The notes under the pieces: generated by a model
The model's input: the letters and a program-made list of their open reading frames with translations, nothing else
What the model was told of the DNA's origin: nothing
The model's database searches: none
Part shown: piece by piece, positions 1-53,564 of the stretch
How positions within the stretch are numbered: the stretch's first letter is position 1
Layout: every line of letters starts with the position of its first letter
Source of the DNA: Candidatus Bathyarchaeia archaeon
GTDB taxonomy: Archaea; Thermoproteota; Bathyarchaeia; Bathyarchaeales; Bathycorpusculaceae
NCBI GenBank assembly: GCA_038883855.1
Contig: JAVZLH010000006.1
Location: forward strand, 1 to 53,564
Length of the DNA stretch: 53,564 bases
Direction of reading: 5' to 3'
Program-made: the position numbers and the translations under genes

Positions 1-621
1 ATAGCCAAGGAAACTATTCGTCTCTTACCAAAAATATTCATAGCGCTCATAATCATTATTCTTACTTTTTTAGTAATTAAATTGCTGAACTTTTCCTTCA
101 GAAAACTACTTAAACTTGCAAAACTGGATGCCATGTTCAAACAGCTTTCTGGCTTTACTCTACCATTTTCAGTGGATAGTTTAATAATATTCTTAGCCGA
201 TTTAGGCGTGGCTTTAATAGCGCTTTATGGTTTGGTTAATCTCTTTTGGGGAGCGCAATATCTTCAACTAATGAATGAAGGTGTCTATTATGGCGCCCGT
301 GTTGTAAGCGTTGTAGCGATCGCGCTAGTAATTTTCGCAATTTTCAACGCGATCATTGGCAGAATTAAAGTTGAATCGAGACTTAGAAGCTACGCTATGC
401 TTATAGTTCTATTATTGATTACTGCCATGCTTATTGACATAACAGCGCTCAGCGATCCCGTAAAAAGCGCATTGACATTGGGGCTGTCGATTGGTGTAGG
501 AATAGCCATTGGCGTTTTTGCGATATGGTTCTTTTTCCACGAACACCTCGACAGAAGTTTCAAAATTGAAAGTGTTAAACCACATGAAGAAAACCAAAAA
601 AGTGGCGAGTATAAGCAATGA
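1..621 (+). CDS. Multi-pass membrane protein, CmpX/TM-helix-repeat-like; 5' end outside window
   Basis: Frame is open from base 1 (IAKETIRLLPKIFIALIII...). Several hydrophobic helices. Stop overlaps the next gene's ATG (ATGA 618-621). Confidence 0.7.
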   Translation: MAKETIRLLPKIFIALIIIILTFLVIKLLNFSFRKLLKLAKLDAMFKQLSGFTLPFSVDSLIIFLADLGVALIALYGLVNLFWGAQYLQLMNEGVYYGARVVSVVAIALVIFAIFNAIIGRIKVESRLRSYAMLIVLLLITAMLIDITALSDPVKSALTLGLSIGVGIAIGVFAIWFFFHEHLDRSFKIESVKPHEENQKSGEYKQ

Positions 622-1123
622 TCGAGATTGCTGGTATAAACATTATCCAGGTAGTTGAAGTAATTATCGCGCTTGTAGTCACATATATTATTGCGAAGAT
701 CATAGTTAGAACTCTAGAAAAAATTTTTGAAAAACACCGTTTCCTGAACAAATTGAAAAAGGAATCGTGAAAATTTCGAAATATACCGTCTACATCATCG
801 GATTTTTCGTGATAGTTTCTTTTTTCGGCTTTGACTTTTCATCAGTGATTGTGGGTTTAAGCGCCTTCAGCATCGCCATAAGCTTCGCAACAAGCACCAT
901 AATCCAAAACCTTGTTTCAGGAATACTAGTTCAAGCAGACAAAGCCTTTAAGATTGGAGATGAAATAAAAGTCCAAAATTTTGAAGGAAAAGTCGTAAAA
1001 ATAAGCATAAGAACAACAGTTCTCGAAACCAGCGAGGGACACACAATCTTCATACCTAACTCAATTTTCATAAACAACGCAGTCATAAGAAAAAACAAAG
1101 AAAACCAAAATACTTCAAACTAA
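618..1123 (+). CDS. mscS: Small-conductance mechanosensitive channel (MscS family), one frameshift at ~730-734
   Basis: ATG 618 gives MIEIAGINIIQVVEVIIALVV...IFEK. Adding one A in the A-run joins TPFPEQIEKGIVKISK to ORF 767-1123, which has MscS motifs (SFATSTIIQNLVSG, FKIGDEI, GKVVKISIRTT, IPNS). Confidence 0.8.
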
Positions 1124-1227
1124 ACCTAGTTCTAACACCCTAGCGTATTATAAAATCAAAATACCAAATCACCTAGCATTAGTGAAGAAGCAACTATAAA
1201 ACCAACTCATCTGTGTACAATTTAATT

Positions 1228-1533
1228 TTAAGGTTTGATCACTATAACTATCTTTTTGACAGCTAACTCGCAGATCTTTCTAATTCCTCTTCTACCTGGC
1301 TCGTAACTCACCTTCACCAGCTTTAACTCCTCTAAACGATGAATTTGTTCACTAACGTAGGCTTCACTCAAATTCAGCCTTTTAGCAATCGTCGAAACAT
1401 CAAGGCGCTCCTCAGAAATCAGCTGAAGAATTCGGAAACTCGATTCGGTAAGAGCGTCAGCTACCTTTAAAGCCTCCTCTCCTGAAACTATTATCCCTTC
1501 CGACGTCAAGACACGCCCCATTAACTCACTCAT
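1228..1533 (-). CDS. ArsR-like winged-helix transcriptional regulator
   Basis: ALTESSFRILQLI...VSTIAKRLNLSEAYVSEQIHRLEELKLV HTH pattern. Confidence 0.8.
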   Translation of the reverse strand: MSELMGRVLTSEGIIVSGEEALKVADALTESSFRILQLISEERLDVSTIAKRLNLSEAYVSEQIHRLEELKLVKVSYEPGRRGIRKICELAVKKIVIVIKP

Positions 1534-1783
1534 TTTAGTGAAGAAGTCTCTTATAACATTTGCTAAACTCGATTAATATAGGAAAAAAGAAATACTTTAT
1601 ATCATGTAAAAGCTAAAATTGGAAATCGTCTTCCATTCAAATGTTTTATTAACACAACTATATTAACGATCTTGGCTCTATGACGTTTTCCTACACCATA
1701 ATTTTCAAGCTTTGCTGTTAATAAGTTTAACCGAAATTTTGTTAGTTTTCGCGTTTTTGTTTTGCGTTGTCTCGTCCAAATTA

Positions 1784-1860
1784 TGGTGCGGCCGCCGGGA
1801 TTTGAACCCGGGTCGCCGGCTTGGGAGGCCGAAGTCCTAACCAAGCTAGACTACGGCCGC
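1784..1860 (-). tRNA. tRNA-Gly(CCC), CCA encoded
   Basis: GCGGCCGTAGTCTAGCTTGGTTAGGACTTCGGC-CTCCCAA-GCCGGCGACCCGGGTTCAAATCCCGGCGGCCGCACCA folds into a cloverleaf with anticodon CCC. Confidence 0.96.
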
Positions 1861-2370
1861 AGTCTCACGCTAAAACATTAATTATTTTGGTGTTGTAAAT
1901 GTTTTTGTTAACTATCTCCTGGTTTGGAGATATTCTAAGCGTTGGATTAGGGTTGAAGGGGTTTTTATAGCTTTTTCCAGCATTAGGATAAACTGGCAAC
2001 TCGCTTCTAATCCAACAGCTTATGTCTAGATCTCCTGTTGGATGCGACATTACAAGCATCCTATGTTTTTAACTTTCCCCATAGTTTTAAGCATTGCCCC
2101 GAAGGATCTTCTCCAGCAAAAACTTCTACTATTATAACTATAATGGCTCGTATTTATAAACGAGTCGCCGGCCTTGAACATCACATCAAAAATCGAGAGT
2201 GACACTTGCCTAAAAGGGAAGCGCGCAGTTAACCGCTTAAGGATAAGGTTTGGACGTAATTCCCATTTATATAAAAAGGCGCGAACCTCTCAAGTCGAAA
2301 TTCATGCAACAATTATTCAAAACGAACAACTTCGCGAAATTTTAATATCAAGTTTAAATAAATCACCTTT

Positions 2371-3510
2371 ATGTTGCGTATTGGCGTTGTAGGTCCAACT
2401 TTTCCGCCTATTGACAGTATAGCGAGAGTAGCTAAGAGAGTTGAAGAGAAAGGCTACGATTCTATATGGTTTCCAGATCATTTAATGGGGTGGTTTCCCC
2501 AAAATATATGGACGCCTGAAATTGTTGGTCCGCTTGCAACCTATAGTCCCCACACTTTTTTTGAGACAACACTTTCCATAGCGGTCGCAGCATTTTCGAC
2601 GCAGAAAATTCGCATGGGAAGTGCGGTCACAGAAGCTATAAGGCATCATCCAGCTATGTTAGCTCAAAGCTATGCGACGCTTGAACACTTAACTAACAGC
2701 AGAGTTATCCTGGGGATAGGCGCGGGAGAACTTGAAAACGTTGAGCCCTACGGCTTAAAATACGAAAAAATTGTAAGCAGACTGGAAGAAGCCATAAAGG
2801 TGATAAAACTCCTTTGGGGAGCCAAACGCGATGAGCTAATAAACTACAATGGAACATTTTTTAAACTGAAAAACGCTGTTTTTGAACTCCCACCATTAAA
2901 CAAAAGACCGCCAATATGGATAGGCGGGGCTGGAGAAAGAATGTGCAAAATTACGGCGAGATACGCGGAAGGTTGGCTTCCGGCAGTTTCAAACGTAGAA
3001 GAGTACCGCGAGAGACTAAACATTGTAAGAGAGGAATGTGATAAGATCGGGAGAAACTTTGGGGAAATAGAGAAAGGTGTGTACCTAAAACTTATAATAG
3101 ATGAAAGGCGAGAAGAGTGTTTAAGGCTGATGAGGAAGACGCCGCTAATAAAGGCTGGGGCGTTACTAACCCCTGCGATTGTTTACGAGAAACTTGGTTA
3201 TACGCACCCGCTTGGGAAAGGCTTCTATCCGCTTACCGATTATGTACCAGCAATTTATACAAAAAAGGATGTTATGAAGGCCATAGAAAATGTTCCATTA
3301 GAGGTTGTTCAAGAAAGCTTCCTCTGGGGAAGCGTGGAAGATGTCATTGACAAACTGGACAAGTATAGGAAAGCGGGAGCTCAAACAGTTGTCTTCTGGA
3401 ATTTCACGTTCTTCGGCGACTCGACTAAGGTGAAGAGCTCTTATGCATGTATTGACAAAGTTGTGGAATATTTCAATGAAAAACTGTTAAAACCACCATG
3501 GACTAAATAG
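2371..3510 (+). CDS. LLM-class (luciferase-like) flavin/F420-dependent oxidoreductase
   Basis: GYDSIWFPDH, TLEHLTNSRVILGIGAGE, PPIWIGGAG, ARYAEGWLP motifs. Confidence 0.88.
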   Translation: MLRIGVVGPTFPPIDSIARVAKRVEEKGYDSIWFPDHLMGWFPQNIWTPEIVGPLATYSPHTFFETTLSIAVAAFSTQKIRMGSAVTEAIRHHPAMLAQSYATLEHLTNSRVILGIGAGELENVEPYGLKYEKIVSRLEEAIKVIKLLWGAKRDELINYNGTFFKLKNAVFELPPLNKRPPIWIGGAGERMCKITARYAEGWLPAVSNVEEYRERLNIVREECDKIGRNFGEIEKGVYLKLIIDERREECLRLMRKTPLIKAGALLTPAIVYEKLGYTHPLGKGFYPLTDYVPAIYTKKDVMKAIENVPLEVVQESFLWGSVEDVIDKLDKYRKAGAQTVVFWNFTFFGDSTKVKSSYACIDKVVEYFNEKLLKPPWTK

Positions 3511-3619
3511 CACTATGGACTGGTCATATGGCAATGCTAAAAACCAAAAGAGTTTAACAAAATATTCATTAAAGAAGTCGGTAAAAGTTGAGGCTATGTA
3601 TTTCACATTCGATACAACT

Positions 3620-4022
3620 GTATCTCTACAAATGTCCTAAGGCTTCGATGCATCTTTCAATTGAAGAATATACGTGAACTTTCTCCTTTTCGAGCTGTGT
3701 TTTCCAAGAATCAACCATTTCTTTGAATCCAAGAGATACGCCAATATCGGTTTCCTTTCGCTGTTCTTCTCCTTAAGATATTTTGCAATATTTTCCAAAT
3801 TGAAAAGATGAATAAACCTTGGACACCGCCAACTGGTAGGCTTTTAAGTCCAAAACTTCATCAGAGTTTGGATCGATTGGTAAATTCTTCCATAAAACCC
3901 AGGTCTAGAAAATTTTTCAACCGGAATTGTCAAATTTAAGCGGTTGCGTAACCCATTACAACTGCTACGCTTTCAGTCCGAAAAACACTTTAGTTCGTTA
4001 AACTTTTCGCTTCTTTGGTCAT
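3620..4022 (-). pseudogene. Decayed ADP-forming acyl-CoA synthetase alpha subunit (CoA-binding domain) with large internal deletion
   Basis: Manual translation across frameshifts gives the N-terminus ...ESVAVV...LKNFLDLGF.GRIY.IDPNSDEVLDLKAY, followed almost directly by the C-terminus KPILAYL.GFKEMVDSWKTQLEKEKVHVYSSIERCIEALGHL*RY. Confidence 0.6.
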
Positions 4023-4178
4023 TTTTGATCATTTAAGCTATTGACATTACTTAGCGAAGTCTTGGGTTTCAATACGTTTAGGAAGAGCTTCCTGTTTTTA
4101 CAACGATAAGCATCCATAAAGCAAATTCCAGTGGTATACTATATGGTTTTGGTGAAATTTTGATTTAAAATGAAGCCT

Positions 4179-4532
4179 TTAGCTGTATTCTCTGAATGTG
4201 TAGCCGCATTTTGTGCAGCGCAAAAATTGTGTTGAAGATTCGTCGGCGCCTCTTGTCTGCACTTGCCAAACATAGGCCAGGTTATTTCCGCATTTTGGAC
4301 ATTCAACTCTAACCGTGGGCAATGTCCGCAGTTTTTGTTCTTCCTTGCCGATGACTGCAACAAGTTTTTGAGGGTTGTGCTGTATTACCTTTGCAACCTT
4401 TGGCTCAACTTTTCCACTTTTTTCCTGTTTTTTGTAGCCGCATTTTGGGCATACAAGCATTAGGGCTGCTCCCTTTTGGGTTTTCCCTTTCTTCGGTTCA
4501 AGGCGAGAACCGCATTTTGGACAAAATTCCAT
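4179..4532 (-). CDS. tfs: Transcription factor S (TFS/RpoM)
   Basis: MEFCPKCGS N-terminal zinc ribbon and C-terminal CPKCG...QTRGADE...CTKCG. Start moved to ATG 4532. Confidence 0.95.
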   Translation of the reverse strand: MEFCPKCGSRLEPKKGKTQKGAALMLVCPKCGYKKQEKSGKVEPKVAKVIQHNPQKLVAVIGKEEQKLRTLPTVRVECPKCGNNLAYVWQVQTRGADESSTQFLRCTKCGYTFREYS

Positions 4533-4612
4533 GGCTTTGTACTCCACTGCTCGAATGTTTTCCCTTATCATTGTCCCTTTTAAACCTTTTCTTGTTTCAA
4601 TATTTATTAGGG

Positions 4613-5200
4613 CTAAACTGCGGTAATTCCAGAGGCAATAAGATGTGCCACACGCAAGGCTTCAGGGATGTTGCTTCGGGTGGATGTTAGTTTTAAAATT
4701 TTCTCCGCATCTTCTTTGAGTATTCCTGAAATTTGCATGAAAACTTTCTCGTTTTTGCCTTTACATTGAACTTCAAATATTTCACCAGCGTTTAATATTG
4801 CTTTCCAGCGTTCCTCGCCTTTCGGCAGATTCTTCAAAGCCTTATGGATTTCTTCGAAGTTTGGCTTTTCACGTGTGACTGCTATAACTGGAAGTTTCGT
4901 TTCTACGTTTAACCTATTTATGTCAACGACGTTAAAACCAGCGAAAGTTACACCGTCAAGCATTATCACCCTCAACTGCTTGTAGTGGGGCGAGTTTTTT
5001 ATCATGGAAGTTATTTTATCTGTTGCGTCAAAACCGTCTATTTCAATTTTTGTGTGCATTACGCCGTCAAGCCAATATCCGCCTCGAAAAACAACTCCAA
5101 CAACAGGAACAAGCCTTTTCACTTGAGGAGTAAATATTCCATCGTCAATTCCTAAAACACGAATTTCAGGCTTAATAACCCGAAGTTTTAGGCAACTCAA
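4613..5200 (-). CDS. DUF99 family protein (endonuclease V-like)
   Basis: IRVLGIDDG, DGFDAT, MLDGVTFAGFNVVD, PEALRVAHLIA. Confidence 0.9.
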   Translation of the reverse strand: MSCLKLRVIKPEIRVLGIDDGIFTPQVKRLVPVVGVVFRGGYWLDGVMHTKIEIDGFDATDKITSMIKNSPHYKQLRVIMLDGVTFAGFNVVDINRLNVETKLPVIAVTREKPNFEEIHKALKNLPKGEERWKAILNAGEIFEVQCKGKNEKVFMQISGILKEDAEKILKLTSTRSNIPEALRVAHLIASGITAV

Positions 5201-5277
5201 AAACTATCCCTCAACAACGCTGTTAAAGATATTGTGAGGAAGCGTTATAAGTTTAGTGAAAATGGTTTCTTTCGGGG

Positions 5278-5679
5278 ATGCCAAAATTGGAAGACAGCGG
5301 CAAATATTCATTCTTAAAAGTATACAAAAGTTTGACTGAAGTATTGACAGATCATGGACTCGCATCTTTTGGAGATGCATACACAAATTTTGTTTACTCT
5401 CTTGCATTGTCCAAAAGGAGGGGAAAACCTTGCGGGGTAAAAGTCAAAGGAAGCATACTTGCGCAAGCATTCAGAAAGGCTGGGTTAAGAGAGAGTTTAG
5501 GATCTAGAATTGATAGTCACGCGTTGGCTGACGCGGTTGAGGCGTTAATAGTTTACGCTTGGCTCCGCAGCTTCGTAACGTTAGACGAAACAGTTTCTAT
5601 CCTCGAAAAGGCTGATGAACCACTTGAGGGCTTCACCCATTTACTCAAAACTGTAAAAGATAGAGTTAAGCTTTTTTGA
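5278..5679 (+). CDS. Archaeal ribonuclease III-like family protein
   Basis: GLASFGDAYTNFVYSLALS and ADAVEALIVYAWL RNase III-like signatures. Confidence 0.8.
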   Translation: MPKLEDSGKYSFLKVYKSLTEVLTDHGLASFGDAYTNFVYSLALSKRRGKPCGVKVKGSILAQAFRKAGLRESLGSRIDSHALADAVEALIVYAWLRSFVTLDETVSILEKADEPLEGFTHLLKTVKDRVKLF

Positions 5680-5950
5680 TGGCCTTTTCGAATTCTTTTC
5701 CAAAATTATCGTTTATTTCACGTGCATTTTTTAAGGCTTTAAGCAATACTTCCCTAGGTTTTGTGTCTCCCTTCGTGCGAATGTAAATTATTGGGTTTGA
5801 TGCTAGGGGGTGAGGTATGTCGTATCCAGCTAAGTCTACATCCTCTTCCTCCAATAACCTCTTCTGTATTAAGTTACATAAGCCATGTTCGATTCCTTCA
5901 ACTTCTATTTTAAGCTCGTTTGAGGTTTCCTTTAACACGTTAACCTTCAT
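5666..5950 (-). CDS. rpoL: DNA-directed RNA polymerase subunit L (Rpo11)
   Basis: GIEHGLCNLI...AGYDIPHPL motif; adjacent to csl4. Confidence 0.93.
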   Translation of the reverse strand: MKVNVLKETSNELKIEVEGIEHGLCNLIQKRLLEEEDVDLAGYDIPHPLASNPIIYIRTKGDTKPREVLLKALKNAREINDNFGKEFEKAIKKA

Positions 5951-5973
5951 TTACAAATCTCCTTAACTCCAAA

Positions 5974-6555
5974 CTATCCTATCCCAATTGCATAATCTGA
6001 TGCTATTTTACGCTTTTCAATTTTTCCACATCTAACACATATCATGCTATGCCTTCTCGGCTGAAGCAAATAGCCACACTGCGAACAGAAGGCGAAAAGC
6101 ACCCCCAAATTCTTGTCTTTGGTGGATAGATGGTAAATTCTGTTTTTTTCGCTGATAACCTTTGCCCTCATTATGTCACCTGGCTTACAAACGTTGAACA
6201 TGGACTCTATATACCTCAACTGTACATCAGATATGTGAAGAACTCCTGAAAAGAAACTTGAAAGTTGTTTTTTACCTATTTGAAATATCCGTAAAGTGGC
6301 ATTTTCAGATTGCACATTGGAGACTTGCCCGATGACGATGCTTCCAACCTTTGGAACCTTCACCCCAGGAACCAGCGGATAAACTGAAACGCGCTTGTTA
6401 AGTAAGTCTACAAGGGCACGGCCAATGAAACTAGAATAAATTTTTCCGTCTTTTACGTAGGTTCCAGTGTTCGGAGTGAACTCTTCAATTACACCTAGAC
6501 GCTCGCCTGGAAAAACTAGGTGACCGCTTCTGTGTTCAATGGACTTTGTGCTCAT
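5974..6555 (-). CDS. csl4: Exosome RNA-binding subunit Csl4
   Basis: VFPGERLG, S1 domain (GVLHISDV, PGDIMRAKV), C-terminal zinc ribbon ending EKRKIA. Confidence 0.93.
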   Translation of the reverse strand: MSTKSIEHRSGHLVFPGERLGVIEEFTPNTGTYVKDGKIYSSFIGRALVDLLNKRVSVYPLVPGVKVPKVGSIVIGQVSNVQSENATLRIFQIGKKQLSSFFSGVLHISDVQLRYIESMFNVCKPGDIMRAKVISEKNRIYHLSTKDKNLGVLFAFCSQCGYLLQPRRHSMICVRCGKIEKRKIASDYAIGIG

Positions 6556-6649
6556 TTGAATCCCGTTTTATCCTAATAATCGTTAGGATGCGTTGTTTAT
6601 GAAAGAGCATGACTTTAGTTTATGTGCTCCTCAATAAACTTTTTGATTT

Positions 6650-6964
6650 CTAGAGCATAAGCTTTAATGCATCCAAGCTCTTCATTCCCACCTCAATTCC
6701 GAGATTCTTCGCTTTTGAAGTAACAGCTTTAACCTCTGCGCCTAAAACATCTTCAAATGTTTTCACTCCGCTAACCATGGCCGCTGGTGCACCAAGTTTT
6801 TCGGCAACATCCATGTTCAGAAAACCACACATGATAAAACCTTTGTTGGCGATTATTAGAAGCATCGGAGGGGAGCTCGGAAGTTCAATTTTCACTCCCA
6901 AGCATAACTTGTCATCAACCTTTATTGATGATATGTTAATCAAGTCAAGCGCCTCTTGTGGCAA
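6650..6964 (-). CDS. DUF1805/YunC family protein
   Basis: KGFIMCGFLN...AAMVSGVKTFEDVL...GIEVGM. Confidence 0.85.
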   Translation of the reverse strand: MPQEALDLINISSIKVDDKLCLGVKIELPSSPPMLLIIANKGFIMCGFLNMDVAEKLGAPAAMVSGVKTFEDVLGAEVKAVTSKAKNLGIEVGMKSLDALKLML

Positions 6965-7019
6965 CTATTTTATCCATCAAAACCAAATAAAGATTGTTAA
7001 TGCAAGGAGCATAGAGCTT

Positions 7020-7607
7020 ATGCTAACGAAGCTTAAGCAAAAAGTTCAATCGACGATGGCATCGCAAGCAAGAGTAGCCCATAACATGGGGCTGATACCA
7101 AACGCAATAAGCATCTGTGGCGTCATCCTATCTTTTCTATCAGCTATACTATATGCTTATGAGCATCTTTTACCGGCAACTTTGCTGCTTCTTTTTTCAG
7201 GATACTGCGATGCTTTGGATGGAACCTTAGCCAGACTTTATAAGCAGGCAACATCGTTTGGCGGTTTTCTGGATTCGTTGTTGGATAGGTATGCGGATGC
7301 CGCCGTATACGCGGGCATAATTGTAAGCGGGTTATGCAGCATTCCATCAGGTATAACAGCCCTTATAGGCTCTTTACTTGTAAGTTATGCTCGTGCAAGA
7401 GCCGAGGCAGCCAACGTTAAAATGGAGTCTATTGGGTTTGCAGAGAGAGCAGAGCGAATCATCATTTTAGTTGTTGCAAGTTTGGCAGCGATTTTTTGGC
7501 AACAAGCCATGGAAATAGCTATGATCGTGCTTGCGGTTATTACAAACCTAACGGTTTTGCAAAGGGCGATTTATGCCTACAACAAGCTAAAGGTGGAAGC
7601 TAACTAG
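7020..7607 (+). CDS. pgsA: CDP-alcohol phosphatidyltransferase (archaetidylinositol-phosphate synthase-like)
   Basis: DALDGTLAR...GGFLDSLLDRYAD signature, SYARARAE, AERAERI. Start moved to ATG 7020. Confidence 0.88.
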   Translation: MLTKLKQKVQSTMASQARVAHNMGLIPNAISICGVILSFLSAILYAYEHLLPATLLLLFSGYCDALDGTLARLYKQATSFGGFLDSLLDRYADAAVYAGIIVSGLCSIPSGITALIGSLLVSYARARAEAANVKMESIGFAERAERIIILVVASLAAIFWQQAMEIAMIVLAVITNLTVLQRAIYAYNKLKVEAN

Positions 7608-7894
7608 AATCTCCTTCTTATGCGTAGACGCCGCTCATCCTTAGCCCTAACTTTTACAATGCCGTAATGCACAGCGCACGAAACACAGTAATACTTCGTG
7701 TCCACTGGAGCAGAGATAAACGTGCCCTTTTGGCGAAGCTCCTTAGCCAACGCTGGGTCAACCAGAGAAAATCTTCTAGTAACCTTTTTGGCTTTGTCCC
7801 GCGGCACCAGTTCCCCGCAGTTTGCGCACTGAACGAAATCGCTTTTTCCTTTACCGCCCTTTGACCTTCCGCGGCTTTTCCTTTTATATGGCAT
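7604..7894 (-). CDS. rps26e: 30S ribosomal protein S26e
   Basis: MPYKRKSRGRSKGG...CANCG..VPRDKAKK...YCVSCAVH. Confidence 0.96.
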   Translation of the reverse strand: MPYKRKSRGRSKGGKGKSDFVQCANCGELVPRDKAKKVTRRFSLVDPALAKELRQKGTFISAPVDTKYYCVSCAVHYGIVKVRAKDERRLRIRRRF

Positions 7895-7937
7895 GAATAT
7901 GCACCTTTCTCGTCATAGATATTGCGCACTATCCACC

Positions 7938-8843
7938 TTATATATCTGTCCTCAATTTTAGAAGCGAGGCGATGTTGGCTTTCGCGTCGATTCTTGGAAT
8001 TATTTTTCCTTTGGAAGATGTGAAGAGGGTTGTGACGCCTGGTCCATGGCCTGACGTTACGCAGTTTGTATGCACAACTATGCCTACGGAAACTGCGCCC
8101 TGCCTGTAAATTCTTCCATAGGAGTTGTCGGCGTCCAAAATTGCCACTAAATCGCCGAGTCTTAAATCGTCAAGCCCATACTGCCTTCGCGTGTTTTCAT
8201 CAAAAAGTTGGATGTCGTAGTCGCCCGAATGAGAAGTGTTTGAGCCCAGTCCAGAACCCATGATGGAGGCGGGAACAACATGAGTGACTGGAATTTCAAG
8301 TTTGTCTTCCTTTGGCTTCGGGTTTAGGGCTTCGAGAAAACGTGGGTCCATATTCATGACTTTTACTTCTGGAAAATCCAGAAGCTTCAAACCAACACCG
8401 AAAGCCTTAACGAGAATTTTGTCGCCAAGCATAAGCTTATCCAAAACATCTGGCTGAAAATCCACAAGAACATGTTCTATTCCACCATGCTTTCCAGTTA
8501 CAACCCCCTTTGCCCCTTTAGCGTCTCCGGAAACCACCACGGCCTCGTTTCCAACACATGAGAGCACGTTCAACGCCGTGTTTGCGCTCTGTCCAAAACG
8601 CGGGTCGTTCTCCTTGTTTTCTATGCTTACGCCGGGTTCAACGTGGTCTGCCTCCCATCCGCATGCGGGGTCGCCGACCCTAACATTGTAGGTTATTCCT
8701 CCAACTCCCGGCAAAACTATTGGAACGCCTTCTGCTGAAATGTTGTATATTCCCCGTCCGAAAATTGGGCTGGCCACTTCGCCAAAAACTGAAAGCTTCA
8801 CCAATTTGTCAATATTTATCTTTAACATTTGGTTTTCCTCCAC
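7938..8843 (-). CDS. DUF4438 family protein
   Basis: PGVGGITYNVRVGD, ADHVEPGVS, GKHGGIEH, MGSGLG, GDYDIQ, SGHGPG motifs. Confidence 0.8.
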   Translation of the reverse strand: MEENQMLKINIDKLVKLSVFGEVASPIFGRGIYNISAEGVPIVLPGVGGITYNVRVGDPACGWEADHVEPGVSIENKENDPRFGQSANTALNVLSCVGNEAVVVSGDAKGAKGVVTGKHGGIEHVLVDFQPDVLDKLMLGDKILVKAFGVGLKLLDFPEVKVMNMDPRFLEALNPKPKEDKLEIPVTHVVPASIMGSGLGSNTSHSGDYDIQLFDENTRRQYGLDDLRLGDLVAILDADNSYGRIYRQGAVSVGIVVHTNCVTSGHGPGVTTLFTSSKGKIIPRIDAKANIASLLKLRTDI

Positions 8844-8999
8844 GTTGGAACTACATGCATTAGGCTATTACATGCTAATAAACTCTCTCGGAAAAGGTCA
8901 TTGTAGTTCCACGAAACATAACAAGTTTTAAATGCGAGCTTTTTATTTTGAGTTGAATGAGCACTGTTTCGATGAAAAATGTGGTTTAAGGGCGGAAAA

Positions 9000-9584
9000 A
9001 TGTCAGAGATTGGGTTAAGGTCGAGGATGCTGGTTAAGGACGTGATGAGCAGCCCAGTTGTAACTATAGAGGAAGATGCGCCAGTAAACGAAGTGGCGGA
9101 GCTCATGGATAAACAAGGTTTGGGCTGCATCATAGTTACAAATAAGGAAGGAAAACCCATTGGAATAATCACAGAGAGAGACCTTGTCGTAAGAGTTTTG
9201 GCGAAGAACGCAATGCCAAGCTCCATCAAAGCAGGCGAAGTTATGACTTCTCCCCTCATTACGATTGAACCAGACGCGACAATACATGAAGCAGCGAGGA
9301 GAATGAGCAGATTAAACATTAGAAGGTTAGGCGTTGTTTACAAGGGGCAACTCGTCGGGTTGCTCTCAAGCAAGGACATTTTAGCCGTCGTTCCAGAACT
9401 CATCGAAACCATTCAAGAACGCGCACTTATAGAGGGAGAAAATAGAGCGCAAGAAGCGCCCGAGGAAACATCACCTCTCGCAGGATATTGCGACCGCTGT
9501 GGAGGGTGGTCTGACAACCTTAAAGAAGTTGATGGAGAATTCCTCTGTGAAGACTGCAAGATTGAGTTAGAGGAAGAGGAATAG
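9000..9584 (+). CDS. CBS-pair protein with C-terminal zinc ribbon
   Basis: VKDVMSSPVVT/GIITERDL CBS pair; GYCDRCG...LCEDC tail. Confidence 0.88.
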   Translation: MSEIGLRSRMLVKDVMSSPVVTIEEDAPVNEVAELMDKQGLGCIIVTNKEGKPIGIITERDLVVRVLAKNAMPSSIKAGEVMTSPLITIEPDATIHEAARRMSRLNIRRLGVVYKGQLVGLLSSKDILAVVPELIETIQERALIEGENRAQEAPEETSPLAGYCDRCGGWSDNLKEVDGEFLCEDCKIELEEEE

Positions 9585-9594
9585 AGGCGATTTT

Positions 9595-10380
9595 TTGCGT
9601 GTTAAAGAAATTATGGATGAAAAGCACCCATCTATTTATGATTATGAACTTGCAACCAAAGCCCGCGCGGTCATACGAGATTTTTCTTTAAGAATCCTTC
9701 CAGTTGTGGATGACGACAGAAAATTGTTGGGTGTGATTTCCCGTGGAACTATTATGGTTATTTCATCCTCTGTTTCACCAATAAGCGTTAAGGGCATAAT
9801 GCTAAACCCGAAATTTGTCGCCTCAATCGATGATGATGCAACTTCGGCTGTTAAATCAATGATAAGCTTGGATGAATGGCAAGTTCCAGTTGTAAACTCG
9901 AGCCAAGAAAAAATTTACGCTAGAGTTTTCGGGCTGGAAAACTTTATTGACGCCGTAGTTAGAACAAGTCTAGAAAAACTTGCTAAAGAAGTTTCACATA
10001 TAATGTCTGAAAATGTCGTAGTTTGCTCTCCGGAAGACGAAATTGACAATGTTTGGCGTTTAATGCAAGACAAATCCTTGGCTGGACTGCTCGTGGTAAA
10101 AAAGGATAAGCTGGTGGGCATTGTCACGCAGAAAGACCTCCTGGACAAGGGTGCTTTACTGCCTACGTTTGAGTCGGCGAAGGGGCGTTTTAGGGCAACT
10201 TCAAAAATTTCTTCTGTGATGAAAACTCAAGTTATAGCAGTCAAACCCCAAATAAAGGCTATTAGAGTCGCTAAAATTATGGTTTCGAAAAACATTGGAA
10301 GAGTTCCAGTGGTAGATGAAGATGGCAGGTTAATTGGAATAGTTGACCGTGAAGACATTGTTAGGCTTGTTGTAAAATAG
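9595..10380 (+). CDS. CBS-domain protein (two Bateman pairs)
   Basis: Four CBS repeats (LPVVDD, GIVTQKDL, GRVPVVDEDGRLIGIVDREDI). Confidence 0.88.
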   Translation: MRVKEIMDEKHPSIYDYELATKARAVIRDFSLRILPVVDDDRKLLGVISRGTIMVISSSVSPISVKGIMLNPKFVASIDDDATSAVKSMISLDEWQVPVVNSSQEKIYARVFGLENFIDAVVRTSLEKLAKEVSHIMSENVVVCSPEDEIDNVWRLMQDKSLAGLLVVKKDKLVGIVTQKDLLDKGALLPTFESAKGRFRATSKISSVMKTQVIAVKPQIKAIRVAKIMVSKNIGRVPVVDEDGRLIGIVDREDIVRLVVK

Positions 10381-10395
10381 GAAGGGGTTAGGCAA

Positions 10396-11304
10396 TTGGG
10401 CAGAGAAACCTTCAGAAGGTATTTGAAGGATAAAGGAGCACAGCATTTAAGGGAGCAACCTCCGAGAAAACGCGAAAGCGAAATTCTCAAAATCGCAAAA
10501 AGCCCCGTTGTCACAATGGCTTCTACAACACCCATTTATGATTCGGTCAAGACTATGGCTGATAAAGGGTTTCGCCGCATACCAATAGCCAATCCTGGAA
10601 CAAAAGCCTTAGAGGGAATTGTGACAGCCACGGATATTGTGGATTATCTCGGTGGTGGAAGAAAGTTTGAGCTTGTCCAGCAGAGGTTTGGCGGGAACTT
10701 TTTCAAAGCAATAAATGAGCCTATAAAGCTGATAATGACGAAAGACGTTTTAACTGTAAAAGCAACTGCAAAAATTGGCGACACAATTGGGCTTATGAAA
10801 GAGAAAAACCTCGGGGGCTTGCCAATAGTTGACGAAGAAAATCGTGTGAAAGCGATAATCACGGAAAGGGACATCGCAATTTTATTCGCCGATAAAATAA
10901 GCGGAGTAAAAGTTGCTGATGTAATGTCTGAAAAGGTTGTTACAGCCCTATCCAAAACCACAATTCTTGAAGCCGAAAAAACCATGGTGACGCAGGGATT
11001 TAGAAGATTACCAATAGTTTCAGACGACAAACTCGTAGGCATAATCACAACCATGGATATCATACGATTTTTCGGTTCAGGCAAGGTCTTTGAATATTTA
11101 AGGTCTGGAACCATAACACAAGTTCTGAACACACCAGCCGTTGAAGTGGCAACAAAGGAAGTTTCAACAATCGAACCAAACGCGGATGTTGGTCAAGCAG
11201 CAAAAATTATGCGGGACAAAAACATTGGAGCATTGCCAGTTGTAGAGAACGATAGACTTGTCGGCATATTAACAGAAAGGGACTTCTTCAAAATAATAGA
11301 ATAG
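10396..11304 (+). CDS. CBS-domain protein (two Bateman pairs)
   Basis: GFRRIPI/GIVTATDI, GFRRLPI/GIITTMDI, GALPVV/GILTERD. Confidence 0.88.
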   Translation: MGRETFRRYLKDKGAQHLREQPPRKRESEILKIAKSPVVTMASTTPIYDSVKTMADKGFRRIPIANPGTKALEGIVTATDIVDYLGGGRKFELVQQRFGGNFFKAINEPIKLIMTKDVLTVKATAKIGDTIGLMKEKNLGGLPIVDEENRVKAIITERDIAILFADKISGVKVADVMSEKVVTALSKTTILEAEKTMVTQGFRRLPIVSDDKLVGIITTMDIIRFFGSGKVFEYLRSGTITQVLNTPAVEVATKEVSTIEPNADVGQAAKIMRDKNIGALPVVENDRLVGILTERDFFKIIE

Positions 11305-11367
11305 GCTTTTACCATAGCCTCAGATTTACAATTATCTAGGCATAAGAGCGGTTAGAGAGCGGCAAAC

Positions 11368-12711
11368 TTGGTTGACTTAATCCTAAACAACGCGAAAGTC
11401 TACGTGAACAAGGAAATAGTGGAATGCAGTATCGCAATTGATAAAGGCAAAATTTTAAAGATAGGTAAAGAAACGAATATGCCGAAAGTAGAGTCACAAA
11501 TGGATTTGAAAGGTCTTTTAGTTTTACCAGGTTTAATAGATGCCCATGTGCATCTTAGAGATGAGGGAAAATCCTACAAAGAAGACTTTTACACTGGAAC
11601 AGCAGCAGCTGCGGCTGGCGGAGTAACAACTGTTTTAGACATGCCAAACAACAACCCCGTAACGATGAGCGCTGAAGCCCTTAAAAATCGGATGAAAATT
11701 GCTGAAAGAAAAATTTTGGTTAATGTTGGCTTTTTTTCTGAATTCCCCAAGAACGTGAAAGAGATAAAGGAGATAGTGGCAGAAGGAGCTGTGGCGTTTA
11801 AGCTTTTTATGGCAGAACAGATTGGTGGCTTAGACATTGACGATGATGACGCGTTGCAAAAGGCATTCAAAATGACTGGCAAACTAAAGACACCAGTGGC
11901 TGTTCACGCTGAAGACAAGGCTTTGTTGGAAAAGGCGAAGAGCGAACTTGAAGACTCACGCCGCAACGACATTGAAGCTTTTCTCGAGGCACATTCTGAA
12001 GAGGCTGAAGTAAAAGCCGTTAAACGCCTCTTAAACATCGCTAAACGCGCTGGCGCACATCTACATTTCTGCCATATAAGCACAGATAAAGGTTTGAATG
12101 CAATAGTTGCAGAGAAAAACTCCGGCATGTCAATAACATGCGAGGCGACACCCCACCATCTCCTATTGACAACAAATGACTTGAAAAAATTGGGAACTTT
12201 GGCATTAACCACACCGCCTGTTAGGGAGAAACATCATTCCGAGGCGCTTTGGAAGGGCATCTTAAACGGTTGGATTGACACTTTAGGTTCAGACCACGCC
12301 CCCCACACCTTGGAGGAGAAGAAGGCGAAAAGCATCTGGGATGTTAAGGTGGGCATACCAGGACTGGAAACAATGCTCCCCCTTATGTTGACTATGGTTA
12401 AAAACGGAAAACTTTCAATAGGTGACTTGGTCAGTTTGTTGGCGGAAAAACCCGCCGAGATTTTTAACTTAAAAGGCAAAGGTTATATCAAAATTGGGAA
12501 TGACGCTGACCTTGTGGTTGTGGATTTGAAGAGAAGGTTTAAAATAGACTCTTCAAAGTTCCATTCAAAGGCGAAGTATTCTCCCTTTGAAGGATGGGAT
12601 GTTGAGGGGAAACCAGTAAAAACGTTTGTTAATGGTAAACTAATAATGGACGGAGATGAAGTTGTGGCTGAGGCTGGAGGCGGAAAAATAGTTCGAGGGA
12701 AGACTGATTGA
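11368..12711 (+). CDS. pyrC: Dihydroorotase (amidohydrolase superfamily)
   Basis: PGLIDAHVHLRD, AAAGGVTTVLDMPN, HAED, HFCHIST, EATPHHL, GSDHAPH. Confidence 0.9.
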   Translation: MVDLILNNAKVYVNKEIVECSIAIDKGKILKIGKETNMPKVESQMDLKGLLVLPGLIDAHVHLRDEGKSYKEDFYTGTAAAAAGGVTTVLDMPNNNPVTMSAEALKNRMKIAERKILVNVGFFSEFPKNVKEIKEIVAEGAVAFKLFMAEQIGGLDIDDDDALQKAFKMTGKLKTPVAVHAEDKALLEKAKSELEDSRRNDIEAFLEAHSEEAEVKAVKRLLNIAKRAGAHLHFCHISTDKGLNAIVAEKNSGMSITCEATPHHLLLTTNDLKKLGTLALTTPPVREKHHSEALWKGILNGWIDTLGSDHAPHTLEEKKAKSIWDVKVGIPGLETMLPLMLTMVKNGKLSIGDLVSLLAEKPAEIFNLKGKGYIKIGNDADLVVVDLKRRFKIDSSKFHSKAKYSPFEGWDVEGKPVKTFVNGKLIMDGDEVVAEAGGGKIVRGKTD

Positions 12712-13184
12712 AATTTATTGCTGATGGGATGCTTGGAAAACTGACAAGATGGCTTCGGATGCTGGGGCACAACGTGAAATACTCGAATAGGCTGGATGAT
12801 GCACAACTGATTGCCATAGCCAAAAAAGAGCGGCGAGTTCTACTTACCCGAGATTTGGAGCTTTACCAACAAGCAACAGCAAAAGGAGTTGACGCCTTCT
12901 ACTTAAACGGTGCAACAGAAGAGGAGCGGTTGGCTGAACTGGCAAAAAGGTTTAACATCAAACTTGACATAGATATGCAAACCTCCAGATGTCCAAAATG
13001 CAACGCCAAAGTCAAACCAGTGCCAAAAGACAACGTGAAGGATAAAGTTGAAAAAAGCACTTTCACCTACTACAACGATTTTTGGGAATGCTCAAAATGT
13101 GGACAAGTTTATTGGCAGGGCGCCCATTGGACAAGAATAAGGAAAACACTCGAAGCTGCAAAGGAGAACCTGAAAAGAAAATAA
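12708..13184 (+). CDS. Mut7-C/PIN-like RNase domain protein (DUF82)
   Basis: FIADGMLGKLTRWLRMLG, LLTRD, RCPKCN...C..CGQVYWQGAH. Confidence 0.9.
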   Translation: MKFIADGMLGKLTRWLRMLGHNVKYSNRLDDAQLIAIAKKERRVLLTRDLELYQQATAKGVDAFYLNGATEEERLAELAKRFNIKLDIDMQTSRCPKCNAKVKPVPKDNVKDKVEKSTFTYYNDFWECSKCGQVYWQGAHWTRIRKTLEAAKENLKRK

Positions 13185-13204
13185 AATGTGGTGTCCCGCT
13201 GGGT

Positions 13205-13462
13205 TCAGCTTTCCTTCAGAAGCCATTTTAATGGGATATCTTGGTATGTTCCATCTGGCAAAGTGCGCCTTATAGTTATTGGCAGGATGCCGCTCTCAAA
13301 CTCCTTTAACGCTATGTCTATGGGACTTGAATACCCTTCAGAAATGTCAACGAGCACTGGTGCGCCCATGGATATTTGAAGAGCCCTAGCTCCCACTATC
13401 CGCGCTTTCTCGAAACGGGTAATTTTCGGTGGACCAATCAGAATTTTTTCTTCTTCAGGCGT
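13205..13462 (-). CDS. rpoK: DNA-directed RNA polymerase subunit K (Rpo6); inferred start ACG
   Basis: [26 protein letters not shown]...[10 protein letters not shown]. The conserved part begins upstream of the ORF-track start, with no ATG/GTG/TTG before the thermosome TAG. Confidence 0.92.
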
Positions 13463-13465
13463 AAC

Positions 13466-15106
13466 CTAATACTCCCCAGCGCCTGGAGGTTGACCACCGG
13501 GTGGCATTGGAGGAGTTTTCGTTTTTCCAGCAGCGATCACGTCGTCGATCTTTAAAATCATTGAAGCTGCTTCGGTTGCTGATTTAATTATTTGTTTTTT
13601 GACTGCGAGAGGTTCGAAGACCTCAACTTTAAGCATATCTTGGATTTTTCCATCGTGAACCTCTATTCCAGCCCAAATCTCGCCTTTTTCATGTCTAGCC
13701 CTAAGCTCAGAAAGTATGTCTATCGGATCTAAACCAGCGTTTTCGGTTAATGTTGTGGGAATGACTTCAAGGGCTTCTGCGAAGCTTTTAACTGCGAGTT
13801 GTTCTCTTCCCGGAAGTGTTTCCGCGTATTTCTTCAACATCCGCGAAACTTCAAGTTCTGGGGCGCCGCCGCCTGCAAGGACTTTTGGTTCCTCTACAAC
13901 ATCTCGCACTACGCAAAGGGCATCGTGCAAAGACCTTTCAGCCTCGTCTACTATGCGTTCTGACCCACCCCTTATCAGGATCGTGACAGCTTTAGGATGC
14001 TTGCAACCTTCCACAAAGGTCATTTTGTCGTCGCCTATTTTGCGTTCTTCCACAACTTCGGCGTAACCTAAATCAGCAGGTGTTATAGCATCCAAGTTGG
14101 TTACAACTCTTCCACCAGTGGCTTTTGCAAGTTTTTCCATATCTGATTTTTTAACCCTTCTGACAGCCATTATTCCCTTTCTTGCCAAAAAGTGCTGAGC
14201 CATGTCGTCTATGCCTTTTTGGCATATAACTACATTTGCCCCTACGGATGCCAGTTTGTCAACCATCTCCCTTAGCATTTCTTCTTCTTGTTTGAGGAAA
14301 GCTTCCATCTGCTCCGGGCTTTCAATGTTGATTTTGGCGTCAAACTCTGTCTTCTCGATTTCTAGGGAGCAGTCGAGCAACGCTATATTCGCCTTTTCCA
14401 CGCGTTTAGGCATTCCAGAATGCACAACTTCCTTATCTAAAACTATGCCGTGGATTAGCTTTGTGTCCCTGATTGATTCGCCTGGCTTCTTTTCAACTTT
14501 GACATCATCCACATCCACCTTGTATTTTTCGCCTTCCTTTTCCGCCACGGCAAGGATGGCTTTAACAGCTAAGTCGGCTAAGTATTCTCTGTGGTCGGCT
14601 ACAAGCTTGCTTGCCATAGAAGTCATGGCAACCTTCTTCAAGTATTCTTCACTGTTCTGCCCCGTGTGTATCGCGATTTTCTCCAAGACTTCCAGCGCTT
14701 TTTCTGCAGCTTTCTTATAACCATCAATTATAATTGTTGGATGAACATTTTTCTCAATTAATTCTTCAGCTTTATTTAGGAGTTCGCCTGAAATTATAAC
14801 GGCTGTTGTTGTTCCATCGCCAACCTCGTTGTCTTGTGTTTTTGCAACTTCAACCATCATTTTTGCTGCTGGGTGTTGAATGTCCATTTCATCAAGTATG
14901 GTTCGTCCGTCACTCGTGATTGTGACGTCGCCGAAGCTGTCAACAAGCATCTTATCCATTCCTTTCGGGCCTAAGGCGCTTTTCACGCTTTCGGCGACTA
15001 TTTTAGCCGCCATTATGTTTGTGTGTTGGGCTTCTTTTCCCCTAGAGCGGCTTGAACCTTCCTTTAATACTAGAACTGGTACTCCGCCGGTTGTAGGTGA
15101 TGACAA
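13466..15106 (-). CDS. ths: Thermosome (group II chaperonin) subunit
   Basis: [27 protein letters not shown] motifs. Confidence 0.98.
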
Positions 15107-15151
15107 ACCTTTAACAACCCCCTTTAATGTGTCAACAAGAGAAACAGCATT

Positions 15152-15170
15152 ACAATATAAATTTTTCTAA
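15152..15170 (-). promoter_or_regulatory. BRE-TATA promoter of thermosome
   Basis: Minus strand AGAAAAA-TTTATA about 50 nt upstream of the start. Confidence 0.6.
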
Positions 15171-15171
15171 C

Positions 15172-15705
15172 CTATACCCTTAAAACATACCCTTCCTTGT
15201 AAGCGTTCAAGTTATCTTTCACTGTTTTTTCTGAAACGCTTTCCTTGACGGCTTTTTCCACAGATTTTGCGGTAACTATTTTTGTTATTTTCGTTAGCGC
15301 CCCCAACATAACCATGTTTGCATATGTGCTTTCTCCAAACATTTTTTCGGCGATTTCTGTTGCTGGAATTTTGAAAGTTTCCGCCTTTGTTGATGTAATG
15401 GTTTCGACATTGGTGCTGTCAACCATTAATATTCCATCTTCTTTCAAGTCTTTAAGGAATTTGTTTAGCGATTCTTGGTTCATCGCCACTAGAATGTCGC
15501 ATTTTCTAACCGCTGGAAAACCTATTCGGCTGTCTGAAATTATCACTTCGCTTCTGACTAGACTTCCCCTCGCCTCAGCCCCATAATACTGTGTTTGCAA
15601 AGCGCTCTTTCCATCATAAACAGCCGCCTTCCCCAAAATTTGCCCAGCTAAAACAACCCCTTGCCCACCATAACCGCATATCCGCACTTCAACCCTTTTC
15701 GGCAT
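15172..15705 (-). CDS. korC: 2-oxoacid:ferredoxin oxidoreductase gamma subunit
   Basis: GYGGQGVVLAG, YGAEARG, ANMVMLGAL. Confidence 0.9.
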   Translation of the reverse strand: MPKRVEVRICGYGGQGVVLAGQILGKAAVYDGKSALQTQYYGAEARGSLVRSEVIISDSRIGFPAVRKCDILVAMNQESLNKFLKDLKEDGILMVDSTNVETITSTKAETFKIPATEIAEKMFGESTYANMVMLGALTKITKIVTAKSVEKAVKESVSEKTVKDNLNAYKEGYVLRV

Positions 15706-16522
15706 GGGCTTGCACCTCATTTAACATGGCGTAAACGTTTTCAACCAGCGTTGGACGCTTTCTCTCAACAAACTCACCAACAACTATCCTTTTTTCAAGT
15801 TCTTCCTCGCCCATCTTTTCCGCTTGCCCGACGGGAACAGCGCTTTCTTTAAACCATTTAAGCATCTCTCCAACATCTTTAAAGCCAACTCTCCTTCCAA
15901 AAGCCGTGGGACACTGGCTTACAACTTCAATAAAGCTGAAACCACGGATTCGTAAAGCTCTCTTGATTGATTCCTTTAGATTTTGCGGGTGAGCTGTTGT
16001 CCAACGGGCACCGTAGGCAGCTCCAGCCGCAACCGCAAGCTTTACAGCGTCTAAAGGCTGTTCAAAACTTCCGTAAGGCGTAGTGGTTGTCTTTGCTTTG
16101 AACGGAGTTGTCGGAGCAACTTGCCCACCAGTCATGCCGTAAATCATGTTATTCACCATTATAACGAGGATGTCTGTGTTTCTTCTCGCGGCGTGGATGA
16201 AGTGGCTTAAGCCTATTCCGACGATGTCGCCGTCTCCGCCGAAAACAACCACGTTAAGGTCTGGACGCATGAGCTTTATGCTTGTAGCCACGGGAATGCT
16301 TCTTCCATGAAGCGTGTGGACTGAATCTGCCAGATAATATGGTGAGGGAATCCAAGAAGAACAGCCTATCCCGCTGCAGAAGACAAATTTGCTCAAATCC
16401 TCATAGCCCAACTCGTAAACAGCCCTCAAAAAAGTGTCGCTGACCAAATATAACCCGCAGCCGGCACAGAAAGGAAACTTTAAGCCTCGCAAATATCTGC
16501 GAACTGAAAAAGCTTCACTCAA
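15689..16522 (-). CDS. korB: 2-oxoacid:ferredoxin oxidoreductase beta (TPP-binding) subunit
   Basis: FCAGCG, SGIGCS, HTLHGR, GGDGD, NNMIYGMTGGQ, SQCPT. Start placed at TTG 16522. Confidence 0.92.
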   Translation of the reverse strand: MSEAFSVRRYLRGLKFPFCAGCGLYLVSDTFLRAVYELGYEDLSKFVFCSGIGCSSWIPSPYYLADSVHTLHGRSIPVATSIKLMRPDLNVVVFGGDGDIVGIGLSHFIHAARRNTDILVIMVNNMIYGMTGGQVAPTTPFKAKTTTTPYGSFEQPLDAVKLAVAAGAAYGARWTTAHPQNLKESIKRALRIRGFSFIEVVSQCPTAFGRRVGFKDVGEMLKWFKESAVPVGQAEKMGEEELEKRIVVGEFVERKRPTLVENVYAMLNEVQAHAEKG

Positions 16523-17658
16523 CCGCCTTTCCTCCTTCAATTTGAGATAAAATCTCTTCCGGAGTGATGAGTTCCCCGCCCCCAATCTTATTTAAAGGAA
16601 CAACCTCTATGGAACATGCCACCCTTTTAACCTCGTAGAAGAGTTGGCCCAAGTTCATTTCTGGAACAAATATTTTTTTCGGCAGTTTCAGCCAGTTTTT
16701 TCACTGGTTTTTCTGGGAAAGGCCAAATTGTTTTAAGCCGAACATAGCCTACTCTTATGCCCTTTTTCTCTGCCTCTTCTACGACTTCGTAGACTGCGCG
16801 GGACGTGCATCCATAAGAAACTATGCCCACTTGGCAGTTTTCGATGTTATAGGTTTCAACTTCCGCTATGTCATCCACGTTCTTCCTTATCTTGTTGTTA
16901 ATGTTTTCAACAACCCGCCTATGAACTGTTGGGTCTGCGGTAAAACGTATCCCATACTCGTCGTGGGATGACGCTGTAACGGCTACATTAAAGCCTTCGC
17001 CGACTGCTGGCATGGGCGCCACATCTTCCAAGCCAAAAAACATTTTGTCTTCTGGCTTAGGCTTTTTACGGTTAACTATTTCTATGCTCTTCAACGGCGG
17101 CAATGTTACTTGCTCTCTCAAATGGGCTATAATTTCGTCTGTTAATAAAACAACTGGCGTTCTGTATTTTTCAGCCAAGTTAAAAGCCCTTATGGTTAAT
17201 TCAAACATTTCCTGAACAGAGTTCGGAGAAAGAACAATCGCCGAATAATCCCCATGAGTCCCCCAACGCGCCTGCATAACATCCCCTTGAGCGCACTTCG
17301 TCGCCTGCCCAGTTCCAGGTCCAACCCTCTGAACGTCAACTAACACGCAAGGCGTTTCAGTCATGAAAGCCCAGCCTATGGTTTCCTGCATCAAACTGAA
17401 GCCTGGACCAGACGTTGCAGTCATAGCCTTTGCGCCTGTCCAGCTTGCGCCGACAACAGCGTTTATAGAAGCTAGTTCGTCTTCCATCTGCACGAATATG
17501 CCGTTGACCTTTGGTAAGCGTACAGCCATGTGTTCGGCTATTTCGTTAGCTGGCGATATTGGGTATCCGGCGAAGAAACGGCATCCAGCGGTTATTGCGG
17601 CTTCTGCGCATGCTTCGCTTCCTTGCCAAAAAAGTCTTTCTTGTTTAGTTTTTTTCAT
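16515..17658 (-). CDS. korA: 2-oxoacid:ferredoxin oxidoreductase alpha subunit, frameshift at T-run 16673-16679
   Basis: FFAGYPISP, QMEDE, TATSGPG, QRVGPGTG. The shifted frame restores IFVPEMNLGQL...EILSQIEGGKAVE*, overlapping the korB start. Confidence 0.9.
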
Positions 17659-17826
17659 TGTGTTTGTGTGCCTCCCGTTAATTATGCGGTTGCTTTTCAC
17701 CTAAAAAGCCTCTGCAAACTTTCGTGTGAGAAGTCAATTTTATGTTTTGCCAGCGGTGTAAATTTGATAGCTCTCTCTAGATTTTTCGTTAGCGTTTAGA
17801 GGAAAAGTGTGTTTTATAAGGGCTGT

Positions 17827-19053
17827 TTATTTGTAGGGGATGTAGTCTTTTCCGAGGAGTTCTCTGGCGATTACTATTCTTTGGATGTTGGTTGTTCCCT
17901 CTGCTCCAACACAGTAGGACATCATGCTTCTGAAACCCATCTCTATCGGGCATTCTTTTGTGTAGCCGTAGGCACCCATCCAAATCATCACATGCTTGAA
18001 AACGTCGAAAGCGAAGTGAGGCGCAATAAGCTTGCAAGCAGCAATCATTTTACATACTTCTAGCGGCGTGAACCTCTTTTCTTTATAGCGTTCATCGTTC
18101 ATCCAAGCTGTGCGGTAAACAAGCGAGCGTAAAGCTTGCAGTTGCGCCCAGTCATCAGCTAACTCGAACTGGATGCCCTCAAACTTGCCAATAGGTCTTC
18201 CGAAAGCCTTCCGCTCCTTAATGTACTCCATTCCAATTTCAAGTGCTCGTTGAGCTGCACCAACGCAGGCTGCGGCTATTAGGATGCGGGCGTTGTCGAA
18301 CCCCTCCATTGTTAGGTAGAAGCCCTTGTCTACTTCGCCTATGACATGGTATTCTGGAAGCTTCACGTCGTTCATGGAGATGCCGCCTGTTGAAATTGCC
18401 ATTCTTCCCATGTCTTCGAAACGCTTGTAGACTTCCACACCCGACGCGTTTATAGGCAGATAAAAGGCGGTCAACCCGCGGTGCGGCGCGTCTGACGGGT
18501 CTGGCGGGGCTGGCGAGGTTCTGGCTATGACGAAGTAACCGCCGCCCAATTTTTTTGCCTCTTCTGTTCCGCTGATGTAAATTTTCTCGCCGTTCAGCAC
18601 CCATTCATTCCCTTCTTTCCGTGCTGTTGATTTGATGGCCGCAACATCTGAGCCTCCTCCGGCTTATGTTGAGCCTATGCCTATGAAGGCTTCGCCCTTC
18701 GCGGCTTTTCGGATAACGGCTTCGCGCACTTGCTCGCTGCAGTATCGGTCAACTACAAATCCCCAAGAACAGCCTAAAAGCCAGAAGACTGGCAATGCGA
18801 TGCTTATGTCAGCGTAACTAAGTTCTTCTGCCGCAATGCAGGCGGTAACCCAGTCAGCTCCAGCTCCACCATGCTCCTCGGGTACTGTCATGAGCAAAAG
18901 CCCTAAATCGCCTAAGCCCTTTATTATTTCCCTCGGGATTTCACCTTTACTGTCCATTTCTCTAACTTTTTCCAGGGGCAGTTCTTTTTGGCACCATTCG
19001 CGAACTGCTTTGCGGAAAAGCTCCTGTTCCTCAGTGAAGCTAAAATCAACCAT
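17827..19053 (-). CDS. Acyl-CoA dehydrogenase interrupted by in-frame TAA at 18664-18666 (pseudogene or sequence error)
   Basis: ORFs 18664-19053 and 17827-18600 are in the same frame. Sequence reads GIGST*AGGGSD where TExxxGSD is expected. NGEKIYIS, ERKAFGRPI, GAEGTTNIQR. Confidence 0.88.
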
Positions 19054-19160
19054 GCTTCAGTTACCTTTGACGCCTAACTACGAGTTTTAATGAATATAAA
19101 GTTGCCTTCACTTAAGGCAACGAAACACCTTTAAATATCAATTAGTTAAACCATTGGAAG

Positions 19161-20962
19161 GTGAAAGGTTTGAACTTTTTTATCTTTTTCCTCATATGGG
19201 CTGTTTTATGGTATATTCCTATTCCACCGAAAAAGTCGGGATGGAAGAAGCCCGCACGTATAATTTCGCTTTTGGTAGGCTTGTTTCTTTTCTTCATAAT
19301 CCAGTTTATGCATCCGCCCCTAAGCATCTTTGTTTACCTATTAATATTTCTAAGAGGTTTTGCCGCCTTTATTGAATCAGTTTTTTCGCTTAAACCAGTA
19401 GAATCCGAAAGCGCTGAGAAGCATTATTATCCTCGTCGACGTTTTCCATGGAAAATTTCGCCTAAAATAAAAGCGAAAATGGTAGGTGCTCTTTTTATCC
19501 TGTATTTGTTGGCAGTTTGTATAATGATCGTTTTTGGACAAGTTCAAAGGGTAACCAACGCCGCTTACTTCAATAGTTTTGTTATCGTTGAGCCAGAAGG
19601 CAAATTGCCATTCAACAAAACAATCGAGGATAAAATGGTGCGGCTCGTAACAGAGGAGCTCGCCATATCTATAGCGAGAAGGCACATGTCCGAGTTTGGA
19701 AGCAACACTCAAGTCCTTGGTTGCCACATCACAAAAACTCCAGACGGAGAACTTGTTTGGGTAGCCGTCATAGGCTCAACAAACGTTTTAGCCGAAAATT
19801 ATGTTAAAGGCTTTGTTATAGTGGATGCAACAGACCCAACTGCTACGCCAGAAATAGTGAGGAAAGAGTTTGCTGTTGGAGAAGCGTTATGGTGGCTTAA
19901 CAACATTCATTTCCGCTCTTATGTCAACGACATGGTGAGAAGCTATGGCATAGCATATATCACGTGGGACTTTACAACGAACGAAACTGCTTATGTTGTG
20001 GCACGCTACAATGTAGGCTTCGACCTGATTAGAAGATATGAAACGCCTATGGTTTATGACGCGGGAGGCAATCTCTACCATCAATCAGAAAACTTGTCTG
20101 ACATCCCCTACTGGATTACACAAGTCTATGATGAAGATTGGCTTGAAGAAATGATAGACGAGATGGGCAACTTCAAAAGAGGCGAAGGCTTCGACTACTG
20201 GGCAGGCGGTTTCTTATGGATAATTCCACCAAGCCGAGAATGCTTTGAAATGACCGAAGACACACGCTATATCGTTGACCCTGAAACAAACGATGTGGTA
20301 GCCCTAGTCTGCGTGAACCCCGTTGGAAATCAAAGGACGCTTTCGGGAGTCTTTAAGGCTACAAGAAACGGCATCTTCTTCTACGACTTTAGACAACACA
20401 ACTATATTTCAGGCATGACCGCCGAAGACTTTGTTGAGGGAAGACTGCCAAAACCAGCCTCGGGCTACTATGATGCTGAGATGCCACTGCTGTATCCGGT
20501 CAACGTTTCAGAAAACCAGTATAGACTTGCGTGGTACGTGCCCATCTACTGGCGGGAAGGCACAGGCACAAAAGATGAAACCATATACTTGGCTGGCTTT
20601 GCGATAATTGACGCGGAGGAAACAAGCAAAATTGCCATAACAATTAACGAGGAAGGCTTAACAAGCGAACAACTGGTGCGCAAAACCGGCTGGACTTCAT
20701 TAAACTCTTTGGTGTAATAACCTATCCTGAAGTTAACGCGATAGTTAGAGGCAAATATGAGTATTCAGAGGACGGAACCACACACATAGTCTTGCGTTTG
20801 TACAACGAAACATACGAGTGGGTGGAAGCAACACCAAAAGACCTTCCGACACTCCAATGGAACGAGTTAATGGCGACCGAACCTTTGCAAAACGTCACCA
20901 TGCACCTCGAAAAGCGTGGAGATAAGTGGATAATAACATACTTTGACAACTTAGATATCTAA
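19161..20962 (+). CDS. Uncharacterised membrane-anchored protein (~600 aa), frameshift at ~20686
   Basis: About four N-terminal TM helices and a large soluble domain. The alternate frame continues RLDFIKLFGVITYPEV...KWIITYFDNLDI* to 20962. Confidence 0.7.
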
Positions 20963-21462
20963 TAAACCGAGACCTTAGCCACACCCTTAACCTTTAAAAA
21001 CTCTGAAATCAACTCGCCTGGAATCTTCTTTTCCGCAATAAGCGTAAGTTTGGGTTCGGGCGAAAGTTCAGGGTCATCCACAATAGCCTGTCTTATACTC
21101 AAACCGTTTTTTGCAAGAATCATAGCCGCATTCGCCAGTATGCCTGGAATTCGCGCGTCAACAGGCGTTATTTCAACAACCCCCAAATCCAAGTGCCTCG
21201 CAACCTCTTTCAATGAGTGCCCAGCAGACCTTAAATCCTCGAAGATTAGGCGCAGTTCACAGTTGGCTTTGATGGCTTTTAACGTTTCATTCACGGTTCT
21301 GCGGTCGACGTTGGCGACTCGTGCCACACGCACTGGTGGGACCTCAATTTCGTTGAGGTAAATTTTTCCGTTTCTGACGCTTAATCCGTTTTCTACGAGG
21401 ACACGGGCTACTCTAAGCCTTTCGGGATAATCCTCAAAATATTTTTTGATGTTGTTCCACAT
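20959..21462 (-). CDS. Amino-acid-binding regulator with ACT domain (COG2150-like)
   Basis: MWNNIKKYFEDYP..ARVLVENGL..VDRRTV HTH plus PGILA...SIRQAIVDDPEL ACT domain. Confidence 0.88.
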   Translation of the reverse strand: MWNNIKKYFEDYPERLRVARVLVENGLSVRNGKIYLNEIEVPPVRVARVANVDRRTVNETLKAIKANCELRLIFEDLRSAGHSLKEVARHLDLGVVEITPVDARIPGILANAAMILAKNGLSIRQAIVDDPELSPEPKLTLIAEKKIPGELISEFLKVKGVAKVSVY

Positions 21463-21605
21463 TTCCAGTTTTCCTTCATGTGCAGTTTTGCGCAATAAAG
21501 TATAAATAAGTTTATCTTATTCAATTTTGGTGAACATAACTGTACATTGAGGTTCAAAATTGAACAATAAAAGTTCAACGAATCTGCAAATACACACACC
21601 ACAAG

Positions 21606-22049
21606 ACGTTAGGAAAACAAGAAGATTGCACTATTATTGATGTTCGCATAGTTGACATATCCCTCTTGAAAGGACACGAAAGAACAGGATGCCCAAAAAC
21701 TTGCCAACCTCAAATCTGAAATTGAAGCAGATGGAATCTTGAAAAAACCAATAGTCGTCGATGCCGGCACGAACATTGTTCTTGACGGACACCACAGAAT
21801 AGGGGCTTTACAGGCTCTGGACTGCTCAAAAATACCAGTGGTTTTAGTTGATTACCAGTCTCCTAAAATCGGAGTTAAAACAGCAGAAAACGGCGGAGAA
21901 TATTCAAAGAAAAAGTTTTTGAAACTGCCTTGAAGGGCGAACTGCTACCGCCAAAATCCACATGGCATTATATCACATTTTCAAAGGAAAAAGCTCACAT
22001 ATCCACAATACAAAACCCGGTTAATGCGCCGCTTAAAGATTTACGATAG
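21606..22049 (+). CDS. Stand-alone ParB/sulfiredoxin-like protein resembling free serine kinase SerK; two frameshifts (~21687, ~21907); start uncertain
   Basis: Reconstructed: IVDISLLKGHERT.DAQKLANLKSEIEADGILKKPIVVD...VLDGHHRIGALQAL...IPVVLVDY...KVFETALKGELLPPKSTWH. Confidence 0.7.
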
Positions 22050-22138
22050 CGTTCGTCCACGTATAAAAGTATACTCAAAAGAGTTAAATATAACATTTAG
22101 GCTCTGTTTTTTACCTAAAGACTAAGGGGAGAAACATC

Positions 22139-23536
22139 TTGCCAGTAACAAAAATATTTTTAGATGAAGAAGAAGTGCCAAAACAATGGTACTGCATACT
22201 ACCCGACCTACCAAAGCCACTACCACCATTCATAGAACCAGATAAAAAGGCGCCAGGCGGAGGGGTAGCCCCAAAAATATTCCCAAAGGCAATCTTAGCC
22301 CAAGAGTTCAGCAAAGACAGATGGATAGACATACCAGAAGAAGTGAGGGACGTTTACAGACTTTGGAGGCCAACCCCGCTTTTCAGGGCTGTCAGACTCG
22401 AAAAGGCGCTGAAAACTCCGGCAAAAATCTACTACAAATATGAGGGAGTTAGCCCCCCTGGAAGCCACAAACCCAACACCGCCGTAGCCCAAGCCTATTA
22501 CAACATGAAGGAGGGCATCAAGAGGCTAGCGACAGAAACAGGAGCTGGACAGTGGGGTTCCGCCCTAGCCTTTGGCTGCATGCTTTTTGGAATAAAATGC
22601 ACCGTTTACATGGTCAAAGTAAGCTATCAACAGAAACCCTACAGAAGAATTATGATGGAATCTTATGGGGCGGATGTTTACGCAAGCCCAAGTGAACACA
22701 CTGAGGCTGGCAGAAAAATCCTAAGAGAAAACCCGGACAGCCCAGGCAGTTTGGGTATAGCCATAAGCGAAGCCGTTGAAGACGCGCTTACACACGAAGA
22801 CACCAATTACGGCATAGGCAGCGTTTTCAACCACGTCCTACTACACCAAACCGTAATTGGGCTGGAAGCGCAAAAACAAATGGAAATCGCCGGAGACTAC
22901 CCAGACGTGATATTTGGGTGCATAGGCGGAGGAAGCAGTTTCTCAGGAATTTTCTGGCCTTTCTACTACGACAAAGTTTCTAAAAAAGCGCCGAAAGACA
23001 CTCGGTTTGTAGCTGTGGAGCCCACAGCTTGTCCGTCCGTCACTAAGGGCGAATACACTTATGACCATGGAGACACGGCGAGGATAACGCCGCTGGTTCC
23101 GATGCACACTTTGGGACACGATTATATTCCGCCGCCGATTCATGCTGGAGGCTTACGCTATCACGGGATAGCCCCAACAATAAGCCTTTTGGCTTCAACA
23201 AAACAATTGGAAACCGTAGCCTACAACCAAGTGGAAGTTTTCGATACCGCCAAACTTTTCATCCAAACCGAAGGGATAATACCCGCACCAGAACCAGCCC
23301 ACGCTATAAAGGCAGCAGTTGACGAAGCCTTAAAATGCAAGAAGACAGGCGAGAAAAAGACTATTCTCTTCTTGCTGTGCGGTCACGGCTACTTTGACAT
23401 GCAAGCCTACTCCGACTACTTCAGCGGTAAGCTGCCGCCCTACGAGTATCCAAAAGAAAAAGTTGACGAGGCAATGCGGAAACTAAGGAAACTTTATCCA
23501 TGGCTTGACGAAGTTAAAAAGAAATATATCGGATAA
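22139..23536 (+). CDS. trpB2: TrpB-like PLP enzyme (tryptophan synthase beta 2)
   Basis: [50 protein letters not shown]. Confidence 0.95.
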
Positions 23537-23834
23537 GAACGTTCACAACACCCTCGTTTTTATTTTTACAGAACCTTTGCATCAGCAAAAATCGAAGCAT
23601 GCAGGTGGTCGCAGGCATATTTTAGTCTAACAATATGAACTAGTTACCTGATTGCGAAAGCAACCTTACTGAATGAGCCTTTGCAAACTTTAATGCTTGT
23701 TTTGTATAACCTGCTTCTGATGCAATTATTTCACTTATCTTGGGTGTATTTCGTTGCGTGTTTAGGCAAACTTCTATTACACACCCAACGCAATGTTTTG
23801 GAGAGGATAAAGCGTTTTGAAAAGAGGCTGAAGA

Positions 23835-24965
23835 ATGTTTAAGGATAAAATTTCCGCTAAAAATGTTGGTTTTATTGTTAATCCAATTGCTGGGATGGGA
23901 GGGGCTGTTGGGCTTAAAGGCACTGATGGAAAGGAAATTTTGGAAAAGGCTTTATGTCTCGGGGCTAAATCCATAGCGCCAGCAAGGGCAGAATCCTTCC
24001 TATCTGAACTAAAACCCGTTCGTGGGAGGATACGGCTTATTGTGGGGGCTGGAAGCATGGGAGAAGACGAAGCAAAAGACTGCGGTTTTTCTTGCACGGT
24101 TTTAGGTGAACGAAAAAAGGAGACAAGCGCCGAAGACACCATAGAAATCGCAGAAAAAATCAAAGAAATAGGCGCAAGCCTCCTCGTTTTCTGCGGCGGA
24201 GACGGAACAGCCCGCGACATTTTCAAGGCAATTAACATCAGTCTACCAGTTTTAGGTGTCCCAACAGGAGTGAAAATGCACAGCGCCGTTTTTGCCACAG
24301 ACCCAAAAGCTGCAGCAAAAATAGTCACAGCCTTTTTGTTTGAGGGATTGCCCCTTAAAGAGGCGGAAGTTATGGATGTTGACGAGGAGGCCTTTAGAAT
24401 GGGACGGGTTTCCGCAGAATTGTATGGGTATATGCTTGTCCCCTACGAGCCTAGCTTGATTCAAAGTGCCAAAATGGCGAGTCCAGTAACTGAAAGTGAA
24501 TTGCGCAACCAAGCGGCAATAGCAATTTACATAATTGAAAACATGCAGCCAGACGTAATTTACATTGTTGGTCCTGGAACAACCACCCGCACCATCGGAG
24601 ATCTCTTAGACGCGAAGAAAACGCTTTTGGGAGTTGACCTCTTCTGTAATAAGAAACTCGTAGCCAAAGACGTGAACGAAAAACAAATACTGGAGAAAAT
24701 ACGCGGAAAAAAGGCGCAGATTATAGTTACTCCCATAGGGGGGCAAGGCTTCATTTTTGGGAGGGGAAACCAGCAAATAAGCCCAAAAGTTATTAGGCAA
24801 GTAGGCATAAACAACATTATTGTGATTGCTACAAAAAGCAAAGTGGAAAACCTAAAAAGTTTAAGAGTTGATACAGGCGACCCAAAACTCGACGAAGAGT
24901 TTCGAAAACACCAATTAAAAGTTATAGTCGACTATAAAACAGAACGCATAATGCGTGTGGAATAA
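23835..24965 (+). CDS. ATP-NAD kinase family protein (COG3199/AcoX-like)
   Basis: NPIAGMGGAVGLKGTDG, GGDGTARD, GVKMHSAVF, GFIFGRGNQQIS. Confidence 0.88.
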   Translation: MFKDKISAKNVGFIVNPIAGMGGAVGLKGTDGKEILEKALCLGAKSIAPARAESFLSELKPVRGRIRLIVGAGSMGEDEAKDCGFSCTVLGERKKETSAEDTIEIAEKIKEIGASLLVFCGGDGTARDIFKAINISLPVLGVPTGVKMHSAVFATDPKAAAKIVTAFLFEGLPLKEAEVMDVDEEAFRMGRVSAELYGYMLVPYEPSLIQSAKMASPVTESELRNQAAIAIYIIENMQPDVIYIVGPGTTTRTIGDLLDAKKTLLGVDLFCNKKLVAKDVNEKQILEKIRGKKAQIIVTPIGGQGFIFGRGNQQISPKVIRQVGINNIIVIATKSKVENLKSLRVDTGDPKLDEEFRKHQLKVIVDYKTERIMRVE

Positions 24966-25016
24966 CAATTATTATAGACAAGCTACAACTAGCTAGTAGC
25001 CTAGAAGGCGAAAGGC

Positions 25017-26120
25017 ATGATCCCAATTAATGCTCCACAAATCGGAGAAGAAGAAATTGAAGCTGTTACTAAAGTTTTGAAAAGCGGCATTCTAACACAC
25101 GGGCTTGGCGCTGGACCCATGGTTAAAAAGTTCGAAACAGAGTTTGCAAATTTTGTAGGGGCAAAATATGCAGTGGCTTTCAATTCTGGAACAGCGGCAT
25201 TACACTCAGCCTTGATGGCAGCTGGCATAGGAAAGGGGGATGAGGTGATTTTGCCGAGCTTCACTTTTGTTGCAACAGCAGAAGTTGTAGCCTTAGTTGG
25301 GGCGAAACCAGTTTTTGTGGACATAAACCCGGAAACATACAATATCTCCCCTGAACTAATCGAGAAAGCTGTAACAAAGAAGACTAAGGCGATAATACCA
25401 GTAGACCTTTATGGTTTGTCAGCCAACATGAGACCAATCAGGGAAATAGCCGACAAACATGGCTTATTCGTTATTGAGGATGCAGCTCAAGCTCATGGCG
25501 CAACATACAACGGTAAACCTCCGGGAGCGTTTGCAGATGTCGCTTGCTGGAGCTTTTACGCAAGCAAAAACATGACAACTGGAGAAGGCGGAATGACTAC
25601 GACAAACAATGAAGAAATTGCCGAAAGATTGCGTTTAATAAGAAGCCATGGAGAGAAAAACAAGTACGTTTCTGTTTCAGCCGGATACAACTACCGCATG
25701 CCAGAAATCGAAGCCGCCATAGGATGTGTCCAACTTAAAAAATTGCCAAATTTTCTTAAAAAAAGAAGAGAAAACGCAAATAAGCTTACAGAAAAACTCG
25801 GAGAGGCGAAAAGGCTGCAGTTGCCAAATGAGCCTAAAGGATACGCGCATAGCTGGTATCTTTACACTGTAAGAATTAGAGATGCGGATAAAACGCAAAG
25901 AGACAAAATCATTGAGGAACTAAAACAAAAAGGAATAGGCGCCGAAGTCTATTACGCTACGCCAATCCACCTCATGCCATACTACCACAAACTAGCAAAG
26001 TGTAAGCTTCCAGAAACAGAAAAAGCCGCAAATCAAGTTTTCTCACTACCAGTACACCCGAGCGTAACAGACAACCAGATAAGCTTCATTTGCGAAACTC
26101 TTCTCCATCTCATAGAGTAA
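25017..26120 (+). CDS. DegT/DnrJ/EryC1/StrS family PLP aminotransferase
   Basis: SGTAALH, SFTFVAT, EDAAQAHGA, SFYASKNMTTGEGG, GYNYRM. Confidence 0.93.
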   Translation: MIPINAPQIGEEEIEAVTKVLKSGILTHGLGAGPMVKKFETEFANFVGAKYAVAFNSGTAALHSALMAAGIGKGDEVILPSFTFVATAEVVALVGAKPVFVDINPETYNISPELIEKAVTKKTKAIIPVDLYGLSANMRPIREIADKHGLFVIEDAAQAHGATYNGKPPGAFADVACWSFYASKNMTTGEGGMTTTNNEEIAERLRLIRSHGEKNKYVSVSAGYNYRMPEIEAAIGCVQLKKLPNFLKKRRENANKLTEKLGEAKRLQLPNEPKGYAHSWYLYTVRIRDADKTQRDKIIEELKQKGIGAEVYYATPIHLMPYYHKLAKCKLPETEKAANQVFSLPVHPSVTDNQISFICETLLHLIE

Positions 26121-26195
26121 TCTTACACGTTAAGGTTTATATGAAATGATAAGAAAAGTATTGCGCGCCATCAGGATTTTGTTGAGGAATTTGTA

Positions 26196-27526
26196 ATGCA
26201 GAAAATTAAAGTTGTCATAATGGGTGCAGCTGGAAGAGACTTTCACAACTTCAATGTATATTTTAGAGATAACGATGCTTACGAAGTTGTGGCTTTCACA
26301 GCCACGCAGATTCCGGGCATAGAGGGAAGAATGTATCCGCCGGAGCTTGCAGGTTCACACTATCCTAATGGCATACCGATTTATCCAGAGGAGGAGCTAC
26401 CAAAGCTGATAAGGGAGTATGATGTCGACAAGGTGATTTTCGCCTACAGTGATGTTTCGCATGAATATGTTATGCACAAGGCGTCCATAGCACTAGCCAA
26501 CGGAGCAGACTTCCGCCTAATGGGACCTAAAACAACAATGTTGAAGGCTAAAGTTCCAGTTGTTTCCATAGGTGCTGTAAGAACGGGATCTGGGAAAAGT
26601 CAAACTTCAAGGCAAGTTGCGAGGATTTTGAAGACGAGAGGCTTAAAGGTTGTGGTCGTTAGGCATCCGATGCCTTATGGAGATTTAAAAAAGCAAGTCT
26701 GCCAGCGCTTCGCTTCCTACCAAGACTTGGACAGATACATGTGTACCATCGAGGAAAGAGAGGAATACGAACCGCACATCAATAATGGGATAATTGTTTA
26801 CGCAGGAGTTGATTACGAGAAAATTTTAAGGGAAGCCGAAAAAGAAGCGGACATAATCGTTTGGGACGGCGGAAACAACGACCTACCTTTCTACAAACCA
26901 GACTTACACATCGTTGTTGCAGATCCCCACAGGGCGGGACACGAGGTTACATATCATCCTGGCGAAGCGAACTTGCGCATGACAAACGTTGTGATAATTA
27001 ACAAAGTTGACACAGCAGACCCAGAAAAAGTGAAATGCGTAAAAGAAAATATAAAAATAATTAATCCAGAAGCCCAAGTACTGGATGCCACATCACCAAT
27101 AACAGTTGACAAGCCTGAGTTGATAAAAGGAAAACGCGTATTAGTCATAGAGGACGGCCCAACACTTACACATGGCAACATGCCTTATGGAGCCGGAACA
27201 ATTGCTGCAAAGAATTTTGGAGCCCGTGAAATCATCGATCCCAAACCTTATGCAGTGGGATCAATTAAGGAGGCTTTCAATAGATACACATATTTGGGCG
27301 CTATACTTCCAGCCTTGGGCTACAGCGAAAGGCAAATAGCCGAACTGAAAGAAACGATAAACCGCACTCCATGTGATGTTGTGGTTATCGGAACGCCAAT
27401 AGATTTAAGAATGATGGTGGCGTTTGACAAGCCAACGGTGAGGGTTAGGTATGAACTTAAGGTGCTTGGACCATATCCCTTGAGCAAGTTTTGGAGGATT
27501 TTATTGATAGGAATGTAAGAAAATGA
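26196..27526 (+). CDS. COG2403 P-loop protein (cDPG-synthetase-like clade, possible arginine synthetase); probable frameshift at ~27474
   Basis: IMGAAGRDFHNFN, RTGSGKSQT, RHPMPYG, WDGGNND, EDGPTLTHG. The corrected tail ISLEQVLEDFIDRNVRK* gives an ATGA overlap with the next gene. Confidence 0.8.
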
Positions 27527-27906
27527 GCGCTGAAAAAGCAGATATTTCACGCGTGAAAATAAAATTCGTTATTGAAGGATTGGGAGAGGCAGAGGGAGAG
27601 CTTGTGCGGTTTTTAGCCCCTCGAACAGTGGACATGGTGGTTAGAAAACTTCCCATAGAGGGCAGGGCTGCCTTATGGAAGAAGGAGGTCTACTTCGAAA
27701 CACCTATTAAAATGGGGGAGGAAAAGGCAAAAAGCACAGTTGAAAAAGGGACAATTGCCTTTTGGCCCATGGGGAACGCTTTATGCATATTCTATGGAGA
27801 GTCGCAGCCATACAGTCCAGTGAACGTGCTAGGTAAAGTAACCAACAACCTTGAATTGTTTAGGCAGGTTAAAAGTGGAACGAAAATTAGGGTTGAACTT
27901 CAATAA
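27523..27906 (+). CDS. Cyclophilin-like fold protein (DUF369/DUF3830-like)
   Basis: APRTV...LPIEG...EVYF...GTIAFWPMGNALCIFYG...PVNVLGK. Confidence 0.85.
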   Translation: MSAEKADISRVKIKFVIEGLGEAEGELVRFLAPRTVDMVVRKLPIEGRAALWKKEVYFETPIKMGEEKAKSTVEKGTIAFWPMGNALCIFYGESQPYSPVNVLGKVTNNLELFRQVKSGTKIRVELQ

Positions 27907-28382
27907 ACGAGCGCGCTTTCACTCCAGAGTTTAAGGAGTTTTTCGCATTCTTCTTTCACTTTCTTGTTTCTGCATTTCTTTTTTAAGGTTTCGAGAAATT
28001 CTATGCGCTTTTCGGTTGAGCGCTTTTCTGCGATGCCGCCGTAGTAAGGCTTTCCATCCACATATTCTTGCATGTGAGTGGCTTTCTGTATGAAGAGGCT
28101 GGCGGCGTCCACGGGGTTTTCCACAGCGTATTTATTTGCCCAAATTGATGCTTCGGATTCGCGGAGCTGCGTTAAACCATCAATCTCTTTAATACTGCGG
28201 ATGTATGTCCTTAAAAAATCGTAATAACCCGCAGACTTAACAATTTTAAGCGCTTCCCTTACTTTTCTTTTGAAATCGGGGCTTCCCTTGATCCTTAATC
28301 TATGCTTATAGCCTTTATCGATAAATTCTTTGGCTTTTTCAACTTCCTCACGTGTGTAGACTCTTTCTGGAAACTTTTCCAA
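27900..28382 (-). CDS. Hypothetical protein
   Basis: 160-aa ORF with typical composition, co-oriented downstream of rps25e. Confidence 0.75.
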   Translation of the reverse strand: MEKFPERVYTREEVEKAKEFIDKGYKHRLRIKGSPDFKRKVREALKIVKSAGYYDFLRTYIRSIKEIDGLTQLRESEASIWANKYAVENPVDAASLFIQKATHMQEYVDGKPYYGGIAEKRSTEKRIEFLETLKKKCRNKKVKEECEKLLKLWSESALVY

Positions 28383-28401
28383 AGCACAGTGCCTCAGGAC
28401 G

Positions 28402-28725
28402 TTAACCTAAGGTTTTGTATATTTTGATGTCGTGGTTTCCAGAGACTAGTTGAATTGCTCCCTCTTCTTCTAACTGTTCTAGGAAGTCTTTCGCTGCGCT
28501 TATTCTCAGGTTAAATCGTGAAGCCACAGAATACGGTGTTAAGACCGGCATTTTCTTCAATTCGCTAAGAATTTTTCCATCCTTTGGGTTTGGGGGAATT
28601 ATCCCGGACGGTTTTTTCTCTTTCAGCGGTGCTGCTGCCTTCTCCTTCTTCTTTCTCTCTTCCTCATCCTTTTTTGCTTGCATACGCTCCATTTGTTTTA
28701 AGCTTAGCTTCTTTTTTCCACCCAT
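28402..28725 (-). CDS. rps25e: 30S ribosomal protein S25e
   Basis: MGGKKKLSLKQME...LTPYSVASRFNLRISAAKDFL winged helix. Confidence 0.92.
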   Translation of the reverse strand: MGGKKKLSLKQMERMQAKKDEEERKKKEKAAAPLKEKKPSGIIPPNPKDGKILSELKKMPVLTPYSVASRFNLRISAAKDFLEQLEEEGAIQLVSGNHDIKIYKTLG

Positions 28726-28779
28726 AACTTTCAGCCTCATTAAATGAATGGGTCTTTGCGACTCTTTAGGTTTTCCTTG

Positions 28780-30279
28780 CTAGGCATACTGGGTTATTTC
28801 AACCTTATGCCTCTTTTGCCACTCTTTAATCGGAATTCCAAGCCTTTTTTCAATTTCTTGACGGTGGATGGAGTTCATGGTGCAGAATGGGATTATGTGC
28901 CCGTCTGGAACAGCATAATGTATTACGCATCTTTGAACTCTTTCTAAGTCAAAGTTGTATGGGTCCATGAAGTGCATTGCAGAAATCAATATTGACTTTC
29001 TTTGCAGGTCGCCTAAAGCTTCATAGCTTCCCTCTCTAAGAACGCGCCAAACATGTTTCCGCAGAAAACTGAACTTTATATACCTCAAGGCTCCTACTAA
29101 ACGCAGTTTGGCTTTGCGTTTGCTACCTTTTGCAGCATCATTGTAAACGTTTCGCATGGTGCCTATGAACTTGTCAACGTTGCCGTAGCGGGTTATGGGA
29201 ACAATTTCTCCGTTTTCAACGAAGATATATGTTGCCATGCCACAGTGCGGGTGCGCCGTGAACTCCACGTAACGCTTGTCTTTTAAGGCGCCGACAGCCT
29301 TTGAAACTGGCACAACTGTTGGAACTGGGTAGAAGTCTGAAACCTTTATCTTTCCATTTGTCTGTTCCTCAACCAACCGCATGAAGTCGGGGATTGTGAT
29401 GCGCATTTTTTCCCTTTCTTGTTGCGGAATTCTTCCACAGAGGGAGACTGGTTGAACGTTCACGCACCTTACAATGTCGAAGTTTTGAACTGCGAAGCGT
29501 ATGATGTCTCCGAGTTGGTTGTCGTTCACTCCCTTAACGAGTGTGACAACCAAGACTATGCTTTGGATTCCCGCTTTGCGGCAGTTTTCGATAGCCTTCA
29601 GCTTGACGTCTAAAAGGTCTATTCCTCTTGTGAATTTGTAGACTTCTGGTGTTAAGCCGTCAAATTGCAGGTAAACGGTGCTCATGCCAGCCTCTTTCAA
29701 GCCCCTACAATAGTCAACGCTTTGCGCAAGGCGAATTCCGTTCGTATTAACCTCAACATGGCGGAAACCCAGCCTTTTTGCCTCTCGAATAAGCTCAAAC
29801 AAATCCTCACGAATTGTTGGTTCGCCTCCAGAAAACTGGAGGGCTGTCGCTGGCACGGGTTCATTTCTGCGAAGGTTCTCCAACATCCCCACAATTTCTT
29901 CTTTTGTTGGTTCATACACGTATCCGGCTGCGGCGGCGTTTGCGAAGCAGACTGGACATTTGAGGTTGCATCTGTTTGTGATGTCGATTATGGCTAATGC
30001 TGTATGCGATTTGTGTTGGGGGCATATTCCGCAATCGTATGGACAATCGTTAACGGTTTTTGTTCGCGGATTGCCTATGCCTTCGCCGTCGTATCTGAAC
30101 CCTTCAGCCCGCATGTACTGTTCATAGTCGGACCAATAAAGTTCTTGGAAAAAGCCGTGTTCTGGGCATTCCTTCTTTATGTAAACTTTTCCGCCATCTT
30201 CGAATATTGTGGCGTCCAGCACTTTTAAGCATTCGGGGCATAGGCTTTTTGTGGTTTTGATGACTTGCATGGTGGTCAC
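28780..30279 (-). CDS. tes: Radical SAM tetraether lipid synthase (Tes/GDGT-MAS)
   Basis: N-terminal SLCPEC...CPEHG, CPYDCGICPQH, CNLKCPVCFA radical SAM motif, HPHCG, HFMDPYNFDLERVQRCVIH, PFC. Confidence 0.9.
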   Translation of the reverse strand: MTTMQVIKTTKSLCPECLKVLDATIFEDGGKVYIKKECPEHGFFQELYWSDYEQYMRAEGFRYDGEGIGNPRTKTVNDCPYDCGICPQHKSHTALAIIDITNRCNLKCPVCFANAAAAGYVYEPTKEEIVGMLENLRRNEPVPATALQFSGGEPTIREDLFELIREAKRLGFRHVEVNTNGIRLAQSVDYCRGLKEAGMSTVYLQFDGLTPEVYKFTRGIDLLDVKLKAIENCRKAGIQSIVLVVTLVKGVNDNQLGDIIRFAVQNFDIVRCVNVQPVSLCGRIPQQEREKMRITIPDFMRLVEEQTNGKIKVSDFYPVPTVVPVSKAVGALKDKRYVEFTAHPHCGMATYIFVENGEIVPITRYGNVDKFIGTMRNVYNDAAKGSKRKAKLRLVGALRYIKFSFLRKHVWRVLREGSYEALGDLQRKSILISAMHFMDPYNFDLERVQRCVIHYAVPDGHIIPFCTMNSIHRQEIEKRLGIPIKEWQKRHKVEITQYA

Positions 30280-30363
30280 TTTTTACGGTTATATTTTCAA
30301 AGTCGAATGGGAGGGTATAATAAGGTTTCCACACTTTTCATAAAGTGATTAGGGTGATTAAGT

Positions 30364-31119
30364 TTGGTCATTAGCGAAGAAACTAGAAGAACTCTACGCG
30401 AGATAGGCTTAAGCACCTATGAAATTGAAATTTACAATGCTCTGCTGGAAAGCGGGCAAATGACAGCCCTAGAAATCATTAAAAAAGCTCAAGTGCCATA
30501 CTCGAAAGTTTACGCTGTTTTGAACTCGCTTAAAAACAAAGGATGGATAAAAAGCACAAAAGGTCGACCAAGCAAATATTATCCAACACCTCCCATTGAA
30601 GCTTTAGTCACCGCGAAAAATATGCTGGAAGAGCGATACAAAAGTTGGGAGAGACAAATTGTCAGCGAGCTTCAACCCTTATACGAAAAACGCGAGCTTG
30701 TTGAACATCCAGAAATACTGATACTGCACGGCCAACAAAGAGTAATAGCAAAATTAGAAGAGATTTTCGGAAAAGCCAGAAAAGAAATAATGATTGCCTT
30801 GCCGCAGTTCGTAAAGAACTCAGTAGCCACAGCCCCGATTTTTCTGGAAAGTTTACAGAAAGCCCATGCGGATGTAAAGTTAATGGTTGCCAGCGAACCT
30901 GAAGGTTTAAGCGAATTAGAGGTTTTTGCCAGTGTCGGCGAACTGCGGATTAGAGACCAAATGTTTGGTGGAGGCATAATCGTAGAAGGAAAGGAGGCTA
31001 TGCTTTTTCTCGGAGAGGAAAAACCTAGTCTTATCATTTGGAGTAATCATGCTGGCTTGGTGAGATTTGCGAGAGATTACTTCCAGTATCTTTGGGATTC
31101 TTCAAAGAAAATTAGGTAA
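30364..31119 (+). CDS. TrmB family transcriptional regulator
   Basis: GLSTYEIEIY..LL..VPYSKVYAVLNSL..KGWI..GRPSKY plus effector domain. Confidence 0.9.
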   Translation: MVISEETRRTLREIGLSTYEIEIYNALLESGQMTALEIIKKAQVPYSKVYAVLNSLKNKGWIKSTKGRPSKYYPTPPIEALVTAKNMLEERYKSWERQIVSELQPLYEKRELVEHPEILILHGQQRVIAKLEEIFGKARKEIMIALPQFVKNSVATAPIFLESLQKAHADVKLMVASEPEGLSELEVFASVGELRIRDQMFGGGIIVEGKEAMLFLGEEKPSLIIWSNHAGLVRFARDYFQYLWDSSKKIR

Positions 31120-31147
31120 TTCAAAAAGAGTGGAAGCTAGAAAGAGG

Positions 31148-31369
31148 CTATTTGCCCATAATCTTTTTCGCAGCAATTTCAATGTCTTCAGCCTTTATGG
31201 TTTTTCTTCCAGCATGCATCGCAAAATCCAGAGCTTCTTTTGCAATTTTCACGCCAACTTCTTCTAAAGCCTTAGCTAATTCCTTTGCCGCTGCTTCACT
31301 TACTCTGTCGGCTCCCGCTTTTTTACATATTCTGTGCATAGGAGCAACGGCTAACTCTAAATCAGCCAT
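31148..31369 (-). CDS. Archaeal histone (HMf family)
   Basis: [20 protein letters not shown]...[14 protein letters not shown]. Confidence 0.96.
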
Positions 31370-31797
31370 AAAGATTCCTCCGTAGCCCTTTTTCTATTTA
31401 AAGCAATATTTAACAGTTACGAAATTTCAGGAGACGCTTTAAACATTATTCCTAATAAAGAGCCGAAATTCACAAGATATTCTAGGAAAACAATAAAAAT
31501 ACAATCGTAAGGACATAGCTAAAAGTTGAAACTGTCGAGACTATTGCGGTTATTACTTCCCTCAAGACAAAATTATAAATGCCCTTTTAAAGCGCATAAT
31601 CAAAAAACACGAAAGCAACATATAACACCTATGAGAGCAGAGTTGCTTCGCCTTTCTACATGGTTTGTCGCCGTATATAGTCATGGTTCTATGGTGGATG
31701 TTCTTTGGCGAAAGGAGACATAACTCAAGGATTGATAAACACAGCGATGAACGTTATCTTAATTGTTAAATTAGGGCTTGCACACGAGAGAAAAGCG

Positions 31798-32124
31798 TTA
31801 AATTGTCCAATAGGAGCATATAGTTAAGTTCCATTTAAACTGACTTTTCAAAAATTTTATGACATCCTCCTCCTCTAAGTAGCGGTTTCCATTAGCGTCT
31901 CTTCGAAAAGGAATATTTGTCCCCTTTAAGGCGTCGCCTCTTGCAGAGTCTATGAAAACATAGTAGGCTTCTCCGGCTGGCAGTATAAGCCTAAGATTTG
32001 TAAGTTCTCTTTTCGGCGAAAGCCCCTCTTGTTCAATGTTGTAAACGATGGCGCTGGGCTTAAGTTCTTCGGCTAATTGCTTAAATTCTTCCCATGTTCT
32101 AATTTTTCTGACACTTTCGCCCAT
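31798..32124 (-). CDS. Hypothetical protein
   Basis: ATG 32124 preceded by GGAGG; 108-aa globular-looking ORF. Confidence 0.7.
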   Translation of the reverse strand: MGESVRKIRTWEEFKQLAEELKPSAIVYNIEQEGLSPKRELTNLRLILPAGEAYYVFIDSARGDALKGTNIPFRRDANGNRYLEEEDVIKFLKSQFKWNLTICSYWTI

Positions 32125-32432
32125 TTCAACCAACATCCTCCTATAATTATTCAAGACATATCTAAACTTTGTTAAGAAGTCTTTTAGGGAAAAAGCTCCA
32201 TTTCCTTTGTCGCGCCGCATTTGACACAGACAAGTTGCACATGAGACTTATCGGGGGTCAGCTCTTTAGCTTTCCATTCGTGGTCGCATTTACCTTCTTT
32301 TCTTTCACTCATTTTGTTTTCGCCCAAATCCAACAACTCCTAAATGCTAATACATATTCAGAATTTAAATCTGTTGTTATGTTTTCCATACGTAACGGTT
32401 ATATATGTAACATTGTTGTATATCCGATAAGA

Positions 32433-32822
32433 ATGTGCAAATCACATAATTGCAGATGTTGGCACAACTATCCAGAACGCGGATGGATACAATTCCTAAT
32501 AATGCGAATACTTTACGAAAAGCCCATGCACGGCTACCAACTTCTCGAAGAAATTGAGAAACGAAGCTGCGGATGCCATAAACTCGAGTCAGGCTCCATA
32601 TACACGCTCCTAAGAAGAATGGAAGAAAAAGGACTGTTAGAGTCAAAATGGGAGAAAGTCGAAGGCGGCCCAGACAGGAGAATCTACAACCTAACAGCTA
32701 AGGGCGTTGAAGCCCTCAAAATGGGACTCGCATCAATAGTTAGGAGGAAAATGCTCTTCGAGGACTTAGCAAAGTTCTACCATGAAAAATTTGAAAAAAT
32801 CGAGGAGAAAGGAGAAAAGTAA
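32433..32822 (+). CDS. PadR family transcriptional regulator
   Basis: PMHGYQLL..SGSIYTLLRRMEEKGLLES.W..GPDRRIY. Start moved to ATG 32433. Confidence 0.92.
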   Translation: MCKSHNCRCWHNYPERGWIQFLIMRILYEKPMHGYQLLEEIEKRSCGCHKLESGSIYTLLRRMEEKGLLESKWEKVEGGPDRRIYNLTAKGVEALKMGLASIVRRKMLFEDLAKFYHEKFEKIEEKGEK

Positions 32823-33759
32823 ATGTGCAACGCAATAGAAGTTCAAAACCTAACAAAACGCTACGAAGATGTGACGGCAGTTGACCACATAAATTTCGAA
32901 GTCAAAAGGGCGAGATCTTTGGTTTTCTAGGTCCAAATGGCGCTGGAAAAACAACAACCATACGGATTTTGACAGGGCTTTTAAAGCCAGATGAAGGAAA
33001 AGCCGTTGTAGTTGGTTATGATGTTGCTAAAACTCCAATAGAAGCCAAACAGCGTATTGGTGTTGTTCCAGAAGTTCAAACGCTTACATAGACCTTACTG
33101 CATGGGAAAACCTCACGTTAATAGGCAAACTTTACGGCGTTCCAAAACAAAAGCTTCAAGAAAACGCCACTAAACTTTTGAAAGAATTCGGGTTACATGA
33201 AGTTAAGGATAAGCTTGTCAGAGGCTTCTCAAAAGGGATGAAACAAAAGCTCCTATTATGCATGGCTTTAGTGAACGACCCCGAGGTGCTTTTCTTAGAC
33301 GAGCCAACTTCCGGGCTTGACGTTGAAAGTGCAAGACCTCTAAGAGAAAAAATCACACAATTCAATAAAGAGGGAAAAACCGTTTTCCTCTCAACCCACA
33401 ACATGGAAGAAGCAAACCAGCTATGCAACCGAACGGCGATAATAAACCATGGAAAAATAGCAGCCATAGACACTCCAGAAAACCTCCGAGCCCAAAGCAT
33501 GGAACTCCAATACATCGAAGTCCTCTTCAACAAGAGTGTAAACATACAAGAAATCTCAAAACACTCAAGCATAAGCAAGGCTTCACTTGCAGGAAACAAA
33601 GTGCGAATTTACACGGCTGACCCCTCGGAAGTGACAGAGTTTTTAGCCGATTTTGCCAAGGAAAACTGCATACGAATTTTAAGCTTAAACACTATAATGC
33701 CCTCGCTGGAAGATGTCTTCTTAAAACTAATAAAAGAGAAAGAGATTTCTCCAAAATGA
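32823..33759 (+). CDS. ABC transporter ATP-binding protein (DrrA-like), two frameshifts (~32909, ~33075)
   Basis: Reconstructed [11 protein letters not shown]...AVDHINF...[16 protein letters not shown] (Walker A), then [18 protein letters not shown] and STHNM. Confidence 0.88.
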
Positions 33760-34507
33760 GCCAATTTACAGAACAGTTTAAGCGTTCTCTCGCCATAGCG
33801 AAAAAGAACATAAAAATTTACTATTCAAAAGGACCAGTCATCATCTTTGGGCTGATATTCCCGCTGTTTTTGGCTTTGGCTTACGTTATAGGAAGGAACA
33901 TTCCTCTAAAAGAGGTTTTGCCTGGAATAATAGCTATGACAACGTTTTTTACTGCTACGTCGGTTGGGCCATCAATTGTTCCTTGGGAAACGCGTTCGAA
34001 AACCCTTGAGAGGCTCTTGTGTTGTCCGGTTGCTTTTTGGGCGATTATTTTTGGCGACATGTTGTCTTCTTTCCTTTTTGGACTTATTATATCAGTGATT
34101 CCGCTTCTGCTAGTTCTAACATTCAACGTAGAACTGTTAAACTTTGCAATGCTATTCTTTGGCATGGTCATCGCAAACTTATGCTTCTCCGCCCTAAGCG
34201 TTCTTCTTTCATCTTACCCGCCGACAGACATCCCAGCAACATCCATGATGTTATCATCCTTGGTCAAGTTCCCGTCAGCATTTATAAGCGGCGTATTCAT
34301 ACCAGTCGAGCAACTGCCCGAATGGGGAAGAATCGTTGCCTACTTCTCGCCGTTAACGTATTTTGCAGACTTAACTAGGCAGTCCATCTTAAACACCAGT
34401 TTTTACCCAATTGTATTAGACTTTCTGGCGATCGCAATTTTTGCAGCGGTTTTCTTATTTGCAGCCATAAAATTCATGAGAAAACATTGGCGAAGCGAAT
34501 AAGTTGA
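33756..34507 (+). CDS. ABC-2 type permease; probable frameshift near the C-terminus (~34473)
   Basis: Six TM helices, TLERLL..P, FISGVFIPVEQLPEW, PLTY. Confidence 0.88.
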
Positions 34508-34602
34508 AAAAGCGGCGCCCTGTGAGTGACGTATGAAAAATTTTAATTACAATGACACTATAATATTTGTTTAGGAATCAAGTTTGTGGAGAATGAAAAG
34601 GT

Positions 34603-35022
34603 TTGGCTTCCAAAACATTGTTGGAAATGCTGAATCAGGCAATCGCTAGTGAAATGCAGGTTTCCATACAGTACATGTGGCAGCATGTTCAATGGAGCGG
34701 GGTTAAGGGATTCGCCGTCCAAGAAGAGCTGAAGAAAATAGCCATAACGGAAATGAAGCATGCAGAGGCTATTGCGGAAAGACTATTTTATTTGGGTGAA
34801 ATACCCACAACGAAGCCGGCGGAAATATTTGTGGGAAAAACCCTTAAGGAAATGATAGAACGAGACATAAAAGACGAGGAAACCGCCATAAAACTATACA
34901 AAGAGATAATAGCCCAAGCCCGCACGGAAAACGACGTAACCACAGCATTCCTGTTCGAAGGAATATTAAAAGATGAGGAAGAACACCACGACACCTTCAC
35001 AACTCTGCTCGAAGAAATATAA
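34603..35022 (+). CDS. Ferritin-like (bacterioferritin-type) protein
   Basis: E..VSIQY..H, EMKHAE, E..AIKLY, EEEH diiron motifs. Confidence 0.9.
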   Translation: MASKTLLEMLNQAIASEMQVSIQYMWQHVQWSGVKGFAVQEELKKIAITEMKHAEAIAERLFYLGEIPTTKPAEIFVGKTLKEMIERDIKDEETAIKLYKEIIAQARTENDVTTAFLFEGILKDEEEHHDTFTTLLEEI

Positions 35023-35073
35023 AGAAACTTTAAAACCCCTCTTTTTATACAACCAAACGCCTAACTTGGAGTT

Positions 35074-35520
35074 TTGCAACCGAATCTAAAGGAATATGCG
35101 TGCAAAAGAAATTTTGAGAAAACAACAGAGCCAAAAGGAGAACTAAAAATGTGTAAAGGAAACATTTACGTGATTCAGAAACATGCAGCGACGCACTTGC
35201 ACTATGACCTTCGCCTTGAAATGGACGGTGTGCTAAAAAGCTGGGCAATTCCAAAAGAACCACCGAGAAACAGCGGTGTTAAGCGTTTGGCTGTGCAGGT
35301 TGAAGACCACCCAATTGATTACGCCAATTTTGAAGGCACAATCCCAGAAGGTGAATACGGCGCTGGAACTGTTAAAATTTGGGATAAAGGCTTCTATAAT
35401 TTAATAGACCGTAAGGAAGATAAAATTGTCGTGGAAATTCACGGCGAAAAATTAAGAGGAACATATGTTCTTGTTAGGTTTAAAAATAAGAAGAATTGGC
35501 TTTTCTTCAAGAAAGGCTAA
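35074..35520 (+). CDS. Stand-alone LigD 3'-phosphoesterase (PE) domain protein
   Basis: [52 protein letters not shown]. Confidence 0.92.
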
Positions 35521-35532
35521 AATTTATTAGGG

Positions 35533-35805
35533 CTATTCTTCTTCGGTTTCTGTCTCTCCTTCTCCAACAACTTCGGCTTCAGCAAACCTTCTGCTTATCC
35601 TTGTTATCTTTATTTTAACATGGTCTCCTGGTTTTGTGTTCGGTATGAAAGTAACTAAGCCTTGGATTCTAGCTATGCCTTCTCCTCTGCGACTTGTCTC
35701 TTTCACGTCAACTTCGTATTCTTTTCCAATTTCCACTGGTTTTGGAGCAAATACTCCTCTTCCGCTAAAGCCTCTTCTTTGACCGAAGCCTCTTCTTTCT
35801 CCCAT
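35533..35805 (-). CDS. Single TRAM-domain protein (RNA chaperone-like)
   Basis: RG-rich N-terminus; PKPVEIGKEYEV...GEGIARIQG..F.PNTKPGD. Confidence 0.9.
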   Translation of the reverse strand: MGERRGFGQRRGFSGRGVFAPKPVEIGKEYEVDVKETSRRGEGIARIQGLVTFIPNTKPGDHVKIKITRISRRFAEAEVVGEGETETEEE

Positions 35806-35837
35806 ACGTTTTCACCTCTTCTTCCGTTAATTTAGTC

Positions 35838-36152
35838 TTATTCCGCGGACGGTTCAACAGCCAGTGTTCCGTATTTTCCGACGTTCAGCTGGATTTCGCC
35901 CCTAAAGCTTGTCACGTAACCGTTTTCCACTTTAACCACATCGTTTACGTTCACTTGGTTTATTTGTTCATTCCACAACGTCAGCTTTATTGTCCCAGTT
36001 TCGTCAGCAATTATGGCGGTTGCAACCTTGTGGGTTTCGTCTTTGAACCTCGCTAGCACCTCTCGCGGGTCGGATTTTTCCAGAACCTTGGCTTTTATGC
36101 TGACGCGCTTCATTCCATTTCTTAATTCCTTTATCTTCACTGGCTGATTCAC
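35838..36152 (-). CDS. ssb: Single OB-fold single-stranded DNA-binding protein
   Basis: KIKEL..G, ADETGTIKLTLWNEQ, ENGYV.SFRGEIQLNVGKYG. Confidence 0.9.
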   Translation of the reverse strand: MNQPVKIKELRNGMKRVSIKAKVLEKSDPREVLARFKDETHKVATAIIADETGTIKLTLWNEQINQVNVNDVVKVENGYVTSFRGEIQLNVGKYGTLAVEPSAE

Positions 36153-36440
36153 CTACTGGGCTATTTTCTCCGCGACAGCGAACTTTTCTCCAACAGACAA
36201 AATCCTGACTTTAACGCGTTCACCTACCTTAACGTTTGGTACAAAAATCAGAAAGCTTTGAATCCGGGCTATACCATCTCCTCTGCTTCCAATGTCGTCT
36301 ATAACAACCTCCAGCTCCTGATTTTCCCTCACCGGCCTAGGAGCGAAAAATGGTCTACTCGCACGGAATCTTCTCTGACTTCCAAACCTTCTAGGTTTCC
36401 TTTTGGCATTTTTTGTTTTTTCTGGCAGCCTTCTTGGCAT
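36153..36440 (-). CDS. Single TRAM-domain protein
   Basis: APRPV...IDDIGSRGDGIARIQ.F.IFVP..KVGERVKV. Confidence 0.9.
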   Translation of the reverse strand: MPRRLPEKTKNAKRKPRRFGSQRRFRASRPFFAPRPVRENQELEVVIDDIGSRGDGIARIQSFLIFVPNVKVGERVKVRILSVGEKFAVAEKIAQ

Positions 36441-36551
36441 ATGATGTTGTCGTCCTTATCGCGGAACCAGCCTATAACCGCAACCCTTTTTGTCAAGATT
36501 TGACACGAGGGCTTTTGGTTTAGGGCTAGTTATGAGCAGAAAAGCAATTAA

Positions 36552-36570
36552 ACAATATAAATGTTTCTAA
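36552..36570 (-). promoter_or_regulatory. BRE-TATA promoter of TRAM-SSB-TRAM operon
   Basis: Minus strand AGAAACA-TTTATA, implying a leader of about 90 nt. Confidence 0.55.
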
Positions 36571-36574
36571 TTTA

Positions 36575-37849
36575 TTATTCATAACGTAATGCTTCAACTG
36601 GGTTGAGTTTAGATGCTTTTCTAGCTGGGTATAAACCGAAGATTATGCAGATAATTATTGCGAAAACTATTGCTACTATTGTCCATTCCATCGAGAAAAC
36701 AGGATTCACAGCCAGTCTTTGGGTTTCTGGCGTTTGAAGAACCGTTTCTCGACGTTGAGGTTGCATAAAGTTCGATAAGATTTGCGCTAATCCATAAGAA
36801 AGCCCGTATCCAGTAAATACGCCTATTACACCACCGATTATGCCGATTAAGACAGCCTCAGCGAGAAACATACCCAAGACTGTTCGGCTTTTTGCTCCAA
36901 TAGCCTTTAAAATCCCAATTTCACGGGTTCTTTCCATAACAGCTACAGTCATGATATTCATTATGCCAACTCCAGCAACAAGAAGCGAAATTGAACCTAT
37001 AGCCATCAAAAACATTTGAACAATATTCAACACATTGTCAACTTGACGCATTAAAGCGGAAGGAACAAAAACCGTAACCGAATATGGTGGAAAAAGATTT
37101 TCAATGTCCTCGCCGACGCTTTCTGCATATTGAGGATTAGAAACCTTCACAAGAATAATTTGGTACGGCTCTGAATTTTCTTTAAAGAAAGGCATTTCAA
37201 GAGCAGTTTCAAGGGGGATAAAAGCCCAATAATCAAAGTTTGTTATTCCAGATGTCCCTCCTTTCTCCAACACGCCACTAACCGTGAAGGTGTTGTTATA
37301 AATAATATATCCAATGCTGTTTCTCACTATTAGTGAGACATTATCTCCGACACCGGCAACTATTGTTCCATTAACCACGCTGGCTTTATAACCGAGAACT
37401 ATTGATGTATTGTCGCCAGTTTGCGGGAACGTGCCGTTTGACAGTTGAAATCGAAGGGGAAGTATTTTCTTCATTTCAGTAAAGTTTACGGCGCCAACTG
37501 TAAAGGCGCCAAGCTTAACACCGGTTTCATTGTAAAGCTCGGCTGTAGGCAGTGTAATTAAAGGTGTTGTAGCATTTACATTATCTATTTTAGTAATGTT
37601 TTCAATGTTCGTTTGGCTAAACCCTCCACGTAAGCCAGTCATAAAACTTCCTGGAAAAACTATTAAGACATCGAGTTCGAAGCCTTGTTCCATATGTTGC
37701 CTCACTTCTAATCGGAAGCCTTCGCCAAGCGAAGCAATGGCTATTATTGTTGTGATCCCGATGACAACACCAAGTGTTGTAAGGGAAGCCCTTAGTTTTC
37801 TCTGTTTCAGATTGCCCCATGCTACAGCTAATAATTTACTCGCCTTCAC
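36575..37849 (-). CDS. MacB/FtsX-like ABC transporter permease
   Basis: RKLRASLTTLGVVIG, GIMNIM..AVMERTREIGILKAIGA, PARKASKLNPVEALRYE. Confidence 0.93.
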   Translation of the reverse strand: MKASKLLAVAWGNLKQRKLRASLTTLGVVIGITTIIAIASLGEGFRLEVRQHMEQGFELDVLIVFPGSFMTGLRGGFSQTNIENITKIDNVNATTPLITLPTAELYNETGVKLGAFTVGAVNFTEMKKILPLRFQLSNGTFPQTGDNTSIVLGYKASVVNGTIVAGVGDNVSLIVRNSIGYIIYNNTFTVSGVLEKGGTSGITNFDYWAFIPLETALEMPFFKENSEPYQIILVKVSNPQYAESVGEDIENLFPPYSVTVFVPSALMRQVDNVLNIVQMFLMAIGSISLLVAGVGIMNIMTVAVMERTREIGILKAIGAKSRTVLGMFLAEAVLIGIIGGVIGVFTGYGLSYGLAQILSNFMQPQRRETVLQTPETQRLAVNPVFSMEWTIVAIVFAIIICIIFGLYPARKASKLNPVEALRYE

Positions 37850-37852
37850 GTG

Positions 37853-38551
37853 TTATTTCCTCCTTGGCGCTTCTTTTATTCCTTCGATTAAGCCGTCTTT
37901 TAGGTGGATGATGCGGTCAGCGGTTTCTGCGACGTGTGGATCATGTGTAACAACAATGAAAGTTTGTTTTCTTTCCTCATTCAGCCTTCTCATAAGCTGA
38001 ACGATTTCCCAACCAGTCTTGGTGTCCAAATTGCCAGTAGGTTCATCAGCCAAAACAATCTTTGGATTATTAATTAGGGCTCTTGCGATGGCTACCCGTT
38101 GCTGCTCTCCACCGCTCAGCTCTGACGGCTTATGATTCATGCGGGCTTCAAGCCCGAGGGACGTCAGCATTTCCCTAGCCCTATTCAACGCTTCCTTTTC
38201 TGGCACGCCGGCAATCGTCAACGGCAGTTCCACATTTTCCAGAGCCGTCAACCTAGGCAACAGATTAAAAAATTGGAAGACAAAGCCTATCTTTGTTAAA
38301 CGAATCTCAGCCAATTTATCATCGCTAAGTTTAAGAACATCGGCTCCATCAACAAAAATGCTGCCTTCATCTGGGCGATCTAAACACCCTATTAAATGTA
38401 GTAAAGTTGATTTTCCGCTGCCAGACGGCCCAAAAATCGTTAAAAACTCGCCTTCTTCCACGTTGAAACTTACATCTCGCAAGGCTGGAACAAGAACCTT
38501 ACCCATACGATAACTCTTTTTTACATTTTTTACTTCAAGAATCGCCGCCAC
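37853..38551 (-). CDS. LolD/MacB-type ABC ATP-binding protein
   Basis: [39 protein letters not shown]. Confidence 0.95.
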
Positions 38552-38618
38552 GAAGATTCCAGCCTGCCAGAAACACTTATCACATGTCCATCTTTCTTAA
38601 AAATTTTGCTTACCTTTT

Positions 38619-39779
38619 TCACGTTCCAACCAAAAAGCCTTCTATAAGCGTTGTAGCGAAATAAGCCACAACAGCAATAAGGAAACTTTTTGTCCATGAA
38701 AACTCGGTTGTTGAGCGAACTGCAAGGGTGCATAGAACTATAGTCCATATGAGCACTGCTATTTGGGCGTAGTTGTAAATTTGGTTTACAAGCCACGTTT
38801 CTTCTAGAATTTTGCTGTAGGCATTTTCGCTTTCGCCTTTAACTCCGCCTATAAGCTCAAAGGGATAGCGGATGGTTGACATGGTTGAAAATGCTGCAAC
38901 GTTTATTATGGCTTGCACAAACATGGTTATCAATGTGAAACCGGCCAAAATTAAAATAATCTTCCAAACAGTGTTAGCCTTAAACGCCTTAGTCATAATA
39001 TAGATTATTCCACCTAGTAAAACCCATCTGACAAAGAACTGCATAAACGTGTAAACTGAATAGTTAACTGCATAACTCACAACGTTTTCCACCGCTGGCT
39101 TAAAAACGCCTCCGAAAAAAAGTCCATCAACCAAAACCGTTATGTTTGAGGCTTTAAGCCACATGAAATTTAATCTTAATCCCTTGATGTTTCCCCAGTC
39201 TGCAGCGGTTCCCATTTCAGTCCAATTTTGGTTTGCAAGAGGGATTGTTAAGTTGTTCCAGACGTTAACTGTGAAGTTAGAGAAGTTTTCTGTGAGATTG
39301 TAGTAGAAATAGTCTGATGGGCTTGAATACAGGTAGATGGTGACATTTTCAGGACTATCATCGGGACTTAGCAATTTTATCCTCAAATAAAGATATTTGT
39401 AGCCGCTAGGATCCGAAGAACAGTTTACTGGTCCAATGTTATCTAACTGCATGAAGATTTCATTGCTGTTTATTGCTGAGAATTCTATACTTCTGTTTCC
39501 GTAAATACTTCCTTGTATGCAGTCAGTATAATTTTCTGTAGCCGCCAGTCCGCTGGTCGTCCACAAAGTTGCATTTTCAGTCCACTCATCTAATTGTTTT
39601 GACGTTGGCAGAGTGTCTTCCATAAAAGTCTTACTCATAAGGGTGTACATAGAACCAACGTTTGCAGCTGCAAAAAGAATCATTATTAGAATCGGTCCGA
39701 CGTATTTTGGGTTTTGAGCTATTTCCTTGAATGCCTTGTGGGGTGCGTATATTACTTTAAAGATTCCGTAGGCGAACAA
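38619..39779 (-). CDS. Yip1-like membrane protein with inserted extracellular domain
   Basis: VIYAPHKAFKEI Yip1-type start, then a ~170-aa NxS/T-rich beta domain, then four TM helices ending FSWTKSFLIA. Confidence 0.7.
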   Translation of the reverse strand: MFAYGIFKVIYAPHKAFKEIAQNPKYVGPILIMILFAAANVGSMYTLMSKTFMEDTLPTSKQLDEWTENATLWTTSGLAATENYTDCIQGSIYGNRSIEFSAINSNEIFMQLDNIGPVNCSSDPSGYKYLYLRIKLLSPDDSPENVTIYLYSSPSDYFYYNLTENFSNFTVNVWNNLTIPLANQNWTEMGTAADWGNIKGLRLNFMWLKASNITVLVDGLFFGGVFKPAVENVVSYAVNYSVYTFMQFFVRWVLLGGIIYIMTKAFKANTVWKIILILAGFTLITMFVQAIINVAAFSTMSTIRYPFELIGGVKGESENAYSKILEETWLVNQIYNYAQIAVLIWTIVLCTLAVRSTTEFSWTKSFLIAVVAYFATTLIEGFLVGT

Positions 39780-39827
39780 TCTTGTTCTCCGCTCGTATAT
39801 GTTTCCCGCTGGTTTATTAAGAATTTG

Positions 39828-41336
39828 CTATAATCCAAGTTTTAGCCGCCTATAAGTGGTGTAGTCAACATACTCAAGGAAGCGATTTTCCGCTTGATAC
39901 TTGACAGTCATTTTTTGGCGTTTTCGCTTGTCAAGTATTTGGCTTGTTGTTATAAGCGAGTAAGCGTCGCTTCCCGCTCCAGAACCATAACTGACAATTA
40001 AAATGCGTTCTTCAGGCTTTGCTACATCCAAAACTGCAGCTAAACCCAGCGGCGAAGAACCTGAGTAAGTGTTGCCAAACTTGGCTACTTGAAGCGAAGG
40101 CAAATACTGCTCCTCCTTGAACCCAAGCTCCTTTGCGACCTTCACCGGAAACTGGACGTTAGGTTGGTGAGCAACGAAATAGTTGATATCGCTTGGTTTT
40201 AGGTTAAGTCTTTCCATCAATTTTCTGGCAGCCTTCTTTATATGTTTAAAATACGCTGGATCCCCAGTGAACCTTCCACCATGCATGGGATATGGCTCGC
40301 CGTCGCGGCGCCAAAAATCAGGCGTGTCGGAAGTGCAGGAGTACCAACCTTCAATTTCAGTTATAACATCATGCTTTCCGAAAATGTAGGCACACCCGCC
40401 GAAACCAACAAAGAGGTCAAGTTCTCCACCTGGACAGTCTCTGGGCGCTGCTTGTGAATTGTCTGCACCTATAACCATGGCGTATTGAATGTTTGATTTA
40501 GGATAGTTGACAAGCGACGCGGCGTCCTTAAACATGCTTGTCGCTGCCTTACATGCAAACTCTGTGTCTACAGCGTCAACGCCTTGTACATCTCCATCAG
40601 CCTCTCCAAGCCGCAAAACCTGTGCAACTTTTGAGGCTATAGGCTTGACGGCGTAAGGATTCGACTCTGAACCAGCGTAAACCTTACCTATAAGAGAGCA
40701 ATCGACTCCAGAGTGTATTAGCGCCAGTTTTCCAGCCTCAACGGCAGCGGTTATGGCGTCCTCATCTAGGAATGGAACTGAACGCTCTATTCCGCCTTCC
40801 CTTATCCTAAATCTCGAAGTATAGAAACCATAGCCAACAATTCCGGGAGTATCATACTCCTTATTCGGCTTGACAACGTTGTAGTTTTGATGCAGATAAA
40901 ACTCGTCTGCGAAAGTAAAAGTCAAAGAGATTGTTGGGATGACATCGCTTTTATCAACAGAATAACGTCTCCTAAATCTTGGAATGACCTCTCTTCCTTC
41001 TAGGGATGAAAAGTCAATTTGCTCGTCATTCGTTATTATTTTGTCAGTCAGCCTTCCAGGAACTCTTATTTTCCCGTTGTGAAAGGAGACTATTCCATAG
41101 ATGAAGCTGCCGAGTTTTCTGAACTTGTTTGTTGGTTCGCTGATTAGTGTGCATATTTCAAGCGTTCCTTTCTCATAGAAAAGGTCTATTTCAGCCATTT
41201 TTCCAAAGCTTTTCCTTCCGCATCGTCCACAGTAATCTCTAACTTCAAAATACTCTTTACCGCATAGTTGACAACGGCTTCCTCGAAGTCTGTCTCCGAG
41301 GTAGGAGACTCTTCTCTCTATTGGTTCGCTGCTCGT
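39828..41336 (-). CDS. DUF35 (Zn-ribbon+OB)-hydroxymethylglutaryl-CoA synthase fusion; inferred start ACG
   Basis: In-frame upstream RCQLCG...YCGRCG ribbon plus OB region, followed by HMGCS motifs GSES, EFACKAAT, DTPDFWRR, RFTG.PAY, HQPN, GNTYSGS, SYGSGAGSD. Confidence 0.88.
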   Translation of the reverse strand, partial: TSSEPIERRVSYLGDRLRGSRCQLCGKEYFEVRDYCGRCGRKSFGKMAEIDLFYEKGTLEICTLISEPTNKFRKLGSFIYGIVSFHNGKIRVPGRLTDKIITNDEQIDFSSLEGREVIPRFRRRYSVDKSDVIPTISLTFTFADEFYLHQNYNVVKPNKEYDTPGIVGYGFYTSRFRIREGGIERSVPFLDEDAITAAVEAGKLALIHSGVDCSLIGKVYAGSESNPYAVKPIASKVAQVLRLGEADGDVQGVDAVDTEFACKAATSMFKDAASLVNYPKSNIQYAMVIGADNSQAAPRDCPGGELDLFVGFGGCAYIFGKHDVITEIEGWYSCTSDTPDFWRRDGEPYPMHGGRFTGDPAYFKHIKKAARKLMERLNLKPSDINYFVAHQPNVQFPVKVAKELGFKEEQYLPSLQVAKFGNTYSGSSPLGLAAVLDVAKPEERILIVSYGSGAGSDAYSLITTSQILDKRKRQKMTVKYQAENRFLEYVDYTTYRRLKLGL

Positions 41337-41338
41337 TT

Positions 41339-42535
41339 CTAATCCCTCCCAAAAATATGGACGTAACCTTTTGTTCCAAAACCTTCAAGCTCCAGCACAC
41401 ACCCGTATTTCAGCTCACCGTCGCCTTTAACTTGCCGTTCTCCAGCTTCACCTCGAAGCTGTTTGAAAACCTCGAATGTTTGGGCGCCGCCAGTTGCACC
41501 TAGAGGATTCCCGTCGGCTTTTAATCCTCCATTCATGTTTACAAACAGTTTTTTTCCATCTATCTCGTAATAGCCTTTATAGTCCTCACAGCTTTCATAC
41601 ACGCTTAACCATGCTTTTCCACGCTGGCAGAAACCCAAATCCTCGAGAGATATCATCTCCATGACTGATGATTGATCATAAAGCTCAACAATCTGTATAT
41701 CCCACAGATTTATTCCAGCCGTTTTTAGGGCGTTTTTCATCGCCATTTTGCTTACGAGAAAATGCGTCAGGTTTTCCCTAGCTGGAAATGTTAAATAGTC
41801 TGTTGCTGAAGCGCTGCCAAGGATGTATACTGGCTTGTCTGTGAATTTTTCTGCATAGTCTTCGCTTGTGAGAATTACGACAGCTGCCCCGTCAGAAATT
41901 GGCGCATAATCATAAAGCCCGAGAGTTCTCCTAGCTTCTTTTCTTGCGTTTATAACTTGTTCCACAGTTATCTTTCGCCGATATTGGGCGTACTCGTTTT
42001 TTGTTGCGTTTAAATGGTTTTTGACGGGAATCTGGGCTAGAGCGATATAAAGTTTTTCAAGGTCTTCGCCGTTTATGCCGTACCGTTTTATGTAAGCCCT
42101 TAGCATAAGTTCATGATTTGCTTCTGGAGTGCACCCGGCATAATAGCTCCATGGATCTTCTAAAAGCATAAGGTCGTCGCGGATTTTATCCCAACGATCC
42201 GTCATTTTTTCTATTCCACCGACCAAAACAACATTGTATTTCCCAGCTAGGATGGCGTTGCAAGCGTTTAGAAGAGCTGAGCTGAAGGAGCGGGTTGCTT
42301 CCATTGGGACATGAAGTTCTGTGAGTTCTGAAAGGAAGCCTTCCTCTAACCCGAGCTTGTTTGTTATTGGGAGAAAATAGTCGGATAGGTAGCAGGCTTC
42401 AAGGTCTTTACGTTCTACATTCGCTTCTGCGGAAGCCTTAATCCAAGCCTCTTCGATAAGCTTTTCCGGTTCCTTCTCATAGTGTTCTCCGAACGCGGTT
42501 CTTCCAGCCGCAACTATTGTTGGGCGACCTTTCAT
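41339..42535 (-). CDS. Thiolase-fold protein (archaeal acetoacetyl-CoA thiolase-like), apparently catalytically inactive
   Basis: GRTAFGE, GGIEKM, KNHLNA..N.YAQ, APISDGAA, N.NGGLKA.G.PLGATG. Catalytic Cys/His positions are substituted. Confidence 0.85.
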   Translation of the reverse strand: MKGRPTIVAAGRTAFGEHYEKEPEKLIEEAWIKASAEANVERKDLEACYLSDYFLPITNKLGLEEGFLSELTELHVPMEATRSFSSALLNACNAILAGKYNVVLVGGIEKMTDRWDKIRDDLMLLEDPWSYYAGCTPEANHELMLRAYIKRYGINGEDLEKLYIALAQIPVKNHLNATKNEYAQYRRKITVEQVINARKEARRTLGLYDYAPISDGAAVVILTSEDYAEKFTDKPVYILGSASATDYLTFPARENLTHFLVSKMAMKNALKTAGINLWDIQIVELYDQSSVMEMISLEDLGFCQRGKAWLSVYESCEDYKGYYEIDGKKLFVNMNGGLKADGNPLGATGGAQTFEVFKQLRGEAGERQVKGDGELKYGCVLELEGFGTKGYVHIFGRD

Positions 42536-42664
42536 CAAACTGCACCGTTTGTTATCAATTAGCAAATATCCCTTTCATCATGACTTTTAAGTGTTTGCTA
42601 TCTCCGAGTTTTCAAAAATTCATAAAAATGCAAATAAACATAAGAGGCAGCAATGGGTGGAATC

Positions 42665-42988
42665 ATGAGCGAAAAAGAGGAAAAATATCGTTTAATCATA
42701 ACTGTTAACGAGATACGTGGAAATTGCCCAGTCTTTAATATTGGAGACAAAATAGTTATAGAATCGCCAAAAATAGTTATAAAAGAAACGGACAATTTTT
42801 GCGTACACGCTTTTGGATGTATGCTTTCCATGATTGTTCCCCTAAGCCACGGCATAAGCTTCAAACAACTTGGCTTAGCAAAAGAGGAAGATGAAAAAGG
42901 CTATGTTCAATGTTTAGACCCGGGAAAACCCTACACAAACGGCGGAACTGTCCTGTTTGAGATAAAACGCGAAAGAATCATTTCATAA
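42665..42988 (+). CDS. TIGR04076-like small Cys-containing protein
   Basis: GNCPVF..GD, FCVHA, VQCLDPG...GGTV.F pattern. Confidence 0.75.
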   Translation: MSEKEEKYRLIITVNEIRGNCPVFNIGDKIVIESPKIVIKETDNFCVHAFGCMLSMIVPLSHGISFKQLGLAKEEDEKGYVQCLDPGKPYTNGGTVLFEIKRERIIS

Positions 42989-43036
42989 AGTTTTTATTTT
43001 GCTTCACTGCAATACGGCAAGTATTAGTGATCAGAA

Positions 43037-43501
43037 ATGTTTGAAGCATACTTGTTTCAGACATTGTTTACGCTGTTACAGAAGGCTAACGGAAGAGGGT
43101 TATGGGAGCATATCCCAGCAGCGCTTCACCTAGTCTTCTTTTTAGCCTGGTTTTTCATTGAACTTTTTGTCATGGCTGGAGTTTTCTACATCGCTGGACT
43201 GATTGTGGTAGGAGGAAAGCGCGCTCGATTCTCAGATGCCTTCATAATTTCCCTTATAGGAACAGTTTTGTCAACGCTGTTTTACCTTTTCATCCCCTAT
43301 AGACTGATCGCCTTGTTTCTCAGTCTATGCACTTGGCTTCTTCTAATAAAGCGTCTCTACGAAACTGGTTGGCTGGGCGCTATTGCCGTTGGTATACTGG
43401 CAGTAATAGTTTACTTTGTAGTGCTGGTTATTCTAGCGTTCATTATCCTAGGAATTCTCATATTTGAAAATCTTCTTTCTCTAATGGTTCTAGCGTTCTA
43501 G
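43037..43501 (+). CDS. Hypothetical membrane protein
   Basis: Four hydrophobic helices; YETGWLGAIAV. Confidence 0.7.
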   Translation: MFEAYLFQTLFTLLQKANGRGLWEHIPAALHLVFFLAWFFIELFVMAGVFYIAGLIVVGGKRARFSDAFIISLIGTVLSTLFYLFIPYRLIALFLSLCTWLLLIKRLYETGWLGAIAVGILAVIVYFVVLVILAFIILGILIFENLLSLMVLAF

Positions 43502-43507
43502 GGGTCA

Positions 43508-44040
43508 TTGCGATTGCTTGGTGAGAGAAAACATACAGTTTTGCTAGGCTTAGCCTTTCTATTCTTTCTAATTGTTTCCACGGTTGAAAACAACCTCTTC
43601 TTCAACATCGCAGACAACATTTTTCAAAATCCACTTTTGGCGGTTGCGATGTTCTTCATACACAACGTGCTTGTAGTCTCTCTAATCTTGTTGGGGATGA
43701 CCTTCTGCATCAATCTAGTGCTCACAAACTTCTTCAAAAGAGAAAAATACGGAAACATTGTTCTTGAACACCCGCGAATCTTTGCCTTAGTCTTCGCCAT
43801 AATCATTATTTTCCTGAGTGTTCTGCGTGGAGGAAGCCTCTTGGGAGGGATAAAAATCGAAACCTTCCTTTGATATTGCTCATGATTACGCCAGTTAGCA
43901 TTGTTGAGGGCTACGAAATTTACTTTACAATAAAAAAGATGTTGAGCCGAGAAATCTCATTAAAGGACCTCATATACATTTACGGTATTTCCCTAATTGC
44001 GGCTATAATGAAAGCGGGTTTCATAAACCTCTTGGCATAG
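43508..44040 (+). CDS. Membrane protein, SpoIIM/DUF95-like, frameshift at ~43863
   Basis: FFIHNVLV motif. The alternate frame continues LPLILLMITPVSIVEGY...LIAAIM.AGFINLLA*. Confidence 0.6.
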
Positions 44041-44111
44041 ATTTCAACGAGTTGAATCCTAAAAACGTTTATTCCACAAACCTTCAATAAATTATTCAAG
44101 TTTGAGGTCGA

Positions 44112-45308
44112 TTGCAAATGAGACTGTTCCACTGCGCGTCAGATGAGGAGATAAAGAGTGGCGAAACAACAGACATCTACTTTGTAAGAACAAAACAAGT
44201 TATAGAAGCCAAAGGTTTGAGCCGAACACTTGCAATAGCAGACGTTACCTCCGGTAAGCTACCAAACGAGTGGCCTTGGGGGATTTTATGCGGAATTGAA
44301 GAGGTGGCTCACCTTTTTGAAGGTGTGGCTGTTGACGTTTATGCTATGCCCGAGGGAAGCGTGTTTTATCATGAAGACTGCCGAGGAATAAGAGAGCCGG
44401 TTATGCGCATAGAAGGCGCCTACGGCGAATACTGCATTTACGAAACGCCAACGCTGGGTTTACTATGTCAAGCTTCTGGCATAGCCACACGTTCAGCAAG
44501 ACTGCGGAAGATTGCTGGAGATAAAACTTTAATTTCATTTGGAGTTCGCCGAATGCATCCTGCACTGTCGCCGATGATTGACCGCGCAAGCTACATAGGA
44601 GGTTTCGACGGAGTTTCAAGCCTAAGTGGAGCGAAGCTTTTAGGTGTCCAGCCCACTGGAACAATGCCCCATGCCCTCATAATAGTTTTCGGAGATCAAG
44701 TTAAGGCTTGGAAAGCCTTCGACGAAGTTATCTCGCCAGAAGTTCCAAGGATCGCTTTGGTTGACACTTATTTTGACGAGAAAATGGAGGCTTTGATGGC
44801 TGCTGAAGCCCTAAAAGAACGCTTGTACGCTGTTCGCCTCGACACCCCAGCTTCAAGGAAAGGAAATTTTGCCGAAATCATTCGGGAGGTGAGATGGGAA
44901 CTTGACATAAGAGGCTTTAACCACGTGAAAATCTTTGTTTCCGGAGGCGTAAACGAAGAGAACATTAAGGAGCTAAGCGACGCTGGAGCGGACGGTTTTG
45001 GGGTTGGCACTTCCGTCAGCAACGCACCTACAATAGACTTCGCCATGGACATAGTGGAAATCGACGGCAAGCTATGCGCAAAAAGGGGGAAAATGGGAGG
45101 CAGGAAACAAGTTTGGAGATGCCCAAAATGCCTAACGGACTTGGTTTTACCATTCAACAGCCCTCAGCCAAAATGCCCCAAATGCAATAGCAAAACGGAG
45201 TCTATGCTCAAACCCTTAATAAAAGATGGGAAAATCGTGGCAAAACTGCCCGAGCCAAACCAGATTCGGCAATATGTGCTGGAACAACTAAACAAAATTA
45301 AACTTTAA
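44112..45308 (+). CDS. pncB: Nicotinate phosphoribosyltransferase
   Basis: TDIYF, SFGVRRMHP, GTMPHA, LVDTY, VRLDTP, SGG, GVGT, KRGK. Confidence 0.93.
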   Translation: MQMRLFHCASDEEIKSGETTDIYFVRTKQVIEAKGLSRTLAIADVTSGKLPNEWPWGILCGIEEVAHLFEGVAVDVYAMPEGSVFYHEDCRGIREPVMRIEGAYGEYCIYETPTLGLLCQASGIATRSARLRKIAGDKTLISFGVRRMHPALSPMIDRASYIGGFDGVSSLSGAKLLGVQPTGTMPHALIIVFGDQVKAWKAFDEVISPEVPRIALVDTYFDEKMEALMAAEALKERLYAVRLDTPASRKGNFAEIIREVRWELDIRGFNHVKIFVSGGVNEENIKELSDAGADGFGVGTSVSNAPTIDFAMDIVEIDGKLCAKRGKMGGRKQVWRCPKCLTDLVLPFNSPQPKCPKCNSKTESMLKPLIKDGKIVAKLPEPNQIRQYVLEQLNKIKL

Positions 45309-45381
45309 CATTTTCATGAAAGAACCGGTGCTGATTTGAAACTTTTATATATTGCTGTGACAATTGTTAAGTTTGAGCATC

Positions 45382-45690
45382 ATGGCTGAAGTTTGCCCAA
45401 TCTGCGGGCTTCCAAAAGACCTTTGCGTTTGCGGCGAGATAGAGAAAGAGCAACAAACCATCCGCATAAGGCTTGAAACACGCAAGTTCGGAAGACCAAT
45501 GACGATAATTGAAGGCTTAAACGACAAAAACACAAACTTATCAAGCATAGCTCAGAAACTAAAAAGTTTCTGTGCATGCGGAGGTACATCAAAAAACGGT
45601 CAAATACTTCTTCAAGGAGACCATCGTGAAAAAGTTCGCCAATACTTGGTGAAAATAGGATATCCGAAAGAAAACATAGAAGTTCAATAA
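45382..45690 (+). CDS. Translation initiation factor aIF-1 (SUI1)
   Basis: CPICGLPKDLCVC, KLKSFCACGGT, LQGDHR. Confidence 0.94.
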   Translation: MAEVCPICGLPKDLCVCGEIEKEQQTIRIRLETRKFGRPMTIIEGLNDKNTNLSSIAQKLKSFCACGGTSKNGQILLQGDHREKVRQYLVKIGYPKENIEVQ

Positions 45691-45724
45691 ACGATAAAAT
45701 TGCCGCATGGAAGCGCGAGCCCAA

Positions 45725-45922
45725 ATGCGATTCCTAGAAGACTTAGGGGAAGTATTCAAGGCTTTAAAACGTAGAAAACCTTCAAAAATTTACTGTCCAA
45801 GATGTGGAAGCCCGAGAATTCACTTGTCAAGCAGTTTAGATTATTGGCTGACGCCTAAGAAATATGTTTGCGACGAATGCGGATACAAAGGACAAATAGT
45901 GATGGAACTTGAAAAAGAATAG
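45725..45922 (+). CDS. Small zinc-ribbon protein
   Basis: YCPRCGS...YVCDECGYKG. Confidence 0.75.
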   Translation: MRFLEDLGEVFKALKRRKPSKIYCPRCGSPRIHLSSSLDYWLTPKKYVCDECGYKGQIVMELEKE

Positions 45923-45973
45923 CGATACTTTTAGCGTTAAACCACTGCCGCTATGCTTCAGTATGGGGTGCGT

Positions 45974-46912
45974 TTAGTCTGGAAGCTCCAAGTTCAACTG
46001 CTTTTTCAGTGTTTTGTAGCGGTTTCTCACCGTTACTTCTGTGACGCCGGCCGCCTCTGCAATATCCTTCTGAGTCTTCTTCTCGCCATTTTGCAAGCAA
46101 GCAATGTAGAGAGCCGCAGCAGCTAAGCCCATAGGGTCTTTGCCTGCAGCCGCACGTTTGTTTCTCGCCTCTCTAAGAATTTGGATTGCAATCCCCTGTG
46201 TTCTGCCTGAAATTCCAATTCTTTCAGCTATTTTTGAAACATATGTAAGCGGGTCTGCAATGGGCATTTGAACGTCAAGTTCCCTGAGCAGAAGCCTATA
46301 GCATCTGGCGACATCCTTCTTATCCACAAGGCTTGCCTCAGCAATTTCCCTTAGGGTTCTTGGCGTCCCACTTCCGCGGCAAGCAGCATAAAGTGCAGCA
46401 GCCGCTATCGCTGCAATAGATCTTCCTCTAACCAATCCTTTATCCAGAGCCTTGCGGTAGATAACCGCCGCCTTCTCCTTTATTGGCGGTGGAATGTAAA
46501 CCTTATCGGAGAGGCGGTCAAGCTCCGCCATTGCTTGGGCCAAGTTTCGGTCTATTGAAGAGTGCACTCTGGACCGTATTTGCCATTTTCTTAGGCGCCA
46601 CATCTGCAGTCTTGTTGAAAGGGGAAGTTTCCTTCCGAAGGCGTCACGGTCAACTTGGCTTATAGCTGTTGACAAACCTTTATCGTGAACGGAATATGAG
46701 GTTGGCACTCCGACACGACTTCTTGAAGCTTTTTCCTCTTGCGTGAAAGCGCGCCACTCAGGCCCCTTATCCATCATTTGCTCATATAAGACTAGTCCAC
46801 AATCTCCGCAGACAGTTTCGCCAGTGTCGTAATCATGTATAAGGTTTAGGCTACCGCATTCCGGGCATTTGTCAACTAAACGTTGACGCGCACCGCTATC
46901 TTTTTTACTCAA
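45974..46912 (-). CDS. tfb: Transcription initiation factor IIB
   Basis: CPECG zinc ribbon, GPEWRAF, HDKGLST, two cyclin repeats, GVTEVTVRNRY. Confidence 0.98.
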   Translation of the reverse strand: MSKKDSGARQRLVDKCPECGSLNLIHDYDTGETVCGDCGLVLYEQMMDKGPEWRAFTQEEKASRSRVGVPTSYSVHDKGLSTAISQVDRDAFGRKLPLSTRLQMWRLRKWQIRSRVHSSIDRNLAQAMAELDRLSDKVYIPPPIKEKAAVIYRKALDKGLVRGRSIAAIAAAALYAACRGSGTPRTLREIAEASLVDKKDVARCYRLLLRELDVQMPIADPLTYVSKIAERIGISGRTQGIAIQILREARNKRAAAGKDPMGLAAAALYIACLQNGEKKTQKDIAEAAGVTEVTVRNRYKTLKKQLNLELPD

Positions 46913-47020
46913 CTACTCTCACTCCAGCTTGTTCTGCGTAGAACCGTCACTTTTCATCTTCCGCTGGATGGAGCAGAAAACAGTCCATCCGGCCCCGCGC
47001 GCCTATAGGGTGAAATGATT

Positions 47021-47038
47021 TAATATATAAGTTTTACG
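47021..47038 (-). promoter_or_regulatory. BRE-TATA promoter of tfb
   Basis: Minus strand GTAAAAC-TTATATA, implying a leader of about 90 nt. Confidence 0.55.
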
Positions 47039-47113
47039 GTTTAAACACGTGGATTTTATTCGCAACTTTTGAATACTTACACTAGCTATTGATTCTGGAG
47101 GGAAAGACCTCAG

Positions 47114-48229
47114 ATGTTAACACTTCCCGAAAAAATTCGAAGAATACTTGAGAAAGTTGTTAATGAGATGATAGCGGAAGAAAATGTTTATGGCGTTGGC
47201 CTATTTGGAAGCTGGAGTCGAGGAGACGCTTCAGCCTCAAGTGACGTAGACTTGCTAATTCTCGACGGAGCAGAATTCGCCTATGAGTTTGTTGAGAGAA
47301 GAGAAACAGGTGGTTTATTCATAGACTTAGACCACATCCCGAAAAAGTGGCTTCACAGTTTGATTCCTCCTGAAGTTGACCAGAAATTGTATGAGATGCA
47401 AATTCTTTACGATAGAGACTGGTCTTTAGCGAATGCCAAACTTTTAATGGCAAAGTTTTACAGTTCGCCAGATAGAGTTGACATCAGAACAGAATCCCAC
47501 ATTGTTGACTCGGACATTTACCTAAGCCGCGCGACCTCAGCCCTCTCAAAAGGCGACTTCCAAAGCGCCTCAATTTTTGCCATAACAGCTTTAGAAAGCA
47601 TCTTGAAAGTTCTTGTTGAAATAGCCTTAGAGCCTTTCTCAAACAGCGGAGTGGTGGCGAAGTTTGGGAATTCAGCTGCAAAACTCGACGTAAAAGAAGT
47701 ATTTAAGGAATACATGCACATAACAGCTCTAAACACCGTTGACGGCGCAAAGGTCCAGGAAAAGCTAAAGCTTTACAAGGCAATCTGGGAGGAGATTTGC
47801 GCTGTTGTTAGGCAGAATTTCCAAGCGCTTGAAAACGCTCATTTTAGGGTTAAAACAAAATTGAGGTATTATCTTAATCTAGCCTTTCTACAAGGCTTCG
47901 TCGCCCGCGTAAAATCCTTAATAGATTCGGGAAGAGCGGCGGATGCATCCCGCTATCTAGACACTACGCTTATAGACCTTGTTGAAAACTACGCTTGGTT
48001 CAAAGCTTCCACAACAAAAACTAAAATAGACTGCACAACACTAATGCGCTCCTTTAAAAGCTTAGAAGGAAAGAACCCGAAAAATTATAACAATGTGATA
48101 AAGTTTCTAAACCTAAAGGATGTAGACGAAAAGGCGGCAAAAGAGAAAATAGAGAGAACCCGCCAAGTGATGCTTAAGATACGTGGTGAGAGGAAAGTTT
48201 TAATCAAAAATCACTTATTAAAGAGGTGA
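47114..48229 (+). CDS. Nucleotidyltransferase (MNT) domain protein with helical HEPN-like C-terminal region
   Basis: GLFGSWSRG...SDVDL Pol-beta motif; YLSRA..AL..GDFQSA..FA..ALE.ILK helix pattern. Confidence 0.75.
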   Translation: MLTLPEKIRRILEKVVNEMIAEENVYGVGLFGSWSRGDASASSDVDLLILDGAEFAYEFVERRETGGLFIDLDHIPKKWLHSLIPPEVDQKLYEMQILYDRDWSLANAKLLMAKFYSSPDRVDIRTESHIVDSDIYLSRATSALSKGDFQSASIFAITALESILKVLVEIALEPFSNSGVVAKFGNSAAKLDVKEVFKEYMHITALNTVDGAKVQEKLKLYKAIWEEICAVVRQNFQALENAHFRVKTKLRYYLNLAFLQGFVARVKSLIDSGRAADASRYLDTTLIDLVENYAWFKASTTKTKIDCTTLMRSFKSLEGKNPKNYNNVIKFLNLKDVDEKAAKEKIERTRQVMLKIRGERKVLIKNHLLKR

Positions 48230-48253
48230 AACACAAAATAATTTCGGATGTGA

Positions 48254-48329
48254 AGCCCGGTGGTGTAGTGGACAAGCATAGCGGGCTTTGGACCCGCTGA
48301 CGAGAGTTCGAATCTCTCCCGGGCTACCA
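48254..48329 (+). tRNA. tRNA-Gln(TTG), CCA encoded
   Basis: AGCCCGG...GCGGG-CTTTGGA-CCCGC...GAGAGTTCGAATCTCTC-CCGGGCT-ACCA cloverleaf. Confidence 0.96.
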
Positions 48330-48364
48330 AATAAAGTAAGCAAAATGTAAGAGTGTGATGAAAA

Positions 48365-48562
48365 TTGAGTGAATGCCCAAATTTAGGGACAAACTTGAAA
48401 GAGTGCCACTGCACATATCCGTGCAATTTGAAAGGTAGATGCTGCGAATGTTTAAGGAGGCATAGAGCGCGCAACGAGTTACCGGCATGCTATTTTCCAC
48501 CAGAAGTTGAGAAAACATATGATAGGTCCATCAGAAAGTTCGTTTCTATTCACACGCGATAA
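48365..48562 (+). CDS. Small Cys-rich protein (DUF6485-like)
   Basis: C.CTYPC..KG.CCEC..H....LPACYF...EKTYDRS. Confidence 0.8.
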   Translation: MSECPNLGTNLKECHCTYPCNLKGRCCECLRRHRARNELPACYFPPEVEKTYDRSIRKFVSIHTR

Positions 48563-48835
48563 CCGAGAGGCTTTAGCGATTAAATGTGTTTCAGCAGGCG
48601 CCTTTTCTTTGTTGTAACTGACTAAACCATCACTTTTTAGAAAAGCGAGCAGCAAATTGATTGTTGGAAATTCGGGTATAACGTTGGCACCTATTCCATA
48701 ACTTCATAATTTACACGGTTCTCGGCGACGATGTCATATTTTAGTTAACAAACATCGGCTTGAATTAAAAAATCTTAAGTCATATGCAACAAACTCTAGG
48801 TTCGGCTTAAATACTTATTGAGTGGGGTATTGCCA

Positions 48836-48935
48836 ATGAAAAACGTTTACTTAGTTGCTGTCAATGCTGGCACAACTGGATAATGCACAATGCTTTTCGA
48901 CAAAAATGGAGATATTGTTGTGCAGCAAGGTAGGA
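48836..48935 (+). pseudogene. N-terminal remnant of an FGGY-family carbohydrate kinase
   Basis: MKNVYLVAVNAGTTG*CTMLFDKNGDIV resembles the DxGTT...FDxxGxxV start. There is an in-frame TAA and similarity is lost afterwards. Confidence 0.6.
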
Positions 48936-49226
48936 TTAAAGCTAATAATGGAATAGTAACATTCATACATTATTCACAGACATACCCAGCTTCAGCTAAG
49001 AAAAAGGTTTTTACGCAGTTGCCGCATAATTCCATGGAAAATGGATTCGGAAACAAGCCTCATATTTTCCTTTCTTTTCTTCCGCTTGGCGAAGAAGTCG
49101 CTCAACGCTCAAGCCCTCAGGCATACACGCAAACCCAAAACAGTTAAGAATATACCAAGCACATTCTCATTAAAACAAACACAAAATAAATAAGGTTCAT
49201 CAGTAAAGTTTACATGGTGCTTAGCT

Positions 49227-49919
49227 ATGGCTCAAATAATAGTTCTAAAATGTCCAAATTGTGGGGCTCTATTAGATAAAGAACAAATGAAATGCCAGTA
49301 TTGCGGGGCTGATTTAGTTCTATCACCTGACGGTTCTTACTTTATATTTAGGGCAGAGGCAACGTGCCCAAAATGTGGAGCTATAAACGAAAAGTCCAGC
49401 TGGTTTTGTATGGGTTGCAATACTATACTAACGAAAGATACCGATATGCTAAAGGAACTCCAGAAAAAAATTAGATTGGAACAAGAGAGCATGATTTCAT
49501 GTATGCCTTCTTGGATGGGGGAAAAACTAGAACCTGATGAGTTCATTTATTTTGTTCTGTACGAGGAGATTGGTGGAAACAATTTCTACGCTATAACGGA
49601 CAAGCGCATAATCAAGAGTAGGCATGGAAAATATGAGGAGGCATTGTTAAGTGAAGTTGTCAGTATTGGTCCAGTACGGACCAAACAAGTAGTTAGAGCT
49701 TTTGTTCCACCAGTAATAGGTTTCTTTCATGTAGAAATAGGTTTCTTTAAGGTTAACACATCTCGAGGAACGACTATTTTCGAATTTGAAGGTTATGAGG
49801 TCCTTGCCTGTGGAATATTTCATGCTTGGACTACAATTGCTTTAGAAAACTACACCGCTCAAAAGAAAGATGTCAAAGCATTAATCCTTAAGTTGCCTTT
49901 AGGCGTTGAACAACAATAA
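49227..49919 (+). CDS. Double zinc-ribbon protein with C-terminal PH-like domain
   Basis: CPNCG/CQYCG and CPKCG/CMGC ribbons; LEPDE...YAITDKRII resembles a bacterial PH domain. Confidence 0.7.
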   Translation: MAQIIVLKCPNCGALLDKEQMKCQYCGADLVLSPDGSYFIFRAEATCPKCGAINEKSSWFCMGCNTILTKDTDMLKELQKKIRLEQESMISCMPSWMGEKLEPDEFIYFVLYEEIGGNNFYAITDKRIIKSRHGKYEEALLSEVVSIGPVRTKQVVRAFVPPVIGFFHVEIGFFKVNTSRGTTIFEFEGYEVLACGIFHAWTTIALENYTAQKKDVKALILKLPLGVEQQ

Positions 49920-50292
49920 ATAATAAAATTGGCATTTTTCTGTCCTTTTCCCGGTTTTTGAATTTTATTTTATGAATAAACAAACTACCGAACTTATCCA
50001 TAAAGCCCCTAATCAGAAACGCTATTTGTGATTTTAACCTATTTTTCTAAAATAAGCTATTTTCTAAGAGATTTATCCCGTCAAACACCAGCGAGATAAT
50101 ACTACTTCGCTCAAATACTATTTCAATTCAACTAACCAAATAGTAGGTAATTTGAATATTTGACACGATACAAAAATGTAGGTTGAAGCGGATTTTTAAG
50201 CGAAATCATTAATTTTTAATACTTCTGATCTTGCACGATTCTTTATTGTCAAAGATTTCGGAGTTCTTGGAAATTCTGTGGGTGAAAACACT

Positions 50293-50355
50293 AGAGTCGG
50301 GAGGTAGTTGAAACTGCTACCGCATGGAGAACACCCCACAGATCCCTCTTTTTCT
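50293..50355 (-). repeat. Degenerate copy of the 51993-52057 element
   Basis: Shares agttgaa, gcatggaga and ccctctttttct in the same order, 1.7 kb apart. Confidence 0.7.
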
Positions 50356-50585
50356 GTTAACAGCAACTAATTGGAAAGGAGCTTTAGTATGCATATTTAG
50401 GCTTGTTCCTCTGATGAATACGTCTTAACTGTGCTAATACTGTTCGATGTCTCTTTTGAATTGTCTCTGTAGAATTCTTGACTTTTGATATACTTTTACG
50501 GTAAAGTTTTTAGGTTGGCGTATGTCCGCAGTCTTTTGGGCTAAAAGCTTTCAGCCCTTTCAAGTTTAAGAGGAGGCGATCTGCT

Positions 50586-50657
50586 TTGCCTAAGAAGGGA
50601 AAGAAGAAAGGCGAGGAGAAGAAGACTGAAGAAAGTAAGCAAGCAACAAGTACATGA
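50586..50657 (+). CDS. Putative 23-aa Lys/Glu-rich micro-protein MPKKGKKKGEEKKTEESKQATST
   Basis: AGGAGG at 50571-50576, 9 nt before TTG. T-rich terminator-like tract at ~50682-50712. Confidence 0.5.
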   Translation: MPKKGKKKGEEKKTEESKQATST

Positions 50658-50779
50658 CACCCGGCTTAAAAGCCCCTCACATCTTCTTTCCCTTACTTTT
50701 TCTTTTGTCTTTGAAAGATTTCAGTTAAAAGAAAACGTGCTCCATAGCCTGCCAGTATGTTGAACACGCCTCTTTTCCC

Positions 50780-51748
50780 TTAGGAAGAGATTCCATGGAC
50801 AACGCAGACATGTAGAAAGAGCAGAACCGCACCTTCTTTCCAGCTTATTCTTTTGCTTGAAATGAAATACCACAGGATTAAACATGCTGTAAGTGCGAAT
50901 GTGGCTAAGCCGGTGTAGGCTGCCATATTCACTCCAAAATTTTGGCCTATTAACGCAACTCCGAGGATGAGTGTTACGTCTATGAAGCAGCTTCCAACAA
51001 TGTTGCCTAAAGCAAGCTCAACCTGTCCTTTCATGGATGATTTCAAGCTGTTTGCAAATTCTGGCATGCTTGTTCCAAAAGCAACTATGGTGGCGCCTAT
51101 CACCACACGGGGTATTTCCATCCATTCGGCAATGTATGAGGCTGAATCCATTATGAGATATGCGCTTGCTACAACAATAATCACTCCAGCTATTGTTAAA
51201 AACACATGACGCTTTAGTTTTCCATTTCCTAGATGGGGAAGAGTTCCGTCGTCGGCTTTCTTCCTCTTTGAGAGTCTGTATATGTTGTATGCAAAAAATG
51301 CTATGAGGATTACGCCTATAACCATGCTCGCATATCCAATGTAAATTAGAATTAAGGGAATCATAGAAGCTGCAAAAAGCCCAAAGTAAAGAGCTTCCAC
51401 CTCTTCCCTAATCGTAATGGAACGCGCTTCCGAATTCTTTAAGGATGCTAGTAGAAAAGCTGCCCCAAGTATGAGGCATATGTTCACAACATTTGAGCCT
51501 AAAGCGTTTCCAATAGCTATGCCTACATCTTCCATCCCCAAAGCTGTTAAAACAGAAACGCTTAGTTCAGGAATTGTTGTAGTCATTGCAACAAGCACAA
51601 AACCTATAGTTGTCTTTCCCAAACCCGTTATCTCCGCAACCATAACAGCGTTATCAACCAAATCACTTGCACGGTCAAGAATAAAAAGTGAAACCAAAAG
51701 AAGGAGCACATTGCCAAACAAACCTAACCGCTCAAACAATTCAATCAA
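50780..51748 (-). CDS. Na+/Ca2+ (CaCA/YrbG family) antiporter
   Basis: Alpha repeats AMTTTIPEL...GNALGSN and AFGTSMPE...GNIVGS. Confidence 0.9.
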   Translation of the reverse strand: MIELFERLGLFGNVLLLLVSLFILDRASDLVDNAVMVAEITGLGKTTIGFVLVAMTTTIPELSVSVLTALGMEDVGIAIGNALGSNVVNICLILGAAFLLASLKNSEARSITIREEVEALYFGLFAASMIPLILIYIGYASMVIGVILIAFFAYNIYRLSKRKKADDGTLPHLGNGKLKRHVFLTIAGVIIVVASAYLIMDSASYIAEWMEIPRVVIGATIVAFGTSMPEFANSLKSSMKGQVELALGNIVGSCFIDVTLILGVALIGQNFGVNMAAYTGLATFALTACLILWYFISSKRISWKEGAVLLFLHVCVVHGISS

Positions 51749-51992
51749 CCCAAAATACCCAGTTTAGACATTGTGAACCTTTAAGAGGGCACTGCATATT
51801 ATCAGGGCTTTCCCCACATGTATGATTTCAAATAAAAGGCTTACATTAAAAAATAAAAGTTCCGCCCAAAAACTCAAAAACATTTCAAGCCACGATACTT
51901 ATTTGAGGTAGAATCTTGCCAAGCCTCAATCACATGCCCCTACGTCATCCACAGAAAAGCAACATCACCCGCAGACTGAGGTTTGTCTTATA

Positions 51993-52057
51993 AGCCAGGG
52001 GTGGGAGTTGAACCCACCACAGCATGGAGATTTCTCCCGCAAACCCCCTCTTTTTCT
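51993..52057 (-). repeat. Element ending in a tRNA 3' fragment (T-arm, acceptor 3' strand, U73; Thr/Cys-like), att-like
   Basis: Minus strand GTGGG-TTCAACT-CCCAC-CCCTGGC-T at 52017-51993. No matching 5' half seen in the window. Confidence 0.7.
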
Positions 52058-52276
52058 ATTTTTACTATAATTATCACTCAAATATTCGTTTATCTGCAAC
52101 TAACAGAACAAAATTTCCATAACATAACAAAGCTTATTTAAAATTCCTATAAAGGTTGGTGAGAGAATACGTTGTAAGGTTTAAAAATCGGTTTAAAGTC
52201 TCAGAATTCGGCAAGGGAACTACGCTCAAAATAAGCTTTATTATCGTGCACTTTATAAAAATTTACTGATAAACTT

Positions 52277-53021
52277 ATGAGTGGCTATGTTGTTAAAAAG
52301 TTTTGGCATCTTGGCAAGTATCGCTACGTTTTTTACCGTTTCTTAATTGAACAGTTCTGTCAACAGCAATTTAAAAATCAGTGCATACTACTTTGATGCG
52401 GGTTGCGGGCCAAATATATCTAGCCTATCTCATGTGCCAAACAATGTTTTTGTTATAGGGGTAGATATAAGCCATTGGAATATTCGTGAATCGCATCGGA
52501 AGGCTAAGGAAAAAGGTTATAAGAATTTTGATTTTGTGGTGGCAAGCATAAAGTCTTTGCCTTTTCGACAACAAATATTTGACTTGGTTATTTGTGTTGA
52601 CGTTCTGGAACATATACCAAATAATCAAAAAGCTGTAGATGAAATTTCACGCGTTTGTAAATATGGGGCTTCATTTGTTGGTTCAACTTCAAATCTTATG
52701 AATCCATTGTTAATTTTTGACTCTTTCGCGCCAAAAAGCATGGTGAGAATTCTTACCGCAAAATTTGCAGGAAGTCATTATGAAAGACATTGCCGATTAA
52801 GTTTTAACAAATTAATTCGAATCCTCAACCATTCTGGTTTTCAAGTTTGTGATGCAAAACTTCTAGGTTTTCCACCATTCCGACCTTGGGTATACGAATT
52901 TTCTAACAGAAAAATACCTTTCTACGCTTACGTATGGATCATTTTTAATAAATTAACAGAGAGAAAACCATTAAATCTCTTAAAAGAAACGGTAGCGTTT
53001 CGCGCGATAAAAAAGGGCTAA
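52277..53021 (+). CDS. Class I SAM-dependent methyltransferase, frameshift at ~52393
   Basis: The ATG 52277 frame reaches QCILL. Removing one T joins DAGCG, GVDIS, LPF, FDLVICVDVLEHI. Confidence 0.8.
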
Positions 53022-53444
53022 TTTACTATGTTTGTGCATTCCCTTTTCCATATTCTACATTTTTGGTGCGAGATGTGATATGTTCCTTATCTCGTGATAT
53101 TAAAAAGTATTGGAAGAACCAAAAACTCATAATCACTTTACATAATTTTAATGTTTATTCCATTAGTAACGTATAACCGAAAATGCTTTTATTTCGGCTT
53201 TTTCGCGTTTTTGTTTATGTTTTTGACTGTTTTCGGTTAACGCCTATTAAGCGAGGCGCAACAATACTATTGTTGCGTCATATCGTCGGCGCGTGCACGC
53301 GCAAAAAGACTTTGAGCATGATGAAAGAATAGTATTCTTTCGCTTCTTTTATCAGTTTTTAACCGAAAAATTGCTTGTTTTTGAAAAATAAGCGCAAAAT
53401 TTAAGTTTTTTGGCTGAAATAATTTTTGTTGAGGTGATTCATGT

Positions 53445-53564
53445 ATGAGTGAAGAGGAAATTGCTGGCTTAATGGCTGGCGAGATAGCCAAGGACGCGTG
53501 TGAGACGGTTAAGGGCGATTGTAAAGCAAGGTGTGAGGCTGTTCTGCGCAAAATCATAGTCGAG
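53445..53564 (+). CDS. Hypothetical protein, 5' part (runs off window)
   Basis: GAGGTGA RBS then ATG; MSEEEIAGLMAGEIAKDACETVKGDCKARCEAVLRKIIVE is open to the end. Confidence 0.6.
   Translation, partial: MSEEEIAGLMAGEIAKDACETVKGDCKARCEAVLRKIIVE

What the first reader, a model, noticed from the sequence alone, without database searches (positions are those of the whole stretch)
39828..42535. Rewired mevalonate entry module: catalytically dead thiolase next to a DUF35-HMG-CoA synthase fusion
Established: archaeal acetoacetyl-CoA thiolase, HMGCS and a DUF35 protein usually form a three-component channelling complex. Seen: DUF35 (Zn ribbon + OB) is fused to the N-terminus of an HMGCS that keeps its catalytic Glu/Cys/His (GSES, FACK, HQPN). 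The thiolase keeps its fold motifs but has lost all three catalytic sites. The xACAS nucleophile loop reads MEATRSFSSA, HDxF reads YDQS, and GHP reads GNP. The rewritten Cys loop is too extensive to be base-call noise. Inference: the thiolase is a pseudoenzyme scaffold or CoA-binding regulator, and acetoacetyl-CoA comes from another thiolase. Alternatively, the complex condenses a different acyl-CoA.
Basis: partly seen in the sequence, partly recalled or inferred. Interest (0 to 1): 0.7.

Follow-up and report, generated by a model that had tools for sequence, protein, structure and literature searches.

The report
Dead thiolase partner of archaeal HMG-CoA synthase
In this hot-spring Bathyarchaeia genome, a working HMG-CoA synthase, the enzyme that starts membrane-lipid synthesis, is fused to its scaffold domain and sits beside a strongly conserved thiolase look-alike that has lost every thiolase catalytic residue, so this copy probably acts as a structural partner and not as an enzyme.

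Summary
The 398-aa thiolase-fold gene (41339-42535, minus strand) has Arg where the nucleophilic Cys should be. HDCF has become YDQS and GHP has become GNP. The next gene is a DUF35::HMG-CoA synthase fusion that keeps the Glu/Cys/His/Asn tetrad.

This is not decay or error. The changed residues are invariant in 120 of 120 close homologues. In 32 of 151 Bathyarchaeia genomes sampled, an orthologue sits directly beside the fusion.

In a tree, the Cys-less clade nests inside fusion-associated thiolases whose basal members still carry Cys/His/His. It sits on a long stem with short branches after it.

The window's genome also holds an intact archaeal thiolase with its own DUF35, and a type II thiolase. 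However, 2 of 5 high-quality relatives examined closely showed no other thiolase.

A complex model supports binding through the DUF35 domain, but a similar complex is already solved, so the pass may reflect memory.

Best reading (about 0.55): a non-catalytic structural subunit of the thiolase/HMGCS/DUF35 complex, with acetoacetyl-CoA made elsewhere. New chemistry in the rebuilt pocket is not excluded.

My literature searches found no report of this. Earlier agents in this scan noted the same arrangement in other Bathyarchaeia and Asgard genomes.

Side finding: in this population the fusion's conserved start codon reads ACG.

The parts
41339..42535 (-). Thiolase-fold gene (398 aa) without thiolase catalytic residues; stop codon TAG at 41339-41341
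   Evidence: AlphaFold2 model has mean pLDDT 93.9. Best fold match is 6esq_A, TM 0.91 at 33% identity. It scores under the NCBIfam cut-offs: NF004720 286.6 against 420, NF053570 244.2 against 600.
42272..42304 (-). Former nucleophile loop, residues 78-88 MEATRSFSSAL; Arg82 sits where thiolases have the acyl-accepting Cys
   Evidence: Alignment to 6esq_A. Arg is invariant in 120 of 120 homologues and in 16 of 16 loci read.
42107..42130 (-). TPEANHEL (residues 136-143), replacing TFPGLYAL of intact thiolases; lies in the predicted DUF35 interface
   Evidence: Interface residues 127-136, 138-139 and 142-143.
41669..41680 (-). YDQS (residues 286-289), replacing the HDCF motif
   Evidence: Reads CDPS in the most distant orthologue, G037.
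41504..41512 (-). GNP (residues 342-344), replacing GHP
   Evidence: 120 of 120. Reads GSP in G037.
41369..41395 (-). LELEGFGTK (residues 381-389), replacing the C-terminal HNVGGSGA loop of intact archaeal thiolases
41343..41350 (-). GGGAGGGA, a Shine-Dalgarno-like run inside the end of the thiolase-like gene, 6 nt upstream of the fusion's start position
   Evidence: A similar purine-rich run is present in most of the 13 relatives read.
39828..41336 (-). DUF35::HMG-CoA synthase fusion, 502 codons counted from ACG at 41334-41336. Gene callers start it at ATG 41196-41198 (456 aa). Stop codon at 39828-39830.
41220..41273 (-). Zinc-ribbon cysteines Cys22, Cys25, Cys36 and Cys39 of the DUF35 domain, upstream of the annotated ATG
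   Evidence: zf-ChsH2 at 22.1 bits. 6esq_E at E 7.1e-7.
40887..41219 (-). Rest of the DUF35 domain (OB-like part, to about residue 150). It holds most of the predicted contacts with the thiolase-like protein (residues 60-72, 78-82, 91-95, 105-113, 124-125, 134-139).
39831..40850 (-). HMG-CoA synthase domain with Glu224 (40665-40667), Cys262 (40551-40553), His390 (40167-40169) and Asn422 (40071-40073)
   Evidence: NF003274 at 381.5 bits against 244. Alignment to 6esq_I. All four residues are invariant in 20 of 20 aligned fusions.

Best explanation
[quoted passage not shown] Here the scaffold domain (DUF35) is fused to the N-terminus of an active HMG-CoA synthase, and the thiolase subunit has become a non-catalytic structural partner. 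Shown: the subunit keeps the thiolase fold, has no thiolase catalytic residues, is under strong purifying selection, and is always encoded directly upstream of the fusion. Inferred: it still docks on the DUF35 domain and helps build the oligomer and the CoA-binding chamber that HMGCS uses. Also inferred: HMGCS alone does the chemistry (acetyl-CoA plus acetoacetyl-CoA gives HMG-CoA), and acetoacetyl-CoA is made by separately encoded thiolases. In this genome those are the intact archaeal-type thiolase with its own DUF35 on contig C11 and/or the type II thiolase on contig C4. Historically, a thiolase plus DUF35::HMGCS module with an active thiolase came first, and that form is still present in other Bathyarchaeia families. 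The thiolase then lost its active site once, on the stem of the window's order.
For: (1) Residue loss. Cys to Arg82, HDCF to YDQS and GHP to GNP against 6esq_A. PMC12960953 (sections read) reports that H284A in the archaeal ACAT abolishes HMG-CoA formation, and that H294Y in a bacterial ACAT nearly abolishes thiolysis.
(2) Selection. The 120 closest homologues are 83-100% identical, and Arg82, Tyr286, Asp287, Gln288, Ser289 and GNP are invariant in them. The same motifs appear in 16 of 16 loci read, down to 57% identity.
(3) Linkage. In a sample of 151 Bathyarchaeia genomes, 32 have an orthologue of at least 57% identity. The same 32 have the full-length fusion at 65% identity or more, directly adjacent on the same strand.
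(4) Evolutionary rate. Across the same genomes the Cys-less protein is only slightly less conserved than its partner or the intact paralogue. Against G008, G090 and G056 it is 84, 70 and 64% identical. The fusion is 87, 71 and 75% and the C11-type thiolase is 85, 75 and 71%.
(5) History. In the tree, fusion-associated thiolases form one clade (SH-aLRT 100). G003, G006, G108 and G060 keep C/H/H, and the Cys-less clade (support 100) nests inside on a stem of 0.71 changes per site, followed by short branches.
(6) Other thiolases. The own genome has an intact thiolase (CASS, HDCF, GHP) plus a 133-aa DUF35 on C11 and a type II thiolase on C4. C11-type orthologues of at least 68% identity occur in 60 of 81 genomes of the order, or 62 counting two cut at contig ends.
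(7) Binding. The complex model scores ipSAE 0.84 (median of three runs) against a best control of 0.00. That mark was reached by 116 of 157 solved complexes and 2 of 215 mismatched pairs. The runs agree in at least 97% of contacts and the partner's pLDDT is at least 92. Contacts run from the DUF35 part of the fusion to residues 116-150, 201-204 and 251-256 of the thiolase-like protein. A like complex (6ESQ) is solved, so this pass may come from memory. It shows likeness, not that this copy binds.
(8) Precedent. Bacterial HMGS/ACAT/DUF35 complexes keep a catalytically dead subunit (there the HMGS) that is still required for activity (PMC12960953).
Against: G082 (95% complete, 20 contigs) and G026 (97% complete) have the module and an HMG-CoA reductase. 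No other thiolase was found in them with NF004720, TIGR01930 or PF22691. They also show no second KAS III-like enzyme and no strong 3-hydroxyacyl-CoA dehydrogenase hit. If that absence is real, something in this module must supply acetoacetyl-CoA.
The active-site loops were not simply degraded. They were rewritten into new motifs that stay conserved (TR-SFSS, TPEANHEL, E-x-EGFGTK) down to 57% identity, which would also fit a new ligand site.
The His-to-Tyr change is the one seen in the thiolase-fold aldolases Ltp2, Sal and TbSLP (PMC12329534).
Predicted interface residues are not more conserved than the rest of the protein: 0.68 against 0.65 identity in the four most distant orthologues, Mann-Whitney p 0.55.
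The complex model showed contacts with the DUF35 part only, so the claimed role at the HMGCS CoA site rests on analogy with 6ESQ (recalled, and as described in PMC12960953).
No model coordinates were available, so the pocket could not be inspected.
Confidence: 0.55

Rival explanations
1. Neofunctionalised enzyme. The rebuilt pocket (Arg82, Tyr286, Gln288, Asn343, Glu382, Glu384, His141) catalyses a different reaction on a CoA thioester while docked to DUF35::HMGCS. Candidates are a Tyr-based aldol or retro-aldol reaction as in Ltp2/Sal, or decarboxylation of malonyl-CoA as reported at a low rate for TbSLP.
For: In Ltp2 (YDHF), Sal (YDCY) and TbSLP (YDCF), the His of HDCF is replaced by a Tyr, and in Ltp2 and Sal that Tyr is the catalytic base. 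All are thiolase-fold proteins, and Ltp2 and Sal work with a DUF35 domain (PMC12329534, passages read). The window has Tyr at that position. The rewritten loops are invariant in 120 of 120 close homologues. The long stem followed by slow change fits a shift to a new optimum. The model also matches TbSLP (5ab7, TM 0.84) and Ltp2 (6ok1_C, TM 0.80), below 6esq_A.
Against: In the most distant orthologue, G037, the Tyr is Cys and the Asn is Ser (CDPS, GSP), so these two positions are not held across the whole clade. The second catalytic residue of the aldolases (Cys in YDC of Sal, Tyr344 in Ltp2) has no counterpart that I could place. The window has Gln at the YD-x position, and in Sal the variants tested at that position (Cys to Ala, Ser or His) abolished activity. 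No hydratase or other new pathway gene travels with the pair. The closest structure by far is the bona fide complex thiolase.
Confidence: 0.2
2. The pair still makes HMG-CoA from acetyl-CoA without a classical thiolase. The Cys-less subunit would bind and activate the second acetyl-CoA (or malonyl-CoA), and the Claisen step would use the Cys of HMGCS or a non-covalent mechanism.
For: G082 and G026 (95% and 97% complete) carry the module and HMG-CoA reductase but no other thiolase or KAS III-like gene was found. Nucleophile loss in HMGCS-operon thiolases recurs elsewhere. Cys is Gly in 2 Methanomassiliicoccales-type loci and in 1 Halobacteriales MAG, out of 80 loci read. Earlier notes of this scan report Asgard genera with no other thiolase (unchecked here).
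Against: I know of no precedent for a Claisen condensation by a thiolase fold that lacks both the nucleophile and the two His. H284A alone kills HMG-CoA formation in the archaeal complex (PMC12960953). Most genomes with the module do have another thiolase. Absence in 95-97% complete MAGs is not proof of absence.
Confidence: 0.1
3. Decaying pseudogene, or sequencing or assembly error.
For: None beyond the loss of the motifs and the sub-threshold family scores.
Against: The frame is open. 120 of 120 homologues share the changes. Orthologues were found in 32 of 151 genomes. Contigs from runs of a second study match the stretch laid, which covers the end of this gene and the start of the next, apart from two single-letter differences at 41471 and 41622. 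The fold model is confident, pLDDT 93.9.
Confidence: 0.01

Closest known systems
[quoted passage not shown] 2018, PNAS. The paper is not held; it is known to me from recall and from its description in PMC12960953.)
   Same: The same three modules are present. The best sequence matches are to its chains: thiolase 6esq_A at 1e-49, HMGCS 6esq_I at 8.8e-81 and DUF35 6esq_E at 7.1e-7. The best fold match is 6esq_A at TM 0.91. The HMGCS tetrad is kept. The predicted contact between thiolase and DUF35 is as expected for this family.
   Different: The thiolase subunit lacks Cys, His and His, and all four active-site loops are rewritten. DUF35 is fused to the N-terminus of HMGCS. The gene order is thiolase then DUF35::HMGCS, instead of the HMGCS, thiolase, DUF35 order seen in most of 80 other archaeal and bacterial loci and in G007 and G013. 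Channelling of acetoacetyl-CoA from the neighbouring active site is therefore not possible in the classical way.
Bacterial HMGS/ACAT/DUF35 complexes: PhlABC, MucABC and Pseudomonas fluorescens PfACAT/HMGS-DUF35 (Liao et al. 2026, PMC12960953; sections 9 and 10 read)
   Same: These have the same tripartite architecture, with one catalytically dead subunit kept as a required partner. A fusion of HMGS and DUF35 exists in P. fluorescens.
   Different: It is the mirror image. In the bacterial complexes the HMGS has lost its E-C-H-N tetrad and the ACAT is the active subunit. Here the ACAT-like subunit is dead and the HMGS is intact. The paper names the bacterial fusion HMGS-DUF35, whereas here DUF35 is N-terminal. 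The bacterial complexes no longer make HMG-CoA. This one most likely still does.
Thiolase-fold proteins without the nucleophilic Cys that pair with DUF35 or bind CoA esters: steroid aldolases Ltp2-ChsH2(DUF35) and Sal-Shy(DUF35), and the trypanosomal SCP2-thiolase-like protein TbSLP (PMC12329534; passages read)
   Same: They have the SCP2-type thiolase fold, no classical thiolase chemistry, and Tyr in place of the His of HDCF. Ltp2 and Sal have a DUF35 partner.
   Different: They are much more distant: 6ok1_A at E 2.1e-10 and the SLP chains at 1e-11 to 1e-15. Their second catalytic residue is not matched. There is no hydratase partner or steroid pathway here. The Tyr is not kept in G037.
Ketothiolase/DUF35 pairs of the archaeal fatty-acid synthase complex (Schmerling et al., bioRxiv 10.1101/2024.07.05.601840; abstract and one passage read)
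   Same: The intact thiolase plus stand-alone DUF35 pair on contig C11 has this two-gene form. It also occurs in relatives that lack the HMGCS module (G014, G044, G050).
   Different: No reductase or dehydratase gene lies beside the C11 pair in the 4 kb read. Whether the pair serves mevalonate or fatty-acid metabolism was not tested.

Membership tests
Archaeal acetoacetyl-CoA thiolase (SCP2-type; NCBIfam NF053570 / NF004720) | Thiolase fold (five-layer alpha-beta-alpha-beta-alpha) | tested here: met
   Pfam Thiolase_N and Thiolase_C_1. Model pLDDT 93.9. TM 0.91 to 6esq_A.
Archaeal acetoacetyl-CoA thiolase (SCP2-type; NCBIfam NF053570 / NF004720) | Score over the curated family cut-off | tested here: not met
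   NF004720 at 286.6 against 420 bits; NF053570 at 244.2 against 600 bits. The paralogue on C11 scores 522.9 bits, over the cut-off.
Archaeal acetoacetyl-CoA thiolase (SCP2-type; NCBIfam NF053570 / NF004720) | Nucleophilic Cys in the CxS loop | tested here: not met
   Arg82 aligns with the Cys of 6esq_A. No Cys is present in the loop in 16 of 16 orthologue loci, except that G037 has a Cys one position later.
Archaeal acetoacetyl-CoA thiolase (SCP2-type; NCBIfam NF053570 / NF004720) | His of the HDxF motif | tested here: not met
   YDQS. The motif names are from PMC12960953.
Archaeal acetoacetyl-CoA thiolase (SCP2-type; NCBIfam NF053570 / NF004720) | His of the GHx motif | tested here: not met
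   GNP in 120 of 120 homologues.
Archaeal acetoacetyl-CoA thiolase (SCP2-type; NCBIfam NF053570 / NF004720) | Thiolase activity (2 acetyl-CoA to and from acetoacetyl-CoA plus CoA) | not testable with these tools
   Needs an enzyme assay.
Subunit of a thiolase/HMGCS/DUF35 complex | Encoded beside HMGCS and DUF35 | tested here: met
   There are 2 nt between its stop codon and the fusion's start position. It is adjacent in 32 of 32 genomes that have the orthologue.
Subunit of a thiolase/HMGCS/DUF35 complex | Binds the DUF35 scaffold | tested here: inconclusive
   The model supports binding: 0.84 against a best control of 0.00. The mark was reached by 116 of 157 solved complexes and 2 of 215 mismatched pairs, contact agreement was at least 97%, and partner pLDDT was at least 92. 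A like complex is solved, so the pass may come from memory.
HMG-CoA synthase, archaeal type (NF003274 / TIGR00748) | Score over the curated cut-off | tested here: met
   NF003274 at 381.5 against 244 bits. TIGR00748 at 342 bits is just under its cut-off of 353.35. The match begins at profile position 41 because the segment after the first strand is shortened.
HMG-CoA synthase, archaeal type (NF003274 / TIGR00748) | Glu-Cys-His-Asn catalytic tetrad | tested here: met
   Glu224, Cys262, His390 and Asn422 align with E82, C114, H238 and N270 of 6esq_I. They are invariant in 20 of 20 fusions.
DUF35 (zf-ChsH2 plus OB_ChsH2_C) | Four-Cys rubredoxin-like zinc ribbon | tested here: met
   C22-x2-C25-x10-C36-x2-C39, read from the ACG position. 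PF12172 scores 22.1 against 23.2 bits.
DUF35 (zf-ChsH2 plus OB_ChsH2_C) | C-terminal OB fold | tested here: inconclusive
   There is no PF01796 hit. 6esq_E matches residues 17-89 at E 7.1e-7. The fusion was folded only inside the complex job, where the non-partner chain had pLDDT 91.
Thiolase-fold aldolases (Ltp2 / Sal) | Catalytic Tyr at the first position of YDxF/Y | tested here: inconclusive
   Tyr286 is present and invariant in 120 of 120 homologues, but it is Cys in G037.
Thiolase-fold aldolases (Ltp2 / Sal) | Second catalytic residue (Cys of YDC in Sal; Tyr344 in Ltp2) | tested here: not met
   The window has Gln at the YD-x position. The Ltp2 Tyr344 equivalent could not be placed, because no residue-level alignment to 6ok1 was obtained.

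The most novel reading that the evidence does not exclude
The Cys-less subunit is not inert. Together with the HMGCS it is docked to, it provides a thiolase-independent entry into the mevalonate pathway. For example, it could bind and activate or decarboxylate a second acyl-CoA in its rebuilt Arg/Glu/Tyr pocket so that HMG-CoA is made without free acetoacetyl-CoA. This would explain why some near-complete Bathyarchaeia genomes (G082, G026) have no other thiolase, and perhaps also the Cys-less HMGCS-operon thiolases seen in Methanomassiliicoccales-type genomes.
Probability: 0.12. Interest if true: 0.85.

Novelty: new variant of a known kind. Interest (0 to 1): 0.6.

Why it matters
All archaea need the mevalonate pathway for their membrane lipids. 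The thiolase step is thermodynamically uphill, and the solved archaeal complex is thought to overcome this by handing acetoacetyl-CoA directly to HMGCS. Here a whole order of Bathyarchaeia keeps the complex but has switched off the thiolase half. Either channelling is dispensable when other thiolases are present, and the subunit is kept only because HMGCS needs it structurally, or the entry chemistry is different from the textbook. Both readings can be tested with two recombinant proteins. The case is also the natural mirror image of the bacterial complexes described in 2026, where HMGS is the dead partner. Practically, these genes are annotated 'acetyl-CoA C-acetyltransferase' in public records (source names), so metabolic reconstructions of Bathyarchaeia credit them with an activity they almost certainly lack.

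Tried and rejected
1. Frameshift or read-through fusion of the thiolase-like gene with DUF35. The frame upstream of the ATG reads ...PYFWEGLE..., which looked to me like a DUF35 N-terminus overlapping the thiolase gene's 3' end. Rejected: relatives start at M/V-SSEPIERR, 16 codons after the upstream stop.

2. Base-call or assembly error at the ACG. Contigs of runs X3 and X4 (a second study) cover 41334-41336 and show no difference there. X1 and X2 may be the source of the window.

3. Test for stronger conservation of the predicted interface. No difference was found (0.68 against 0.65, p 0.55), so it neither helps nor hurts.

4. Other sources of acetoacetyl-CoA in five genomes. PF08541 found only the HMGCS itself in 5 of 5. 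PF02737 gave a strong hit only in G020.

5. HMG-CoA reductase (PF00368). Not found in the window's own genome, which is 85% complete. Found in G082 and G026. No conclusion can be drawn for G000.

No Cys is conserved across the clade near the four loops.

A single protein was used instead.

8. Vogeli et al. 2018 (PMC5879682) is not held.

9. Literature. Searches (terms DUF35, HMG-CoA synthase, thiolase, archaea, Bathyarchaeota, mevalonate, pseudoenzyme, fused CoA-binding site) listed no paper describing an archaeal HMGCS complex with a dead thiolase. Supplements of the papers read were not opened.

10. One search's count of Cys-less representatives (about 46 of 130 aligned rows) depends on a loop alignment that can slip by one residue. 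I use it only as 'roughly a third'.

Full report
WHAT IS THERE. The region holds two minus-strand genes separated by 2 nt. The upstream gene (41339-42535, 398 aa) is a thiolase-fold protein. Pfam finds Thiolase_C_1 at 1.3e-27 and Thiolase_N at 5.5e-11. NCBIfam's archaeal thiolase models match end to end but far under their cut-offs: NF004720 at 286.6 against 420 bits, and NF053570 at 244.2 against 600 bits. Its best solved relative is the thiolase chain of the Methanothermococcus thermolithotrophicus thiolase/HMGCS/DUF35 complex, 6esq_A, at E 1e-49. An AlphaFold2 model built on 56 sequences is confident (mean pLDDT 93.9, pTM 0.94) and superposes best on the same chain (TM 0.91, 33% identity).

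In the HMMER alignment to 6esq_A, Arg82 lies on the nucleophilic Cys (ATRSFSS on AACASGS). Tyr286 lies on the His of HDCF (YDQS). Asn343 lies on the His of the GHx motif (GNP). Alignment to the intact paralogue of the same genome shows two more rewritten loops. TFPGLYAL has become TPEANHEL, and HNVGGSGA has become LELEGFGTK.

THE FUSION AND ITS START CODON. The downstream ORF, as called from ATG (39828-41198, 456 aa), is an HMG-CoA synthase with about 117 extra N-terminal residues. NF003274 scores 381.5 bits against a cut-off of 244. The frame stays open upstream to 41384. The 120 best homologues are nearly all 502 aa and begin M/V-SSEPIERR...C-x2-C-x10-C-x2-C. In the window the corresponding codon (41334-41336) is ACG. 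All 13 relatives whose DNA I read have ATG (11) or TTG (2) there, mostly behind a similar GGGAGGGA-like run. A genome of the same genus has ATG.

The ACG is not an assembly slip. Contigs of two runs from a second study cover the site and show no difference there. The only other protein in the list called at 456 aa is a 97% identical one (P0351).

The 45 codons between ACG and the ATG differ from G082 and G008 by 18 and 17 synonymous changes against 7 and 5 non-synonymous changes. That is the same proportion as in the rest of the gene (172:69 and 196:61). This fits continued translation from the ACG position. It is weak evidence, because most of that divergence may predate the mutation.

Read from ACG, the N-terminal 150 residues carry the four-Cys ribbon. 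They match the DUF35 chain of 6ESQ (6esq_E, E 7.1e-7) and Pfam zf-ChsH2 just under its threshold (22.1 against 23.2 bits). The HMGCS part aligns to 6esq_I (E 8.8e-81) and keeps Glu224, Cys262, His390 and Asn422, which align with E82, C114, H238 and N270. Liao et al. mutated this tetrad to inactivate the archaeal enzyme (PMC12960953, section 10). These four residues are invariant in 20 of 20 aligned fusions. It is the only HMGCS found in the genome.

NOT DECAY: CONSERVATION AND DISTRIBUTION. The 120 closest proteins in the 5.8-billion-protein collection are 83-100% identical and come from Bathyarchaeia MAGs, with source names such as 'Bathycorpusculaceae'. Arg82, Tyr286, Asp287, Gln288, Ser289 and GNP are invariant in all 120.

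In a sample of 151 Bathyarchaeia genomes, 32 have an orthologue of at least 57% identity. These are 15 of 15 in the window's family, all sampled genomes of four further families of its order, 3 of 6 in another family, and one genome outside the order. The same 32 have a full-length fusion of at least 65% identity directly adjacent on the same strand. All 16 loci whose sequence I read carry the rewritten motifs. The single variation is in the most distant one (G037, 57% identity), which reads CDPS and GSP instead of YDQS and GNP.

Across the same genomes the Cys-less protein is only a little less conserved than the fusion or the intact paralogue. For example, it is 84, 70 and 64% identical in G008, G090 and G056. 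The fusion is 87, 71 and 75% and the C11-type thiolase is 85, 75 and 71%. In the 50%-identity representative library, the next full-length relative outside this group is only 43% identical.

HOW IT AROSE. Six further Bathyarchaeia genomes from other families have a more distant version of the same two-gene module, with fusions 44-54% identical. I read these loci. In G003, G006, G108 and G060 the partner thiolase keeps Cys, HDCF and GHP. G081's copy is cut by withheld bases (X in the translation) but keeps HDCF and GHP. G004's copy has lost the Cys (with a deletion) but keeps both His, and that genome also has a complete canonical thiolase, HMGCS, DUF35 set elsewhere (L028).

In G003 the fusion is followed by an ORF that I read as HMG-CoA reductase from its sequence, without a family search. 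This ties the module to the mevalonate pathway.

A maximum-likelihood tree (IQ-TREE, quick mode, 56 rows) puts all fusion-associated thiolases in one clade (SH-aLRT 100), with G003 basal. The Cys-less proteins form a nested clade (support 100) on a stem of 0.71 changes per site, followed by short branches.

So the likely order of events is as follows. First came rearrangement and fusion of DUF35 to HMGCS while the thiolase was still active. Then came a single burst that rewrote the thiolase active site on the stem of the window's order. Purifying selection followed. Other Bathyarchaeia (G007, G013) keep the classical HMGCS, thiolase, DUF35 order with an intact thiolase, as do most of 80 loci from other archaea and some bacteria.

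WHERE COULD ACETOACETYL-CoA COME FROM? The window's genome (1.11 Mb, 85% complete) has two other thiolases. One is an archaeal-type enzyme with CASS, HDCF and GHP that scores over the NF004720 cut-off (522.9 bits). It is followed by a stand-alone 133-aa DUF35 with clear Pfam hits on contig C11. The other is a 399-aa type II thiolase on contig C4.

C11-type orthologues of at least 68% identity occur in 60 of 81 genomes of the order, or 62 counting two cut at contig ends. They also occur in genomes that lack the HMGCS module (G014, G044, G050), so this pair is not dedicated to HMGCS.

In 81 genomes searched with PF22691 (80 of them at least 90% complete), five showed nothing stronger than the Cys-less paralogue itself: G082, G114, G026, G020 and G205. 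G114 and G020 have a type II thiolase instead. G205 was not checked further.

G082 (95% complete, 20 contigs) and G026 (97% complete) showed no other thiolase with any of three families. They showed no second KAS III-like gene and no convincing 3-hydroxyacyl-CoA dehydrogenase, yet both have HMG-CoA reductase.

So 'another thiolase supplies the substrate' is plausible for this genome and for most of the clade. It is not established for all of it.

DOES IT STILL BELONG TO THE COMPLEX? A two-chain model (fusion read from ACG, 20-row alignment; thiolase-like protein, 55-row alignment) scored ipSAE 0.84 (median of three runs) against a best control of 0.00. That mark was reached by 116 of 157 solved complexes and 2 of 215 mismatched pairs. 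The runs agree in at least 97% of contacts, and the partner's pLDDT is at least 92. The contacts join the DUF35 part of the fusion (residues 10-139) to residues 116-150, 201-204 and 251-256 of the thiolase-like protein. That region includes the rewritten TPEANHEL stretch.

Because the homologous complex 6ESQ is solved, this pass may reflect memory of that structure. It shows that the interface is still recognisable, not that the proteins bind. The predicted interface is not more conserved than the rest of the protein. No contact with the HMGCS domain was reported in the 1:1 model.

INTERPRETATION. The most economical reading is a pseudoenzyme kept for architecture. The published bacterial relatives of this complex show that a catalytically dead subunit can remain indispensable. 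[quoted passage not shown] Here the roles are reversed. I put this reading at about 0.55.

The main rival, at about 0.2, is that the rebuilt and conserved polar pocket does new chemistry. The His-to-Tyr change is the one that creates the catalytic base in the thiolase-fold aldolases Ltp2 and Sal, which also work with DUF35 domains, and it is also seen in TbSLP (PMC12329534). Against this, G037 has Cys and Ser at the two former His positions. The aldolases' second catalytic residue is not matched. No new pathway genes accompany the pair.

A bolder possibility, at about 0.1, is that the pair makes HMG-CoA without a classical thiolase, prompted by G082 and G026. Decay or error is excluded.

WIDER CONTEXT. 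Loss of the nucleophile in HMGCS-operon thiolases is not unique to this clade. Among 80 loci from other lineages, 76 keep Cys/His/His. One further locus (L084) has the Cys, but my pattern mis-read its HDxF position. Three lack the Cys (Cys to Gly): a Methanomethylophilaceae MAG, a Methanomassiliicoccaceae MAG and a Halobacteriales MAG. All three have an HMGCS-like ORF, recognised by motif patterns only, just upstream. These three keep part of the His set. Roughly a third of the nearest 50%-identity cluster representatives lack Cys at the aligned column (the alignment is approximate there).

Earlier agents of this scan reported the same Cys-less-thiolase plus DUF35::HMGCS arrangement in other Bathyarchaeia genomes, and comparable cases in Asgard archaea. 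Those are unchecked AI notes. I re-derived the Bathyarchaeia case independently here, and I only partly checked the claim about Thermoplasmatota. Four literature searches listed no paper describing an archaeal complex with a dead thiolase.

VERDICT. The feature is real and conserved, and by my searches it is unpublished. It is a new variant of a known complex, not a new kind of system. Its mechanism is inferred, not shown. The open question it raises is testable with two recombinant proteins: what the dead subunit is for, and where acetoacetyl-CoA comes from in genomes without another thiolase.

Noticed in passing
window 41334-41336 (minus strand): The conserved start codon of the DUF35::HMGCS fusion reads ACG. 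Of 13 relatives read, 11 have ATG and 2 have TTG, and a same-genus genome (G213) has ATG. Contigs of runs from a second study show the same letters. Gene callers therefore start at Met47 and cut off the zinc ribbon. The synonymous to non-synonymous ratio of the 45 upstream codons is like that of the rest of the gene, which suggests initiation at ACG.
   Followed up: partly
G000 contig C11: L001 1495-2667 (-) and 1090-1491 (-): An intact archaeal-type thiolase (CASS, HDCF, GHP; 522.9 bits on NF004720) is followed by a stand-alone 133-aa DUF35, with no HMGCS nearby. Orthologues occur in 60 of 81 genomes of the order, including genomes without the HMGCS module. The pair may therefore serve another pathway, such as the archaeal fatty-acid synthase type.
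   Followed up: partly
G000 contig C4: L003 1405-2604 (+), with 15-1181 (+) upstream: A bacterial-like type II thiolase (399 aa, with Cys, His and Cys motifs visible) lies downstream of a Cys-rich protein that looked to me like a CCG-domain iron-sulfur protein. That label comes from reading the sequence, not from a search.
   Followed up: no
L049 3283-4437; L067 3501-4655; L109 3501-4658: HMGCS-adjacent thiolases of a Methanomethylophilaceae MAG, a Methanomassiliicoccaceae MAG and a Halobacteriales MAG have Gly in place of the nucleophilic Cys (IEAAGASG / VEAAGASG). They have also partly lost the His residues (GDP, GNP, SDGY). The other 77 of 80 loci have the Cys.
   Followed up: partly
L022 (G004:C2:186000-191500) and L028 (G004:C2:147000-151500): One genome carries both a fusion-type module whose thiolase has lost the Cys by a deletion but keeps both His, and a complete canonical thiolase, HMGCS, DUF35 set 38 kb away. 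It may be a snapshot of the redundancy that allows the loss.
   Followed up: partly
L019-L023 fusion N-termini (alignment A2, columns 20-45): In the fusions that pair with an intact or partly intact thiolase (G006, G108, G060, G081, G004), the second CxxC of the zinc ribbon is replaced (C-D/N/E-x-E/D-G), leaving three Cys. The fusions paired with the fully Cys-less thiolase keep all four, as does G003.
   Followed up: no
Bathyarchaeia genome sample: 48 of 151 genomes, including all sampled members of several families and three near-complete genomes of the window's own order (G014, G044, G050), gave no HMGCS match at E <= 1e-40 with the fusion as query. I did not check whether they have a divergent HMGCS or none.
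   Followed up: no
G000 whole genome: No HMG-CoA reductase (PF00368) was found in the window's own genome, which is 85% complete. G082 and G026 have one.
   Followed up: no
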